64,000 bases of DNA from an archaeon (GTDB taxonomy: Archaea; Asgardarchaeota; Thorarchaeia; Thorarchaeales; Thorarchaeaceae). The translations under genes and the position numbers were made by a program. The notes under the pieces are model-generated. The model was not told the DNA's origin, did not search any database, and saw only the letters and a program-made list of their open reading frames with translations. Positions 1 to 64,000 of the stretch are shown here, piece after piece (position 1 is the stretch's first letter; the number at the start of each line of letters is the position of its first letter). The stretch lies in assembly GCA_024276825.1 (NCBI GenBank), contig JAJRWI010000003.1, positions 27,323 to 91,322 on the forward strand, read 5' to 3'.

Positions 1-498
1 GTGAAACGAAATGGTGAGGACATTCTTAACCCATTCATTGGAGAGGTTCATATCAGCAATGTGACCCGCCGCTTCATCAAGTCTATGCTTGATGTCATGC
101 AACCAGGCGACATCATCCGCGCAGTTGCACTGAACACTCATGAGATTCCTGTACAACTAAGTGTTGTTGGACCCGAGTTTGGTGTTGTCTTTGCCAAGTG
201 TAGAAAATGTGGTGACCCCCTGATATTGACCACACATAACAACATGATTTGTCCCAGATGTGAGAACCGCGAAACCCGAGAGGTGGCAAGTGATTATGGG
301 GTGATGTTTGGGCTTGAAGTGAGACCAGACCTTGCGCCACGAAGAAGACATTATAGGCGAACTGGAGGAGGCAATTCACGTTCCTATCCGCCACGTGGAG
401 GCAGACGTAATGACCGTCCACGTTATGGCTCACAGGGCAGATCCGACTCGCGTCGTGGTGGAAGGAGATCACCTCGTCATGACCGAGGGAGAAGATAG
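1..498 (+). CDS. csl4: Exosome RNA-binding subunit Csl4 (5'-truncated) with Arg/Gly-rich C-terminal tail
   Basis: S1 motif (VHISNV...PGDIIRA), GVVFAKC-x2-C...CPRC Zn ribbon; precedes rpoL as in the conserved archaeal cluster. Confidence 0.9.
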   Translation: MKRNGEDILNPFIGEVHISNVTRRFIKSMLDVMQPGDIIRAVALNTHEIPVQLSVVGPEFGVVFAKCRKCGDPLILTTHNNMICPRCENRETREVASDYGVMFGLEVRPDLAPRRRHYRRTGGGNSRSYPPRGGRRNDRPRYGSQGRSDSRRGGRRSPRHDRGRR

Positions 499-500
499 AG

Positions 501-791
501 ATGAAACCAAGAGTAGTTGAAAACACAAGATATGAGCTTAAGATTGAGTTCCAAGACGAGGGCCATGCTTTCTGCAACATGCTCCGTAAGACTCTGCTAG
601 AGATTCCGGGGGTGGAGTTTGCAGGCTACAATGTTGACCATCCTTTATTGTCGAGCCCCATTGTCACAATCAGGACCAAGCGAAGGACTGCAAATGTGGT
701 CCTACGAGAGGGCCTCGAAACAATGATTGCTAGACTTGAGGAGTTTCGCAAAAAGTTCAATCAAGCAGTTTCAGATCATGTGACTGATTGA
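501..791 (+). CDS. rpoL: RNA polymerase subunit L (Rpo11)
   Basis: EGHAFCNML...FAGYNVDHPL motif. Confidence 0.95.
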   Translation: MKPRVVENTRYELKIEFQDEGHAFCNMLRKTLLEIPGVEFAGYNVDHPLLSSPIVTIRTKRRTANVVLREGLETMIARLEEFRKKFNQAVSDHVTD

Positions 792-815
792 ACAAAGTCA
801 TGGCGATGAAACCAG

Positions 816-1265
816 ATGTGGGACTCTCTAGTCAAAAACGGCTCCCTTGATGTAATCATGAATGATAAGGGTCTAGCCAAGCTTGGTGATGCCTTTGTCA
901 ATCTCTGTTATTCACTGGCCAAGTCCATAGTCATTGGGACTCCGACAGGTGCAAAGGTCAGGGATCGCGTACTGGCAAATGCCATTCGTGAGACCTCAAT
1001 ATACAGACATATTGGGCATAGAACGGATGTGGGGTCTGCTGGGGATGCTTATGAGGCAATCATGGCCTATTTGTGGGTTTCAGGAAAGATAGATCTTGAG
1101 GGCACAGTTTCAGTCTTGGCAGGTCTACTAAAACCAGAACTGAACCCGAACACTGGCAGAAAGCAAGAGATCGAGATATCTACCAAGGCGTTTCGTGTGT
1201 TGTTGGATGAATACATCAGTGACCATCTTGTCAACATGTTCAATGGGACAAGACACAATCCTTAA
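816..1265 (+). CDS. Archaeal ribonuclease III-like (mini-III-type) domain protein
   Basis: DKGLAKLGDAFVN and GDAYEA resemble RNase III catalytic-domain signatures; typical position between rpoL and tfs. Confidence 0.75.
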   Translation: MWDSLVKNGSLDVIMNDKGLAKLGDAFVNLCYSLAKSIVIGTPTGAKVRDRVLANAIRETSIYRHIGHRTDVGSAGDAYEAIMAYLWVSGKIDLEGTVSVLAGLLKPELNPNTGRKQEIEISTKAFRVLLDEYISDHLVNMFNGTRHNP

Positions 1266-1307
1266 TTGAATTGCAGATTAACATGATATTACGCGGTGAT
1301 TAATGGT

Positions 1308-1637
1308 ATGGAGTTCTGTGATGAATGTGGATCAATGATGTTTCCAACTACTGATGATAGTGGGAAGAAAGTCTTGAAGTGCAGGAGTTGCGGTAAAACA
1401 AAGCCAATCAAGGGAGATCTTAAAGTTTCGCAGAATGTTGAGAAGACCCCACGTGACAAGATAGTCGTGATTGAAGATGATAGCATGCCTATGCCAATCA
1501 CGGCTGCATCGTGTCCCAAGTGTGGGCATAATAAGGCATATTATTGGACCGTTCAGACAAGACGCGGAGATGAGAGTGCTACAGAATTCTATCGCTGTGT
1601 CAAGTGTAAACACACTTGGCGGAACTATGGTGGTTGA
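1308..1637 (+). CDS. tfs: Transcription factor S (TFS)
   Basis: Two Zn ribbons (MEFCDECG; CPKCG...CVKC) and QTRRGDE acidic hairpin; ATG at 1308 chosen. Confidence 0.93.
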   Translation: MEFCDECGSMMFPTTDDSGKKVLKCRSCGKTKPIKGDLKVSQNVEKTPRDKIVVIEDDSMPMPITAASCPKCGHNKAYYWTVQTRRGDESATEFYRCVKCKHTWRNYGG

Positions 1638-1695
1638 TTGATAATATGCGGTGAACTTATTATATACAACGTTGAATCAGAAGAGTGTGCAAGGA

Positions 1696-2067
1696 TTGAC
1701 TGAAGAGAGAAAGTATCCCCGTATGAAGAGTGCCCCCCTGATGAGGGTGCGCAATTTGACTCCCGAAATCGACGGCCCAGTGCGCATCATGGGCATAGTT
1801 CTGAGTTCCACCACTGGCAGCGCAATGGTACAGGACATATACGATGATATTGAGCATGCCAAGTCGATACTGGTCATTGTAGAGGGGAAGCTTATTGAGG
1901 ATGAGAAGTATATTCTGATAGGGAACATTCTAGAACGGGTTTCTGACAGCGGAAAGGAGATAGTATTGGATGCATCCTTGGCATACAACATGAACAAGCT
2001 TGATGTCAAATTGTATAAGGAGGCTCTTGAACTAGAGGAGCAGGTAATAGAGGTCTTGACAAGATAA
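1696..2067 (+). CDS. Single OB-fold protein resembling RPA small subunit (RPA3/RPA14)
   Basis: VRIMGIV...VQD...YILIGN OB pattern followed by LDVKLYKEALEL helix like the RPA14 trimerisation helix; start uncertain (1651/1696/1723). Confidence 0.6.
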   Translation: MTEERKYPRMKSAPLMRVRNLTPEIDGPVRIMGIVLSSTTGSAMVQDIYDDIEHAKSILVIVEGKLIEDEKYILIGNILERVSDSGKEIVLDASLAYNMNKLDVKLYKEALELEEQVIEVLTR

Positions 2068-2080
2068 TGGAGGATTAGAG

Positions 2081-2833
2081 ATGTTTCATGCTATTTTGGA
2101 CAGCGGTAAGATATGGAAGCAGATTGTTGATGCTCTAACAACAATCCTGACTGAGGCGCTCTTTGTGATGAAGGAGGATGGAATATATCTCAGGCAGGTC
2201 GATCCCTTAAACATCGCAATGATTGATATGGTTCTGCCTGCCGAGATCTTCCAAGAGTATAGTTGTAAGGGCACTCATGATATCTGCCTTGGTGTTGACG
2301 AACTCACAAAGATCAGCAAGAGAATGGCTGTGGATGACAAGATTGAGCTCTCATTGGATGAGGATGACAATCGTTTTGAGATTAAGATGATAGGTCCTGC
2401 AGTACGAAAGTTCAAGCTTCAGATGATTAAGCCCCTTGAAACCCCAAGAAAGCCTCGTGGCATAGAGTTCGATGTGAAAGCAGAGATGTTTGCTGATGCG
2501 TTCAAGCAGGCAATCAAGGACGTCAGTGTGGTTTCGATAAATGTCAAGATCATCGCCCAGAATGACACACTGATCTTCACTGGAGAAGGTGACACTGGTG
2601 AAGCAGAAGTCGCACTCAAAGTCGGTGAGGACTCCGCACTGTTTGATCTCGACATAAAGACCGACTCATATGCAATCTATCCAATGAAGTACCTCTCGGA
2701 CATAATCAAGGCCGTGTCTGGGGACAGCATATCTCTTCAGTTCAGCACTCATAAGCCAATTCAGATTGGTTTTGGAATTGCAGAGATTGGAACAATCAAG
2801 TTTCTAGTTGCACCACGAAAAGAACGCAGATAG
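2081..2833 (+). CDS. pcn: PCNA sliding clamp
   Basis: 250 aa; QVDPLNIAMID, FQEYSC and C-terminal FLVAPR motifs. Confidence 0.95.
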   Translation: MFHAILDSGKIWKQIVDALTTILTEALFVMKEDGIYLRQVDPLNIAMIDMVLPAEIFQEYSCKGTHDICLGVDELTKISKRMAVDDKIELSLDEDDNRFEIKMIGPAVRKFKLQMIKPLETPRKPRGIEFDVKAEMFADAFKQAIKDVSVVSINVKIIAQNDTLIFTGEGDTGEAEVALKVGEDSALFDLDIKTDSYAIYPMKYLSDIIKAVSGDSISLQFSTHKPIQIGFGIAEIGTIKFLVAPRKERR

Positions 2834-2894
2834 ACATGAACATCATCACCTTCTGATGTTCTCATCTGCTCTTTCATGAGAGAGGTCAAACGTA

Positions 2895-4157
2895 ATGGCC
2901 AGAGATAAGAGGGATGTTGACTTCCTGCGACTGAAGTTTCAGGAGTATTACATTCAGAGCCATGACTCTGTTATTGCCCCGAATCGCACTCATATGCGTG
3001 AGTTTGCTATTGAGGGTTGGGACACTGGTGACCTCCCAACTTACTGGACCAGACACCTTGGGTTTCGTTCTCCCGAGTTTCTCATTAATGAGCTGAAGGC
3101 ACTTGCACCGCCAAGTGTGTATCACTCTGCGGCCTTCTACAAGTATCCTGTTGCACGTGATATGAACGAGAAGAAATGGCAGGGTGCAGAGCTCGTCTTT
3201 GATATTGATGCAGATCATATTGATGCTCCCTGTACAAATGATCATGATGTGTGGAGATGCAACAATCCTGACTGTGGAATGACTGGTACTGGACGCCCCC
3301 CTGAAGATGAGGGGTGTCCCAGGTGTTCGGGGAGCAGCTTTTCCACCAGAAAGTGGATCTGTGAGAGATGCCTTGGCCTTGCAAAAGAGAATACTCTAAA
3401 GATATATGACATGTTCTTGACGGGTGACTTTGGAATTGACCCTGAAGGCATCACACTAAACTATAGCGGTCATCGAGGGTTTCACATCCGTGTGGAGTCA
3501 TCTGACGTCTTTTCTATGGGCGCTGATGCCAGAACCGAGATTGCCCATTATATCACTGGATTTGGACTGGACAGTGACAAGTTTGTTTATACTAACCGCC
3601 AAGTCACCACAGTCCCACCGAGAGATGCTCCGGGTTGGGCAGGCAAGATTGCAGATGCACTTATTGCATTCATCAGACGCATTGAGTCATATTCTGGAAG
3701 AGATCGCTGGGTTCAACCACTGAGAGATGCAAAGGTCCCCGCTATTGAGTCATTAATGAAGAGTCCTCCAATGATCAGCGCTAGAGTGAGGAGTGTTGGT
3801 GTAAAGTCATGGCAGGAGATAACAACTAGGGCAGTCCTCGAATATGGGGGAGAGATTGATATTCCAGTCACTCATGATATTCACAGGGTCATCAGGTTGG
3901 TTGGCAGCATTAATGGCAAGACGGGCTTTATAGTGACACCACTGACACGAGATCAGATGGACGAGTTTGACCCCTTTGTTGATGCCATAGCTTTCTCAAA
4001 GGGATGCATGAGAGTACATGTAAAGGGCAGCCCTGTAAAGGTGCCTGCCATCAGAATATCAGATGAAACTTTCGGACCATTTGAAAATGAAGTGGTCGAT
4101 CTACCTGTTGGAGTTGCAATATTTCTGCTGTGTAAGGGAGTTGCCACAATTGAGTAA
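2895..4157 (+). CDS. priS: DNA primase small subunit with Zn-ribbon insertion
   Basis: ELVFDIDAD catalytic motif, YSGHRGFH, IDIPVTHDIHRVIR. Confidence 0.93.
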   Translation: MARDKRDVDFLRLKFQEYYIQSHDSVIAPNRTHMREFAIEGWDTGDLPTYWTRHLGFRSPEFLINELKALAPPSVYHSAAFYKYPVARDMNEKKWQGAELVFDIDADHIDAPCTNDHDVWRCNNPDCGMTGTGRPPEDEGCPRCSGSSFSTRKWICERCLGLAKENTLKIYDMFLTGDFGIDPEGITLNYSGHRGFHIRVESSDVFSMGADARTEIAHYITGFGLDSDKFVYTNRQVTTVPPRDAPGWAGKIADALIAFIRRIESYSGRDRWVQPLRDAKVPAIESLMKSPPMISARVRSVGVKSWQEITTRAVLEYGGEIDIPVTHDIHRVIRLVGSINGKTGFIVTPLTRDQMDEFDPFVDAIAFSKGCMRVHVKGSPVKVPAIRISDETFGPFENEVVDLPVGVAIFLLCKGVATIE

Positions 4158-4161
4158 TGGA

Positions 4162-4758
4162 ATGTATGGAGAGATAGAGGAAACTTGGGCGCGTGAGGTC
4201 CGGAATGAGAAACTTCAGGATCTTGAGGATGTGCGCCTCAGCAAGATGATTGTATATCTATCGAAGGTAAGGCTGTCATTGGCAGAAGCAAAGGATGATC
4301 TGCATGAGAAGCTATTGAATCAAGAGGGTCAGAATCTGGAGTTCATGCTACGTGATCTTCTGATCCTTCGTAGGGACAAAATCATCAGGACAGCAATGAC
4401 TCTGACAAAACCCGAGGGTCTGATGACACTACCAGAGGAGGAGTTCTATAATCGACTGATTCGTGCATTCAAAGGACATTTTGAGTTTGTCACTGATTCA
4501 TTGAGAGGAGTTACGCATTCTAGAGCATCCCGTCCTATGGATATCGAGCATGGAGAATATGACGAGTCAGAAGAACTAGAATATGTGACTGTGCGTTTCA
4601 TTAAGGGCACTGGAATTCCAGCAGAGGGACTGGATGGCAGGACCTATGGGCCTTATGAGAAAGAGGACTTGGCACGAATGCCTGCATCCACAGCACTCGT
4701 CTGGATAAACCAGAACATTGCTGTCCGTGTGATAAGTGAAGATACTCTTGAGAAGTGA
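4162..4758 (+). CDS. gins: GINS subunit (Gins51-type, A domain then B domain)
   Basis: Helical domain with LRRDKI and LPEEEFY; C-terminal VRFIK...GLDGRTYGPY; follows priS. Confidence 0.85.
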   Translation: MYGEIEETWAREVRNEKLQDLEDVRLSKMIVYLSKVRLSLAEAKDDLHEKLLNQEGQNLEFMLRDLLILRRDKIIRTAMTLTKPEGLMTLPEEEFYNRLIRAFKGHFEFVTDSLRGVTHSRASRPMDIEHGEYDESEELEYVTVRFIKGTGIPAEGLDGRTYGPYEKEDLARMPASTALVWINQNIAVRVISEDTLEK

Positions 4759-5054
4759 TGTCATTGACAGATGGGGAAATTGAGCAGTCATTAATAGAAT
4801 TACTAGATATTATTGAGAAACACAGGGAAGCCTTCCAAGATCACTTTGAGAGATTTAGGGTGGCATTGTCGGGCGGTCTAAGGCTGTTGACAGGCAAGGA
4901 TGGGACCATGTTATCTGGGCTTCAAGGAAACCCCGAAGATGTGGCAGGATATCTGATACGCACTTCCGAGGAAACATTCACAAGTGCATTGGAGGGAATA
5001 AATCAGGTCAGGAACATGATCATGTCCATTCTCGAGTCTGTCAGAAAACAATAA
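4755..5054 (+). CDS. Hypothetical helical protein, translationally coupled to gins
   Basis: 99-aa ORF overlapping the gins stop (GTGA). Confidence 0.6.
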   Translation: MMSLTDGEIEQSLIELLDIIEKHREAFQDHFERFRVALSGGLRLLTGKDGTMLSGLQGNPEDVAGYLIRTSEETFTSALEGINQVRNMIMSILESVRKQ

Positions 5055-5056
5055 GT

Positions 5057-5296
5057 GTGCTTGGCGTTCCATTTTTGGTCATGAAACGACCACATTTACT
5101 CGTTGTACTCTCAGGAATAATATGCTCTGTACTTGCATTGACTGCCATATTTTACCCTGCTCCCAGCCAGACAAATATAATAGAGATTATTGGTTATGAG
5201 ATTGTGGTCTTTATTGGGATTATCCTTCTTCTATGTCTGATAAATGAACGTGGACTTCCTGATGGGTCCAAAGAGGGTGGCAAAGTATGGCCGTGA
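5057..5296 (+). CDS. Small hypothetical membrane protein (2 TM)
   Basis: Two hydrophobic stretches; in operon orientation. Confidence 0.5.
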   Translation: MLGVPFLVMKRPHLLVVLSGIICSVLALTAIFYPAPSQTNIIEIIGYEIVVFIGIILLLCLINERGLPDGSKEGGKVWP

Positions 5297-5434
5297 GAAG
5301 GCAACTTGGTCGATAAAACTCGCTTTTCACTTTTAATTAACACTTATTTGACACTCTGCAAACTTTTAATATGGGCTCTCATTTTTGCTGTCGCACTCAG
5401 CTGTTAGAAACCTAGCATCAGGTGGCATAATATC

Positions 5435-5977
5435 ATGGCCGAAACGAAAGAGTCTGCTGAACCCCCAACCATTCTGGTTGACCCTATTGATATGTCCAAA
5501 CTGGACCAGAGCTTCTGTAATGAAATAAAGAGCATGCCTTATGGTGAGGAACTTGTCGCATGTTTTGCATGTACTACCTGTACCGCAGCATGTCCTATCG
5601 CAAACCAGTGGGACTATAAGCCCCACCAGTTGATCAGAATGATCATTCTTGGAATGCGAGAGGAAGTATTGTCGAGCAAGGAGATATGGGAGTGCCTGAC
5701 CTGTTTTCAATGTCAGGAACGATGCCCTCAGAAGGTACGGGTCACTGATATCTTCTTTGACTGTAAGAATCTTGCAGCGGAAGAGGGCAAGGTCCCCAAT
5801 TCAATAGTGGCACTTGGCAAGCTGCTCTTAGAAACTGGTCAGTTATATGAGGTCACTGAAGACTGGCAGAGGGAGGATCTAGACCTTGAACCAGAAGTAC
5901 CAGGACTTGCCACCGAACCTCTAAAGGAAATACTGAAGACAACACGGACAGGCAGACTAGTGGGGAGTGATGAGTAG
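5435..5977 (+). CDS. hdrC: Heterodisulfide reductase subunit C
   Basis: CFACTTCTAACP and CLTCFQCQERCP 4Fe-4S motifs. Confidence 0.92.
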   Translation: MAETKESAEPPTILVDPIDMSKLDQSFCNEIKSMPYGEELVACFACTTCTAACPIANQWDYKPHQLIRMIILGMREEVLSSKEIWECLTCFQCQERCPQKVRVTDIFFDCKNLAAEEGKVPNSIVALGKLLLETGQLYEVTEDWQREDLDLEPEVPGLATEPLKEILKTTRTGRLVGSDE

Positions 5978-5979
5978 CA

Positions 5980-6846
5980 ATGCCAATCTATAATCTTTAC
6001 ATGGGCTGCAGCGTTCCAGCAAATTATCCAAACTATGAGGCTGCAATGTTTAAAGTGGCTGAAACGTTTGACATGACTCTAGAGTACATGGAGGATGTAG
6101 GGTGTTGTGGAAGTCCAAACCTGCGTGCCATTGACTTCTTTGGCTGGCTGTTGGTAAATGCGAGAACTCTTGCAATAGCGGAGAAGAACGGTCATGATAT
6201 AGTTACACCCTGCAATGGTTGTTTTGGGTCACTGAAAGATGTGCTGCATCATTTGCAGCATGATGAGGAGGATCTAAAGAGGGTCAATGCGGAGCTAAAG
6301 AAGTCAGGCCTTTCGTTGAAATGTACGATTAAGGTGCGTCATTTTGTTGAGGCCCTATACACCGATATTGGAATAGAACAGATCATGTCCAGAATCACAA
6401 GACCCCTTGATGGTGTTGGCATAGCAATCCACTATGGTTGTCATGTCCTAAGACCAGCTGACGTGACAGAGTTCAAGCCCGAGATTCTTGATGAACTTGT
6501 ACGGGCAACTGGCGCCACCGTGATTGATTACCCCCTGTGGAAGCAGTGCTGCGGTGCCACTGTGCTCCCTGTCAATGAGGCATTGGCCATCCGTCTTGCA
6601 CGCGACAAGCTCAAGTCTATGAAGGAACATGGCGCTGAGTTCGTCACAGTCGTGTGTCCCGCCTGTGGAAATCAGCTTGATCTTCAGCAACTGGGTCTGA
6701 AGGACAGTTTTGGTGAGGAATACAACCTCCCAGTTCTGCTCTATCCACAGATTCTTGCACTTGCTCTGGGAATGGATGAGAGTGAGGTCGGTCTCGAGTT
6801 GAACAGAGTCCCAGCAGATCCTATTCTGGACCATCTGAGTGGTTGA
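5980..6846 (+). CDS. hdrB: Heterodisulfide reductase subunit B
   Basis: Two CCG domains (GCCG, PCNGC, HYGCH, QCCG, CPAC). Confidence 0.92.
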   Translation: MPIYNLYMGCSVPANYPNYEAAMFKVAETFDMTLEYMEDVGCCGSPNLRAIDFFGWLLVNARTLAIAEKNGHDIVTPCNGCFGSLKDVLHHLQHDEEDLKRVNAELKKSGLSLKCTIKVRHFVEALYTDIGIEQIMSRITRPLDGVGIAIHYGCHVLRPADVTEFKPEILDELVRATGATVIDYPLWKQCCGATVLPVNEALAIRLARDKLKSMKEHGAEFVTVVCPACGNQLDLQQLGLKDSFGEEYNLPVLLYPQILALALGMDESEVGLELNRVPADPILDHLSG

Positions 6847-8107
6847 GGTGAATGATACATTGTCAGGACCTGTACTCATTATTGGCGCAGGCGTGGCCGG
6901 TATGACAGCAGCCATAGAGCTTGCTGACTCGGACATCAAGACAATTTTGGTGGAGAAAAAGCAGACCATCGGAGGGAATGCACTGGAGTTGTACAAGGCG
7001 TTCCCAACTGATGATTGCTTCTATTGTTTTGAGGGGAGCAGATTTCGCCCAGGCATCCGAAAGTGTTTCTACAGGAGTGCTATGCTGGACAACCCAAATA
7101 TTGACCTTAGGACCAACACCAGAGTAGATGAGATCACTGGCAACCCAGGCAATTTCAAAGTCAAGCTCACTACGGGTCCAATGTATGTTGATCCCAAGAG
7201 ATGCATAATGTGCGGTCTATGTCTAAAAAGATCAGGGGCTTTCAGCCTAATATCTCCACAATGTCAACCTCAAGCGGTGTTCTATGACCCCTCTTTAGCA
7301 GAAGAAAGTGTGAAAGAGATTGAGAAGGAATGTCCCACTAAGGCAATTAATCTCAATGCTCAGAGCACCGAAGAACAGGTTGAAGTTTCGGATATAATTC
7401 TTGCAACTGGCTATACTGAGATGCGACCTGTGAATATGGACGAGTATGGATATGGAAAATATCCCAACGTCATTACGCAACTAGAACTTGCAAGAATGCT
7501 TGATCCTAATGGTGAATCAGCAGGTGCTCTAATTCGCCCCTCTGATGGCGCCCCAGTAAAGAGAGTCATGATGGTCCAGTGTGTTGGCAGCAGGGATGAG
7601 AATTACAACCTGTACTGTTCCAAGATATGTTGTGTCTTTGCATTGAAGCATGCCAATATCATTGTGAATGAACGTAATGGCATCAAAACTACAGTTGTAT
7701 ATATGGACATCAGGACCTATGACAGACATGAGCGATACTATCGTGAAGCACGAGAGAGTGGTGTGAGATTTGTACGTGGGCGTGTGCATCTTGTAAGGCC
7801 TAATCCTGATGGGAGTCTGGACATTATCGTATACGACTCATTACTTGACAGATACCTGTCATACAATATTGACCTATTCGTACTATCTACAGCATTAGAG
7901 CCATCAGAGGAGGATGAAACACTTCAGAGGACTCTTGGACTGAATACATCCAGTGGATTTGTTGCCCCGTTGGACCTAGCCAATGACTCGGTCGTTGCAG
8001 GGGACCATGTCTATGTGTGTGGTGCTGCCATGGGGCCTGCAGAAGTGCCTGAAAGTGTGACTCAAGCAAGAGCTGTCGTATCTAAGATTCTTCAAGGGAG
8101 GCAGTAA
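6839..8107 (+). CDS. Short HdrA-like flavoprotein (QmoA-like architecture)
   Basis: GAGVAG FAD motif, FPTDDC, CIMCGLC, QCVGSRD...CSKICC. Confidence 0.85.
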   Translation: MVEVNDTLSGPVLIIGAGVAGMTAAIELADSDIKTILVEKKQTIGGNALELYKAFPTDDCFYCFEGSRFRPGIRKCFYRSAMLDNPNIDLRTNTRVDEITGNPGNFKVKLTTGPMYVDPKRCIMCGLCLKRSGAFSLISPQCQPQAVFYDPSLAEESVKEIEKECPTKAINLNAQSTEEQVEVSDIILATGYTEMRPVNMDEYGYGKYPNVITQLELARMLDPNGESAGALIRPSDGAPVKRVMMVQCVGSRDENYNLYCSKICCVFALKHANIIVNERNGIKTTVVYMDIRTYDRHERYYREARESGVRFVRGRVHLVRPNPDGSLDIIVYDSLLDRYLSYNIDLFVLSTALEPSEEDETLQRTLGLNTSSGFVAPLDLANDSVVAGDHVYVCGAAMGPAEVPESVTQARAVVSKILQGRQ

Positions 8108-10267
8108 ATGATGACAGAGAACAAGTCCAAAGTCCTACTATGTACTTGTGGGAAGCAGTTGGGTCTGGACTTTGGTCTTTTGGAGGACAATGTGGGAAAA
8201 CTGAAACTTGCCAGCACTATTGTGGTTCATGACACACTCTGTCAGGAGCAAGGGCTGTCTGTGATTGCGGAGAGTCTTAAGGAGAATAATGGGCGTGTTG
8301 TGATTGCAGCATGTACCAACCAGAAGATACAGCCCAAGATTGATGAGTTTCTCAGGAACAGGGGTCTTAATCCAAGCCAGATTCAGTATGTCAACATTCG
8401 AGAACATTGCGCCTGGGTGCATGAGGATGTCAACGAGGCCACCCAGAAGGCTCTTGACATGATACGTGGCACTCTTGCAAGGTCAGCCCTGTCGTCATCT
8501 TATGAAACTGCCAGACGAGAGGTCCCAGCACATGTAACAGTTATCGGTGGAGGTATTGCAGGCATTGAGGCAGCCCTCAGCCTTCATAAGTTTGGATATG
8601 ATGTCACTATCTTTGAGATATCTGATGATCTCGGAGGCCATGTTGCCAAGCTGCCAGTTGTCGCACCCACTGGAAAGCCCGGTAGAGAGATACTGTCTGG
8701 ACGTCTTAAGGCCTTGGAGAACAGCAGCATTCAGGTGTTGACAAATACTAGGGTCAAGTTCATCGAGGGGGAGATGGGGAATTTCACAGTTCATTACTCA
8801 ATTGAAAGTGATGAAGAGCAGACCCTCACAACCTCTGCAGTTGTGATGGCAACAGGATTCAAAGAGTTCAAGCCAACAATGATGGATGAGTATAGATATG
8901 GTAAGAGCCCTGATGTAATCACCCAGTTCGACCTTTCTCAGATGATCCTCTCGGGCAATCTGAAACGTCCATCTGACGGGGGGGATGTCAAGGAGGTAGT
9001 CATGGTCCAGTGTGTTGGTAGTCGTTCTGAGGACTATAAGCGGGACTGCAGCAAGCTCTGTTGCACATTTGCGATTGATAACTCCCTTGAGATTCTAAAA
9101 CTAGTGCCTGATGCAAAGGTCCGAGTGGTATACATGGACATACGTGTACCCTTTGAAAACGAAATGATATACAAAGAGTCTCGTGAGAAGGGGGTCGACT
9201 ATATCCGTGGTCGAGTCAGCATGGTATGGGAGGAGGATGACGGGCTTCATGTGAAGTTCTATGACTCACTGCTGGACCAGTACTTTGAAACCACCCCTGA
9301 TTTATTGGTCCTGTCCACCGCGATACTCCCTTCCGACAGTCTTGAGGAACTCTCTGAAACCCTTGGTTATGCTCTAGAATCTGATGGTCATATCAAAGAG
9401 TTGTATGGAAAACTGAGAAGAACTGAAACCCGAAGACGTGGGGTTGTGGCGGTTGGTGCCGTCACTCACCCCCAGTTTGTGTTCGAGTCCATCACTGATG
9501 CTCAGGCTGGAGCCCTCATAATTCATAACGAGTTGCAGGGAGGCAAGATTGAGAGGGTAGCACGCGGTGCAGTTCTGAATGTGGATGATTGTGTAGGGTG
9601 TAGCCTTTGTGCTCAGCAATGCCCACGAGGAGTCCCACTCATGATTGAACAGACTGAGGCAGAGGATGAAGAACAGAAGATATTGTTCAAGGCATCAATC
9701 GAAACCCTGAACTGTCATTCATGTGGAGTGTGTCAGAGTCTTTGCCCGACAGGAGCCACTCAGCTTTGCTTTCTGTCCAATGAACAGTTGTGGGAGCAGA
9801 TCAAGGCCACTCTAGAAGGTGCGGGGCCAGACTATCCAATCACCTTGTGCTTCTATTGTGAGGAGTGTTCTGTATCTACTATGGATATTGCAGGTACTCG
9901 ACATATGACATACCCTGCAAGCACGAGGTTTATCCCGGTCCCCTGTGCTGGCAGGATATCAATCATTGACATTCTGAAAGCATTGGAGAATGGGGCCAGC
10001 ACTGTAATGATTGCAGCATGTGAGAAGGACCGCTGTCATATTGGAGGCACGGGCAATGAGATTGCACAGGTCCAAGTTAATGTTGCAAGAGAGATATTAA
10101 ACGCAATTGGCTGGAAGGGTGAACGTGTTGACATGTTCAGAATGTTCAGTGCCGAACCCGAGCGCTTTGTCTATGCTATCAAGATCATGACAAAACGTGC
10201 CAAGGAGCTTGGACCAACACCTGTCCACCAAGGGACAGCTGGCAAGTGGGTGGAGGTGAGTGAATGA
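8108..10267 (+). CDS. HdrA-MvhD fusion (QmoB-like architecture)
   Basis: N-terminal CTCG/REHC domain, GGGIAG, QCVGSR..CSKLCC, two ferredoxin motifs, C-terminal MvhD (VPCAGRI, ACEKDRCH). Confidence 0.85.
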   Translation: MMTENKSKVLLCTCGKQLGLDFGLLEDNVGKLKLASTIVVHDTLCQEQGLSVIAESLKENNGRVVIAACTNQKIQPKIDEFLRNRGLNPSQIQYVNIREHCAWVHEDVNEATQKALDMIRGTLARSALSSSYETARREVPAHVTVIGGGIAGIEAALSLHKFGYDVTIFEISDDLGGHVAKLPVVAPTGKPGREILSGRLKALENSSIQVLTNTRVKFIEGEMGNFTVHYSIESDEEQTLTTSAVVMATGFKEFKPTMMDEYRYGKSPDVITQFDLSQMILSGNLKRPSDGGDVKEVVMVQCVGSRSEDYKRDCSKLCCTFAIDNSLEILKLVPDAKVRVVYMDIRVPFENEMIYKESREKGVDYIRGRVSMVWEEDDGLHVKFYDSLLDQYFETTPDLLVLSTAILPSDSLEELSETLGYALESDGHIKELYGKLRRTETRRRGVVAVGAVTHPQFVFESITDAQAGALIIHNELQGGKIERVARGAVLNVDDCVGCSLCAQQCPRGVPLMIEQTEAEDEEQKILFKASIETLNCHSCGVCQSLCPTGATQLCFLSNEQLWEQIKATLEGAGPDYPITLCFYCEECSVSTMDIAGTRHMTYPASTRFIPVPCAGRISIIDILKALENGASTVMIAACEKDRCHIGGTGNEIAQVQVNVAREILNAIGWKGERVDMFRMFSAEPERFVYAIKIMTKRAKELGPTPVHQGTAGKWVEVSE

Positions 10268-12537
10268 ACCAAGCACAGGAACGCGAGATTGCCCCAAAGA
10301 GGAAACGCATGCTGGATATGATCATGGTCCTCGGGGGACTAAAAGAAGAGTCTGCAGTACCTCTTAGCAAGGTCAAGGAGGAACTTCAACACCTGAGGTC
10401 TGAACTCGAACCCATCATGGGAGAGATTCTCGAGTTTCCAGAGATGTTCTTTGCGGAGTTTATTGAAACAGCAGAGAGACTCAGTCTTATAGATGAGGTC
10501 AATGACCAAGGCGTTTTAAATAAGGCAATATCAGATCTGAAGCAGTCATTGGATGTTTCTTCATCTCCATCTCTTGAACATCTTCTAGAACACTTGACCA
10601 ATGCTTTGGGCAGATTTGAGGAAAAGATGGATGAAACAGAAGTAACCACCACTGTTGATTTCTCCACCACCATCTCGGAGATTCCTGAGATTATTGCAAG
10701 AATCGATGAGGGAGTCAGCAAGTACGAAATTGATGCCAAGGCGGAGGCAGAGGCGGCCCGTGAGGAGCTTGAGAGGCTTGTTAATGAATTGCAGGAGATC
10801 TTGACCGAACATGAATCGCAACCAAAACCACCCCTTGATCTGTTGGATTCTTTCCAGAAATTGGGCACAAAGACAAGATATGGCCCATTCTTGAGGATTG
10901 CAGCACAGATAAAGCGTGGAGTTCGCGAGGGCCGAATTAGTGAAGGCCGCTCTGTGGAGTTGGTTTCAAAGAATGCCCTGATTGAGCTCTATCGTGGTCT
11001 CATAATGCACACTCTAAACAAGATGGGTTCCAAGACAACAGTTCAACTTGCGGAAACTTTGGATGTCGACCCGAGTCTGATCCAGTCTGCAATTGTTTCA
11101 ATGCTAAAACGTGGCGAGATTGAGATGGTGGGCCTTGATGGAGATGCACCATTGTTCTCGCGAGTCCTTGGAAAGACCCCTAGTACGACTCTGTCAGTCA
11201 AGGCGATAATTCAACAGCTTCGTGTAATCCGATCATCTGTTGAGGGTGAAGCACTAGCAACACTTGATGAGTGCATCAAGAAACTTGGAGGGATATTCGG
11301 TCGGCTTCAGATTCTGGGCGAGTATGATGAAAACCCCCTGTCAGAACCAGTAAATCAGCTCCGTGAGATTGTTAACTCGTTGATTGAGGCTACAATGACT
11401 CTGAAGTCCACGGATGATGCCGAGGATTTGAGGCTTTTAGTGTCGGCGGGTCTTGAGGCCTTTGCACGGTTCAGACTGAAAATCACTCTCGAGAAAGGCC
11501 CGTACCTAGTCAGTGACGTGAATGCATATGGTGAACAACTTGATCCGGAGAGGTACGCCCAGATAATGGACTCGTACCTCGAGAATGAGATCGAGCGTAG
11601 CACACTCTTAATACTCATACGTGAACTGGGGGCCATGACTGCGGAGGACCTCGCAGAACGCACGGGGTTTCCACAGGATCGCGTGTTTCGCCACCTACTC
11701 AGGATGAAACGTGATGAACTTCTCACGATTGCAGGAGAGAGGCATGGCTACATCCTGTACGATGTGCCAAGAACTCCTAATGAGGCAGAGGTAATCCTAC
11801 AGACAGTAACCTCAATAGCACCACAGATTGCCAATGCCAGAAAGGAACTCGAATCGAGCCTCAAGGACATCAAGGCTGAGGACATTGGCCGGCTGGCGAA
11901 TGCGTTGGAGGTGTTCTCCAATGCGAGGGATAAGATGTCTAAGATCTCAGTCAAGGGTGTTTCTATTGCAGAACAGGTCCTGAAGAATATTAAGGACAAG
12001 ATCCACTCCGCTGTTGTTCTGGCCTATAGAACACGTGCAAAGCTTCCAAGCACACGCTCCAAGGTCACAATTGAAGACCTCGTTGATGTGGATGTCCCAA
12101 CAGTCCTCGATGAGTACCGTGATCAAATGGGTTATGCCCCACTCCTTGGGTTTGGCACTATCAACTGGGATCATTCCAAATGTCTGGGCTGCAAGTCATG
12201 CGAAATCTCATGTCCTGAGGATGCAATCCTGCTCAAGCCAATTATTAAAGTTTCAAACTTCTTTGAACTCACAGGGGAGGCACTCGAAAAGCTTCCTAAG
12301 AACAAGTCATTGTTCTACCAAACTGTACAGAACCTTGCTGCAAAAAAGCCCATTGAAGATATTGTTTTAGAGAATGATATACCAGGCTTTGGGACGATTG
12401 AGGTGGACCTCTGGCTATGCGTTGCTTGCCGCACATGCGTACGCAGATGCCCTGGTGTTGATGAGGGGGCCCTTGAGCTGGAGTTGAAGTGGAGTCTTCC
12501 AGAAGTTGTTCGTCACCTCACTACCGAGTCCCAGTAG
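10264..12537 (+). CDS. Large helical protein with two winged-helix modules and a C-terminal 2x[4Fe-4S] ferredoxin
   Basis: CLGCKSCEISCP and CVACRTCVRRCP; wHTH-like segments (TTVQLAETLDVD.., TAEDLAERTGFP..); ATGA overlap with upstream gene. Confidence 0.75.
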   Translation: MNQAQEREIAPKRKRMLDMIMVLGGLKEESAVPLSKVKEELQHLRSELEPIMGEILEFPEMFFAEFIETAERLSLIDEVNDQGVLNKAISDLKQSLDVSSSPSLEHLLEHLTNALGRFEEKMDETEVTTTVDFSTTISEIPEIIARIDEGVSKYEIDAKAEAEAAREELERLVNELQEILTEHESQPKPPLDLLDSFQKLGTKTRYGPFLRIAAQIKRGVREGRISEGRSVELVSKNALIELYRGLIMHTLNKMGSKTTVQLAETLDVDPSLIQSAIVSMLKRGEIEMVGLDGDAPLFSRVLGKTPSTTLSVKAIIQQLRVIRSSVEGEALATLDECIKKLGGIFGRLQILGEYDENPLSEPVNQLREIVNSLIEATMTLKSTDDAEDLRLLVSAGLEAFARFRLKITLEKGPYLVSDVNAYGEQLDPERYAQIMDSYLENEIERSTLLILIRELGAMTAEDLAERTGFPQDRVFRHLLRMKRDELLTIAGERHGYILYDVPRTPNEAEVILQTVTSIAPQIANARKELESSLKDIKAEDIGRLANALEVFSNARDKMSKISVKGVSIAEQVLKNIKDKIHSAVVLAYRTRAKLPSTRSKVTIEDLVDVDVPTVLDEYRDQMGYAPLLGFGTINWDHSKCLGCKSCEISCPEDAILLKPIIKVSNFFELTGEALEKLPKNKSLFYQTVQNLAAKKPIEDIVLENDIPGFGTIEVDLWLCVACRTCVRRCPGVDEGALELELKWSLPEVVRHLTTESQ

Positions 12538-12607
12538 ATTTCCCTGTAGGAGTCTACTTAAATCAAGGTGTGCATATTCTTGAATACTAGACTCTAAGAC
12601 TTGAGGC

Positions 12608-13816
12608 GTGAATGACTTGATAGACTTTTCACTCACAAATGACCAGAAGAATCTCCAAGGGAGGGCCAGAAGGTTTGCTCAAGAGTATATGATTCCATAT
12701 GCATACTACTATGACAGGACTGGTGAGTTTCCACATCCGATAATTCAGAAGTGCTGGGATGAGGGTCTAATGAACCTAGGCATCCCAAAGAAGTATGGTG
12801 GGCCAGGCCTTGGTATTCTTGATCAATGTATTGTAGTAGAGGAGCTTGCAGCTGGCTGTGCGGGGATGACTACCAGCATCTATGTAAATAGTCTTGGTGC
12901 AGAACCAATCATAATTGCAGGGAATGAAGAACAGAAGGAGAAATACCTTAGACTGCTCACTGAGGACTTGAGATTTGTTTCCTTTGCGTGCAGCGAGCCT
13001 TACATGGGCAGTGATGTAGCAGGAATTCGCACACGAGTACGAAAGGAAGGAGGCCATTATGTAATAAATGGTTCAAAGTTCTGGATTACTAATGCTCCTT
13101 ACGCTGACTATTTCACAGTGTTTGCCAGTCTGGACCCTTCCCAACGACATAAGGCCCTCTGTGCATTCATTGTTGATGCAGACTCCGAGGGATTAAGGAC
13201 TGGTCTCCCAGTCGAGAAGATGGGACACCGTGCCTCTACGACATCATCCGTCATCTTCAAGGATGTGAGAGTTCCTACAGACAACCTCCTTGGTAACGAA
13301 GGTGATGGCTTTGCCATTGCAATGCGAACATTCTCAATGACCCGGCCCGCAATAGCGGCGTTCGCAACAGGTCTCGCCCGTACCGCAATGGAGGTTGCAC
13401 GAAGTTATGTTTCTAAACGAGAGGCATTCACACAGAAGTTGCAGGAGTTTCAGGCGATTCAGTTCAAGCTTGCAGAGATGTATATCAAGATTGAGGCATC
13501 TAGAGTGTTATACATGAGAGCTGCATGGGCAGCTGATAATGGGGAGGATGCCACAGTGCCAGCCAGCGTGGCCAAAGCTTATGCGACAGATGCAGCCATG
13601 TGGGTGACAAGTGAGGCATTACAGATTCATGGGGGATATGGATATATCGACCAGTATCCAATAGAGAAGATGTTTCGAGATGCAAAGCTCTATCAAATAT
13701 ATGAAGGAACGAGTGAGATTCAACGTCTGATTCTCGGACGTCATGTGCTCTCTAAATATCAGCCTGCATTGGATAAGATCAAGAGATGGAAATCAATGAG
13801 TCCACCTGACTTTTGA
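12608..13816 (+). CDS. Acyl-CoA dehydrogenase
   Basis: ACSEP..GSDV, INGSKFWITNA, QIHGGYGY, IYEGTSEIQR. Confidence 0.95.
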   Translation: MNDLIDFSLTNDQKNLQGRARRFAQEYMIPYAYYYDRTGEFPHPIIQKCWDEGLMNLGIPKKYGGPGLGILDQCIVVEELAAGCAGMTTSIYVNSLGAEPIIIAGNEEQKEKYLRLLTEDLRFVSFACSEPYMGSDVAGIRTRVRKEGGHYVINGSKFWITNAPYADYFTVFASLDPSQRHKALCAFIVDADSEGLRTGLPVEKMGHRASTTSSVIFKDVRVPTDNLLGNEGDGFAIAMRTFSMTRPAIAAFATGLARTAMEVARSYVSKREAFTQKLQEFQAIQFKLAEMYIKIEASRVLYMRAAWAADNGEDATVPASVAKAYATDAAMWVTSEALQIHGGYGYIDQYPIEKMFRDAKLYQIYEGTSEIQRLILGRHVLSKYQPALDKIKRWKSMSPPDF

Positions 13817-13954
13817 CAGATCGGACTATGGCGCTAAGATTATCTATAATGTCAGGAGGCTCAATTCAGAACTTACATTATGCATTCCATAGAGAAGACA
13901 AGAACAGTAAGGTTCAGCAAAGTTCATTATTATTGGATAGATGATACAACTACG

Positions 13955-14050
13955 GTTTGTTATTCCACTATGTTGGTTATGAATCACTTAAAAAAGAGTC
14001 AGTTAGAGACCGTGAATCATGTTTGTTATTCCACTATGTTGGTTGTGAAT
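13955..14050. CRISPR. Orphan CRISPR-like mini-array: two 30-nt repeats and one 36-nt spacer
   Basis: GTTTGTTATTCCACTATGTTGGTTATGAAT (13955-13984) and GTTTGTTATTCCACTATGTTGGTTGTGAAT (14021-14050), 1 mismatch; no cas genes in window. Confidence 0.6.
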
Positions 14051-14079
14051 GGAGAGAAATGATAAATTGGTGAGAAAAT

Positions 14080-14457
14080 GTGATTATCAGACGTCTACGT
14101 GATCTTGACGAGATTGTTGCCCTTGACGGCACAAGACTGCGCGAGATCCTCAACCCGCTGCATGCAGATAAAGTTCTTAGATTAGACTATAGTCTTGCTC
14201 ATGCAATTGTGCCCGCAGGGCAAAAGTCCACCCCCCACAGGTTCTTTGAGGCCTCAGAAGTATATTATATCCTCCATGGGCGGGGCGTCATGCATATTGA
14301 TAACGAATCTTCCTCAGTTGGTCCAGGAGTCACTGTATACATACCGCCAAAGAGCATTCAATGGATTGAAAATACAAGCAATGAGGACTTGGAGTTTCTC
14401 TGTATCGTCTGCCCCCCATGGTTCGCTGAGTCCGAAGAAATCGTGAATGAGGACTAG
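14080..14457 (+). CDS. Cupin-domain protein
   Basis: STPHRF..SEVYYILHGRG...GPGVTVYIPP cupin motifs. Confidence 0.85.
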   Translation: MIIRRLRDLDEIVALDGTRLREILNPLHADKVLRLDYSLAHAIVPAGQKSTPHRFFEASEVYYILHGRGVMHIDNESSSVGPGVTVYIPPKSIQWIENTSNEDLEFLCIVCPPWFAESEEIVNED

Positions 14458-14510
14458 CCCTTTGATTTGCTGTGGCTATCATAGACCATATTTGATATCC
14501 ATTTGGAAAC

Positions 14511-14529
14511 TACTATCTTTATTATAGTA
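14511..14529. promoter_or_regulatory. Palindromic operator TACTAT-N7-ATAGTA upstream of the hemerythrin/PAS gene
   Basis: TACTAT CTTTATT ATAGTA; identical half-sites and spacing at 21624-21642. Confidence 0.55.
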
Positions 14530-14558
14530 TACATAATTAATTCCAATTGTGATTAACA

Positions 14559-15761
14559 ATGGTTAATAATGTTGAGGTAGTTAAAGAGATAATAAAGAAG
14601 CTACATGAGGGTGCAGATCCAAAAGAGGTTCAGGCAGAGTACTCTGAGTTTCTTGAGGAAACAACCACCACAGACATCTCACGAGCAGAGGAGGAGCTGA
14701 TTCGAGAAGGCATGCCTGTTGAAAAGGTCCGAAAGATGTGTGATGTCCATATTGCAGTGTTTCAGTCCCAATTGGAGAAGAACAATGACATCGCGCCGCA
14801 GGGACATCCCGTGAGCATTCTGATGAGCGAGCATAATGCTCTCCTCGAGATCTCAAAAGAGGTGTTTACCCTCACAAAAGCAATCATGGAATCTAGGCAG
14901 TCATCAGATGATATGTTAACACAATTGAGATATCTCGTACAGCAGATTAAGGACTCTGCAAATCACTATTTGAGAGAGGAGAATGTCCTTTTTCCACATC
15001 TTGAGAAACACGGGGTGACTCAGCCTCCTGCCATTATGTGGATGGAACACGATCAGATAAGAGAGGTGGAAAAGAAACTATTTGACATCTTCAACGGGTC
15101 CGATGAGGATGTCCTTCAGCAGGTTGCGACAGTGGAGCATCTAGCCCTCTCGCTCAATGAACTCCTCGCAAGCCATTTTTACAAGGAGAACAACATCCTG
15201 TTTCCAACGGCATTGCGCGTAATGGATGAAGACGAATGGCCCGAGGTGATGCATGGGTTCATGGACATCGGATTCTGTCCATTCACCCCAAGGTTCCCGG
15301 ATATATTCGAACAGATAAAAGCCACCCCAGAAACAACCGAGTCATCAGAAGGGTTGATTCAATTTGAAACTGGTGTATTGTCTCCTGAGATGATCGAGGG
15401 TATCTTTAACACACTCCCAGTAGACATCACCTTTGTAGATGCAGATGACAAGGTAAAATTCTTCAGCGAATCTGGAGGGCGGATATTTGTGAGATCCAAA
15501 GCTGTCATTGGCCGTAGCGTTCAGCTCTGTCACCCACAGAAGAGCATTGATATTGTAAATAGAATTCTTGATGACTTCCGAAACAACCGTCGTGACTCAG
15601 CAGATTTTTGGATCAACATCAAGGGGCGAATGATTTACATACGATACTTTGCAGTCCGCAACAGGGAGGGTAAGTATCTTGGCACCCTCGAGATGACTCA
15701 AGACATCACAGAGATTCAGAAACTCAAAGGCGAAAAGCGTCTTCTAGATGACTCACGATAG
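14559..15761 (+). CDS. DUF438 / hemerythrin / PAS domain protein
   Basis: MCDVH, GHPV..LMSEH, HYLREEN.LFP, MWMEHD, HFYKENNILFP; C-terminal PAS (LPVDITFVD...CHP). Confidence 0.88.
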   Translation: MVNNVEVVKEIIKKLHEGADPKEVQAEYSEFLEETTTTDISRAEEELIREGMPVEKVRKMCDVHIAVFQSQLEKNNDIAPQGHPVSILMSEHNALLEISKEVFTLTKAIMESRQSSDDMLTQLRYLVQQIKDSANHYLREENVLFPHLEKHGVTQPPAIMWMEHDQIREVEKKLFDIFNGSDEDVLQQVATVEHLALSLNELLASHFYKENNILFPTALRVMDEDEWPEVMHGFMDIGFCPFTPRFPDIFEQIKATPETTESSEGLIQFETGVLSPEMIEGIFNTLPVDITFVDADDKVKFFSESGGRIFVRSKAVIGRSVQLCHPQKSIDIVNRILDDFRNNRRDSADFWINIKGRMIYIRYFAVRNREGKYLGTLEMTQDITEIQKLKGEKRLLDDSR

Positions 15762-16065
15762 TCCTCCTTTCCAGCGCCTGCCAGACCAGTGGGCGCTGCC
15801 CCCTATTTTTCATTTATTAGATTATCACCGCTATGCCTTACTGATAGTGGTCCGATCCATCGGAATACCAGGCTTCAGACCTTATGTTCCTAGGCTAGAT
15901 TCATCTCAATAGGTAAGACTGCAGCTAGTGCATTGTTTTTTGTTAATTAGTCAACTATTTATTGGCACATCCAATAGAAGCACCAATTTAGTGGCATTGG
16001 AAAATATTGATATAGCTGTAATCGCGGGTGCGCACAAAGTACCGATACACCTAGGTGACAAAGCT

Positions 16066-18054
16066 TTGTCAGAAGACAAGATTACAGTTACATTAACCGA
16101 AGAGAGAAAGTTCCCACCTCCTGAGAGCTTCGTGAGGAAGGCGTACATCAAGTCCGCCGAGGAACGCGAGAAGCTCTGGAAGCAGTCTATTGAGGACCCT
16201 GATGGGTTCTGGCTCAAGGCTGCAAAGGAACTGTGCTACTGGAAAAAGGAACCGACTATTGGGTTCAACTGGATCAATCCCGAACGCGCCGAGTTCCGCT
16301 GGTTCGAGGATGGCATTACCAACATGGCTTACAACTGTCTTGATAAGAACATTGAGAAGGGTAAGGGCGATCAGATCGCTCTCATCTGGCAGGGTGAGCC
16401 CCTCGAAGAACACAAGACATATACATACAAGGAACTCCGCGATGAGGTCAATAAGGCTGCTAACGTCCTGAAGAGCTTGGGCCTCAAGAAGGGTGACAGA
16501 GTCACTATCTACCTGCCCATGATCCCAGAACTCGCAATTATCATGCTTGCCTGCACGAGAATTGGTGTCATTCACAGTATTGTATTCGGAGGCTTCAGCT
16601 CAGACTCGCTCAAGGACAGAATTCTCGATTGTGAGGGCAAGGTGCTCGTCACTGCTGATGGTTACTACAGAAGTGGAAAGACCATCGAGCAGAAGAAGGG
16701 TGCAGATGTCGCTCTCAAGGAAACCCCCAACGTTGAGAAGGTCCTCGTTGTTAAGCGTCTTGGAATTGATGTCCCATGGACAGAGGGACGTGATGTCTGG
16801 TATCATGAACTCATGGAGAATGCCAGCACCGAGTGCGAAACCGAGTGGCTCAATGCAGAGGACCCACTATTCATCCTCTATACATCAGGCTCAACAGGTA
16901 AGCCAAAGGGTGTGCTTCACACCGTTGGAGGATACATGGTGTACACCACTCATACATTCCTTCATATCTTCGACTGGCATGAGGGCGACGTCTACTGGTG
17001 TACTGCTGACATCGGTTGGATTACTGGCCACTCGTATATCATCTATGGGCCACTGTCTGCTGGTGCCACTACTATGATGTTCGAGGGCGTTCCAACATAC
17101 CCTGATGTCGACCGCTTCTGGCTCGAAGTGGAGCGCTGGAAGGTCAATCAGTTTTACACAGCACCCACTGCAATTCGCGCACTCATGCGATATGGAGATG
17201 AGCCCGTTCTCAAACACGATCTGTCAACCCTCAACCTGTTGGGCACAGTCGGTGAGCCCATCAATCCAGAGGCATGGTTGTGGTACCACAAAGTCATCGG
17301 TAAGGAGAAATGTCCTATAGTAGACACCTACTGGCAAACTGAAACTGGTGGCGTAATCATCACTCCATTGCCTGGAGCAACCCCAACAAAGCCCGGGTCA
17401 TGCACAAGGCCATACTTTGGGGTGGACCCTGTGATCGTTGACGAGTCTGGACAGCCCGTGGGTCCGAATGAGGGAGGTTACCTGTGCATCAAGAGGCCTT
17501 GGCCGGGTCTAATGAGGACTGTGTACGGTGACCACGACCGATTTGTGAACACCTACTGGGTGCAGTACAAAGATCCAGACACTGGCAAACCCATGTACAT
17601 GACTGGAGACGGTTCTAGGTTTGATGAGGACAATTATTTCTGGGTAATGGGACGAATTGATGATGTGCTGAAGGTATCAGGGCACAGACTGGGTACAGCA
17701 GAGATCGAGAGTGCACTAGTGGCACATCCTGCAGTTGCCGAGTGTGCAGTAGTCGGTTTCCCACATGACATCAAGGGTGAGGACATCTACGTATTCGTGA
17801 CCCTGAAGGCAGGAGTGGAGAAGACCGAGGAACTCAAGCAGGAGCTGAAGAAGCATGTGAGATCAGAGATTGGTCCAATCGCGACCCCAGCAAAGATCCA
17901 GTTCGCAGACGCCCTGCCAAAGACACGTTCAGGGAAGATTATGCGAAGGATTCTGAAGAAGATTGCTGCTGGTCAGATTGACGATCTCGGTGACACAAGC
18001 ACCCTAGCAGACCCCACAGTGGTCGAAACCCTCATCAAAGAGAGAATCGAGTAG
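16066..18054 (+). CDS. acs: AMP-forming acetyl-CoA synthetase
   Basis: YTSGSTGKPKG, DTYWQTETG, LPKTRSGKIMRR; TTG start at 16066 after GGTGA. Confidence 0.95.
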   Translation: MSEDKITVTLTEERKFPPPESFVRKAYIKSAEEREKLWKQSIEDPDGFWLKAAKELCYWKKEPTIGFNWINPERAEFRWFEDGITNMAYNCLDKNIEKGKGDQIALIWQGEPLEEHKTYTYKELRDEVNKAANVLKSLGLKKGDRVTIYLPMIPELAIIMLACTRIGVIHSIVFGGFSSDSLKDRILDCEGKVLVTADGYYRSGKTIEQKKGADVALKETPNVEKVLVVKRLGIDVPWTEGRDVWYHELMENASTECETEWLNAEDPLFILYTSGSTGKPKGVLHTVGGYMVYTTHTFLHIFDWHEGDVYWCTADIGWITGHSYIIYGPLSAGATTMMFEGVPTYPDVDRFWLEVERWKVNQFYTAPTAIRALMRYGDEPVLKHDLSTLNLLGTVGEPINPEAWLWYHKVIGKEKCPIVDTYWQTETGGVIITPLPGATPTKPGSCTRPYFGVDPVIVDESGQPVGPNEGGYLCIKRPWPGLMRTVYGDHDRFVNTYWVQYKDPDTGKPMYMTGDGSRFDEDNYFWVMGRIDDVLKVSGHRLGTAEIESALVAHPAVAECAVVGFPHDIKGEDIYVFVTLKAGVEKTEELKQELKKHVRSEIGPIATPAKIQFADALPKTRSGKIMRRILKKIAAGQIDDLGDTSTLADPTVVETLIKERIE

Positions 18055-18068
18055 TACTAGAAGAATAA

Positions 18069-18113
18069 GAGAGAGCCCTCTGGGCCTCTCAACTCTATTT
18101 TATTGTGTTTTTT
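18069..18113 (+). terminator. Hairpin plus T-rich tract after acs
   Basis: GAGAGAGCCC-TCT-GGGCCTCTC followed by T-rich run. Confidence 0.55.
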
Positions 18114-18319
18114 AGGTTGCGCGTGGATGCATAGAACTTACACAAAGTTGGACACCAATCAGACAGCTGTTTAATAGATAGCATCGAGAAATATAGGAGC
18201 TTAAGAAACATAATCAGATTCAAGACTGAATCTGAATCCAGTGTTGATACTGAGAGGACTGGATGCATTGTCCAATATTGTCCAACTTAATATGAACAAT
18301 GTTGACTGATGTTAGAAGA

Positions 18320-19051
18320 TCATTGTTCGAACATTTTGGTCTTCAGTAAGGCCTTTCCGACCGTGACCCCAATGATCGTGGCAAGCATCACTTTTAGAGG
18401 GGTGATGAACCCTGCACCCATCCATATGAGTTGCAGTTGTTCAATTGTCAGCCCATAGAATAGTGAGAATGTCATGCAGGGTACAAAGATGAATACTCGG
18501 AGGAGGATATCGGATTCAAGACCAATGACAATAGCAAAGATTAGGGCAAACAGTGTCTTCCGCTCCTTGCTTATAGACATGTGATCATTGATTTTCGAGG
18601 TTGTTATTATTGTAAACAGGATGACAAAGCAATAGCCAAGCAGGATGTCCCATATGCCCCATAATGGGAGGGCCCATGCCACAGGACTAAGAGAATAACC
18701 AAGGAGAAGCAGGGAGTAGATGGTCAAGACTGGTTTCCATCGTTCTTGATAAACAAGTCCCGCCATTAGTGTCCCGAGCGGCGCCCCAAGCATGAAGACG
18801 AGCTCATAGGGGTCTCGAAAGTAGATAAGATGTCCGAGGAAACCACCAAAGCCCACTGAAACCGCCCCAAGCACGGGCCCAAGGACTATGCCAATTAGTG
18901 GGCTCAGCAGGAACAGCCACGAGTCCCACACACCACTATAGAAACCCGGAATGATAGGGGTGGAGTCCAGTACCACCACGAGAGCTGTTGAAACTGCAAT
19001 TGTTGACACTGTTTTACTCTTTGTGCTTAGATCAATTGGCGACATGTACAA
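18320..19051 (-). CDS. Integral membrane protein, ECF S-component-like
   Basis: Multiple TM helices; LIGIVLGPVLGAV pattern. Confidence 0.6.
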   Translation of the reverse strand: MYMSPIDLSTKSKTVSTIAVSTALVVVLDSTPIIPGFYSGVWDSWLFLLSPLIGIVLGPVLGAVSVGFGGFLGHLIYFRDPYELVFMLGAPLGTLMAGLVYQERWKPVLTIYSLLLLGYSLSPVAWALPLWGIWDILLGYCFVILFTIITTSKINDHMSISKERKTLFALIFAIVIGLESDILLRVFIFVPCMTFSLFYGLTIEQLQLIWMGAGFITPLKVMLATIIGVTVGKALLKTKMFEQ

Positions 19052-19088
19052 AGTCTCCGGGACAATGATGCAATCTTGTTGGCAGTCC

Positions 19089-19412
19089 TTATCGAAACCT
19101 GCTCAGCATTCTTCTGAATCGAGACTTTCGCTTCTTTTTACGTTTTAATTCGTCTGGAATGGGAATACCATATCTCTTTGCAAGAACAAGCACAGTCATC
19201 TTAGCAGCAAGATTGAACTTGGAGTAGTTAATGAGAAACCTTTGAAGGGCGGACTCAATGTCATCCTCAAGCCAGTCGGTAGTATTGTCATCAAGGAGCG
19301 CCACGCCTGAGTTCAAGCAGATCTCCGCCATTTTCTCCCTCCCATAGATTCCAAGTCCACGTGCAACAAGGGTGGACACCAGTTCATCAATGCTTTCACG
19401 ACTTACTCCCAT
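19089..19412 (-). CDS. Small helical protein with basic tail, coupled to the ODP gene
   Basis: ATG at 19412 preceded by GGAGGT, overlapping the ODP stop. Confidence 0.65.
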   Translation of the reverse strand: MGVSRESIDELVSTLVARGLGIYGREKMAEICLNSGVALLDDNTTDWLEDDIESALQRFLINYSKFNLAAKMTVLVLAKRYGIPIPDELKRKKKRKSRFRRMLSRFR

Positions 19413-20137
19413 ACGCCAACCTCCAAGTTCCATAGTGTGTCAATCGCCTCGGGAATCTTCTCCTTGGTAATTATTGACCCATGTTGTGGACATATCAGTT
19501 CGATATCTAGACCCTTTATCTTTCTCAAAAAATTATGAACATGTCTTTGGTCAGACAGGTAGGGCTGGGAGAAGACCTTCATGGCCTCCAGATAATATTC
19601 GTTAGCATATAATGACCAGTCAATTGAAAATCCCGCAAAAATATCTGATGAGAATAGAATCTTTTCTTTTGTGTCATAAGTGACCATGGCTCCAGGAAAA
19701 TGCAAATAGGGTGTTGTGAGAAACAACAGCTCTCGGCCTTCCTCTCCAATCTCAATGCTCTCTCCATCACTAACAGAAGTCACTTCAGTATGAACACCAT
19801 AATAGGGAATGAACAGTGATGTGCGTTCGGTTGTCACAATCTCAAAGTTATTCACACCTAAGGCCTCTTCAATAAGGGGTATTGCACCACAGAGGTCGGG
19901 GTCTTGATGATGCACAATCACCATAGTGATCTTTTTCAAAGGGATAATGGATTCTATTTTCCTCTTGACCCAGCTCCAATGTTCGTCTAGACGTGAGCCA
20001 GGGTCAAACAAGACCACCTCATCGCCTTCAATAAGCAAGTAGGGATTGTTTGAAAACCCAGCATGGAAATCGGGCCATCCGACCCACCATACGCCAGGCT
20101 TGATCTCTACCGCCTTCTCGGGATCTATTTTTATCAA
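19403..20137 (-). CDS. Stand-alone MBL-fold di-iron protein of ODP (oxygen-binding di-iron protein) type
   Basis: HHQDPDL, LHFPG, FSSDIF, PQHG motifs; no flavodoxin domain, so not a full FprA. Confidence 0.78.
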   Translation of the reverse strand: MIKIDPEKAVEIKPGVWWVGWPDFHAGFSNNPYLLIEGDEVVLFDPGSRLDEHWSWVKRKIESIIPLKKITMVIVHHQDPDLCGAIPLIEEALGVNNFEIVTTERTSLFIPYYGVHTEVTSVSDGESIEIGEEGRELLFLTTPYLHFPGAMVTYDTKEKILFSSDIFAGFSIDWSLYANEYYLEAMKVFSQPYLSDQRHVHNFLRKIKGLDIELICPQHGSIITKEKIPEAIDTLWNLEVGVWE

Positions 20138-20222
20138 TGTCTTTTGCTCCCAGTCAAATTCTGATGGCAGGCATAGGGAGAATATAGAATATTATTGTTT
20201 CTTTGATGCATATGAGAGTAGA

Positions 20223-21455
20223 TTAGAGCAGAGATTTCTCGAGTTCCTGTGTGAATTCATCAATGCCTTCAAGTTCATCTCTCTCAAATTTATCAAAGAA
20301 CTCCTCATGAAGTTTGTCAATGACTCCTTCTATAAATCGCTTCTTCCCCTTCTTTGGAAGGTTCTGTATAAATGTGTTCAATACTGTCAACCAGTCCTTA
20401 TGTATATCGTAGAGCTGATCTTGTTTGAGTCCATCATAGACTTTATATCCAAACTCAATCTTGTAATCGTTGTCCATCAAATGCAGATCTGCAGTTATTT
20501 CTGGCCTTTTCACTGCCCTTAGTACTATCTTTAGTGTGATAATCACTTGTTGTTTGGAGTAGACTTGTTCTGCCACCTCTAAAACAAGATTGAGGAGTTC
20601 TTTGGCCAGTAATATTCTCTTTCGCTCATGAGTGACTATCTCAATTGCCCTTTTTGATAGTAAAAAGTCTAATAGATCATAGGCATCCTTGGAGTGTTTT
20701 TGGAGTATCTCTTTGACAGTGGATCTTCCATCAAGGGATGAGAGGATATGTGGCATAATCTCTGTCAACTTGGGGGAGAATTGTTTCAATTGTTGATACT
20801 CGTCGGTGTGTTTCTGCAGAAACTTGTAGAAGGCATTGTTTGGAATGACAACATCGTTCATTTTCAGCATATGTCTGAATCTAATCAAACCAATAGCCCA
20901 AAGACGCGACATCTCCAAGATGACATCGTCTGCCTTAAGGCCTGATTTCTCTATAATCTCCTTGATTGTCCGCTTGCCATTGATTAGCTGTATTATCTTG
21001 TCATCTGCATACTCAGCACTGGCACTATCAAAATATGGAATCCACTCGAAAGACATTCCATGGATTCCAAGAGTTTCGATTACAACTTTTCTGAAGTCAT
21101 CATAGATACTCGAACTCACGGGTGCATCAATATCAACATACCAGTTTTCTTCAAAGTCATTCAACAGATTTCTGAGGCTTGTCATTAATGCATCATCAAT
21201 ATTGCCAGTACTCACAACCACCAGCATGACCTTGCTCCCAACAACGATTGTGAAGACACGCTCCCCATAGTCGATATTGAACTCTGTTGAACCCCTGTTT
21301 ACAAACTCAGCCGAGAATGTCTGGATGGCAAACAGAAAGCCTGAAACGAGGGCCGAGTCCACATCTACTGCCCTCGGATCCAGCTTCTGATGAAGGAGGG
21401 GGAGTCCAGTGTCATTTTGGATTATCAAGACAGACTCAAGATTGGCTCGTGGCAT
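20223..21455 (-). CDS. Longin-domain protein with tandem wHTH (NPRL2-like)
   Basis: N-terminal longin pattern (GLPLL...DSALVSGFLFAIQTF...FEE); IPYF...INGKRTIKEI...LWAIGLI and LDGRSTVKEI wHTH repeats. Confidence 0.7.
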   Translation of the reverse strand: MPRANLESVLIIQNDTGLPLLHQKLDPRAVDVDSALVSGFLFAIQTFSAEFVNRGSTEFNIDYGERVFTIVVGSKVMLVVVSTGNIDDALMTSLRNLLNDFEENWYVDIDAPVSSSIYDDFRKVVIETLGIHGMSFEWIPYFDSASAEYADDKIIQLINGKRTIKEIIEKSGLKADDVILEMSRLWAIGLIRFRHMLKMNDVVIPNNAFYKFLQKHTDEYQQLKQFSPKLTEIMPHILSSLDGRSTVKEILQKHSKDAYDLLDFLLSKRAIEIVTHERKRILLAKELLNLVLEVAEQVYSKQQVIITLKIVLRAVKRPEITADLHLMDNDYKIEFGYKVYDGLKQDQLYDIHKDWLTVLNTFIQNLPKKGKKRFIEGVIDKLHEEFFDKFERDELEGIDEFTQELEKSLL

Positions 21456-21619
21456 GATTAGACCTCTGGATAACTAGGTGCCTTGAAACACTCTGCTGAG
21501 GGATGCAGTCTCTCTGGTGTGATTTTCGATTCATTATGCTTTTGTTTGTTTCTCTAGTAGATGCGTTAGTGAACATCCATCAGGTTGTGCAGAAGTAGAT
21601 AAACTTATATGAATATTAT

Positions 21620-21646
21620 ACATTACTATGCATAATATAGTATTGT
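21620..21646. promoter_or_regulatory. Inverted repeat, probable PadR operator
   Basis: ACAT-TACTAT-GCATAAT-ATAGTA-TTGT just downstream of a TTATAT box and upstream of padR. Confidence 0.6.
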
Positions 21647-21680
21647 GTTTAACATATTAATGCCTTATGTGGTGTGAAAC

Positions 21681-22055
21681 ATGCGTGATGATAGGAAACG
21701 TGCACTTGAAGAGTTTGAGCGTTGGTCAAGGGAGATCAAAAAGGGTGCTGCTGCATTGGCAATACTTGCCACCTTAGAGAGAGGAAGCAATTATGGCTAT
21801 GAAATAGTCAAGAGTCTGGAACAATCTGGTGCGAAATTTTTAGCATTTGAAGAAGGCACAGTATATCCTCTCCTAAGAAGGCTTGAGAAGAAGAGGGGGC
21901 TTTTGAAGTCCGAATGGAATTATGATGATCCAACAAAGCCTAGAAAGTATTACACAATAACTCCAGCAGGTCTTGAGGCATTGAGTCTGATGCGCAGGAA
22001 ATGGTTTGAGATGTTTGAAGAGATGAATAGAATTCTTGTAGGTGATAAAAGATGA
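21681..22055 (+). CDS. PadR-family transcriptional regulator
   Basis: YGYEIV...EGTVYPLLRRLE...PRKYYTIT. Confidence 0.92.
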   Translation: MRDDRKRALEEFERWSREIKKGAAALAILATLERGSNYGYEIVKSLEQSGAKFLAFEEGTVYPLLRRLEKKRGLLKSEWNYDDPTKPRKYYTITPAGLEALSLMRRKWFEMFEEMNRILVGDKR

Positions 22056-23125
22056 ATGGAAACCCCGATAGTCTGATTGAAGAGTATTTGGAGCGCGTGA
22101 GAGTATATCTGCCAATGAACTGTGAGGAAATTCTTGCAGAGATCCGCACTCATATAATTGAGGCAGCCGAGGAGTTGGGCTCTGGCAGAGTTACACCTGG
22201 ATCTGTTATTCTCGCAATTGAAAGGCTTGGTGACCCAAAGATCGTTGCCAGCGAGTACGCAGGCACAGGAGAGAGAGTTGGACCGATTCCTGTTGAGTAC
22301 AAACTCCCACTAGTACGCACTATCACTGTTGTTGTTGCTATCTCTATTGCATTCATTCTGGGGGGGGCAGTTGTCTATGATACTGCCTTGAGCATGGGAG
22401 TCGATATTCTTGCTGTGTTTCAGATGTTCGTTATTTCAACAGTGGCCTCGTTTCTTGTGATAATATTAATCATCGTCCTAGCATTCTCAACCCATAAGCC
22501 AATGATTACAAAAAAGACCTTTGTTGAGCATGCTTTCAGTTTTGGAGTCAAAGGATTCAAGCCAAAGGCAAGACATGACGCAGTTCTTGAGATGGCAGGT
22601 GGATCAATATTTGCAATGGTGTTTTTACTACCGCAGGTTCAAGCACTTTTTTCGCCAATCTTTCGACAGCTCATCCCTATAGCCATAGTATTGAGTGTAG
22701 CACTAGCAATCAAGGGAGGTTTCTTTGTAATTGCAGGAGAGAACACTCTAAACCTTATCACTGAGGGCATTGTTGAAGTCGCAAGTGTTGCCTTTGCCAT
22801 CACAATCCTCAATATTGGCTGGCCTTTGGACTACTGGCCAGTCGTGAGTGATGGGACTTGGACCTTGATTAATATCGAGGAGTTTCTTTTCAGCCATGGT
22901 ATCGAATTCAGCCTGTTTAATGGACTATGGGTCATGATCATTTTTGTGGTGATAGTCACGGACACATGGCGAGTAATTGTCGCCTCATTGAAGGCCACCG
23001 CATATATCCGTAATGGCAAGGGACTCTGGTGGAAGAGAGAACATCATATGCGTCGCTACCAACGACTGAAACCACATTGGTGGGAGCGAAAATCAAAGAC
23101 TGCCTCTTCAAAGCCCCCTGATTAG
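22052..23125 (+). CDS. PadR-associated membrane protein (N-terminal HAAS-like domain plus TMs)
   Basis: IEEYL...EIRTHI...AIERLGDPK; multiple TMs; ATGA coupling. Confidence 0.75.
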   Translation: MNGNPDSLIEEYLERVRVYLPMNCEEILAEIRTHIIEAAEELGSGRVTPGSVILAIERLGDPKIVASEYAGTGERVGPIPVEYKLPLVRTITVVVAISIAFILGGAVVYDTALSMGVDILAVFQMFVISTVASFLVIILIIVLAFSTHKPMITKKTFVEHAFSFGVKGFKPKARHDAVLEMAGGSIFAMVFLLPQVQALFSPIFRQLIPIAIVLSVALAIKGGFFVIAGENTLNLITEGIVEVASVAFAITILNIGWPLDYWPVVSDGTWTLINIEEFLFSHGIEFSLFNGLWVMIIFVVIVTDTWRVIVASLKATAYIRNGKGLWWKREHHMRRYQRLKPHWWERKSKTASSKPPD

Positions 23126-23236
23126 TAAGGACTGAAGAACATGACAAGGCGGCCTGAACCGTAAAGTTCGTTCAGGTCGTCAGGTTTTTATGGATACTGT
23201 TCGAGATCGAAGTAGCATTAAACGAGGAATGAAAAT

Positions 23237-23401
23237 ATGCCCGGATCACACGGTTCACTGACAAAGGCAGGTAAGGTCCGTGAGTCAACCCCAAAAGTTC
23301 AGGGTAGGGAGCGACACACACCAATTCCAAGAGTTCGAAACAAGAGAAATTACGTGAAGCGATTCGTAAAGGGCAAGATTGCAGGTCAGGCAGGCCGCTG
23401 A
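23237..23401 (+). CDS. rps30e: Ribosomal protein eS30 (not in ORF track, 54 aa)
   Basis: Hand translation: [54 protein letters not shown]. Confidence 0.95.
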
Positions 23402-23411
23402 TTGTATTGCT

Positions 23412-24230
23412 CTAAAAGAGTTTCTTTATCCCCATCGAGTTTCGGCGATAAGCACCAAACTCATCCAATCTACTGAGCTTTTCTCCTGAGAAAACTGGAC
23501 CAGTCACGCAGACAAGGTCACCAGTTGGGTCCATTGCGCAGCTTCCGCAAATACCGCACCCACACTTCATGAACCTCTCAAGAGAGACTTCAATTCTTGT
23601 GTCATGATCTACTGCAAGCGTATATACATGCTTCATCATGAGCTCTGGACCACAAGTATATATCATATCGAACTTGTTCTGTTTCAATACTCCCTCAGCA
23701 ATCTCCGTGGCAAGGGCCTTGTGCCCCAATGATCCATCATCAGTTGCCACAATCACATCAATGCCTTTGATCTTTGATAGTTCTTTGTTAAATAGTAGGC
23801 TGTTCTTGGTCTTAGCAGCAACAATCACAGTTACATCAGCATTGTTCTTGATCAGCTCGTGAATGAGAGGTTTCAGAGATGCCATGCCGCTTCCGCCCCC
23901 AATAACCAGCACCCTACCAGAAACTACCAAGAACCCCCTTCCAAATGGCCCACGGATACCAATCCAGTCACCCTTTTTGAGTGCGGCAAGTGCATTTGTC
24001 GCAGGTCCAACAGGAACTACTGTGAACCCAAGATGTTCATCAGTGATCACCGATACACTCATGGGAATCTCATCAACACCAGGGACCCATATCATGAGAA
24101 ACTGGCCAGGTCTAGGGCCATTGTTTCCATATATGTTTTCGAACAGCAGGGTTCTCGCATTATCATTCTCTTGAATATTCCGCGAGATTCTCACAGATAC
24201 GGGGTGCCCCAAAAGACTTTCAATGTCCAT
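23412..24230 (-). CDS. pyrK: Dihydroorotate dehydrogenase electron transfer subunit
   Basis: PGQFLMIW, RGPFG, CGP, MKCGCGICGSC [2Fe-2S]. Confidence 0.92.
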   Translation of the reverse strand: MDIESLLGHPVSVRISRNIQENDNARTLLFENIYGNNGPRPGQFLMIWVPGVDEIPMSVSVITDEHLGFTVVPVGPATNALAALKKGDWIGIRGPFGRGFLVVSGRVLVIGGGSGMASLKPLIHELIKNNADVTVIVAAKTKNSLLFNKELSKIKGIDVIVATDDGSLGHKALATEIAEGVLKQNKFDMIYTCGPELMMKHVYTLAVDHDTRIEVSLERFMKCGCGICGSCAMDPTGDLVCVTGPVFSGEKLSRLDEFGAYRRNSMGIKKLF

Positions 24231-25101
24231 TTCGACTCCTCCATGCTGCACCAATGATGTCTTGGACACTCTTGAAACCCTGTTCATCCAAGTATCTTGC
24301 AACCCCATTCTTTATCTTGGTGAACACGTCGGTCCCCTGCAACAGTGCTGTGCCAATCTGTATCGCGCTTGCTCCTGCCAGATGCATCTCTACTGCATCC
24401 ATCCATGAGGTCACCCCCCCAACCCCAATTATCGGTATTGAGAGAGCACCAGAGAGGTCATAGACACAACGGACCGCAATGGGAAACACGGGTGGCCCTG
24501 AAAGGCCCCCCACCAGATTGCCAAGAACTGGTCTTTTCTGATATATGTCAATCTTCATCGCTCTGAGTGTATTTATTGCAACTACTGCATCAGCACCCGC
24601 CTCCTCTGCTGCAATACCCACTGAAACATAATCAGATGCATTTGGGGTAATCTTTGCAAACAGGGGGCAGTCAACAATATCCTTTACCGTACTTACAAAC
24701 TCAAATGTCATGTTGGGATCATGTGCGATCTGACCTATCTGGGCATGTGGGCAGGACAGATTCAACTCGATGGCGTCTGGATTAAGATGAACTGCCCTTT
24801 CTGCCACTGCCGAAGCCTCTTCTATTGTGTTTCCAAAGATGCTGAGAACAATTGGGACATTGAACTCATGTAGGTTGCCCATTTCCTCGGCAAAGTTGTC
24901 GATTCCGGGATTTGTCAGACCCACTGCATTCAAGAGACCACCATGCGAATGTGTGATGATCGGACCATGATGCCCCTTTCTTGGAGATAGGCCTACAGAT
25001 TTTGTCACTATAGCATCTGCGCCTGATGCTGCCACTTTTCGGATAATGGACCTTGTCACACCCAGAATTCCTGATGCCAGCCAATATCCCTGAATCTTCA
25101 A
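24220..25101 (-). CDS. pyrD: Dihydroorotate dehydrogenase (family 1B)
   Basis: LNAVGLTNPG, ELNLSCPH, GGLSG, IIGVGG. Confidence 0.93.
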   Translation of the reverse strand: MKIQGYWLASGILGVTRSIIRKVAASGADAIVTKSVGLSPRKGHHGPIITHSHGGLLNAVGLTNPGIDNFAEEMGNLHEFNVPIVLSIFGNTIEEASAVAERAVHLNPDAIELNLSCPHAQIGQIAHDPNMTFEFVSTVKDIVDCPLFAKITPNASDYVSVGIAAEEAGADAVVAINTLRAMKIDIYQKRPVLGNLVGGLSGPPVFPIAVRCVYDLSGALSIPIIGVGGVTSWMDAVEMHLAGASAIQIGTALLQGTDVFTKIKNGVARYLDEQGFKSVQDIIGAAWRSRNGH

Positions 25102-25253
25102 TGTTTCACCTAGAACTCCTCAATCACTGGTTGGTAATAAGGTCAATGGCATTACATTTATGGTGTATGAGGGAGCATTTCTGATTGCTATTATATCTGA
25201 TTCGCATAACTTTTTACCTCTGCAATACCTCTGGAGATTGGAGGCAATACTCT

Positions 25254-26477
25254 GTGCCATTGTACATAACACATTGTGCATTTGGAATATTCATACTAGA
25301 TGAGAATGACCAAGTCATTCTAAAGCATTTGACATATCCAGATGTGGAAACAACTGTTGAATACCTAGATGCAGTAAGCCAGAATGTTCCCATACCTGAG
25401 CTGAAGGAGATCATCGGTCAGACAGGCTCGGAGGAGATTGTTGCTGATAACAGGTCATTGGCCCGCCTGATCTCACAACTCAGTTCAATTCCTGTTCGTT
25501 ATGATTCACGTCCCACTCAGACCAAGATGTTCAGGTCAACAATCGAAACCTATCTGATCAAGGACAAGATTATTGAGAGGCCTGAGGAGGCCCAGCACTT
25601 TCTAAGAGAGGTTGCAATCAGTCTGGCCAAGAGAACAATAATCTCTGCAAGCGAGGAACGCGACATTCTAGTTAAACAGGCCATTGATGCTATTGATGAG
25701 ATTGACAAAACACTAAATGCTCTCTCCATGAAGCTCAAGGAGTGGTATTCACTTCATCATCCTTCACTCAGCAAGATTGTCGATGATAATGAAACCTATG
25801 CCAAGATTGTGAGTCTTGGGGGAAAGCAGAGGATTTCAGAGGAGGCGTTAAGAAGTGCAGGGCTGTCGCCCATATTGGCTCAGAAGATTCTCACTGATAT
25901 GGAAAATGATGCTGGCGCAGAGTTCACCCCTTCGGACTTGGGCACAATGAAGGGACTCGCCAAAAGGATTGTCGGACTGTATGAGTTTCGTCATGACCTT
26001 GAGGATTATGTCACTAGTCTCATGCAGGTGGTCGCACCAAACATCTCATCACTGGTCAGACCTATGGTCGGTGCACGGCTCATAAGCATGGCTGGATCTT
26101 TAAGAGAACTTGCTCGAAAGCCATCATCCACAATTCAGGTGTTTGGGGCAGAGCGTGCCCTGTTTCGAAGCTTGAAGACAGGTGCAGACCCACCAAAGCA
26201 CGGGGTGATTTACCAGTCCCCCGAGGTCCATACTGCTCCATATTGGCAGCGTGGCAAGATTGCCAGAGCCCTTGCAAGTGCTCTATCCATTGCTTCAAGG
26301 ATTGATGCTTATTCGGACCGTGATCTAGGTGACTATCTGAGAGAGAAGCTTGAAAGGAGGATTTTGGAGATCAAACAGCAAAATCCTGATGCACCACCAC
26401 CAAAACAAAAAAGCAAGCCTAGAAGACCTCAGCGTAAAGGGGCCAAGCGCAAGCGGCGCGGCGGGAGGAGGAGATAG
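25254..26477 (+). CDS. nop5: Box C/D RNP protein Nop5 (Nop56/58)
   Basis: EWYSLH, APN, STIQVFGAERALF, PPKHGVIY, RGKIAR. Confidence 0.93.
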   Translation: MPLYITHCAFGIFILDENDQVILKHLTYPDVETTVEYLDAVSQNVPIPELKEIIGQTGSEEIVADNRSLARLISQLSSIPVRYDSRPTQTKMFRSTIETYLIKDKIIERPEEAQHFLREVAISLAKRTIISASEERDILVKQAIDAIDEIDKTLNALSMKLKEWYSLHHPSLSKIVDDNETYAKIVSLGGKQRISEEALRSAGLSPILAQKILTDMENDAGAEFTPSDLGTMKGLAKRIVGLYEFRHDLEDYVTSLMQVVAPNISSLVRPMVGARLISMAGSLRELARKPSSTIQVFGAERALFRSLKTGADPPKHGVIYQSPEVHTAPYWQRGKIARALASALSIASRIDAYSDRDLGDYLREKLERRILEIKQQNPDAPPPKQKSKPRRPQRKGAKRKRRGGRRR

Positions 26478-27175
26478 TGACTCAGGTACAGCCACACAGG
26501 TTCACAGGAGTTTTTCTGATCACTGATGATGCTCGTACATCATTAGCAACAAAGACCCTGATTCCAGGGCAGTCCGTTTATGGAGAAAAATTGATTCGTC
26601 AAGGAGATGGGGAGTATCGGTTATGGTCACCAAGACGATCCAAACTTGCTGCTGCTATTCAGAAGAATATGTCCTCGATGCCCATACAACAAGGGTCAAG
26701 GGTGTTATATCTTGGTGCTTCATCGGGCACAACCGTCAGTCATGTATCAGACATTATTGGTGAAAAGGGGGTTGTGTACGCGGTCGAGTTCTCACCCCGA
26801 GTGGGTCGTGAGTTGGTCGGACTTGCAGAAACACGAACGAACATCATCCCCATTATTGCTGATGCTCGACATCCGGAGAGGTATTCATCACTTGTTCTAG
26901 GTCCCATTGATGTGGTGTATCAGGACGTGGCTCAGCCGGACCAAGCAAGAATATTTGTTGAGAACATTAGGCACTTCAGCTCCTTCGGTTGCTGGGGCCT
27001 GTTTGCAATCAAGGCCCGAAGCATAGATTCAACAACTTCAGTGGAGGACATCTATAAGAGTGAAATGGCATTCTTAAATGAGCATGGTGTGCAAGTGGTT
27101 GAAGTAACAGATCTTGACCCATTAGAGAAGGATCATGTGATGGTCCTTTGTAGAGTATCGGAGGGCTTTAAGTGA
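26477..27175 (+). CDS. flpA: Fibrillarin
   Basis: VYGEK, RSKLAA, VLYLGASSGTTVSH, YQDVAQPDQ. Confidence 0.95.
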   Translation: MTQVQPHRFTGVFLITDDARTSLATKTLIPGQSVYGEKLIRQGDGEYRLWSPRRSKLAAAIQKNMSSMPIQQGSRVLYLGASSGTTVSHVSDIIGEKGVVYAVEFSPRVGRELVGLAETRTNIIPIIADARHPERYSSLVLGPIDVVYQDVAQPDQARIFVENIRHFSSFGCWGLFAIKARSIDSTTSVEDIYKSEMAFLNEHGVQVVEVTDLDPLEKDHVMVLCRVSEGFK

Positions 27176-27648
27176 GTTCATTTATTGAACGCATGATCGA
27201 GAGAGATATTGAGTCCATTAATGACCATCTTCCAACAGAGCGGGTGCCCCTTAGTGAACTGTTTGAGTCAAAAGATAAAGCATACAGGACAAAGAAGGGA
27301 GAGCCTTCAGTCATTCGTGACAGTGAGATTAAGATGATAATGGAACACACACCACTGGAATACCATGGTCATGTTCGGCTCCCAATTGTACTACTTCGTC
27401 GGATCGACTTGGGCCCTGGTATCTACTCAATATCTGGGACCAAGGTTGAACTCTTCCTGATACATCATCTCATAGACAAAGAGATAGGGGGAAATGGACT
27501 TGATTGGGGCAGAATCTCAGAATGGACTCCTCAAGAACGTATTGTGCGCCCGCAGGTGCAAGTCATTCGAAGAATATTGCCCTCCGCCACCTGCATAGGC
27601 TTTGCCACACTAACAAAGACTCGTAAGAAGCATGATAGTTCTGACTGA
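27172..27648 (+). CDS. DUF61/UPF0216 family protein
   Basis: INDHLP.ER..L.EL, VRLPI; usual position after fibrillarin. Confidence 0.7.
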   Translation: MSSFIERMIERDIESINDHLPTERVPLSELFESKDKAYRTKKGEPSVIRDSEIKMIMEHTPLEYHGHVRLPIVLLRRIDLGPGIYSISGTKVELFLIHHLIDKEIGGNGLDWGRISEWTPQERIVRPQVQVIRRILPSATCIGFATLTKTRKKHDSSD

Positions 27649-27714
27649 TAGTGTTATATTCCACAAAGCAAATCTCAAAAGCATATTTGTGGAAGAACAC
27701 AGTGGTAATAAAGG

Positions 27715-28677
27715 ATGACGAAAGCAAGAACCAAGCTGCTAGATGAGGTCATATCCAATCTAGAGGATGCTGGGTTTGAGCTGTCATCGAAATGTGATGT
27801 GCGCCCCACATGCTTTGACCTTGTTGCTAGAAAGGATGACAAACTAATATTGATCAAGGTGCTTGATAATGTTGGAGCCCTAACAAGGGAGGACGCCATT
27901 ACGCTCCAGCTTGTGGCACACTTTTTCAATGCCACCCCATTAATCATTGGTCGTAAGACAAGTAGAGGACCCTTGATGGAGGGTGTTGTTTACAAGAGAT
28001 ACGGGGTTTCGGCAATTGCACCGTCAAGTTTTGTGAGAATGATACATGAGGAACAGATGCCTCGCGTATTCAGTCAAAGGGGTGGACGGCTTGTGGTGAT
28101 TAATGGTGAGCGCCTGAGAGAAGCACGTCTGTCTAAGAGCATGACACAGGAGGAGCTTGCAGGCTATGTGAGGGTTTCAGCGCGTGTGATTCTCGCCTAT
28201 GAGCATAGTGAGATGGACGCCAGCATTGATGTGGCACAGGAGCTCGAACGGGTCTTAGAAACAGACCTGATAATTCCAATCGATCTGATGAGCAGAACTG
28301 TCACTCAAGAGCCAGTTGCAACCCCGCAGGTTTCGGACAATATCTCACATCTCGAACAAAGAGTTAACGAGTTTTTCGAGAAACTTGGCATGAGGGTCTT
28401 ATGGACTGATAGGGCACCATTCCATGTGGCTGCGAAGGAGAAGAGTCGTCCACTGATATCGGGAGTCGGATCATTAAAGAGTTGGACTCTGAAAAAGCGC
28501 ATTGATATACTCCGTAGTGTGTCAGATGTCACCAAATCCGATGCAGTGCTAATTGTGGAGGAGGGAATGGCTCAAGAGTCTGTTGCAGACCTCCCTGTGA
28601 TACGACAGGTCGAGCTTGAAGAGATTGACAAGTCACAGGAACTACGAAAGATAATCGCTGAGCGTTCTGGGCAGTGA
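27715..28677 (+). CDS. Archaeal HTH transcriptional regulator (COG1395-like)
   Basis: CFDLVAR..LILIKVL.N, RGG..V.INGE.LREAR, HTH TQEELA. Confidence 0.85.
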   Translation: MTKARTKLLDEVISNLEDAGFELSSKCDVRPTCFDLVARKDDKLILIKVLDNVGALTREDAITLQLVAHFFNATPLIIGRKTSRGPLMEGVVYKRYGVSAIAPSSFVRMIHEEQMPRVFSQRGGRLVVINGERLREARLSKSMTQEELAGYVRVSARVILAYEHSEMDASIDVAQELERVLETDLIIPIDLMSRTVTQEPVATPQVSDNISHLEQRVNEFFEKLGMRVLWTDRAPFHVAAKEKSRPLISGVGSLKSWTLKKRIDILRSVSDVTKSDAVLIVEEGMAQESVADLPVIRQVELEEIDKSQELRKIIAERSGQ

Positions 28678-28867
28678 ACTTCAGAGATGGAAAAGTTGTG
28701 CAAAGTTGTCATACTGGTCAGAATTGGAGTCGCGATCAAAAGAATGGGTGTGTTCACATTCACTCTCAAGACACCCGGCGGGTGGTGACACTTTTGGGGG
28801 AAGATCTGAACGCATGATCCTTGTATAGATAAGCTCATCTTCCAATGACAGGTTTGAATGAGTTCAG
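28675..28867. repeat. Dispersed structured intergenic element, copy A
   Basis: Hand alignment gives 122/157 identical nt to 33490-33646, plus a 31-nt insertion. Confidence 0.85.
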
Positions 28868-28881
28868 GTTGTTAGTGACAT

Positions 28882-29574
28882 CTAGAAGTTGTCAAGGCCC
28901 ATCTGACCAGATCTCATCTCATCTTGAATTCTCTTTATTGATGCCCATGATTTTCGAACAAAACTAGGAAGTTCTCCTTCTTCGCTCAACAGTTGTCGTA
29001 TGAAGGCGATGGACTTGGGGTCTGATGGATATCCGGAACCAAAGTCCCCGTAGCGGTCGTATAGGTCAGCGACTCTAGCATCACGTTCAACTTTTGCAAT
29101 GATTGCAGCAGCTGATACCACAGGGTACCTGGCATCTGCCTTATGTTCGGATATGAATCGTGTTCCAAGGGAAGCAAGACCACTCTTCTCTGCCACCAGA
29201 CGACCAAATCGTTCGGCATTAACATCGGCAGCATCCATGTATACCTCTTCTGGCTTGAGTTCCTTGACAATAAAGGCGAAGTTGATGGTTTCAATCTCGT
29301 TCATTGTGTACCCACTCTTCCTCAGAGCGTCAATCTCTGCTGCTGTTATTGTCTTAATCTCTATCCTTGCTGCCAGCCTTCGAATTGATTTGTCCAAGTT
29401 TCTACGGCGTTTGGGTGATAGTACTTTAGAGTCCCTAAGCCCTAAAGATTCCAACCTCTTGATGTCCCCCTTCTCAAACAACACACCACAGATTATCATA
29501 GGACCAATCATGGGGCCCCTGCCAGCCTCATCAAGACCTGCAACTCCCCTGATCCTAGTGTTCTTGGAACTCAT
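28882..29574 (-). CDS. rnhB: Ribonuclease HII
   Basis: GLDEAGRGP, DSK, HKAD, GSGYPSDP; C-terminal PIP-like QMGLDNF. Confidence 0.95.
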   Translation of the reverse strand: MSSKNTRIRGVAGLDEAGRGPMIGPMIICGVLFEKGDIKRLESLGLRDSKVLSPKRRRNLDKSIRRLAARIEIKTITAAEIDALRKSGYTMNEIETINFAFIVKELKPEEVYMDAADVNAERFGRLVAEKSGLASLGTRFISEHKADARYPVVSAAAIIAKVERDARVADLYDRYGDFGSGYPSDPKSIAFIRQLLSEEGELPSFVRKSWASIKRIQDEMRSGQMGLDNF

Positions 29575-29675
29575 GGCTATAATAATATTGGCAGCTCCTT
29601 ATTAACCAAGTCGAAACCTTCATATCGGAAAAATTAATGTGCACGTTAGGTTGCAAGGCCAGAAACACAGGCTTT

Positions 29676-29812
29676 GGGGACGTGGCCTAGTTGGCATGGC
29701 GACGGGCTCCAGATCTTATGATTCACGGGGTCATATCAGTAGAGACTCGTCGATCGTGGGTTCGAGACCCACTCACACTCCGTGATGGGTGAAAATCCCA
29801 CCGTCCCCACCA
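29676..29812 (+). tRNA. trnW: tRNA-Trp(CCA) with two introns (29713-29744 at 37/38; 29767-29795 at 59/60)
   Basis: GGGGACG/CGTCCCC acceptor, ACGGG/CTCGT anticodon stem, GTGGG/CCCAC T stem, encoded CCA; BHB-like motifs. Confidence 0.88.
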
Positions 29813-29906
29813 TTGCCTGCTACTATTTCTAGAGATGTTGCCTAATTGCTTATATCACAAGTCCTTTTTTACTTCATGCCATCTATTATTTGGGAGATTT
29901 TCTTCA

Positions 29907-30758
29907 ATGAAAATGCGATCCCTTGCCCCTATGATATTAGTGATCATGACGCTCATGCCAGTCCAAGTCATTCCAGTCTTGGCGTCCACATTGGGGGCAG
30001 AATTTCCACCTCAAGAGAATCTGCAGGTCTTTGAGATTGAATCATTCACTTACCGCATTGCAATCACAGCAGAGGATGGCACAGACCTGCTTCTAATCAG
30101 AGGGACCTATCAGGTGTATTATCACTATCAGCACCATCAACCTACAGTCAGCGAACATCATTACTACATCCTGATTGGGTTTTATTTTGGAAGGACCATG
30201 TTGGGAAGACCGCTCCTCAGTAGTGTTGCTGCAAGTCGGATTGCATTCTATCCCCAATGGCAAGATGCCACTGGTGTCAGACATGACATGGTCCGAGAGC
30301 ATCCGCTAATCATGGTTAATGATACAATCAGAGACCAGCAGATTATTGGGGCAACAATGTTAATGGTCAAGTTTCCGGTTTCACGATACTTATCGGAGTT
30401 CGGAGGTCAATGGGAAATCAAGGACCTTAATCTCACCCTTGTCGATGGTAGAGAAGTTTCAATCTCCAGCATCAGGATTGGCCTTGTAAAACATAACAAT
30501 GACAATCACCCAGTGATCTCCTTCTTTAACAGCTCTGATGACCTCACCTATTCTGCGGAGAATACAAGACTTGCCATCAGTCTAGCAGTGCCTGCTTCTG
30601 CTATAATGCTGCTCGACTCAGCAGTGTTCTATTCAAGCATTATTCTCCTCTCATCATTTGCGGTCTCTGCCATAGTGAGAATCAGAAACAGAGTCAGGAG
30701 AGAGATGAATCCAAGTGATATATCCACAGTCCTGAATTCAGAATCATATTGGGGTTAG
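29907..30758 (+). CDS. Hypothetical exported, membrane-anchored protein
   Basis: Signal-peptide-like N-terminus from MKMRS and a C-terminal TM followed by basic residues. Confidence 0.6.
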   Translation: MKMRSLAPMILVIMTLMPVQVIPVLASTLGAEFPPQENLQVFEIESFTYRIAITAEDGTDLLLIRGTYQVYYHYQHHQPTVSEHHYYILIGFYFGRTMLGRPLLSSVAASRIAFYPQWQDATGVRHDMVREHPLIMVNDTIRDQQIIGATMLMVKFPVSRYLSEFGGQWEIKDLNLTLVDGREVSISSIRIGLVKHNNDNHPVISFFNSSDDLTYSAENTRLAISLAVPASAIMLLDSAVFYSSIILLSSFAVSAIVRIRNRVRREMNPSDISTVLNSESYWG

Positions 30759-30821
30759 CAGATAATAATCTTCAGTGCTCTAGAGTAATCTTTAATAACA
30801 GATTCCGCCGACTTCACTCTT

Positions 30822-30940
30822 GATGCCGGCCATAGGTGGCGGGGCTCACCCGATCTCGTTCCGATCTCGGAAGTTAAGCCCGCTACCGTTGTGGGAGATC
30901 TGCGGTGCGCGAGCCCGTGAGAGGCCCACAAGCTGGCACA
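30822..30940 (+). rRNA. rrf: 5S rRNA (unlinked from 16S/23S)
   Basis: TGCCGGC/GCTGGCA helix I; CACCCGATCTCGTTCCGATCTCGGAAGTTAAG conserved core. Confidence 0.92.
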
Positions 30941-31002
30941 TTCTTGTTCTTGGTGCGAGAATTGTGATTGTATAAACAGCTAAGCTTAAAGGAGAAAGCA
31001 CA

Positions 31003-32139
31003 ATGGGGGGAGTGATAGTGATGCAAGCAGTTCAGACGGACCCCTTTAGCTGGATTATTAATTTGCTATTCTTTGCGTTTATCATAATCATTAGTCTATA
31101 TGGCGCCAAGATACAGATGTGGCAGTGGCTCAAGCAGATAGAAGTGGGGCTACTAGAGTTAAAACAGATGTTCTTTGAGTCAAGACAGGTGGCAATTGAC
31201 ACTTTCAAGAGGTATGGGAAGGATGAAAAAGAGGTTGCAAAGGATTTAGACAGGTGGCTAGACTATTTCACGATCATGCCAGTTGATTTAGACCCGGCTG
31301 GAGTGCTAAAGCGCTTGGATCACCTTCTAGACAACCGCCGAAACCGCTTTCAGGAGTTTGTGAGTGATCTGGCACCGCAAGCAACAGAGAGTCAGGTGCA
31401 GTCCTTAGAGAACACGTTGGAAGTCACCCAAGTGCTCGGACTAATTTTTCGTATAGTTAGGCACTTTTACATTCTTGGAAAGAAGACTGGAAGTCAGATT
31501 CTGATCATGCAGATTCATATGCAGATGCCCGATATCATGAGGTTGGCAAAGGCATATTATGAGGCCTTGGACGCGTTCTCTGAGGAGAAGCCCATAGGCG
31601 ATGGAATAGGGCCTTTGGTAGTGACCAAGTTTGCTCATGAGATGGGGGCAACTGCCAATGACTATGTTCATGAGGTGACCCGTGAGGTCGGATACTACAA
31701 GGTCAAATTTGAGAACAGGGATGTCTTTGTGCTTCGTGCAACTGGTCCTGGGGGTACTGTTGGGAAGCCAGGCTTTGCAGTGAAGAAGATTGTAGAAGAG
31801 AACAATGGTCAGATATCTCGGATAATCACTGTGGATGCAGCCTTAAAACTCGAGGGGGAAGAATTAGGCAGGGTTTCAGAGGGCACAGGTGCTGCGATTG
31901 GAGATCCCGGTCCTGAGAAGTATGCCATCGAACAGACTGCCACAGACTTCAACATTGGTATTGAGGCCATCGTCATAAAAGAGGATGAGGCAGCTGCTAT
32001 TGGAGTTATGCCAAAGCAGGTGTTGGATGCCTTGCCCGAAGTGATAGAGAGGATAAAGGAGGCCATTCTCAAGAGGACCAAACCGGGAGAGAAGATAATC
32101 TTGGCGGGAATTGGCAACACCATAGGCATAGGACTCTGA
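31003..32139 (+). CDS. DUF1512 family protein
   Basis: N-terminal TM, PVDLDPAG, PIGDGIGPLV, VDAALKLEGE, GIGNTIGI. Confidence 0.85.
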   Translation: MGGVIVMQAVQTDPFSWIINLLFFAFIIIISLYGAKIQMWQWLKQIEVGLLELKQMFFESRQVAIDTFKRYGKDEKEVAKDLDRWLDYFTIMPVDLDPAGVLKRLDHLLDNRRNRFQEFVSDLAPQATESQVQSLENTLEVTQVLGLIFRIVRHFYILGKKTGSQILIMQIHMQMPDIMRLAKAYYEALDAFSEEKPIGDGIGPLVVTKFAHEMGATANDYVHEVTREVGYYKVKFENRDVFVLRATGPGGTVGKPGFAVKKIVEENNGQISRIITVDAALKLEGEELGRVSEGTGAAIGDPGPEKYAIEQTATDFNIGIEAIVIKEDEAAAIGVMPKQVLDALPEVIERIKEAILKRTKPGEKIILAGIGNTIGIGL

Positions 32140-32140
32140 G

Positions 32141-32521
32141 GTGAATAATATGGGAATTGCAGGTAAGATAATTGGTGTAATAATGACTGGGACTGGGATG
32201 GTGTTGTTGACATTGGGCATGGATCCAAATATTGGTATTCTCTCGTGGGGATATTTCATCATCGGACTCTTCATGATGTCCCTTGGTATGGCATTGATCA
32301 CTGGGGGCAAGTCACAACAGGTGAAAAAGCCAAAGCCCCCAACAATCACTGAAATCAGGTGCGATAATACCGAGTGCACCTTCAAAGAACTCCGTGATTT
32401 CGAGCGTGGCGATTACATTCTAAAGCCCCTAGATGTGTCATGTCCAAGATGTGGAAGTACAATGACCATCCAAGGAATCTATATTGTCAGGGACGAGTCA
32501 GAAGAGAAGATCAAGATATGA
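32141..32521 (+). CDS. Small membrane protein with C-terminal Zn ribbon
   Basis: 2 TMs; C-x4-C...RDFERGDYI...CPRC. Confidence 0.7.
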   Translation: MNNMGIAGKIIGVIMTGTGMVLLTLGMDPNIGILSWGYFIIGLFMMSLGMALITGGKSQQVKKPKPPTITEIRCDNTECTFKELRDFERGDYILKPLDVSCPRCGSTMTIQGIYIVRDESEEKIKI

Positions 32522-32527
32522 TTGGAC

Positions 32528-33427
32528 TCATCTCGTGAGAACGATGGGTCCTGTTTCACTGATGAATATTGTATCCTCAGACTGTGAAACAGGGCGTCCA
32601 CTCCTCTCATATATGACTGGATGCCCTTTGATTACACGATAACGTAGCAACTCCCGGATTGTTGCAACTAGGTCTATGCTTTCCTCTTTTACACCAATCC
32701 ATCGTAGGGCAAATGGGAGAGGGCCATATTTCTTCAGAAGATGCAACCTGAGCTTCTCAGCGACCCCTTTCAAGCCCCGGTCCAACCCGGTATTGGAGAA
32801 CATGTAGATGTTTTTACTGTCTTGAATGTTTCTCCCTGTTGTGGCATATGGCTCGATTGCATAATATTCGCCAGACTCGATTCTTCCGATGCCTCGCTTC
32901 TTCTCATTCGGGACTATTTTTCCAGCATACAGTTTGAACTGTTCAATGCTGTGACCACTCATGTTCTTGACAGGGCGAAGACCATACGCCTTTATGACCT
33001 TCGCTATTCTTGAACCAATGTCACCAAGGTCCCTGCCAGGTGTCATCATTTCAATTGCTTCTTGAAGTGCATCATCAGTGGCATCAATAAACCCGCTGAT
33101 TGTGCCATCAATGTCCACTGTTCGAGCAGTGTCTGCAATATACCCATCCACATGTACGCCTATGTCTATCTTTACAAGACCCCAATCGGGAATGACTGCC
33201 CTGTCCCTTGGGGGTGAGGTATAATGAGCAACCACTTCATTGAGGGACACACAGGCAGGGAACGCTGGGAGGCCACCATATTCGACAATCTTTTTCTCCG
33301 CAGTATTGCAGATCCGATATAGTTTTACTCCAGGCTTTATTTCTTGGACTATCTCCCTCATTACTCGCGCTGCAATGGCCCCCGCCCTTACACTCAGTGG
33401 ATGTGGCTTTGAAGTCATATGCACCAA
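32528..33427 (-). CDS. map: Type II methionine aminopeptidase paralogue with active-site substitution
   Basis: DIGVHVDGYIAD, GH, AIEP and QSE ligands present; LHAG changed to LYAG. Confidence 0.8.
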   Translation of the reverse strand: MVHMTSKPHPLSVRAGAIAARVMREIVQEIKPGVKLYRICNTAEKKIVEYGGLPAFPACVSLNEVVAHYTSPPRDRAVIPDWGLVKIDIGVHVDGYIADTARTVDIDGTISGFIDATDDALQEAIEMMTPGRDLGDIGSRIAKVIKAYGLRPVKNMSGHSIEQFKLYAGKIVPNEKKRGIGRIESGEYYAIEPYATTGRNIQDSKNIYMFSNTGLDRGLKGVAEKLRLHLLKKYGPLPFALRWIGVKEESIDLVATIRELLRYRVIKGHPVIYERSGRPVSQSEDTIFISETGPIVLTR

Positions 33428-33485
33428 TGACTAATCATCAACAGCCCTCTTAAGATGTTTCATCAGCGCGAGTGAGTTGAGCCGC

Positions 33486-33646
33486 AAATTTCAGTGGTGG
33501 AAAAGTTGTGCAGACTTGTCATGTCAGTCAGAAGTGGAGTCATGGCAAAAAGAATTGGCGCATTCACTTTCACTCTCAGAGGATGGGAACACATGGTCCT
33601 TGTTCGGACTGGTTCATCTTCCGATGATAAGTTTGAATAAGTTCAG
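33486..33646. repeat. Dispersed structured intergenic element, copy B
   Basis: Homologous to 28680-28867, same orientation. Confidence 0.85.
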
Positions 33647-33655
33647 TCCGTCGGA

Positions 33656-34552
33656 CTAGTCCATTCTGGTTGTGACTATAGCGCCCCTTTCGCCAACAAA
33701 AATTGAGTGTTCAGCTTGAGACACCAGCCCGTCTTTGCCCTCGAGAAGGACCGGATATTGGTGTATTGCCCCTGCCCTAACAAGGTTGTGAATTGCAGCA
33801 TCAATATTGGTCTTCCCATCGTACAGCCATCGAGATGCCCATGGCAGAGACCCAAACTTGCGTCTGGCAGTGTTCCTGACCTGCATGGTAAGCCGATCCA
33901 ACTTCTTCTTATTGGACATGTTGTTTGAGAAAATATAGGCCTCCCTCGAGTTTTTGATTGTGCCATTGCCATTGGTGGCAAAGGGCTCGATTGCAAATGT
34001 TTCTCCAAGCATCATCTTGTCAGACCTGCGGGTACCAATGTTAGGAACATTTTTCCCAGCATGTAGGTTCCATTGTTTCAGTTGATGTCCTGATAGTTGG
34101 TGTACAGGTTTAAGACCATGCCTTTTGATTGATCTTTCGATGACCTTTCCAATTTCACCAACTTGAACGCCCGGATATACTGCATCAATGGCTGCATCAA
34201 GAGCATCATTAGCTGCAATGATGTAGTTCTCCAGCGACCCATCGAGATCCACAGTTATCGCAGTATCAGAGATATGCCCGTTCACATGAGCGCCAATGTC
34301 CAGCTTGACAAGCCCCTTGTCTGGAAATACTCGTCTATCGCCATACGGACTGCTATAATGCGCCGCCTCATTATTAATTGAAACATTGCAGGGAAATGCC
34401 AGTCGCCCCCCGTACTCGATTATTCTCTTTTCTGCTAAGGTGCAGATCTTTAAAACTTTCACCCCGGGTCTGATGAGCTTAGAGACTTCTTTGATCACTC
34501 TTGCTGTAATTTTGCCTGCCTGAATGAAGTCAGGATGTGGCTGAACTGTCAT
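33656..34552 (-). CDS. map: Type II methionine aminopeptidase (canonical)
   Basis: AAHY, DIGAHVNGHISD, GHQL...LHAG, AIEPF, QAEH. Confidence 0.9.
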   Translation of the reverse strand: MTVQPHPDFIQAGKITARVIKEVSKLIRPGVKVLKICTLAEKRIIEYGGRLAFPCNVSINNEAAHYSSPYGDRRVFPDKGLVKLDIGAHVNGHISDTAITVDLDGSLENYIIAANDALDAAIDAVYPGVQVGEIGKVIERSIKRHGLKPVHQLSGHQLKQWNLHAGKNVPNIGTRRSDKMMLGETFAIEPFATNGNGTIKNSREAYIFSNNMSNKKKLDRLTMQVRNTARRKFGSLPWASRWLYDGKTNIDAAIHNLVRAGAIHQYPVLLEGKDGLVSQAEHSIFVGERGAIVTTRMD

Positions 34553-34635
34553 ATTATCGCCACTACTGCAACAAACTGGAAGAGTCTTAAGCAATTCTGT
34601 CTGACTAATCGGTAAAGAAAGTAGGTGAGAATCTG

Positions 34636-35313
34636 ATGATGAAGATCACATATCTAGGTCACGCATCATTCAAGGTGGAGGCAGATGGAAAGACTATTTT
34701 TCTGGACCCTTGGCTCAATGGTCCCACATCCCCAATGAAAGTTGATGATGTGACTGCAGCAGACATCGTTCTAGTCACACATGACCACGGGGATCATGGT
34801 TATGCGGAGGGTGTAGAAATATGCAAAAAGACTGGTGCAACATTTGTTGCAATAAATGAACTGGGGTTGAGAGCAAAGTCTGATGGTGTTGAGAATGTGC
34901 ATACATTGAATATTGGGGGTAGTGTTCAGATTGGTGATATCAGCATCACCTTGGTGCATGCGTTTCACTCATGCGAGGCAGGATCCCCAACAGGATTCAT
35001 TGTGAAACTTCCGGGCGGTACATTATATCATCCTGGCGACACGGGCATCTTCACAGACATGGCATTGTTTGGCGAACTGTATTCTATTGATGTGTTCTTT
35101 GCACCCATTGGAAGCTACTACACAATGGACATAACCCAAGCTGCCAAGGCAGTGGAACTCATCATGCCAAAGGTCACCATCCCAATGCACTATGGCACAT
35201 TCCCTGTCATCTCAGCAAACCCCGAGGACTTTGCTAAGCTCGTGGCCAATATGGCACCAAAAGTTTCTGTTGAAATATTGAGTCCGGGGAACTCGAAAGA
35301 AATCAATATCTGA
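34636..35313 (+). CDS. UPF0173 metal-dependent hydrolase (MBL fold)
   Basis: YLGHA, THDHGDH, AFHS, HPGDT, PMHY. Confidence 0.88.
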   Translation: MMKITYLGHASFKVEADGKTIFLDPWLNGPTSPMKVDDVTAADIVLVTHDHGDHGYAEGVEICKKTGATFVAINELGLRAKSDGVENVHTLNIGGSVQIGDISITLVHAFHSCEAGSPTGFIVKLPGGTLYHPGDTGIFTDMALFGELYSIDVFFAPIGSYYTMDITQAAKAVELIMPKVTIPMHYGTFPVISANPEDFAKLVANMAPKVSVEILSPGNSKEINI

Positions 35314-35330
35314 GCCATAAAGGTGGTAAA

Positions 35331-35627
35331 GCTGGGGAGTGTGGTCGATGCCTATTCCCCAGCACACTAACCCTCAGCTTCATGGCATCAGACATTGCGT
35401 CTGGCTCTGCTGAGCCGCCTCGTGTAGGGAGTTATGGCACCGACCGACCCGCCAATGTACGACACCATGGTGACACACCAGTCCTTGAGGGAACTCATCC
35501 TTCTCATGGTAGTCCGTTGTGGGTCGTTTAGTTTTTCGGCGGGCCCAGCCCAGATGTCACCCATCCTTTGCGCAACACATCATTGTTACCTCAGTGCGCC
35601 CTCGTAGATGGGCATCTGTATTCTGGG
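35331..35627. ncRNA. Candidate ~300-nt multi-domain structured RNA, family unassigned
   Basis: Four consecutive stem domains in a GC-richer non-coding stretch; strand ambiguous. Confidence 0.55.
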
Positions 35628-35830
35628 TGGTTAAAATATTGTAACTTGATGTTATTAGCATTATCAATTAGTCTTACTGAACTTCACTATTTGAAGCAAT
35701 GTAGCAAGCTGAAGGCAGTTCGTTCATTGGTATAACGACATCTTCAAATACTCAATTATTGACCAAATAATCGTAAGCAGTCGAGATAACTCGACATGCA
35801 GTAAACGAAATTAGAATAATCATAATCATG

Positions 35831-36045
35831 ACCGCGAGTATCGGCCGAGGACTGATGTGAGTCCTTATGAGGGGCGAAGCGCGCTATATGATGATCATCA
35901 CTCACTAAATCATCACTCACTAAATCATCTTCATCACTTCATGAAAAAGGTCAGAAAAATGACTGAGAAGAGAAGGGAGTAATCATTACTGGATGATGGG
36001 CGGGGTGTGGGCTTCACCTCTGTCAGAGGCCTGTTATTTCGCGGT
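35831..36045 (+). promoter_or_regulatory. Candidate structured 5' leader of dnaG with 15-nt tandem repeat
   Basis: ACCGCGAG/TTCGCGGT closing stem, AGGACT/AGTCCT hairpin, (ATCATCACTCACTAA)x2.4 at 35894-35929. Confidence 0.45.
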
Positions 36046-36072
36046 AATAGATACACAGGAGACTATCGATGA

Positions 36073-37338
36073 ATGAAAGGTGACTTTGATCAGTCTACCG
36101 CAAAATACGTCATTCGAGCAAAGATTGAGATAGATGGCGTGGTAGACAAACCCGATGTTGTAGGTGCTATATTTGGACAGACAGAGGGGTTATTAGGTGA
36201 GGACTTGGACCTGAGAGAGTTACAACGCACAGGCAGAATTGGCCGAATTCAGATTGCTATTAAATCAGAGGGGGGGATGAGCAAGGGAGAGATTGTGATT
36301 CCTGTGTCCCTTGATAAGACTGCCACTGCAATTCTTGCTGCATCTCTTGAAACCGTTGATCGTGTTGGACCATGTCTTGCAAAAGTGACACTATTGAAGC
36401 TTGAAGACATCAGAGGTGCAAAGCGTAGAAGGGTTGTAAGCAGGGCAATCAGCATTCTGAAGGGATGGGAGGAGGAGATCGCCCCCGGATCTGAAGAGAT
36501 TACTGGTGCTGTGACAAAGGCAAGTAAAAAGAGCATTATCAAGTATGGTCCTGACAAGCTTCCTGCTGGACCAGACTTGCCCTCCAGTGACGAGATCATA
36601 ATTGTGGAGGGAAGAGCTGATGTTCTCAACCTCATGAAGAGTGGAATTGCCAATGCCATTGCTGTTGAGGGCACTCATATTCCAAAGACTATCATGGATC
36701 TCACAAGAAAGAGAGGCAAGGTTGTGATTGCTTTTCTTGATGGTGACCGTGGAGGAGACCTGATTCTTAGAGAGCTTATGCAGGTTGCAAGAGTAGACTA
36801 TATTGCAAGGGCCCCAGAGGGAAAAGAGGTTGAGGAATTGACAAGGCGCCAGATTATAAAGGCATTACAGGCCAAAATCCCTGCAGATCAGGCACTGGCA
36901 ATAGCATCTGAAAAGAAGGCACAGACCAAACGGAAGAGGACCACAAGACGTGTAAAGAGAGAAACGGTTCCTGCGAGTCCAAGGAGAGAAACTCCAACGC
37001 CAACCAAACATGGCAAGGTAACTACTGTTTCAATTGACTCTATTGATGAGTCTATCAGGGCTAAGGTCCCCGAGATTCGTGAGTCTTTTGAAGCAGTGTT
37101 GATGACTGAGAGTGGTGAGGTGATCGAACGGTGTGGTGTTGCACAGCTCACAAAGACACTCGAGTCCAAGGAGTCCGCTCATGCCATTGTTTTTGATGGT
37201 GTGGTCACTCAACGCCTTGTTGATCTTGCCAGTCAGAAGCAGACGAAAGTCCTGATTGGAGCGGCAGTAGCTGATATTGAGAACAAGCCATCATCTATGA
37301 TCATATTAACATTTGATGACATAGAGTCCAATCAGTAG
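36073..37338 (+). CDS. dnaG: Archaeal DnaG (exosome-associated, TOPRIM)
   Basis: GAIFGQTEGLLG, LRELQRTGRIGRI, VEGRADV, DGDRGG. Confidence 0.95.
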   Translation: MKGDFDQSTAKYVIRAKIEIDGVVDKPDVVGAIFGQTEGLLGEDLDLRELQRTGRIGRIQIAIKSEGGMSKGEIVIPVSLDKTATAILAASLETVDRVGPCLAKVTLLKLEDIRGAKRRRVVSRAISILKGWEEEIAPGSEEITGAVTKASKKSIIKYGPDKLPAGPDLPSSDEIIIVEGRADVLNLMKSGIANAIAVEGTHIPKTIMDLTRKRGKVVIAFLDGDRGGDLILRELMQVARVDYIARAPEGKEVEELTRRQIIKALQAKIPADQALAIASEKKAQTKRKRTTRRVKRETVPASPRRETPTPTKHGKVTTVSIDSIDESIRAKVPEIRESFEAVLMTESGEVIERCGVAQLTKTLESKESAHAIVFDGVVTQRLVDLASQKQTKVLIGAAVADIENKPSSMIILTFDDIESNQ

Positions 37339-37347
37339 GATTTGAAT

Positions 37348-37372
37348 GGAGGTCCTCACCTCCCCTTTTTTT
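37348..37372 (+). terminator. Hairpin plus T7 tract after dnaG
   Basis: GGAGGT-CCTC-ACCTCC-CC-TTTTTTT. Confidence 0.6.
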
Positions 37373-37456
37373 AATTACATCGTACTTGACTTAGTACTGG
37401 ACTTGGCGTATTACTCACTATTATCTCGTCTATGAACAACAAGCACTCAAGAGTGC

Positions 37457-38908
37457 ATGAGGTTTCAAACAGTGATCCCCCATCTTAATGAGGTTACTAC
37501 AACTGCAGATGTTAGGACCCCCAAAGATCCATTTGAGAGAATAGTAGGACAACAGCATGCAGTGAAACTTGTGCGTTCGGCTGTCAAACAGAGAAGGCAT
37601 GTGCTCTTGTGTGGGGTCCCTGGCACTGGTAAATCATTGATTGCAAAGGCAGCCTACTCTCTATTACCACCCCCGAAGGAGGAGATTGTTCTAAGGCCCA
37701 ACCCAAAGCAACCAGATAGACCACTTGTGATAGTCAGCAGGCCTGAAACCAATCAGGCCCCTCATAAGGAGAACGTCAACCCAGAGTCGGTCGAATACAT
37801 CCACCCGGATGAGTTACCATTTGATGTGGCAATTGAGATGGGATATCGTTGCCAACGATGTGGTGCCTTTTCATATCCGAGTCAAGAGAATTGTATGGAT
37901 TGCGGGGTTCCAAAAAGACATGATGTTACTGATGTCAATGCATATAGTGGGTTGTTCAGGGTACTTGATGTCATCCGTGAGCCCGCTCTCAGGTCGACAC
38001 AGCGAGAAGTTGTTTGGGAGGGTGCTCCAGCCAAGGTTGTTTATGAACGGACCTCACAGGACATGATCAGGGTTTCAGTGTTTCTGAATTATTGTCACCA
38101 ACAAGAGCCTATTGGCCTTAGTAATTCAGACTACGTGCTGATATCCCGGAACGCGTCACGATTTGTGAGAATCAGCGGTTCAAGCCCTGTTGAACTCTTG
38201 GGTGACGTGAAACATGACCCGTATGGGATTGCTGATAACCTTGCTACTGCACCACATATGAGGGTTGTTCCTGGTGGTGTTCATGAGGCCCATGAGGGAA
38301 TTCTTTTTGTTGATGAGATTGGGGCCTTAGGGCCCTACCAGAAACACCTTCTAACTGCGATGCAGGACAAGTATTTCCCCATAACGGGACACAACCCACT
38401 GAGTTCAGGTGCTTCAGTCAGAGTTGATAAGGTGCCTTGTGATTTCATACTCTTTGCTGCGTGCAATCTGGATGATATCCCAAAAATCCACCCTGCCCTT
38501 AGGTCTCGCATTCGTGGCTATGGCTATGAGATAATGTTAGCGAGTTGGTTTGACAAGAGCAGGGATCATATGTCTGAGCTGATTAAATTCATGGCAATCA
38601 CTATTGAGGATGACGGGCGGATTCCACATCTGGACAGGACTGGAATTGATGAGGTCTTAAGAGTCGCAGAGCAAATGGCTCTAAAGATTGATGGCCAAAG
38701 GAGTGCCTATACATTGCGACTCAGAGAACTTGGAGGAATCATTAGAATAGCAGGGGATGTTGCCGTGCAAGAGGATGCATCTTTGATAGAGGGCAAGCAT
38801 GTCAAATCCGCCGAGTCCCTGAGTCAGAGTTTAGGGGCGGATTCCCCACTTATGATGTATGAATACAGTCCCAGAAGAAGTGAGAGCTTCGGAGACTATT
38901 TCTTTTAG
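37457..38908 (+). CDS. LonB-like AAA+ ATPase lacking protease and TM domains
   Basis: GVPGTGKS, LLGDVKHDPY, LFVDEI, HPALRSRI, LRLRELGG; Zn ribbon insert; ends soon after the AAA lid. Confidence 0.8.
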   Translation: MRFQTVIPHLNEVTTTADVRTPKDPFERIVGQQHAVKLVRSAVKQRRHVLLCGVPGTGKSLIAKAAYSLLPPPKEEIVLRPNPKQPDRPLVIVSRPETNQAPHKENVNPESVEYIHPDELPFDVAIEMGYRCQRCGAFSYPSQENCMDCGVPKRHDVTDVNAYSGLFRVLDVIREPALRSTQREVVWEGAPAKVVYERTSQDMIRVSVFLNYCHQQEPIGLSNSDYVLISRNASRFVRISGSSPVELLGDVKHDPYGIADNLATAPHMRVVPGGVHEAHEGILFVDEIGALGPYQKHLLTAMQDKYFPITGHNPLSSGASVRVDKVPCDFILFAACNLDDIPKIHPALRSRIRGYGYEIMLASWFDKSRDHMSELIKFMAITIEDDGRIPHLDRTGIDEVLRVAEQMALKIDGQRSAYTLRLRELGGIIRIAGDVAVQEDASLIEGKHVKSAESLSQSLGADSPLMMYEYSPRRSESFGDYFF

Positions 38909-38935
38909 GCATACATCTTTCCCATTGATGAGACC

Positions 38936-40024
38936 TTGAAGATATTGAAACGCGTATTAAAAGAGGGCAAAATCGTTCTCAAAATTGATGTGCTTGATGA
39001 CCTCTGGCACCTGTATAATGTCTTACTTCCTGGTGATACTGTGATTGCACGAACAGTTCGGAGAGTGAGAATAGGGGATGAGGAGTCAAGGAAGCAGGAG
39101 AGTGTGCGAAAGCCAATGGTACTCACAATCCTTGTTGAGGACATTTCATTCCATGCATTCAGCAATCGTGTGAGAGTTCTGGGAAAGATCGTTGAGGGGC
39201 CCCGTGATCTCGTCAGTATCGGATCCCATCATACAATCAATGTTGAGGTCGGAAGTACAATCACAATAATCAAGGACCACTGGCCACGTTATCTATTAAA
39301 ACGGCTAGAAGAGGCTGAGAAGACAAGTGGTAACCCTGTGTGTCTGATTGTGACCATTGAGGATGGGTCCGCAGTGTTGTTTCTCGCTGCAGACTATGGT
39401 CTTAAAGAGGTTGTCAGGGTGAGGACAAGTATCTCAAGGAAACGTGGTGATCAGAAGTCGTATGACAAGTCAATGAGAGAGTTCTTCTCAGAAGTTGCAA
39501 TGGTGATAAGATCTCAACTAGAGCAGAATGAGGTAGCACTTGTAGTTATTGCGGGTCCCGGATTTGTGAAAGACCATTTTAGAGAGTACTTGTCAACAGT
39601 AGGCATCAAAGGGTTGCCACCAGTCATAGTAGAGAGCACCAACTCCACAGGGGTTCCAGGGGCCAAAGAGTTGTTGTTTAGAGGAGTCATTGGTGCTGCC
39701 ATTAGAGGCCTGAAACTTGAAACCGAAACCAAGCTGATAGATGAACTCATCACGCATATTGCCAAGGACGACGGACTTGCAACTTATGGAGATGCAGAGG
39801 TTGAGCGTGCTGTCGAGTATGGTGCAGTGGAGCACCTTCTGATAACCGATAAGAAGCTCAGGGAGGGCAATGATGAACAGAGGCGGAGAATTGACAAGAT
39901 GATCAGGATGGCAGAACAGAATAGGTCCAATCTACATATTGTATCTACCGAACATCCTGCAGGAGACCAATTGCAAAATATTGGAGGTATTGCTGCGATT
40001 CTTAGGTTCAAGATGGCTGACTAG
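38936..40024 (+). CDS. pelA: Pelota/Dom34 ribosome rescue factor
   Basis: DDLWHL, GSHHT, AGPGF, GGIAAILRF. Confidence 0.95.
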   Translation: MKILKRVLKEGKIVLKIDVLDDLWHLYNVLLPGDTVIARTVRRVRIGDEESRKQESVRKPMVLTILVEDISFHAFSNRVRVLGKIVEGPRDLVSIGSHHTINVEVGSTITIIKDHWPRYLLKRLEEAEKTSGNPVCLIVTIEDGSAVLFLAADYGLKEVVRVRTSISRKRGDQKSYDKSMREFFSEVAMVIRSQLEQNEVALVVIAGPGFVKDHFREYLSTVGIKGLPPVIVESTNSTGVPGAKELLFRGVIGAAIRGLKLETETKLIDELITHIAKDDGLATYGDAEVERAVEYGAVEHLLITDKKLREGNDEQRRRIDKMIRMAEQNRSNLHIVSTEHPAGDQLQNIGGIAAILRFKMAD

Positions 40025-41136
40025 AGGGGATTGAACATCACCTGAAGTCTGTCCCACGAGGGATATTCGTAGGCGATTCCCATCTCTATCGCTGTCCCCA
40101 TAGTCAGGCTCTCTCTTAGGATTCCTGCAATCTCATCCAATATCCATGGTGCGACCTCTACCCTCATCCTCTGAGTGTCCACATTCAATAAGTCATTTGG
40201 AACATCGAACTCATTTTGTAGGATGTCTGCTACTTCGAAAAGCTGACTATGTGTGAGAGTATGCCCATGCGGCGCTCTAATCACACCAAGAATTAGAAGG
40301 GGTTCATCTTCAGACTGCTCCTCAAATGGCCTGATTGTGTTTTTAAGGCGTCTTTTGAGCCTATTGCGCATTTGGATGGAGTCTTTGTATGATGCTGGGC
40401 AGAAATGAATTGAGAGTTTCTTAGTTGCATTTGATGCCCAGTGAAGAAACTCTTCTGCGGTTTCTCTGCTGCCAGCAATGGCAGATGCTTCAAGACTGAC
40501 CAATCGTAGACCCCTTGACGTCAGGCGTGCAAAGTTTGTTTCGCTGGCCTCAAGTTCATTGATATTCATGAATGAAACCCCCATCTCTTCTGCACGTTTG
40601 GCGGTCTTCATAAGTGCATCGACCCTGTTTGGGATTGAGGGCACTTCAATACCAACATCAAGGTTCAATTCTACCGCAGCACTCACAGCACACCAGTCAG
40701 CGCTCTGAGGGTGAAACCTAATCTCATCAAGCCCTGCATCTTTCAAGACATGTATTGTTTCATCATCAGCATCGGACTTGCTTGTGTAAAGATGGATGTG
40801 ATAATCTTGGCCGTACCTCTCCTTTAAGACTTGAATGTAGTGAGTCGTTCGGTCTAGGACACATAAGGGTTCACCACCACTGATTCCAGCCCCCTCGCTG
40901 TTGATAGAGTCTGCTTCAATGAAAATATCATCATCGGTGCTCACTGGTATCTCATCAGCAAAAGTCACATCTCTGTCCTTTTTTGCCTTTGATAGGGGGC
41001 AATAGAAACATGAACTATCACATAATCCAGTCACAAGAAGGGTCATCTTTGACCCTCGGGCACAGTGTATGCACCCTTCTGGTAATTCCCCTATGATTAA
41101 AGATCCACCATCCAACCTTATTATCTTCCTCGCCAT
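40021..41136 (-). CDS. Radical SAM protein (COG2108-like)
   Basis: LPEGC..C, TGLC-x3-CFYCP, DEIRFHP. Confidence 0.85.
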   Translation of the reverse strand: MARKIIRLDGGSLIIGELPEGCIHCARGSKMTLLVTGLCDSSCFYCPLSKAKKDRDVTFADEIPVSTDDDIFIEADSINSEGAGISGGEPLCVLDRTTHYIQVLKERYGQDYHIHLYTSKSDADDETIHVLKDAGLDEIRFHPQSADWCAVSAAVELNLDVGIEVPSIPNRVDALMKTAKRAEEMGVSFMNINELEASETNFARLTSRGLRLVSLEASAIAGSRETAEEFLHWASNATKKLSIHFCPASYKDSIQMRNRLKRRLKNTIRPFEEQSEDEPLLILGVIRAPHGHTLTHSQLFEVADILQNEFDVPNDLLNVDTQRMRVEVAPWILDEIAGILRESLTMGTAIEMGIAYEYPSWDRLQVMFNPL

Positions 41137-41147
41137 GTCTGATCACT

Positions 41148-41855
41148 TCATCTCTCCCTGCGGTCAATGGTTCTTCTGAGAGCAGGGTCACGGTCCTTTA
41201 GGGCCTTTGCTACCTCTTCAAAGCTCTCACCACTATTCAGGACGCGTGTGAGGTAGACCCCAGTTCTCCCAACAGTATCACGTCTAGTCAGGACTCTGAC
41301 CCGCTCATGTGCAATGTCAATACTGACTCCAAGGAGTCTAGATACCTCGGATTCATGTCCTATGACTCCCGATTCAATATGACCGGTTTCGGTCGGTCGA
41401 ATCAGCACCAGGCGCTTGTCAACACCAGGCACTCTTCTGTCTTTTTCAAGCCCTTCAATATCAACTTGACCACCCCATTTGTAAAACTCCAACTCGCGCG
41501 TTCTGAGCTTGAAGAGCGGAAAAGTCACTGTCACATCATGATCCAAGTAGATATGCCCCTTAAGGACCATTGTTGGAGTTGCCTGAACAAGTTCACGTCT
41601 AATCCATCTATCAACAGCCAGCTCTATCCGAAAACTGGCTATTGGGTGCGGGATGATTATATCAATGTCTGAATTCTCATTCACATCACCCCTTGCCACA
41701 GAACCATAAACAAATGAGGGCACCCCGTTCTTCGCAAGGACTTCCATGACTTCTATGGCGTGTTCCCTCTTCTGATGGAGAAGATTCCAGTGAGCTTCAT
41801 TATAAAACACCTCTCGTGCATCATGAAGAGTTTCAGGCTTCTTTGCCAAGATCAA
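41148..41855 (-). CDS. Pol-beta-like nucleotidyltransferase (COG2413-like)
   Basis: YGSVARGDV..SDID, RVPGVDKRL, GRTGVY. Confidence 0.85.
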   Translation of the reverse strand: MILAKKPETLHDAREVFYNEAHWNLLHQKREHAIEVMEVLAKNGVPSFVYGSVARGDVNENSDIDIIIPHPIASFRIELAVDRWIRRELVQATPTMVLKGHIYLDHDVTVTFPLFKLRTRELEFYKWGGQVDIEGLEKDRRVPGVDKRLVLIRPTETGHIESGVIGHESEVSRLLGVSIDIAHERVRVLTRRDTVGRTGVYLTRVLNSGESFEEVAKALKDRDPALRRTIDRRER

Positions 41856-42781
41856 TCCTCCAGATCAGCGAGAATAGAACATGCCTTGCAAATCCTGCCT
41901 GAGGTGACCTCACCACAAATAGAGCAATAATTGATCTGTGTCTTTGAAGCAGTCTGTTCGAATGCCCTAATTATTTCATCCCCAGAGCGCATAATTGCCA
42001 GTAGAGTACCAGGACGCTTGAATTCCATACTATTGAGGAACACCCGAATGTCATTTCGATAGGCTTCATTTGCATAGGGACACGGAACATCATGATATGG
42101 CAGCTCGTTATGATAGGCATAAGCTATGACGTCCCTCTCTGTGATCTCAATCAAGGGTTTAACTCTGGGCACAAACCCTTCAATGGGATGATTTCTTGAC
42201 CTGTTTGTCCTTGCAATTCTACGACTATCACCCCGCATCATGTTCATCATTATTGTCTGTGCCTCATCATCAAGGATGTGTCCCGTTGCCACAACATCTG
42301 CTTTGACTTCTTGTGCGGCCCTGTTCAGAGCCCTTCTTCTGAATACACCACAATATGAACATGCACCAAGACTATTAGAAACCCCCTTCTTTTGTATAAT
42401 CTCATCAAGGGAGTAACCAAATAGGTCTTTAAAGGATTTCACCACCAGTTCGAAACCTAGGCTATCTGTGAGCTGCCTTGCTGCTTGCAATGCCTTATCG
42501 CGATAGCCCTTTATACCCTCATCAACAATAATTGGAATGAGAGTGGCATCGGGATAGTTTGCCTCAAGGCGGAATAATATGTCTAGGAGGACTGCACTAT
42601 CCTTCCCTCCAGATATACCAACAGCTATCCTGTCAGTTTCTCTGAACATCTTTCGTTTATTGATTGCGCGTCTGACCCTCTGAAATGTGGTTTCTCGCAG
42701 ACATGTTTTACAGAGATGTTCTGCGGTATATCTCCTGTAGTACACTGCAGGGTTATCACACTTCGAACAATACGGACTCAA
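41852..42781 (-). CDS. ncsA: tRNA 2-thiolation protein (NcsA/TtuA, TIGR00269-like)
   Basis: SGGKDS PP-loop, CSYCGVFRR, N- and C-terminal Zn fingers. Confidence 0.85.
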   Translation of the reverse strand: MSPYCSKCDNPAVYYRRYTAEHLCKTCLRETTFQRVRRAINKRKMFRETDRIAVGISGGKDSAVLLDILFRLEANYPDATLIPIIVDEGIKGYRDKALQAARQLTDSLGFELVVKSFKDLFGYSLDEIIQKKGVSNSLGACSYCGVFRRRALNRAAQEVKADVVATGHILDDEAQTIMMNMMRGDSRRIARTNRSRNHPIEGFVPRVKPLIEITERDVIAYAYHNELPYHDVPCPYANEAYRNDIRVFLNSMEFKRPGTLLAIMRSGDEIIRAFEQTASKTQINYCSICGEVTSGRICKACSILADLED

Positions 42782-42859
42782 TGATTCAAATCACCTTAAT
42801 TGTTTGTGAGCCATTAGTCATTGTGGCTAATGATGATTTGCATTTTGACCTTGGTCACA

Positions 42860-44029
42860 TCAGAATAATCCCTTGCCCATTATCAGACTTAATATCATGC
42901 TTCCAAGTACGATTATCAATGCGATTATTCTTATAGGCCACATGATCATCTGTATTTTTTTCTCATCTTTAATGCGAAGGCTGAGTGCATTAGACAGCAA
43001 TTTGTCGCCATCGAGCATTGGTATTGGAAGTAGGTTGAATATTGCCACTGAGAATAGAATGATGAATGTCCATTGCAATAGCATGGCAGCATGGAATGCA
43101 AACATTGGCCCACCAGGTATCCATTCCCAGCCAGGCTTGGGCTCCCAGTAATCCACACCGATTATCCCGATATACCCAATAGACGAGTTCATTTGGTTTG
43201 TGCCTAACGTCACGTTTACCTGTCGAGTGGTGGTGTCTATGATTAGTAGGGCACCCGGAGTTGTATTGGCCATGTATTGATGGATATCTGACCATCCATC
43301 TATTGGTGTGCCATTTAGTGCAACAATCACATCACCTACTACAAGATTCCCATCTGCCGGTGACCCATCCATTACTTCATAGATATAGGCTCCACTTGGA
43401 GGATTGAAACCGACTGACATTATGGCGGCAAAGTTGGATATTAGTAAGAACACTATGAATGCTGTAATAAGATTGGCCCATGACCCTGCCGCAAGGAGTC
43501 TCATCCTTTCTCTGGGAGTTGCCTTGTTTTCAAACTCTTCTTCATCTGGCTCAACAAACCCTCCGAAAAGCACATAGAAGAAGAGAAGACCTGAACTCTT
43601 GATTGTGATTCCATCTCTTGCAGATGCAAGCCCATGTGCAAACTCATGTGTGATAAGAGTTATTGCCAGAGCAATTATGATATACAACAGGGGCAGACCA
43701 GTTATTGTCACACCTGGAATTATTGGCACAACCCCACCAGCGGAGCTAGGCTTCACAAAGAAGTTGATAAAATTGACACCAAGCATGTAGAAGCCAAATA
43801 TCATACCGCCGAAGGCAACAAAGATACCGATATTGAATATGACATGTGGTACTCTCTTTCCAGCCCGCGTCAGAATTGAGTTTAGTCGTTCAGTCTTGAA
43901 AAGAATGAATAGGGGAGTACTTGCCTCTATTCCCCTCTCGCTCAACCTCTCAAAGCCGATGAGCTGAGCGACTACATAGATTACTATGTAGATTAATGCA
44001 ATGTATAAGAGAAGTGTGAGCTGGTCCAT
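42860..44029 (-). CDS. Site-2 protease (M50) with PDZ domain
   Basis: HEFAH, GGFVEPDE, NLLPIPMLDG. Confidence 0.92.
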   Translation of the reverse strand: MDQLTLLLYIALIYIVIYVVAQLIGFERLSERGIEASTPLFILFKTERLNSILTRAGKRVPHVIFNIGIFVAFGGMIFGFYMLGVNFINFFVKPSSAGGVVPIIPGVTITGLPLLYIIIALAITLITHEFAHGLASARDGITIKSSGLLFFYVLFGGFVEPDEEEFENKATPRERMRLLAAGSWANLITAFIVFLLISNFAAIMSVGFNPPSGAYIYEVMDGSPADGNLVVGDVIVALNGTPIDGWSDIHQYMANTTPGALLIIDTTTRQVNVTLGTNQMNSSIGYIGIIGVDYWEPKPGWEWIPGGPMFAFHAAMLLQWTFIILFSVAIFNLLPIPMLDGDKLLSNALSLRIKDEKKIQMIMWPIRIIALIIVLGSMILSLIMGKGLF

Positions 44030-44228
44030 GGGTGGTCAAGTCCAATCGCTGTGATTACAAAGAATCCCTTTCAATTATGATATAATGCTTTTGTACTGGG
44101 ACAATTTTGACAGAACTATGCTGAACTTTACTATCCATTTTGTCCAACCAAAATCCTCATAAAGTGATTGTTCACTATCGCAACAGCCCCGCAAGGGAGT
44201 AATACAGTTCTAGGTGGGCGAAAGACCA

Positions 44229-44612
44229 TTGCCATTCAAACTAGTCATTTCAGATCCCGAAACCGGAAAGGCCATTCAATATGAGTTAGATGATACTAAG
44301 ACAAATGCACTAATTGGCAAGAGAGTTGGTGACATAATTGAAGGAGATGTTATCGGCCTTCCTGGCTATAAATTGAAGATTACAGGTGGGAGTGACACAT
44401 CAGGCTTTCCAATCAGACCAGATGTGCATGGCAGTGGTAAAAAGAGAGTTTTGATCCGTGGACCCCCTGGCTTTAGGCCCAAGAGGAGGGGAATTGCCCG
44501 AAGAAAGACTGTTCGTGGCAGGGAACTTGGTCCAGACATTGCACAGGTGAATATGCGTATTGAAGAGAAGGGCAGCACTCCGCTAGAAGAGATTGTCATG
44601 GCCACAGGCTAA
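44229..44612 (+). CDS. rps6e: Ribosomal protein eS6
   Basis: FKLVISDP, LKITGGSD.SGFP, RKTVRG. Confidence 0.95.
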   Translation: MPFKLVISDPETGKAIQYELDDTKTNALIGKRVGDIIEGDVIGLPGYKLKITGGSDTSGFPIRPDVHGSGKKRVLIRGPPGFRPKRRGIARRKTVRGRELGPDIAQVNMRIEEKGSTPLEEIVMATG

Positions 44613-44722
44613 CAATGGAAGTCATGCAATACTGATTGTCACCTGCAGCACTCATTATATTGGTCTCAAGGGACAACTTCATAAGAAACCTTCAGGATAA
44701 CCGAAATGGAAGTGAGGCATAG

Positions 44723-45964
44723 GTGACACGTAAGTACGAAGGTCAGTCAGAAGTCAACATAGGAGCCCTTGGACACGTTGATCATGGCAAGACAACAATG
44801 GTTGAGTATCTCACAGGTGATTGGACAGACAGGCACTCTGATGAGGTGAGGAGAGGAATATCAATAAGGCTCGGCTATGCTGCAACCACGCTTCTGAAAT
44901 GCCCCAAGTGCCCAGAGCCAGATTGCTATACTACCTCACACCTTGCCAAAGATGGTAAATGCCCCAAGTGTGGAGCAGAGCTGGAGCGTCTAAGAGAGAT
45001 ATCATTTGTCGATAGTCCGGGTCACGAGTCATTAATGGCTACATGTCTTAGCGGAGCCAGTCTCATGGATGGTGCTATTTTGGTCATTGCAGCCAACGAA
45101 CCATGTCCCATGCCCCAGACTTCTGAGCACCTTCATGCACTTCAGATAATTGGTGTTGACAAGATTATCATAGTCCAGAACAAAATTGAACTTGTGTCCA
45201 AAGAACAGGCAATCAAGCATTATAAGCAGATCAAGGAGTTTATCAAGGGGACCATTGCCGAAAATGCCCCTATCATCCCCTTCTCTGCAGTGTTTGGAGC
45301 CAATGCGGACATTCTCATTCAAAAGATTCAGGAGATAATCCCCACTCCAGAGCGTGATGATACTGCCCAGCCTAAAATGTTTGTTGCACGATCATTTGAT
45401 ATAAACAAGCCTGGTACACATCCTGCTGATCTGAAGGGTGGCGTCATTGGGGGTTCTATTGTTCAAGGCAAGCTCAGAGTCGGTGATGAGATTGAGATAT
45501 CTCCGGGACATAGGACCGATAAGGGCTTCAAACCACTCAAGACAAAAATTGTTAGTCTTCTCTCTGGAAGTGGAAACCAGTTGCAAGAGGCCTATCCGGG
45601 TGGTCTAATTGGTGTTGGAACTGGTCTAGATCCATCATTCACTCGTGCTGATAGACTCGTTGGAAATGTAGTCGGTAAGGCAGGCAAACTCCCAGAAATC
45701 ATCCACAAGCTTGTAATCACTCCACATCTGATGCAACGCGTTGTTGGAATGGAGTCAAAAAAGGAGGTTGACAACCTCCGCCTAAATGAGCCCCTGATGC
45801 TAGTCATTGGTACTGCCCCCACTGTTGGCGTGATCACACGTCTTCATGGGGAACAGATTGAACTCACTCTCAAGAGGCCAGTCTGTGCTGAAAAGGGGCA
45901 ACGAGTGGCCATTGGCCGTCGAGTTGACAATAAATGGCGACTCATCGGTTATGCAGAGGTATGA
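44723..45964 (+). CDS. eif2g: Translation initiation factor 2 gamma
   Basis: [35 protein letters not shown]. Confidence 0.96.
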
Positions 45965-46389
45965 AATATCTTCAAAATGTGAGAATATTGCCAGTCAAGA
46001 TTGTCCTCGATACAAACTTCCTCACTATCCCTGCAGAGTTTGGAGTCGATATATTCTCTGAGGTTAAACGCGTCATCGAACGTAGTGTCATTTTCATTGT
46101 CCTCCAACCAGTCCTTACTGAGATAGAGTACAGACTTGCTAGGCCCCGCAACAAGGCAGAGGAACGTAAGTTTCGAATTGCTATGAGCATGATAGATCGT
46201 TGCGATGTGGTGAGTGTTCATTCCAGTGATATGCCAGTTGATGATGTGCTTATTGATTATGCACATTCCAATAATGCAGTCATTGCTACATGTGACAAGG
46301 AACTCAAGAGAAAGGCCAAGAACGAGGGCATTCCAGTCCTATATCTTCGCGGCAGAAAGTATATAGCACTTGACGGTTCTGTTCTGTGA
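45961..46389 (+). CDS. PIN-domain protein (Fcf1/Utp24-like)
   Basis: VLDTNF, VDD, ATCDKEL; conserved position after eif2g. Confidence 0.85.
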
Positions 46390-46575
46390 TATACTCCAGC
46401 AATTCTCATTCTTCAGGAAGTTGTTGGCAGTCAGGTTTTGTTTGTCTTATCTTATTCTATGACAAATCTTACTGCTTTTGTGTCAGCTTTATGAATAAGT
46501 TTAAATCGCTTTTTCGCAACTCCCTCTTACTGACGAGCTTCCCAAGTTCATCAGATTTGGTCTAATTAACAGAAT

Positions 46576-46689
46576 AGCGGGTTGGGGAAGCCAGGTCGTA
46601 TCCCGCAGGGCTCATAATCGATGTTGGCAAATGGCCAATATTCATGAGGCACCCTGAGATCGCAGGTTCGAATCCTGCACCCGCTACCA
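46576..46689 (+). tRNA. trnM: Initiator tRNA-Met(CAT) with 34-nt intron (46617-46650)
   Basis: A1-U72 acceptor AGCGGGT/ACCCGCT, GGG/CCC anticodon stem, BHB helix CTCA/TGAG. Confidence 0.9.
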
Positions 46690-46753
46690 TTTTCAGATAA
46701 CTTGGTTTTCCAACTCACAAAATGACCTACCGCAGATTATTAATCAATATAAT

Positions 46754-48379
46754 ATGCATGCTATGTGGACCGATATGCTGAATAAAACAGATATCTATTC
46801 ACTCTATAGAGAGATCATTGAGGCGTTATTGAACTCTGAGAGTGCACTTGATAGAAACACTATAAATCGAATCAAGAACAGAGTGTGTGCCAGATACGGT
46901 GCCTCACGGGTCCCTTCTAATGCTGATGTTTTGCAAGTTGCCATTCCAGAAGAACTAGAGATTCTCAGACCGTTAATGCGAAAGCGTCCTGTCCGCACAG
47001 CCTCAGGAGTCGCCATAGTCGCAGTTATGACTGAGCCCCATAAGTGTCCTCACGGAAAATGCGCCTATTGTCCTGGGGGGCCTGACCTTGGGGTTCCACA
47101 GAGCTATACTGGTTTTGAGCCAGCCACAATGAGGGGAATTCAACATAAGTTTGACCCATACCAACAGGTCAGAAGCAGGCTTAACCAACTCAGCACAATT
47201 GGGCATAGTACTGAGAAGACTGAACTCATAGTCATGGGCGGAGACTGGTGCTCAAAGCCATGGGGCTATAGAGTGAACTTTGTTAAGGGTTGCCTAGATG
47301 CAATGAATGGTGTTGTCAGCAGCAATATCGAGAAGGCCAAGATCCTCAATGAAACCGCCCCTGCTAGGAATGTGGGAATGACTTTTGAAACCCGTCCAGA
47401 CTGGGTCAACCCACAGACTATCGATGAGATGCTTCAGCTGGGGGCAACACGCGTCGAGATAGGAGTACAAAGCCTGTCAGATCGTATACTCGAACTTGTT
47501 GAGCGTGGACATGGTGTGGATGCCACCATTACTGCTACCAAGATGTTGAAAGACAGTGGTCTGAAGGTATGTTATCATATGATGCCAGGGCTGCCAGGCA
47601 GCTCTCCAGAGCAGGATTTTCGTGAGTTCGAACGGCTATTTGATGACCAACAGTTCAGGCCAGATATGCTAAAGATATACCCTACAATAGTTGTGAAGAA
47701 CACGAAGCTCTATGACTGGTGGAAAAGTGGAGAATATGAGCCTTATTCAACCGAACAGATAGTGGACCTCATTGCAAGGGCAGTCAGTAGCATGCCAGAA
47801 TATGTTAGAATTCAGAGGATGCAAAGAGACATCCCATTACACCAGATTGAGGCAGGTCTTGATAAGGGCAACCTGAGAGAGCTTGTGCATCGTAAAATGA
47901 CAAAGGAAAACCTGAGAAACCCGACCATCAGGTATAGAGAGATTGGGCATTATCAGATGAGAACTAACGAGTATGTTAATCCAGACAGGATTCAACTTGT
48001 TCATCGAAAATACAGGGCATCTGATGTGACTGAAACCTTCATATCCTTTGAGGAACCAGACCTTGATGTGATATTCGGATTCCTACGCCTACGGGCTCCA
48101 AGTGCCGATGCCTACAGACCCGAGATCAATGAGAAGCCTGCGGTCATAATTCGTGAACTACGAGTCTACGGTCCAGTCGTCGAGATTGGGCAGCGTGCTG
48201 CTGATGCATGGCAACATCTGGGTCTGGGGGAGCAGATGATTCAAGAGGCGGAGAAGCTAGGACGTGAGGAGTTTGATGCCAAAAGAATCATTGTCACCAG
48301 CGGTCTTGGTGTCAAGGGATATTATCGAGCATTGGGTTTCGAGAACCTTGGTCCATATATGACAAAGAGCCTAGATTAA
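46754..48379 (+). CDS. elp3: tRNA U34 acetyltransferase Elp3
   Basis: CPHGKCAYCPGG, ETRPD, RELRVYG, WQHLGLG. Confidence 0.94.
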   Translation: MHAMWTDMLNKTDIYSLYREIIEALLNSESALDRNTINRIKNRVCARYGASRVPSNADVLQVAIPEELEILRPLMRKRPVRTASGVAIVAVMTEPHKCPHGKCAYCPGGPDLGVPQSYTGFEPATMRGIQHKFDPYQQVRSRLNQLSTIGHSTEKTELIVMGGDWCSKPWGYRVNFVKGCLDAMNGVVSSNIEKAKILNETAPARNVGMTFETRPDWVNPQTIDEMLQLGATRVEIGVQSLSDRILELVERGHGVDATITATKMLKDSGLKVCYHMMPGLPGSSPEQDFREFERLFDDQQFRPDMLKIYPTIVVKNTKLYDWWKSGEYEPYSTEQIVDLIARAVSSMPEYVRIQRMQRDIPLHQIEAGLDKGNLRELVHRKMTKENLRNPTIRYREIGHYQMRTNEYVNPDRIQLVHRKYRASDVTETFISFEEPDLDVIFGFLRLRAPSADAYRPEINEKPAVIIRELRVYGPVVEIGQRAADAWQHLGLGEQMIQEAEKLGREEFDAKRIIVTSGLGVKGYYRALGFENLGPYMTKSLD

Positions 48380-48415
48380 GAGAAGTTCAGTGCCTCAATT
48401 ATTCAGAAGAGTTAA

Positions 48416-48533
48416 TGGCGCCGAGGGAGAGATTTGAACTCTCGCGTGCATTGCACACCGGTTATATAGCCACAAGACGATAGGTCTTGAAGATTCAAGA
48501 CCGGCGCCGTGGTCCGGGCTTGGCTACCTCGGC
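48416..48533 (-). tRNA. trnS: tRNA-Ser(TGA) with 30-nt intron (48464-48493)
   Basis: GCCGAGG/CCTCGGC acceptor, G73, long variable arm, CCGGT/ACCGG anticodon stem. Confidence 0.88.
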
Positions 48534-48617
48534 AGAGATATACTAGACTGATTATTTCTTCCAATCGAATGTCCTTTTAAGCTTCTTGTATTGGAAAAGA
48601 GCTAGGAGTGAAGTGAT

Positions 48618-49049
48618 ATGGAAAAGCAGTATAGATATCATGATCACACGGCGGACATAACAATAGAGTGCTGGGGAATAACGCTAGAAGAGGCCTTTGA
48701 GAATGCGGCTCTGGCATCAATGGATGTGATTGTTGATATCAACACTGTAAAGGCCAAAAGGAGCATAGATGTTGAAGTGACTGGCATTGATTTGAAGGAG
48801 CTACTTGTAGAATGGATAGGACAGATACTTGCATTGATAGATATAGAGATCATGTTCTTCTCGAGATTTGAGATAATTAATATTAGCAAGAGGGATGATG
48901 AGTTTGTCCTTAAAGGTCGAGTGTATGGAGAAACTATTGATCCAGAACATCATGATATTCATACTGAGGTCAAAGCAATGACTTATGCCGACTTGAGGAT
49001 TGAGAGAGAACCTGACAAGACAACAATATGGTTCACACTGGACCTATGA
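48618..49049 (+). CDS. Archease
   Basis: DHTADI, LEEAFENAA, EVKAMTY, C-terminal LDL. Confidence 0.93.
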   Translation: MEKQYRYHDHTADITIECWGITLEEAFENAALASMDVIVDINTVKAKRSIDVEVTGIDLKELLVEWIGQILALIDIEIMFFSRFEIINISKRDDEFVLKGRVYGETIDPEHHDIHTEVKAMTYADLRIEREPDKTTIWFTLDL

Positions 49050-49050
49050 G

Positions 49051-49911
49051 TTGAGAATAGTGACATTAGAGGTGGCATTACCGGACTCGGCCCTTTCAGA
49101 AGTATCAGACTTGCGGGAAAAGACAATTAAGGCAGGCAGGATAGGAAGAGCACTTGCTGTATTTCGAGTGGATAGAGTGCTCATTTATACCACTGATGAT
49201 TATCAGTATAAGAGGGATAGGAACTTACTATTGCTGCTTCTAAGATACATGGACACGCCACAGTACTTGCGGCGTGTTGTGTTCCCCATGACTCCTGCTC
49301 TCAAATATGCTGGTCTATTGCCACCATTAAGGACACGGGGACACCCTCTTGAGAGCAGTGCCAGTAGGCTAACTGAGGGAGATATCAGATGGGGCATACA
49401 GACTAAGGAGGGAAGAGTCGACATAGGAGTAGATCAACCCGTCAATTACTCAGAACAGGTGAGTTCACGTACTCCAACGCTCTTTAAAATCATAAAGGTA
49501 TCACCCAGTATTAAGATTGAGAAGATAGACAGAGAGAGTATGAGTGAGTATATTGGATTTGAAACACGTAGTGCAAGAGATTTGGTCCAGTATCTCAGAG
49601 AGAATAGTCACATGTTGCGTGTGGTCTTTTCAAGAAATGGGACGCCATTTGACAGAATCGAGAGAGAGATTAGGGTATCTCTTGGTGAGAGAGGCGTCTT
49701 GGCAGTCTTTGGAGGTCCGCGGAGAGGTGTGATGGACATATTTGCAATGCGGAGGAATGAGATAAAGGACCATGTTGATTACTGGATCAATACAATTCCA
49801 CATCAGGGCACTGAAACGGTGCGTTTAGATGAGGCACTCTTCATTAGTCTTGGACTGTTGAATATTACGGTAGGGAGAGATATCTGCCGACGAGGATATT
49901 ATTCATACTAG
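49051..49911 (+). CDS. SPOUT RNA methyltransferase (DUF171 family)
   Basis: TPQYLR, AGLLPPL, VFGGP, NTIPHQGTETVR. Confidence 0.88.
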   Translation: MRIVTLEVALPDSALSEVSDLREKTIKAGRIGRALAVFRVDRVLIYTTDDYQYKRDRNLLLLLLRYMDTPQYLRRVVFPMTPALKYAGLLPPLRTRGHPLESSASRLTEGDIRWGIQTKEGRVDIGVDQPVNYSEQVSSRTPTLFKIIKVSPSIKIEKIDRESMSEYIGFETRSARDLVQYLRENSHMLRVVFSRNGTPFDRIEREIRVSLGERGVLAVFGGPRRGVMDIFAMRRNEIKDHVDYWINTIPHQGTETVRLDEALFISLGLLNITVGRDICRRGYYSY

Positions 49912-50025
49912 GAAAAAATCACCCTAGAGCAATGTTAAAAAGCATAATAATCGCGGTCATCGAATGTAGCACGAATAGCCCAGTTAAGAGGCCGTTCGAT
50001 GCAGGGAACAAAGTGGTGTTAATAT

Positions 50026-51033
50026 ATGGCACATAGAAAGAAGAACGCACCAAGACGTGGCAGTCTGGCATATTTGCCACGAGGTCGTGCATCAAAGTTT
50101 GTTCCCCGCATTAAAAACTGGCCTGTGTGGAAAGACTCGGCTGCAAAGCTACTTGGCTTTCCTGGATATAAAGCAGGAATGACTCATGCTGTGATGACTA
50201 TTAATCATCCAAATAGCCCATTCAAGGGACAGGAAACAGTGATTCCGGTCACTGTGCTTGATACACCCCCAATCCGTCCCTTCAGTATCAGGGGCTATAA
50301 GACAACTCCATATGGACTCAAGCTGGTGACAGAGGTCCTTGCTGACAATCTGTCAGATGATCTTAGAAGAGCCATGCCATTGCCAAAGGAGTATGATCAT
50401 GAGTCAAATATGGCCGAGTTTGAGTCCATGATTGACTCGCTTGCCGAGATTCGAATGCTTATTCACACACAGCCCAGACTTGCGGGGATACCATCAAAGA
50501 AGCCCCATATCATGGAGTATCCGATAGGAGCTCCTGATGTAAAGGCCGCATTTGAGTATGGAAAGAGTATCTTAGGCGGAGACCTACGTGTTGCTGATGT
50601 CTTCAATGAGGGTGTTCTAGTAGACACCATTGCAGTGACAAAGGGTCATGGATTTCAGGGTCCTGTACGACGCTGGGGAATTAGAATCCTTCAGCACAAG
50701 TCAAGAAAGACCAAGCGAGGCGTTGGTTGTATAGGTCCTTGGACGCCGACAAACATCAGATATACTGTGCCACGACCAGGTCAAACAGGATATCACACTC
50801 GTACAGAGTTTAACAAAGAGGTCCTTAGACTTGGGGAACGTGGTGAGGAAATCCCACCCGCAGGTGGGTTTGTGAACTATGGTGTCATCCGTGGTGACTA
50901 CATGATAATCTGGGGTACTGTTCCGGGCCCGGTCAAGAGACCAATCAGGCTGAGATATGCCATCCGCCCGAAGAAGTCTCACCGTGGTGAGGTGACTCAG
51001 GTGAGCTACATCAGTACCGCATCAAAGCAATAG
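50026..51033 (+). CDS. rpl3: Ribosomal protein uL3
   Basis: PRRGSL, GYKAGMTH, TKGHGFQGPV. Confidence 0.97.
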   Translation: MAHRKKNAPRRGSLAYLPRGRASKFVPRIKNWPVWKDSAAKLLGFPGYKAGMTHAVMTINHPNSPFKGQETVIPVTVLDTPPIRPFSIRGYKTTPYGLKLVTEVLADNLSDDLRRAMPLPKEYDHESNMAEFESMIDSLAEIRMLIHTQPRLAGIPSKKPHIMEYPIGAPDVKAAFEYGKSILGGDLRVADVFNEGVLVDTIAVTKGHGFQGPVRRWGIRILQHKSRKTKRGVGCIGPWTPTNIRYTVPRPGQTGYHTRTEFNKEVLRLGERGEEIPPAGGFVNYGVIRGDYMIIWGTVPGPVKRPIRLRYAIRPKKSHRGEVTQVSYISTASKQ

Positions 51034-51046
51034 GAGGGTGTAGATT

Positions 51047-51835
51047 ATGGCAAGCGTGAAGACATATTCATTGAAGGGCAAGCCAGGTTCCAAGGTTAAC
51101 CTTCCAGTCCATTTCGAAACCCCATTCCGCCCAGATGTTATCCGTAGGGCTGTCTTGGCAGTCCAGTCCAGACGTAGACAACCACATGGTGTTGATGAAC
51201 GTGCTGGCAAGAAAACGACTGCAGAGAGTTGGCAGACTGGTCATGGAAGATCAAGGGTCCCTCGTGTAAAGGGAGGTGGAACTGATGCAGCTAACAAGGG
51301 TGCATTTGCGCCAGGCACAGTTGGTGGAAGAGTAGCACATCCTCCAAAGGCTGAGAGAGTTCTTGTTGAGAGAGTCAACAAGAAAGAGAATCGACTCGCT
51401 ATCAGGTCTGCAATCGCTGCTACTGGCAACAAGGACATTGTCAGTGGTCGGGGACACAGAGTTGATGCTGTTCCCGAGCTACCACTGGTTGTTGATGATA
51501 AGCTTGAAACTGTAATCACAACCAAGGAGTTTCGAGAGATTGTTTCGGCTCTTGGTCTTGAGGATGACCTCATGCGTGCTGTTAAGGGACGCAAGGTCAG
51601 AGCTGGCAAGGGCAAGATGCGAGGTCGTAAGATGAAGACACCCAAGTCCTTCCTAATAGTTGTTGGAGAGGACAGAGGGATAGGTCTGGCAGCACGAAAT
51701 CTACCAGGCGTGGATGTTGTAGAGGTTCATGCTCTCAATGCTGAGCTTCTGGCGCCAGGAACGCATCCGGGACGCCTTGTTCTATGGACAAAGTCTGCCA
51801 TAGACCGCCTTGAGAGAGAGGCCCTGTTCTTGTGA
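51047..51835 (+). CDS. rpl4: Ribosomal protein uL4
   Basis: RPDVI, AESW, LLAPGTHPGRL. Confidence 0.97.
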   Translation: MASVKTYSLKGKPGSKVNLPVHFETPFRPDVIRRAVLAVQSRRRQPHGVDERAGKKTTAESWQTGHGRSRVPRVKGGGTDAANKGAFAPGTVGGRVAHPPKAERVLVERVNKKENRLAIRSAIAATGNKDIVSGRGHRVDAVPELPLVVDDKLETVITTKEFREIVSALGLEDDLMRAVKGRKVRAGKGKMRGRKMKTPKSFLIVVGEDRGIGLAARNLPGVDVVEVHALNAELLAPGTHPGRLVLWTKSAIDRLEREALFL

Positions 51836-51845
51836 GGTGGTTGTG

Positions 51846-52106
51846 ATGGATCCAAATCTTGTAATCATTCGTCCTGTTGTCACAGAAGCAAGTCTTGAAG
51901 CTGTTGACAATGAGAACAAACTTACATTCTTTGTCCACCAGAGGGCTAACAAGAACACGATAAAATGGGCTGTGGAAACACTCTATGATGTTGTCGTAGA
52001 GAAGGTGAACACCTTAATCATGCCAGATGGTAAGAAGAAGGCGTTCGTGCGACTTGCGCCGGAGTACAGCGCTGCTGAGGTCGCAACCCAACTGGGAATA
52101 TTCTAA
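51846..52106 (+). CDS. rpl23: Ribosomal protein uL23
   Basis: PVVTE, KVNTLI, KKAFVRL. Confidence 0.95.
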   Translation: MDPNLVIIRPVVTEASLEAVDNENKLTFFVHQRANKNTIKWAVETLYDVVVEKVNTLIMPDGKKKAFVRLAPEYSAAEVATQLGIF

Positions 52107-52118
52107 GGAGGCGGTACT

Positions 52119-52838
52119 ATGGGTAGACGAGTTCTTGTACAAAGAAAGGGACGCGGAACCACTCAGTGGCGCAGTCCAAGCCACAAGAAGATTGCCCCCG
52201 CAAGACATCCCAAATGGGCTCCTGATAGGACCTATGTTGGACGAATTGTAAATCTAATTCATGAGTCTGGAAGAGGTGCACCACTTGCGGAAGTAAGATA
52301 TGAGGGAGAAGCAAAGTTGCATTATATGATAGCCCCAGAGGGTGCATATGTTGGACAGGTCATAGAGTGTGGTCCTGATGCAGCCTTGGCCAATGGCAAC
52401 ACTCTCATTCTGGAGCATATTCCTGAAGGAACGCCAATCTACAATGTTGAGGGGAGTCCTGGCGACGGGGGCAAGTACGTTCGAGCATCCGGTCTTGCTG
52501 CCACAATAGTTTCGACCGACAAGTCAAAGACCATTGTCAGGTTGCCAAGTGGACGTCAAAAGGAGTTCAGTCCCAGATGTAGAGCGACCATAGGCATAGT
52601 AGCGGGCGGAGGGCGTCCAGAAAAGCCATTCCTGAAGGCAGGAGCAGTCTGGCATCATGTCCGTGGCAAGGCACGCAAGTGGCCTGTCGTTCGTGGTGCT
52701 GCAATGAACGCATGTTCACACCCACACGGCGGTGGTTCACACCAGTCACCTGGCAGACCAACTACTGTCAGCAGACATGCACCTCCAGGCCGCAAAGTGG
52801 GTAACATTGCTGCAAGACGTACTGGACGTAAGAAGTAA
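52119..52838 (+). CDS. rpl2: Ribosomal protein uL2
   Basis: QRKGRG, VRGAAMN..HPHGGG, IAARRTG. Confidence 0.97.
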   Translation: MGRRVLVQRKGRGTTQWRSPSHKKIAPARHPKWAPDRTYVGRIVNLIHESGRGAPLAEVRYEGEAKLHYMIAPEGAYVGQVIECGPDAALANGNTLILEHIPEGTPIYNVEGSPGDGGKYVRASGLAATIVSTDKSKTIVRLPSGRQKEFSPRCRATIGIVAGGGRPEKPFLKAGAVWHHVRGKARKWPVVRGAAMNACSHPHGGGSHQSPGRPTTVSRHAPPGRKVGNIAARRTGRKK

Positions 52839-52844
52839 TCTAAC

Positions 52845-52876
52845 TGAGGGAGATCTTCTCCCTCACTGCTGTTTTT
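52845..52876 (+). terminator. Hairpin plus T tract after rpl2
   Basis: TGAGGGAGA-TCT-TCTCCCTCA then GTTTTT. Confidence 0.6.
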
Positions 52877-53029
52877 CAGTTTAATATCATATGATGTGAT
52901 TCCAATCTTTGCTATCACTAACATCTAAGACATATTTTTAGTTCATATTGTCAGCGATGCAAATCTCTCTTGTTGTATAATACTCACTGTCATATCTCCT
53001 TTGAATACTGTAAATACAGAGGAGATTCA

Positions 53030-53209
53030 ATGCAGCTAATTGCCGTTCACTTGCCCGAGAAGATTGTGAAGGACATTCAACGTCTTGTTGATGTGGGATT
53101 ATATCCGAATCGTTCAGAGGCCATACGCATCGCAATCAGGGATCTTCTCAAGAGAGAGTTATGGGAGCGAGAAGCAAGAGGTCAAGGTCTTACTCTGGTG
53201 GAGGAATGA
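53030..53209 (+). CDS. cdrS: Ribbon-helix-helix cell-division regulator, CdrS-like
   Basis: IAVHLP...LV..GLYPNRSEAIR.AIRDLL; ATGA-coupled to ftsZ. Confidence 0.85.
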   Translation: MQLIAVHLPEKIVKDIQRLVDVGLYPNRSEAIRIAIRDLLKRELWEREARGQGLTLVEE

Positions 53210-54471
53210 ATGTGAGATCGATTATAGATGCAGCTCGTGAACACAATCGTAGTGAGAGAGGCACCACTCAGACACGTGATATGGGACAGGCCCGAATTGT
53301 AGTGGTTGGTTGTGGAGGGGCAGGAAACAACACTATCAAACGTCTGATGACTATAGGAGTACAAGGTGCTGAGTGTATCGCTATCAATACCGACCGTCAG
53401 CATCTGGCGGTGACCACAGCCCATAGAAAGCTGCTCATTGGAGAGAGAATCACAAGAGGACTTGGGGCAGGTGGCTACCCTCATGTTGGTAGAGCAGCTG
53501 CTGAAGAGTCTGCTGAGCAGATTCGGGAGATACTGCGTGATGCGGACTTGGTGTTTATTGCTGCAGGAATGGGTGGCGGCACAGGAACAGGTAGCGCTCC
53601 TGTGGTGGCAGAGATAGCAAAACAAAACGATGCTATTGTTGTGGGTGTTGTTACAATGCCCTTTGAACTTGAACGGAATCGTATGGAGAAGGCAAAGGCG
53701 GGTCTGGCCAGACTACAGGAGAATACAGACACGACTGTTGTTATTGATAATCAGAAGCTCATGGAGTTGGTCCCAGATTTGCCTTTGGAGGAGGCATTCG
53801 GTGTTGCGGATGAGGTACTTGCAGGATTTGTAAAGGGTATCACTGAAACTATCGCACTCCCAAGCCTGATCAATCTGGATTATGCAGATGTCAGATCAAT
53901 AATTTGTAATGGTGGAGTTGCTCTTGTGGGAATTGGAGAGGCATCAGGACCAAATAGGGCAGAGGAAGCAATTAAGAGTGCACTGAACAGTCCTCTCCTC
54001 GAGGTGGAGTGGACAGGTGCCACGGGAGCCCTCATTCATATCACTGGAGGTCCCGACATGTCGCTTGCTGAGGCAAACAATGTGGGAGAACAGGTTTCAA
54101 GTAAAATGAGCGAGGACGCCTCAGTGATTTGGGGTGCTAGAGTGGACCCTCGCCTTAGAGGGGTCTTACGTGTAATGTTGATATTGACCGGCGTTAAGAG
54201 CCCACAGCTATTACCACGGTCAAAAGAAAATCCTAGACCCGATGTGACTCGTGCACGACTGGCAGAGTTGGGAATTCTTGCAACTTATGGAAAGGCGCCA
54301 TTAACAAGGGGAAAGATACCGACTGTTGGAAAGATTCCACCAGTATCTGTAGGAAGTTCGTGGGAAGAAAGGCTCAAACCACCCCGCCCCAGAAAGACCA
54401 CAAATGTACATGAAGAGAACCCTTCCGTTACCAAGGGTCTTGAAGATCTTGGTCTTAGAAGACTATTCTGA
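53206..54471 (+). CDS. ftsZ: Cell division protein FtsZ
   Basis: [24 protein letters not shown]. Confidence 0.96.
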
Positions 54472-54577
54472 TGCAGGCGATAGGCGTCAGATAGGTGAGT
54501 CTGATGCGATTGGATGGAAGATTGGCCTAGTATTGACTATTACGTCGACTGAAACTCTCAATCTGCTCGTTCGGCAT

Positions 54578-55021
54578 CTAGTCGAGATCATCACCAAGAC
54601 CATGTTCTTGCATCCAAGGCTCTGCAATCTGCAGAACACGATCATATAGAGGACCACTGCCCTCAACGCCCTGAGGTGTTATGCGCACCTTGTTCATGAC
54701 AACAATTATCTTGCTATCTTTGTAGTAGACCACACCACCAGGGGGAAACACCTTTTCGAGTTCACGAACAAGACCTTCTAGGGTAATCTCCTCTTCCGCA
54801 ACAGAGAATGAAACAATTCCATTCCCATAGATGAATAATTTTGGAATGTTACCCTCATCCTCGGATGTGACTTCTGTAAGGACTATGCTAAGTGTGTTTT
54901 GATCAATGCCCTTCAGTACGCCTGTGTAAGTCTTGCCCATTGTTGTAGTGACTGTGATGGTCGCTCCAACAACTGATGCAAGCTCTCTATTGAAAGCTCT
55001 TAGAGCTGCAACTTCTGACAC
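54578..55021 (-). CDS. Sm-like protein with C-terminal extension (SmAP3 type)
   Basis: Sm fold (GKTYTGVLKGID...FIYGN) plus VRIT..GVEGSGP domain. Confidence 0.85.
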   Translation of the reverse strand: MSEVAALRAFNRELASVVGATITVTTTMGKTYTGVLKGIDQNTLSIVLTEVTSEDEGNIPKLFIYGNGIVSFSVAEEEITLEGLVRELEKVFPPGGVVYYKDSKIIVVMNKVRITPQGVEGSGPLYDRVLQIAEPWMQEHGLGDDLD

Positions 55022-55184
55022 CTAATATCACCTTAATGGAGTTGTTCAAAAAAGGTTCTATGTCATCCTGTTTTAAAACTGCTGTTGCTGACAGTGGTCT
55101 GTCCAACAAGGTAAATCTTGCTATTGCCAGACGGAATATATTATTAGCGTCAAAATAGGAGCGAGATTGGAAGTGGTCTAATCA

Positions 55185-56021
55185 TTGACAGTCACCCAAC
55201 CACACTTTTCAATCAACTATTTGCGAAGAGAGGCCTTGCCCAGCCCATTCTGCCCGGGATGTGGCAATGGAATAATCACCAATGCGTTTCTCAGAGCAGT
55301 TAGAGAGCTTGGTCATTATAGTCTGGAGGGGTTTGCCTTTGTGTCAGGAATCGGATGCGGTGCATGGATCCCATCACCTCATTTCAACGCAGACACATTG
55401 CATACAACGCATGGCAGGGCAATTGCTTTTGCAACTGGTTTAAAACTTGCAAGACCAGAGTTGAAGGTGGTTGTAATCTCGGGTGATGGTGACCTTGCAG
55501 GTATTGGTGGCAATCATCTTATTCATGCAGCCCGCAGAAATGTAGACATGACTGTAATATGCAGCAATAATTACAATTATGCGATGACGGGGGGGCAGGT
55601 CAGTCCAACAACGTTCACCAGAGACACAACATCAACCTCACCCTATGGAAATCCCGAACGTCCATTTGATCTTGCAAGACTCGTCGCAGCTGCTGGAGCC
55701 AACTATGTTGCGCGGTGGACTACAGCCCATCCGATTCAGGCATCTCGGGCTATGAAGACTGCACTGACAAGGCGCGGATTCACATTTATTGAGATGCTGA
55801 GCCAGTGCCCAACCGCATATGGACGCAGAGCCAAAGTTGGAGATGCAAGAGCATTCATTGATTGGTTCAAGAAACTACCAGTGAGAAAGAAGGATGATCC
55901 AGTGGGGCATCATGTTCCAACCCATGATACAATGGACCTTGGCGTCTTCGTCGACAGGGACGAACCAGGGCTCTTGGAGCAGATAGACATGATTGTCAGA
56001 AGAGGGGGGGATCATAATTAG
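55185..56021 (+). CDS. korB: 2-oxoacid:ferredoxin oxidoreductase beta subunit
   Basis: FCPGCG, SGIGC, HGRA, GDGD, MTGGQ. Confidence 0.88.
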   Translation: MTVTQPHFSINYLRREALPSPFCPGCGNGIITNAFLRAVRELGHYSLEGFAFVSGIGCGAWIPSPHFNADTLHTTHGRAIAFATGLKLARPELKVVVISGDGDLAGIGGNHLIHAARRNVDMTVICSNNYNYAMTGGQVSPTTFTRDTTSTSPYGNPERPFDLARLVAAAGANYVARWTTAHPIQASRAMKTALTRRGFTFIEMLSQCPTAYGRRAKVGDARAFIDWFKKLPVRKKDDPVGHHVPTHDTMDLGVFVDRDEPGLLEQIDMIVRRGGDHN

Positions 56022-56544
56022 AAAGGAGATCAGGATTGCTGGCACTGGAGGTATGGGAGCTGTCCTTGCAGGAGTAATTCTGGGTCATGCTGCAGTTGTA
56101 TATGGTGGACTGAATGCAGTTCAGAGTCAGAGTTATGGTTCTGAGGCCAGAGGAACAGCAGCCAAGAGCGAGGTCATCATCAGTGACTCAAGTATCAATT
56201 ATCCTAAGGTCAGAAAGTCGGACATCCTTGTTGCAATGAGCAAGAGTGCTTTTGATGCATATATCAATGACTCAAAGCCGAGAAGCATTATAATACTGGA
56301 CCCAGACCTTGTCCATCATGATGACAATTTGGAAGACTATAACGTGATTGGGATACCGGCCATGCGAGTTGCTGATGACTTGGGAGTGAGATTGGTTTCG
56401 AATATGATCATGTTGGGAGCACTAGTGAAGAACCTGAACTTGTTCCCCCTAGAAGCACTCGAGAAAGCATTGGAGGACATTGTTTCACAAAAGCACTTGG
56501 AGATTGACATCAAAGCACTTCGAAAGGGGGCCAGTCTTGTCTAG
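55993..56544 (+). CDS. korC: 2-oxoacid:ferredoxin oxidoreductase gamma subunit
   Basis: IAGTGGMG, QSYGSEARG, NMIMLGA; true start uncertain. Confidence 0.85.
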   Translation: MSEEGGIIIRKEIRIAGTGGMGAVLAGVILGHAAVVYGGLNAVQSQSYGSEARGTAAKSEVIISDSSINYPKVRKSDILVAMSKSAFDAYINDSKPRSIIILDPDLVHHDDNLEDYNVIGIPAMRVADDLGVRLVSNMIMLGALVKNLNLFPLEALEKALEDIVSQKHLEIDIKALRKGASLV

Positions 56545-56846
56545 CCGCCATGAATGAGTGGTAGAATAGTCACAACATCACCGTCCTTCAGTCTTGTATC
56601 AAGGTTACCTGTGAGACCAACATCTACATCGTTCACCATGACAAGACATTCTTGAATGATCTGTTCGGGGGTCTTCCATGTTTCACGCACGACAGGGTTT
56701 TTCTTTAACACTGATTTGAAACATTCGAATAGTGATAAAGAGTTGCCAAAGCTGACAGTGATGGGCCCCTTTGATTTTATTGCAAGAGGGCCACGAATAT
56801 GGACGGACACTTGCATATTCATCGGGTTAGTGTTTAGGACTCCCAT
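56541..56846 (-). CDS. Ubiquitin-like MoaD/ThiS/SAMP protein
   Basis: VMVND, LKDGDVVTILPLIHGG with C-terminal GG. Confidence 0.85.
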   Translation of the reverse strand: MGVLNTNPMNMQVSVHIRGPLAIKSKGPITVSFGNSLSLFECFKSVLKKNPVVRETWKTPEQIIQECLVMVNDVDVGLTGNLDTRLKDGDVVTILPLIHGG

Positions 56847-56864
56847 GATAAAAGCTGTGAAATG

Positions 56865-57824
56865 TCATAATTCAAGTGACTTCATCAATATGTCAGGATT
56901 CAGGTTTCCAGCCCTATACGTTTTTTGAGTGATTATGTCATTTAATGTGACCTCAGCGGGACTGAGTAACAGAGGATCAATATTGGAAAAATCAAACTCG
57001 ACTGACTTGAAGAGGTCATAGAATGTCCTACCGTATTGATCTGAAGATGATGAGGGGATCTTTCCAACAAGTGATGAGAGATTATCATTCTCATTTGAGA
57101 GAAGGAAGTAGTATGCGCGTCCACCATAAATGATACAGTCATTTGTTATCCCGATGGCATGCATGTTGTCCTTGGCCACGGGTGCTACAGGAGCTGTGCC
57201 ATGGGCGGTCTTGACTTTAGATATATCAAACCCCAGTTTCCACATCTTATGAATGCCTAGTTCGATAATTCTTGCAGACATCTGAACTGAACCAGCAACA
57301 CTTGCAGTTGGGACAATTATTGCATACAGATCAGAGGGCAAAATTCCGCATTTTTTGGAGATATAATCAGTCACTTCTTCTGAGGGCAGCTGGCGGGTTT
57401 CAAGAATGATGACTCCTTTCTGGGAGTTGTCCCTATATCCAATCTCTTGGAAGATTATTTCATGAGCATAAAGAGACCGTGCAGGACCAGAGCCCATTGC
57501 AAAAAAGTCATTTACTCGTATCTGCCAGCCAGCGTGCTGGGAGCCAAGTGTGGCTATTTTTGGTTCGTTTGTAGAAACTATCACTCCTCGAATGGTCAGG
57601 TGCCCAATATGCATGGTGACTGGCCTGACTGCCCCTAGACCCCCAAGACTGGCCTCAGCAATCAACAGAGCCAGTTTCTCAGACCCACTGACATTGACTC
57701 CAGCATCAATGATTGTGGCTCCATTCTTCTGCTCCAGTATCTCGCAACCCAGACTTTCAGGCTTGTCCAAAATCTGAGATGTTAATTCAAGGGCATTCTT
57801 ATTGATACTGATGCTGCTTGACAA
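56865..57824 (-). CDS. mch: Methenyl-H4MPT cyclohydrolase
   Basis: IIDAG, SQHAGW, MGSGPAR, PTASVAGSVQ, NDCIIYGG. Confidence 0.92.
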   Translation of the reverse strand: MSSSISINKNALELTSQILDKPESLGCEILEQKNGATIIDAGVNVSGSEKLALLIAEASLGGLGAVRPVTMHIGHLTIRGVIVSTNEPKIATLGSQHAGWQIRVNDFFAMGSGPARSLYAHEIIFQEIGYRDNSQKGVIILETRQLPSEEVTDYISKKCGILPSDLYAIIVPTASVAGSVQMSARIIELGIHKMWKLGFDISKVKTAHGTAPVAPVAKDNMHAIGITNDCIIYGGRAYYFLLSNENDNLSSLVGKIPSSSSDQYGRTFYDLFKSVEFDFSNIDPLLLSPAEVTLNDIITQKTYRAGNLNPDILMKSLEL

Positions 57825-57953
57825 TCATTTCACCTCATTCAGTCACTCGTTGAAACTCGTTAGTTCTATGAAGGTTGTTGTTTTCCACAATAGCATCAAT
57901 GTCCACACTTCGAAAACTTTATCTCCAATATATCATGCCTTCCAGCCAATCAG

Positions 57954-58031
57954 GCCCCAGTAGCTCAGCCCGGTTAGATCGCCTCCTTGGTAAGGAGGAA
58001 GTCGCGGGTTCGAATCCCGCCTGGGGCTCCA
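57954..58031 (+). tRNA. trnT: tRNA-Thr(GGT)
   Basis: GCCCCAG/CTGGGGC acceptor, CCTCC-TTGGTAA-GGAGG anticodon arm, CCA. Confidence 0.92.
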
Positions 58032-58037
58032 TCATCT

Positions 58038-58268
58038 TCATTTTGGTTCAGAGTCAGCTAGTCGTTTATGGAGCCGTCTGTCAGTGACCATTATCTTGGC
58101 GCGTCGAAACCCAACTAGTTGTACAAGACGTTCGAAGTTGCCAGGCTCGTCGATACCGTCCAGCAGTCTGTCAATCTCCTTCTGGATCGCAGGAGATAGG
58201 TCTTTTGCAAGCTTTTTTGCCCGCTCTTTTCTGGAAAGCTCGAAGTCATCTGGGCCTAGAAGGCTCAT
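58038..58268 (-). CDS. Small hypothetical protein
   Basis: ORF with GGTGA RBS and protein-like composition. Confidence 0.55.
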   Translation of the reverse strand: MSLLGPDDFELSRKERAKKLAKDLSPAIQKEIDRLLDGIDEPGNFERLVQLVGFRRAKIMVTDRRLHKRLADSEPK

Positions 58269-58361
58269 ATTAATCACCTAGAGGAAAACGGTAAGATTCA
58301 CACATACTAATTCTCGCAATACACTTTAACTCCTTTGTTAATGTCGTAATAGGAGTGAACA

Positions 58362-60731
58362 ATGGGTAGAACACTAGGACATATCACCCAAGCGAGATAC
58401 GATGATGATAAAGTAGAGTTCCTGTGTGAGAATGGTCGGATGATGATCACTGTACTAGGACCAAAGGTCATCAGGATTCAAGCCACTCTGGGTGAGAGAT
58501 ATCGTAATCATGAGTCTTTTGCAAGGGTGCCATATCATGAGGACGAGGATGTCACCATGGTTATGACCGAGGAGGGGTGGAATATATTCACTAATCATTA
58601 CACTATCAAGGTCACTCGGGATACATTGATGACAGTATCTAATGAGAAGGGAGGGTATGTCCTCTTTGAACAGAAGAGCGCAGTGTTATGGACTGGTAAT
58701 GAGTTTAAAGTACGGTTCAAGATGATAGGAGAGGAACACTTCTACGGGTTTGGGGAGAAGGCACATGGATTGGACAAAAGGGGACTGCATTATGAGATGT
58801 GGAACACAAGTAATCCAGATTATGATTCAGAGTCAGACCCATTATACCAGTCAATCCCATTTTTCATTGTTTTGAGAGAGGGTATTGCCCATGGGATATT
58901 TTTCGACAACACATACAGAACATGCTTTGATTTGGGAAAAGAGGAAGAGGATACATATTATTTTGGAAGTATAGATGGGCCTGTTGATTTCTATGTGATT
59001 GGTGGACCAACCATTTCAGAAGTTATAGATGGATATACTGCAATCACTGGAAGGCCGTATTTTTTGCCCCGTTGGGCTCTTGGACATCAGCACTCTCGAT
59101 GGATGGAATATGATAGTCAAGAAGACATATTGAGATGGGCCCATGAGTTTAGACTCCGTGAGATTCCATGTGACACTCTTGTTCTCGACATTGCGTATAT
59201 GGATGAATATCGCATTTTCACTTGGGACTCCAAAGTCTTCCCAAACCCAAGGGAGTTTACAGACAAGCTCAGGGAGAAAAACTTCCGTGTAATGGCAATA
59301 ATAGATCCAGGAGTCAAGCTCGACGAGTCGTATGAACTATATAAGGAGGGGAGAGAGTATAACTATTTTCTAAAGTGTAATGATGGGAGTGTATATGTTG
59401 GGCTTGTCTGGCCTGGTGAAACAGTCTTCCCAGACTTCAGCAGAAAAGAGGTGCGTGAGTGGTTTGGATCAAAATATGTAGGATTTGCCAAGACGGGTGT
59501 GAGCAATAGCAGTTGGTTGGACATGAACGAGCCTAGTAACTGTATCTACAAGGGGTTGATGGAAGAATACTCGATGAAGAGAGTTGTAGACAATAATGGG
59601 GATTCTTGGGAACCACGTTTAAGAAATGTATATGGTTTGGGAATGATTCAAGCAGCATTTGAAGGGTTGAGGAGGGCGCATCCAGGAGAGAGACCTTTTT
59701 TGCTGACTCGTTCAGGCTATGCGGGGTATCAACGGTATTCTGCCATGTGGACCGGTGACAATCACTCCACATGGGAACATCTATGGTTGACCATCCCAAT
59801 GCTCTTGAACCTAGGAATGTCGGGAGTACCATTTGGAGGAGCAGACATCGGAGGCTTCTCGGGAGATGTCACACCCGAGTTACTCGTGCGTTGGTTTCAA
59901 CTCGGTGTGTTTTATCCCTTCTGTAGAAATCATTCTAGACTGAACACTGCAAGACAAGAACCATGGTTATTTGGAAAAGAAGTCGAAGACATAGTGAAAT
60001 CATATCTCTCTCTAAGATATGTGCTCATGAGATACTTTTACTCCTTATTGCATGAGGCAAGCTTGAGGGGGGCGCCAGTCATGAGACCACTTGTCTTTGA
60101 GTTCCAAGATGATCCAAACACATATACAATCGACGATCAGTTTTTCTTGGGACCATTCATGCTGATTGCTCCAGTACTCGGTCCTAATGATAAGACTCGG
60201 CGGGTTTATCTCCCAGATGGCATATGGATTGACTACTGGAGTCATGAGGTGGTCCAAGGGACATCCATCATCACTGTTAATACGCCTCTTGATAAAATAC
60301 CAATATTTCTAAGAGCTGGTGCAGTGATACCAACAGGAAGAGCCATCCAGTACTCTAATGAGGACCAAGGGGACCTCATACTATGGGTCTGCCCCCACGG
60401 TGATGGAGAATTTGAATTATATGAGGATGATGGGATTTCTGAAAACGGGCCATATTCAATAACCCGTTTTACTGTAAGGAGCAGTGATGATGAAACCCAT
60501 CTCTTTATACATAAGAGGGAGGGCACATTTCCAATCGATAGGCGTATGGTGGTACAGTTCTGGGGACTCTTTGAACAACCGAAGAGTGTCAGAATTGATG
60601 ATGACACAATAGAGTTGGCCACAGACGTGAAAACCCCATACGATGCAATATATGACCAAATAAGGCATATGTTTGTATTAACACTGGATGATGATGGCCA
60701 ACCTCATGATATCATCTTCAAATTGAAGTGA
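58362..60731 (+). CDS. GH31 alpha-glucosidase
   Basis: YGFGEK, WLDMNEP nucleophile, WTGDN acid/base, GADIGGF. Confidence 0.92.
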   Translation: MGRTLGHITQARYDDDKVEFLCENGRMMITVLGPKVIRIQATLGERYRNHESFARVPYHEDEDVTMVMTEEGWNIFTNHYTIKVTRDTLMTVSNEKGGYVLFEQKSAVLWTGNEFKVRFKMIGEEHFYGFGEKAHGLDKRGLHYEMWNTSNPDYDSESDPLYQSIPFFIVLREGIAHGIFFDNTYRTCFDLGKEEEDTYYFGSIDGPVDFYVIGGPTISEVIDGYTAITGRPYFLPRWALGHQHSRWMEYDSQEDILRWAHEFRLREIPCDTLVLDIAYMDEYRIFTWDSKVFPNPREFTDKLREKNFRVMAIIDPGVKLDESYELYKEGREYNYFLKCNDGSVYVGLVWPGETVFPDFSRKEVREWFGSKYVGFAKTGVSNSSWLDMNEPSNCIYKGLMEEYSMKRVVDNNGDSWEPRLRNVYGLGMIQAAFEGLRRAHPGERPFLLTRSGYAGYQRYSAMWTGDNHSTWEHLWLTIPMLLNLGMSGVPFGGADIGGFSGDVTPELLVRWFQLGVFYPFCRNHSRLNTARQEPWLFGKEVEDIVKSYLSLRYVLMRYFYSLLHEASLRGAPVMRPLVFEFQDDPNTYTIDDQFFLGPFMLIAPVLGPNDKTRRVYLPDGIWIDYWSHEVVQGTSIITVNTPLDKIPIFLRAGAVIPTGRAIQYSNEDQGDLILWVCPHGDGEFELYEDDGISENGPYSITRFTVRSSDDETHLFIHKREGTFPIDRRMVVQFWGLFEQPKSVRIDDDTIELATDVKTPYDAIYDQIRHMFVLTLDDDGQPHDIIFKLK

Positions 60732-60787
60732 ATGACTTCCTATCAGTTATTCTTATAACTGAAAATGATACAGCAGTGTTCACGCAC

Positions 60788-60893
60788 GGGTCGGTGGTCT
60801 AGCTTGGCTATGATTCGTGGTTTGGGTCTCTTGAGCGCAGGCTCAGAGCAAGGTTCCACGGGATCCCCGGTTCAAATCCGGGCCGGCCCACCA
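60788..60893 (+). tRNA. trnP: tRNA-Pro(TGG) with 28-nt intron (60827-60854)
   Basis: GGGTCGG/CCGGCCC acceptor, CGTGG/CCACG stem, BHB helix TTTG/CAAG. Confidence 0.9.
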
Positions 60894-60926
60894 TTGTTTC
60901 TTGTTTATCAAGTATGATGACATACA

Positions 60927-61841
60927 TTATTCAAGGATCAGTTTTAAAATGGCCATTCTTGTGATGACTCCATTGTATACCTGATTGAAATACTTGGCAT
61001 GGTGAGAGTCATCCACGATAGGATCTATCTCATCTACACGAGGCAAAGGATGCAGGATGACGGTGTCATCACGCATGAGTTCGAGTTCTTCAGTGCTGAT
61101 TCTAAACTTGCCCTTCACAGCATCATATTCTCGGATGTCAGGGAATCGCTCCTTCTGTATTCGAGTCATATATACAACATCAACATCACGAATTGCTTCT
61201 TCCACACTGTCTACTTCTGTGACCTCTATTCCAATCCGTTTCATCTCTTTAACAATGGCAGGCTTCATCCTAAGAGGTGGTGGCGCTGCAAGCATTATCT
61301 TGACATTATATTTTGAGAGAGCCATTCCAAGAGAGTGAACAGTGCGACCATATTTTAGGTCTCCACATAGGGATATTGTCAGCCCATCAATCTTCCCCTT
61401 GATCTTCTTTATTGAGTAGAGGTCTAACAGTGCCTGTGTAGGATGCTCTTCGGCGCCGCTTCCCGCGTTTATTATAGGAATTCTGGAAAACTCTGCTGCG
61501 ACCCGCGCGGAACCGTCAAGAGGGTGCCGTATCACTATCACATCTGCATATTGTTCAACAGTTCGTATTGTGTCTGCGAGGGTTTCACCCTTGCCACCAG
61601 CACTTGTTGTCACCACATCTGCAAAGCCCAAGACTTTTCCGCCTAAGCGAAGCATCGCACTCTCAAATGAGAGTCGAGTCCTAGTGGAGGCTTCAAAAAA
61701 CAAGCAAGCCATGATTTTGTCCGAGAGTTCTGTGCTTCGCTGTATTGCCACATCCTCCATCTTCGAAGCGGTATTGAGAATCAGATCAATATCATCACGG
61801 TCTAAATCGAGAATGCTAATCAGATTATTTAGTCGTCCCAT
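60927..61841 (-). CDS. pyrB: Aspartate carbamoyltransferase catalytic subunit
   Basis: FFEASTRT, HPTQ, RIQKERF, HPLPR. Confidence 0.96.
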   Translation of the reverse strand: MGRLNNLISILDLDRDDIDLILNTASKMEDVAIQRSTELSDKIMACLFFEASTRTRLSFESAMLRLGGKVLGFADVVTTSAGGKGETLADTIRTVEQYADVIVIRHPLDGSARVAAEFSRIPIINAGSGAEEHPTQALLDLYSIKKIKGKIDGLTISLCGDLKYGRTVHSLGMALSKYNVKIMLAAPPPLRMKPAIVKEMKRIGIEVTEVDSVEEAIRDVDVVYMTRIQKERFPDIREYDAVKGKFRISTEELELMRDDTVILHPLPRVDEIDPIVDDSHHAKYFNQVYNGVITRMAILKLILE

Positions 61842-61910
61842 AAGCAGCGACTCCAGCTTCAGCTGGGAATGGAATCACATGAAGGTGACTCTTTAACCTT
61901 TCCAAAATGA

Positions 61911-62396
61911 CTATTGAGATTTATTCGTGGCGTTCCTGCCATATTTTCTTTTTACATTGATTCTGCGTATTCTTAAATGGGACTGTGCGAGCAACTCAGC
62001 TGCAAGTCTGTCATCGTACTCTTCAATATAGATTATCTCTTCAATCCCTGCATTTATTATCATCTTGGTACAGATGCTGCATGGCCTTGTTGTGACATAT
62101 ATCTTTCCGCCCTTCACTGAAACCCCATGATAGGCAGCTTGGATTATGGCATTCTGCTCGGCATGTAGACCCCTGCATAACTCATGGTGCTCTCCTGACT
62201 TCAAACCCATCTCCTCACGTATGCAACCCACCTCATCGCAATGGGGGAGACCTTTTGGAGCTCCGTTATATCCAGTACTTAGAATCTGTGAGTCCTTTAC
62301 GATGACTGCACCCACTTGATTTCGTAAACAAGTAGAACGTGAAGAAACCAAATCCGCGATTTCACCGAAATATGTGTCCTTACTCTTGCGGGCCAT
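61911..62396 (-). CDS. dCMP deaminase-family protein
   Basis: STGYNG, HAEQNA, PCSIC. Confidence 0.9.
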
Positions 62397-62539
62397 TAGT
62401 AAGTCGTCCTTCGTTGGTTTTGCTCCAAGGAGATTTTCTGACTTAAGAAGTTCATTATAGTGGGAGTTTCCAGATTGTAATAAAACGACAATATAAAAAG
62501 AAAGGCATGGGAATGTACTTGCATACAGAGGTTGATCCA

Positions 62540-62899
62540 ATGAGAAAGCGGGATGGCATCATTGTCTGGCCAGTATATCTTGATTCCACTCTGACTAGGG
62601 CACAGGGACGGAGGATTCCTAAGAACCTTGCTGCACCGGAGGTCACCCTCAACATTCTCATGGAGGCTGCGAAGGCCATTGGTCTTGAGTTTGATGCTGA
62701 ACCAGACAAGCTATATCCAAGGGCGTCACGGGACCAACAGGGGGGAGGATATATCGTTCTGACCAATCCACAAGGACATAAGAAAAAGAGACTGTTGCTC
62801 ATGTTGGCAAAGAGTGTGAGAAAGATTGTTGCCAAGAGAGAGGCTGCAAAGAAACTTGCAGAGAGAAAGAAGGGCAAGAAGAAGAGAAAGCGGAAGTGA
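62540..62899 (+). CDS. srp19: Signal recognition particle protein SRP19
   Basis: [22 protein letters not shown]. Confidence 0.92.
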
Positions 62900-62914
62900 T
62901 TGGGGAGTTGAATC

Positions 62915-63157
62915 ATGGCTAGACTCGGGAAAGTGCTGCATATTACAAAGAGGGGATCATTGATTCTTAGGGTCAAGAAGATTCCCCCAATGGGTCCAAA
63001 TGCGGTTGTGCTGAACACGAGTGCAAAGAGAGTGGGGATTGTTCAAGATGTGTTCGGTCCAGTGAAGAACCCCTATGTTTCCATCAAACCAGATGATAAG
63101 GAGAGAGCCACAAGACTGGTGGGTCAAGTACTCTATCTCAAGAGAGAGAAGCGATAA
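62915..63157 (+). CDS. gar1: H/ACA RNP protein Gar1
   Basis: LGKVLH, VGIVQDVFGPVKNPYVSIKP. Confidence 0.9.
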   Translation: MARLGKVLHITKRGSLILRVKKIPPMGPNAVVLNTSAKRVGIVQDVFGPVKNPYVSIKPDDKERATRLVGQVLYLKREKR

Positions 63158-63295
63158 TTGTTGCATTTTTTCTTGTGCACATATGTACATAAATGTACAT
63201 CGTTTATCAGAAATGATTGGCATCTATCATTGAATTAATATGTATCAATGTAGAATGTTGTCTATTGTCATGTGTCTATTTCAAGGGTTATATAA

Positions 63296-63640
63296 ATGAC
63301 GAGATTAGAAAGCCAAATAATTGATGCACTTCAAGTAGCAGGCATCAATGGTCTGAAACTCGATGAGCTATCAGATCAACTCGGAGTAGACACACAAGAC
63401 ATCAAGACAACAATCAGCGAACTAGTGAAAGAGGGAAAAGTGATGCAAAAACAGAACACTGATGGAGAACAATTCGTGTTAAGAGAGCACCTAATGGAAG
63501 GTGGAGAGGGAGGCATTGGCGACCTCAACGGATGTCCATGTTTTCATTGTTTCAAGATAAGTAGATGTGGAGTACGACAACCAGACTCTCCAATACGGTG
63601 CAGAGAGCTTGAGGACTGGATACTAACTGACTTATCATGA
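63296..63640 (+). CDS. RPC34/C34-like wHTH plus Fe-S protein (TFE-beta-like)
   Basis: N-terminal wHTH; CPCFHC..ISRC....SPIRC..L.DW. Confidence 0.75.
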   Translation: MTRLESQIIDALQVAGINGLKLDELSDQLGVDTQDIKTTISELVKEGKVMQKQNTDGEQFVLREHLMEGGEGGIGDLNGCPCFHCFKISRCGVRQPDSPIRCRELEDWILTDLS

Positions 63641-63645
63641 GCGCA

Positions 63646-64000
63646 TCACTCTCGTTTTGGACCAGTTGCAAGCAAGTATATCTCGGCACTGGTCCGTCGT
63701 GATGCATCAGGCTTGACAAGGCGTAAAGAGTGAAACATGCTTCGCATATCATGTAGAAATTCTTGGAACCCGTGTCCCTGAAACACTTTTGTGAGAAGCT
63801 TCCCCTCATCGGTGAGCAATTTCATTGCAATGTCCACAGTTCGCCTCGCAAGATCGAGCTGTCTTATTGCATCCAGTTCCCAATTCCCACTGACCTTTGG
63901 TGAGCAATCAGACAACACGAGTTCAACAGATCCCTCAGTGAGACGTTCGATATCGTTCAACACTTCAGGGTCTGTGATGTCACCCTGAATAAACCTGACA
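63646..64000 (-). CDS. rlmE: 23S rRNA 2'-O-methyltransferase RlmE/FtsJ (5'-truncated)
   Basis: GDIT, VLSDCSP.VSG, KVFQG, KPDASR..SAEIY. Confidence 0.9.
   Translation of the reverse strand, partial: VRFIQGDITDPEVLNDIERLTEGSVELVLSDCSPKVSGNWELDAIRQLDLARRTVDIAMKLLTDEGKLLTKVFQGHGFQEFLHDMRSMFHSLRLVKPDASRRTSAEIYLLATGPKRE

Follow-up and report, generated by a model that had tools for sequence, protein, structure and literature searches.

Two diverged elements on a Thorarchaeota contig, which a first-pass annotation had presented as a possible novel structured RNA with compensatory base pairs, are very probably two of about 20 nonautonomous, internally deleted derivatives of an IS607-family transposon. 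The apparent RNA consists of transposon ends joined by internal deletion, and the family is an ordinary further case of known selfish DNA, not a new RNA gene. Both elements (copies A and B) retain a left end (LE; a leader of about 35 nt and about 23 codons of tnpA) and the last 68 to 99 nt of a right end (RE). The sequence between the ends was lost through deletions at short microhomologies. We analyzed a window of 64,000 nt (contig JAJRWI010000003.1 of assembly GCA_024276825.1, positions 27,323 to 91,322), and all coordinates given here are positions in this window (Table 1).

Table 1. Copies A and B, their parts, and the neighboring genes (window positions)
Feature	Position	Strand	Remarks
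HTH_3-domain gene	27715..28677	+	Stop codon TGA (28675-28677) forms the first three bases of copy A
Copy A	28675..28875	+	201-bp gene-less IS607-type mini-element, very probably; "mid" form with an extra internal deletion of ~40 nt
Copy A, LE part	28675..28780	+	~35 nt of untranslated leader and broken tnpA remnant
Copy A, subterminal inverted repeat (12 bp), left arm	28701..28712	+	Same repeat in the full-length element of G005
Copy A, RE part	28780..28875	+	Final ~99 nt of the parent; ~R1 model positions 43-154 retained
Copy A, subterminal inverted repeat, right arm	28845..28856	+	
rnhB (RNase HII)	28882..29574	-	Stop codon 6 nt past the right end of copy A
M24 peptidase (map-like) paralog	32528..33427	-	Downstream of copy B
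Copy B	33485..33654	+	170-bp "short" form of the same element as copy A
Copy B, LE part	33485..33590	+	Includes the first 23 tnpA codons, ATG at 33521
Copy B, subterminal inverted repeat, left arm	33511..33522	+	
Copy B, accidental 39-codon fusion ORF	33521..33640	+	23 TnpA N-terminal codons and 16 further codons
Copy B, RE part	33587..33654	+	Last ~68 nt of the parent; terminal hairpin and tail only; ~R1 model positions 80-154
Copy B, subterminal inverted repeat, right arm	33624..33635	+	
M24 peptidase (map-like) paralog	33656..34594	-	Stop codon 1 nt past the right end of copy B

A family of internally deleted copies

The homology of A and B, originally aligned by hand at 122 of 157 nt (78%), held up: MAFFT gave a mean column identity of 80% with one 31-column gap, and a family-guided alignment gave 73%. 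This similarity is far above chance, because a search of the genome for further copies (blastn and nhmmer) recovered the same sequence about 20 times. The true extents are about 5 to 9 nt wider at each end than the boundaries first drawn (28680 to 28867 and 33490 to 33646). The limits of copy A were set from family alignments (15 left ends and 18 right ends), a deletion map against the long form, and the empty site in two genomes of the same genus (G001 and G002); its ends can be placed only to within a 5-nt repeat, AGTGA, that occurs at each junction (28673 to 28677 and 28874 to 28878). Those of copy B come from the family alignments and the deletion map; at the orthologous locus, G001 and G002 have a shortened intergenic spacer or none.

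Across the genome, the copies fall into nested size classes of about 165, 230 to 310, and 630 to 670 nt and have diverged to 64 to 84% identity. The short copies that could be aligned have one deletion junction in common, although their loci are unrelated, whereas breakpoints differ between size classes, a pattern of nested deletions. The microhomologies at the deletions are GAACG in the short form and GGTGGG in the mid form. In copy A, the left and right ends meet at GGTGGG; in copy B, they are joined at GAAC (33587 to 33590), at the junction common to other short copies. The 31-nt indel, which had been read as the extension of an apical hairpin, is thus explained differently: the two copies descend from a longer parent by different internal deletions, and the columns that MAFFT pairs beside the gap are nonhomologous, being derived from the left end in B and from the right end in A. 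Counts per codon position in the mid and long copies were 14/16/29. This third-position excess suggests several parents, in which case deletion at the same microhomology may have recurred. The elements are small and multicopy, lack an intact ORF or transposase of their own, and have the ends of a parent insertion sequence (IS), as expected of a miniature inverted-repeat transposable element (MITE) or other nonautonomous IS derivative. The suggestion that the copies are mobile elements of this kind was therefore borne out by the multicopy internal deletions, together with the empty sites described below.

Left end: a decayed tnpA

The left part of the long copies encodes a MerR-type helix-turn-helix (HTH) and the first residues of an IS607-type serine recombinase, TnpA. 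The 5' ORF of the long form matches Pfam MerR (E value of 8e-14) and is 46% identical (E value of 7e-11) to the intact 207-amino-acid TnpA of a full-length element in G005, a genome of a related genus. The G005 TnpA carries a Resolvase domain (E value of 7e-16), and the left end of its element is 78% identical to that of the family. These alignments mark the parental TnpA as a serine recombinase whose N terminus carries a MerR-like HTH, as in IS607.

Copies A and B keep only the first ~23 to 25 tnpA codons. The left-end parts of both copies were assigned by tblastn with the long-form MerR ORF and by translation, and that of A also by the Pfam MerR match of the long-form ORF. In A, the remnant (28711 to 28788) has its start codon mutated to ATA and translates as ILVRIGVAIKRMGVFTFTLKTPGGW*. 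We initially tried another coding frame, one with Cys/His spacing, but dropped it because the C56 copy has a stop codon in it; the true remnant lies in a different frame. A search of the genome itself, which is 98% complete, turned up no Resolvase domain. The genome holds only decayed N-terminal stubs of TnpA, on C81, on C36, and in the long forms, with a remnant of the catalytic-serine motif (YARVSS) on C36.

Right end: a predicted guide-RNA scaffold

In the long copies, the right part consists of the 3' tail of tnpB and a conserved multihelix RNA scaffold, the 3' half of the long form aligning with the tnpB tail and the sequence downstream of it. Over their final ~155 nt, the long and mid forms have a conserved multihelix fold in which 95.5% of cells were paired, compared to about 44% when the partner was slid, and two of the helices show compensatory changes. 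In the only intact tnpB of the genome (contig C24; E value of about 1e-8), a covariance model of this region (R1) places the start of the scaffold 38 nt upstream of the stop codon. R1 matches begin at the same distance from the stop codon in ORFs of 500 to 570 amino acids in relatives (E values of 1e-10 to 1e-11), which have a C-terminal tail in common with the C24 TnpB. By homology and predicted fold, the right end of the family derives from the scaffold of a TnpB guide RNA (omega RNA). The link to C24 exists at the level of nucleotides and structure, in a frame different from that of the 133-amino-acid ORF of the long form; in a BLASTP comparison with the C24 TnpB, that ORF gave no significant match.

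The C24 tnpB is not accompanied by a tnpA. We considered the G005 element as a complete parent, but it was retained only as a relative of the left end and tnpA, because its 707-amino-acid TnpB-like protein aligns only weakly with the C24 TnpB, in the zinc ribbon and the RuvC region. R1 gave no match on the full-length G005 element, and no complete parent combining the tnpA type of the family with its tnpB and omega-RNA type was found. Searches of Rfam at a permissive E value with the copies, the long forms, the intact tnpB locus, and the G005 loci returned nothing relevant and no match to either A or B, the only hits nearby being 5S rRNA, tRNAs, and an eL15 leader. The scaffold of the family therefore has no Rfam counterpart.

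The idea that A and B are guide RNAs of a mobile element was right as to the origin of the right end, which points to the omega RNA of an IS607/TnpB-type system; the bridge RNA of an IS110 element did not fit, and the scaffold in the two copies is partial. An IS110 bridge RNA or an IS200/IS605 (Y1) element is contradicted by the MerR-HTH serine recombinase remnants, and neither has an Rfam match here. The full ~155-nt scaffold is kept in the long and mid copies. Out of the 154 R1 positions, copy A retains about two thirds and copy B about half, and the helices absent from both include the two with compensatory support. Tail tnpB sequence and guide-RNA scaffold at the right end are thus found in the family and only in part in A and B, and a complete scaffold followed by a guide derived from the flank is predicted for long and mid copies elsewhere, not for A and B. 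With so little of the scaffold retained, the two copies are unlikely to act as guides.

We weighed whether the whole family, chiefly the long and mid copies with full scaffolds, forms a set of dispersed orphan guide-RNA genes that program the C24 TnpB with the sequences adjacent to them. This is very improbable. Such a set could serve the host or the element for RNA-guided cleavage or repression at gene 3' ends, and A and B would be decayed members of it. It is very unlikely that the copies are stand-alone guide-RNA genes, transcribed so that the right end and its flank would form omega RNAs loading the C24 TnpB in trans. The scaffold at the C24 tnpB 3' end is homologous to the right end of the family in both sequence and structure, and the long and mid copies keep a whole scaffold, as would suit this role. 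The truncation of A and B is against it, as is the poor alignment of the final ~50 nt, beside the guide, with the C24 scaffold; moreover, without TnpA there would be no excision joints to target.

Insertion sites and neighboring genes

Both copies lie directly behind the stop codon of a minus-strand gene, as first reported, and Pfam supports the names of these genes as rnhB and an M24 peptidase (map-like). The genes flanking copy A are 204 nt apart here, compared to abutting (0 nt) in G002 and overlapping (4 nt) in G001. Those flanking copy B are 225 nt apart here, compared to 25 nt apart or overlapping in G001 and G002. The element is thus absent from both orthologous sites in the two congeners, and the size difference fits its length. 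We judged the empty sites by ORF ends, nucleotide alignment at about 66% identity being too noisy. A and B are therefore insertion polymorphisms, the mark of mobility in an IS607-family derivative.

Many copies are found at the 3' ends of genes, and the genes on either side are often convergent. A motif, T-G-A-R-C-N-G, adjoins the left end; all 14 copies compared have its G, and 12 of the 14 have its C. On the right, the flank is low in information content. The left junction reads N-G in all 14 copies (mostly AG), and 10 of 18 right ends close with AG. The exchange dinucleotide differs between the two junctions in some copies, possibly through later mutation or decay, and the exact cut site is putative. 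No target duplication was seen beyond the ambiguous 2 to 5 nt common to the junctions of copy A (AGTGA).

The 12-bp inverted repeat

The plus-strand rod with compensatory pairs proposed for A and B proved partly sound. In almost every copy, its two 12-nt arms can pair with each other (84% of cells paired, compared to 21 to 38% with the partner slid), but covariation was no higher than in shuffled alignments: the rod scored 0.201 against 0.190 +/- 0.016 in shuffles, 126 of 500 of which scored as high, and a local-hairpin alternative scored 0.172 against 0.168. Four pairs of the rod show two-sided changes, and weak RNA-level constraint may act on it. The full-length element of G005 has the same 12-bp inverted repeat with its arms about 3.4 kb apart, which argues for a role at the level of DNA. 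In the family, the repeat is subterminal, not terminal, and the "rod" is this subterminal inverted repeat of the transposon. Significant covariation for a novel structured noncoding RNA was thus found among the additional copies under neither the rod nor the local-hairpin model, and the sequence matches the MerR HTH of a decayed tnpA; the structured-RNA reading fails on both counts. The supposedly invariant bulge is variable among family members, with other sequence standing in its place in the long copies, and the motifs proposed to form a pseudoknot with it are not conserved.

That the host has domesticated the rod as a structured RNA or cis element, for example, as a 3'-untranslated-region stabilizer or as a terminator between convergent genes, is highly improbable. 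The near-universal complementarity of the arms, the frequent position at gene 3' ends and between convergent genes, and the intermediates, which are mostly G-T and would be tolerated by plus-strand RNA, would be in keeping with such a role. Against it stand the covariation at shuffle level for the rod and the local hairpin, the wide separation of the identical repeat in the full-length element, the congeneric sites without the element, and the absence of an Rfam match; the decay also looks neutral, several copies having indels and broken helices.

We can hardly credit a small protein encoded by copy B, such as a half-HTH inhibitor of transposition: its fusion ORF of TnpA (N-terminal) and TnpB (C-terminal) sequence is open from an ATG, and its 16-codon end resembles that of the TnpB-like ORF in the G005 element, but stops or frameshifts disrupt the frame in most of the other copies, A among them, the short copies have codon-position counts of 11/15/18 with no third-position bias, and Pfam has no match for it. 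A box C/D small RNA on the minus strand has next to no chance either, since the near-match to box C and the CTGA in A and B are not conserved in the family (the box C-like stretch is variable, with unrelated sequence in its place in the long copies) and no C/D family matched the copies in Rfam at an E value of 1 or better.

Comparison with known mobile elements

We compared the family with IS607, IS1535, ISC1926, and the Clostridium botulinum IS607-type IStron with its engineered mini-IS. In IS607 elements, terminal inverted repeats and target duplications are both absent; strand exchange takes place at a 2-bp core of identical sequence, and TnpA binds to repeats in subterminal positions (PMC6188088). 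TnpA excises mini-elements whose ends are 60 bp long, and the left end is adjoined by the TAM (10.1101/2023.11.20.567912). The Thorarchaeota family resembles these elements in its tnpA (a serine recombinase gene with an N-terminal MerR-type HTH), in the tnpB and guide-RNA scaffold at its right end, in having subterminal repeat motifs, apparently without true terminal inverted repeats or clear target duplication, and in the conserved motif adjoining its left end at the TAM position. By analogy with the 60-bp mini-IS, its short left and right ends would suffice for mobilization in trans. It differs in that both genes are deleted, in a junction pattern of N-G (mostly AG) instead of the GG of IS607, in its prominent 12-bp subterminal inverted pair, and in that no autonomous partner was found in this genome. 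It also lacks a group I intron.

Like MITEs and the PATEs of the IS200/IS605 superfamily, the copies are small, numerous, noncoding, and intergenic, have the ends of a parent IS, and need a transposase in trans. Classical MITEs, however, have terminal inverted repeats and target duplications that come from DDE transposases, and PATEs have the hairpin ends of a Y1 TnpA, whereas the ends here are of the serine recombinase (IS607) type. The long and mid right ends are predicted to form a conserved multihelix scaffold like that of TnpB omega RNAs (OMEGA and stand-alone). As in omega RNAs, this scaffold begins within tnpB in intact loci, covering its last 38 nt, and reaches the transposon end, so that the guide would be flanking DNA. 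In contrast to functional omega RNAs, A and B keep only its 3' part.

Proposed mechanism and significance

We propose a parent that carried tnpA (a serine recombinase with an N-terminal MerR-type HTH), tnpB (an RNA-guided nuclease), and an omega guide RNA. Its deleted derivatives would move as DNA in a cut-and-paste fashion: a cognate TnpA supplied in trans would bind to subterminal TTGTCA-type motifs, of which the 12-bp arms would be the inverted pair. Insertion would occur without target duplication beside T-G-A-R-C-N-G, a motif in the role of a TAM; since it often overlaps stop codons, this would explain the copies at gene 3' ends. The element begins with TAA or TGA, so a stop codon is supplied anew at site A. 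Because no recombinase gene was found in the 98%-complete genome and the copies are only 64 to 84% identical, they are most likely immobile, neutrally decaying fossils.

The result is chiefly a correction, since what looked like a new RNA is a pair of transposon remnants, a misreading that Asgard genomes invite repeatedly, and it leaves the understanding of how such elements work unchanged. It adds a documented family of IS607-type mini-elements in a Thorarchaeota genome, with nested breakpoints, empty sites, a candidate TAM-like motif overlapping stop codons, and a covariance model for the TnpB guide-RNA scaffold, which is useful for annotating and mining archaeal pairs of TnpB and omega RNA.

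Copies A and B belong to a genome-wide family with defined ends

Aligned with MAFFT, copies A and B showed 80% mean column identity and a single 31-column gap, which bears out the homology proposed in the first-pass annotation. That annotation counted two copies; blastn and nhmmer searches of the whole 2.9-Mb assembly recovered a family of about 20, A and B among them, with pairwise identities of 64 to 84%. When 15 left ends and 18 right ends were aligned with their flanks, similarity began right after a conserved G and stopped at a GGTTGTCAG-type terminus. These alignments therefore set the boundaries of A and B listed in the table; both copies had been located correctly, with extents drawn slightly too narrow. 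The clustering of copies on contig C28 suggests local hopping. Four contig ends fall inside long copies, all broken at one internal position (long-form coordinates ~343-416), and inverted copies lie at the two ends of the 14.5-kb contig C12. Fragmentation of the assembly is thus due in part to this family.

Features of the element family and its surroundings (bare positions are window positions; window, G000:C35:27323-91322; G000, source genome; C, its contigs; G005, genome of a related genus)
Feature	Coordinates	Description
Copy A	28675-28875	smallest size class
Copy B	33485-33654	smallest size class
tRNA	29676-29780	between A and B; between-copy gene with a long insert, a 36-nt intron that lowers its Rfam score to a subthreshold 24 bits
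5S rRNA gene	30822-30941	between A and B; 70.6 bits
M24 peptidase (map-like) genes	32528-34594	two tandem paralogs, copy B wedged between
Smallest size class		seven copies, ~158-202 nt, A and B included
Intermediate class		four copies, 229-311 nt
Long class		two complete copies, 637 and 668 nt
Long copies cut by contig ends	C12:1-261; C12:14228-14487; C47:1-336; C36:1-290	both ends of C12, one copy each on C47 and C36
Right-end-only fragments		a few
Copies on C28 (92.8 kb)	1.9, 13.9, 34.4, 51.3, 74.8, 81.9, 84.8 kb	seven of the ~20
eL15 ribosomal-protein leader	L031:1707-1754	Rfam RF03144; long copy at 81.9 kb of C28 directly upstream
C24 tnpB	L035:340-2135 = G000:C24:45302-47097	weak OrfB_IS605 match
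G005 TnpB-like ORF	L067:883-3006 (-), G005:C19	707 aa, unusually large; weak TNB-domain match only
Second, different decayed IS607 element	L036:1518-1928 (-), G000:C81 ~166.3-166.8 kb	136-aa TnpA stub (MerR/HTH_17 plus first ~50 Resolvase-domain residues), then TnpB zinc-ribbon fragment

Both insertion sites are empty in related genomes

The empty-site check suggested in the annotation was run for both copies, and the element was absent from both sites in two same-genus genomes (G001 and G002). The genes flanking copy A abut in G002 (0 nt) and overlap by 4 nt in G001; in the window they are 204 nt apart (the 201-nt element plus 3 nt), with the C termini of the flanking proteins collinear. At site B, 225 nt separate the two M24 peptidase genes in the window; in G001 and G002 the gap is 25 nt or the genes overlap. 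The orthologous G001 frames, read stop to stop, overlap by ~23 nt; insertion of copy B may have split a cotranscribed pair.

Both junctions of site A share AGTGA. On the simplest reading of these sequences, the upstream gene would originally have ended in a TGA exactly at the present start of the element, whose own initial bases (TAA or TGA) would now supply that stop. The left flank had the consensus T-G-A-R-C-N-G (G in 14/14 and C in 12/14 copies), and the right flank was uninformative across copies. Such a pattern is what a TAM beside the left end, with a free guide region beside the right, would be expected to give (10.1101/2023.11.20.567912). The motif includes stop-codon triplets, which, combined with selection against genic insertions, would explain why copies lie at gene 3' ends. 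By analogy with the GG of IS607, N-G (mostly AG) is the probable exchange dinucleotide, although the two junctions do not match in all of the decayed copies.

The ends derive from tnpA and from a TnpB guide-RNA scaffold

An 82-codon ORF in the 5' portion of the C4 long form matches Pfam MerR (E = 8e-14, above the curated cutoff). Decayed versions were found by tblastn in nearly every copy, and the C36 remnant extends into a YARVSS-type serine-recombinase motif. A full-length element in G005, from the same taxonomic family, has a left end 78% identical to that of our family. Its intact TnpA (207 aa; Resolvase domain, E = 7e-16) is 46% identical to the tnpA remnant (E = 7e-11) and precedes the TnpB-like ORF; IS607-family elements are laid out in this way, with tnpB after a MerR-HTH serine recombinase (PMC6188088; 10.1101/2023.11.20.567912). 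The TnpB-like ORF has its stop codon ~20 nt inside the element's right end, and by BLASTP it is barely similar to the C24 TnpB.

The GC-rich 3' ~370 nt of the long form (57 to 61% GC versus ~40% in the flanks) aligns with the 3' tail of the C24 tnpB and the sequence just downstream. The C24 gene, the sole intact tnpB in the source genome, encodes 549 aa with a Cas12f1-like TNB domain (E = 5e-12). In seven long and mid copies, the last ~155 nt share a conserved multihelix fold, with 95.5% of cells paired versus ~44% in slid controls and compensatory changes in two hairpins. A covariance model of this scaffold (R1) matched the C24 locus from a point 38 nt upstream of the tnpB stop (E ~1e-8) and, in relatives, the same position behind 500- to 570-aa ORFs that share the C-terminal tail of the C24 tnpB (E = 1e-10 to 1e-11). 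Omega RNAs of TnpB elements occupy this position at the tnpB 3' end, and the right half of the family is a TnpB guide-RNA scaffold; an Rfam search returned no model for it. Neither a tnpA nor a left end of the family lies upstream of the C24 tnpB, which together with its scaffold is a candidate solo TnpB/omega-RNA module.

A and B arose by different internal deletions

We mapped breakpoints on the 668-nt long form. Short copies, including B, fuse left end 1-121 to right end 601-668; A joins left end 1-95, a short further tnpA piece (codons KTPGG) and right end 570-668, and the remaining copies have yet other breakpoints. Deletion junctions lie in microhomologies (GAACG in the short form, GGTGGG in mid forms). 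Because the breakpoints of A and B differ, the 31-nt indel is the net of two internal deletions, not the extension of an apical hairpin as first interpreted; bases beside the MAFFT gap are left-end derived in B and right-end derived in A. The aligned short copies share one junction yet occupy unrelated loci. The simplest reading of this alignment would be a single deletion that then spread in trans; recurrent deletion at one microhomology is a possible source of the same junction. Substitutions in short copies lack codon-position bias (11/15/18), and stops or frameshifts interrupt their 39-codon fusion ORF in most cases, which fits neutral decay. In the tnpA remnants of mid/long-type copies, substitutions are enriched at third positions (14/16/29 in alignment A4), which hints at descent from several diverged, once-functional parents.

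The inverted arms are complementary without excess covariation

The plus-strand rod of the first-pass annotation stands as complementarity: two 12-nt arms form 10 to 12 of 12 pairs in nearly all copies, and 84% of cells were paired in an 11-copy alignment versus 21 to 38% in slid controls. Its compensatory covariation does not, since the value for these 11 copies was not above shuffles (0.201 versus 0.190 ± 0.016; 126/500 shuffles as high). Two-sided changes occurred at four arm pairs versus 2.0 expected (47/500 shuffles), and an alternative set of local hairpins covaried no better. Because the same inverted pair recurs in the G005 element with its arms ~3.4 kb apart, and IS607-family TnpA binds subterminal repeat motifs (PMC6188088), we infer that the arms are inverted copies of a putative TnpA-binding motif with a TTGTCA core. 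This motif also occurs in direct orientation within the left end and at the very right terminus. In the end alignments, neither the bulge described as invariant nor the box C/D-like motif of the minus strand was conserved across the family.

Present state of the elements

The 98%-complete source assembly yielded no Resolvase domain, only stubs, so the elements are probably now immobile; of 81 genomes sampled across the taxonomic family, 16 have IS607-type TnpAs. Copy A retains about two thirds of the scaffold model and B about half, so a functional guide RNA is unlikely from either; that long and mid copies elsewhere act as guide RNAs with the lone C24 TnpB is speculation. The novel-ncRNA reading had been tied by its proposers to significant covariation among further copies and to the absence of a decayed coding match, and the results went against it. 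Another of the proposals, a MITE or nonautonomous mobile element, agrees with the features tested: A and B are nonautonomous IS607-family derivatives, a sound but ordinary result that adds a further example of a known element type.
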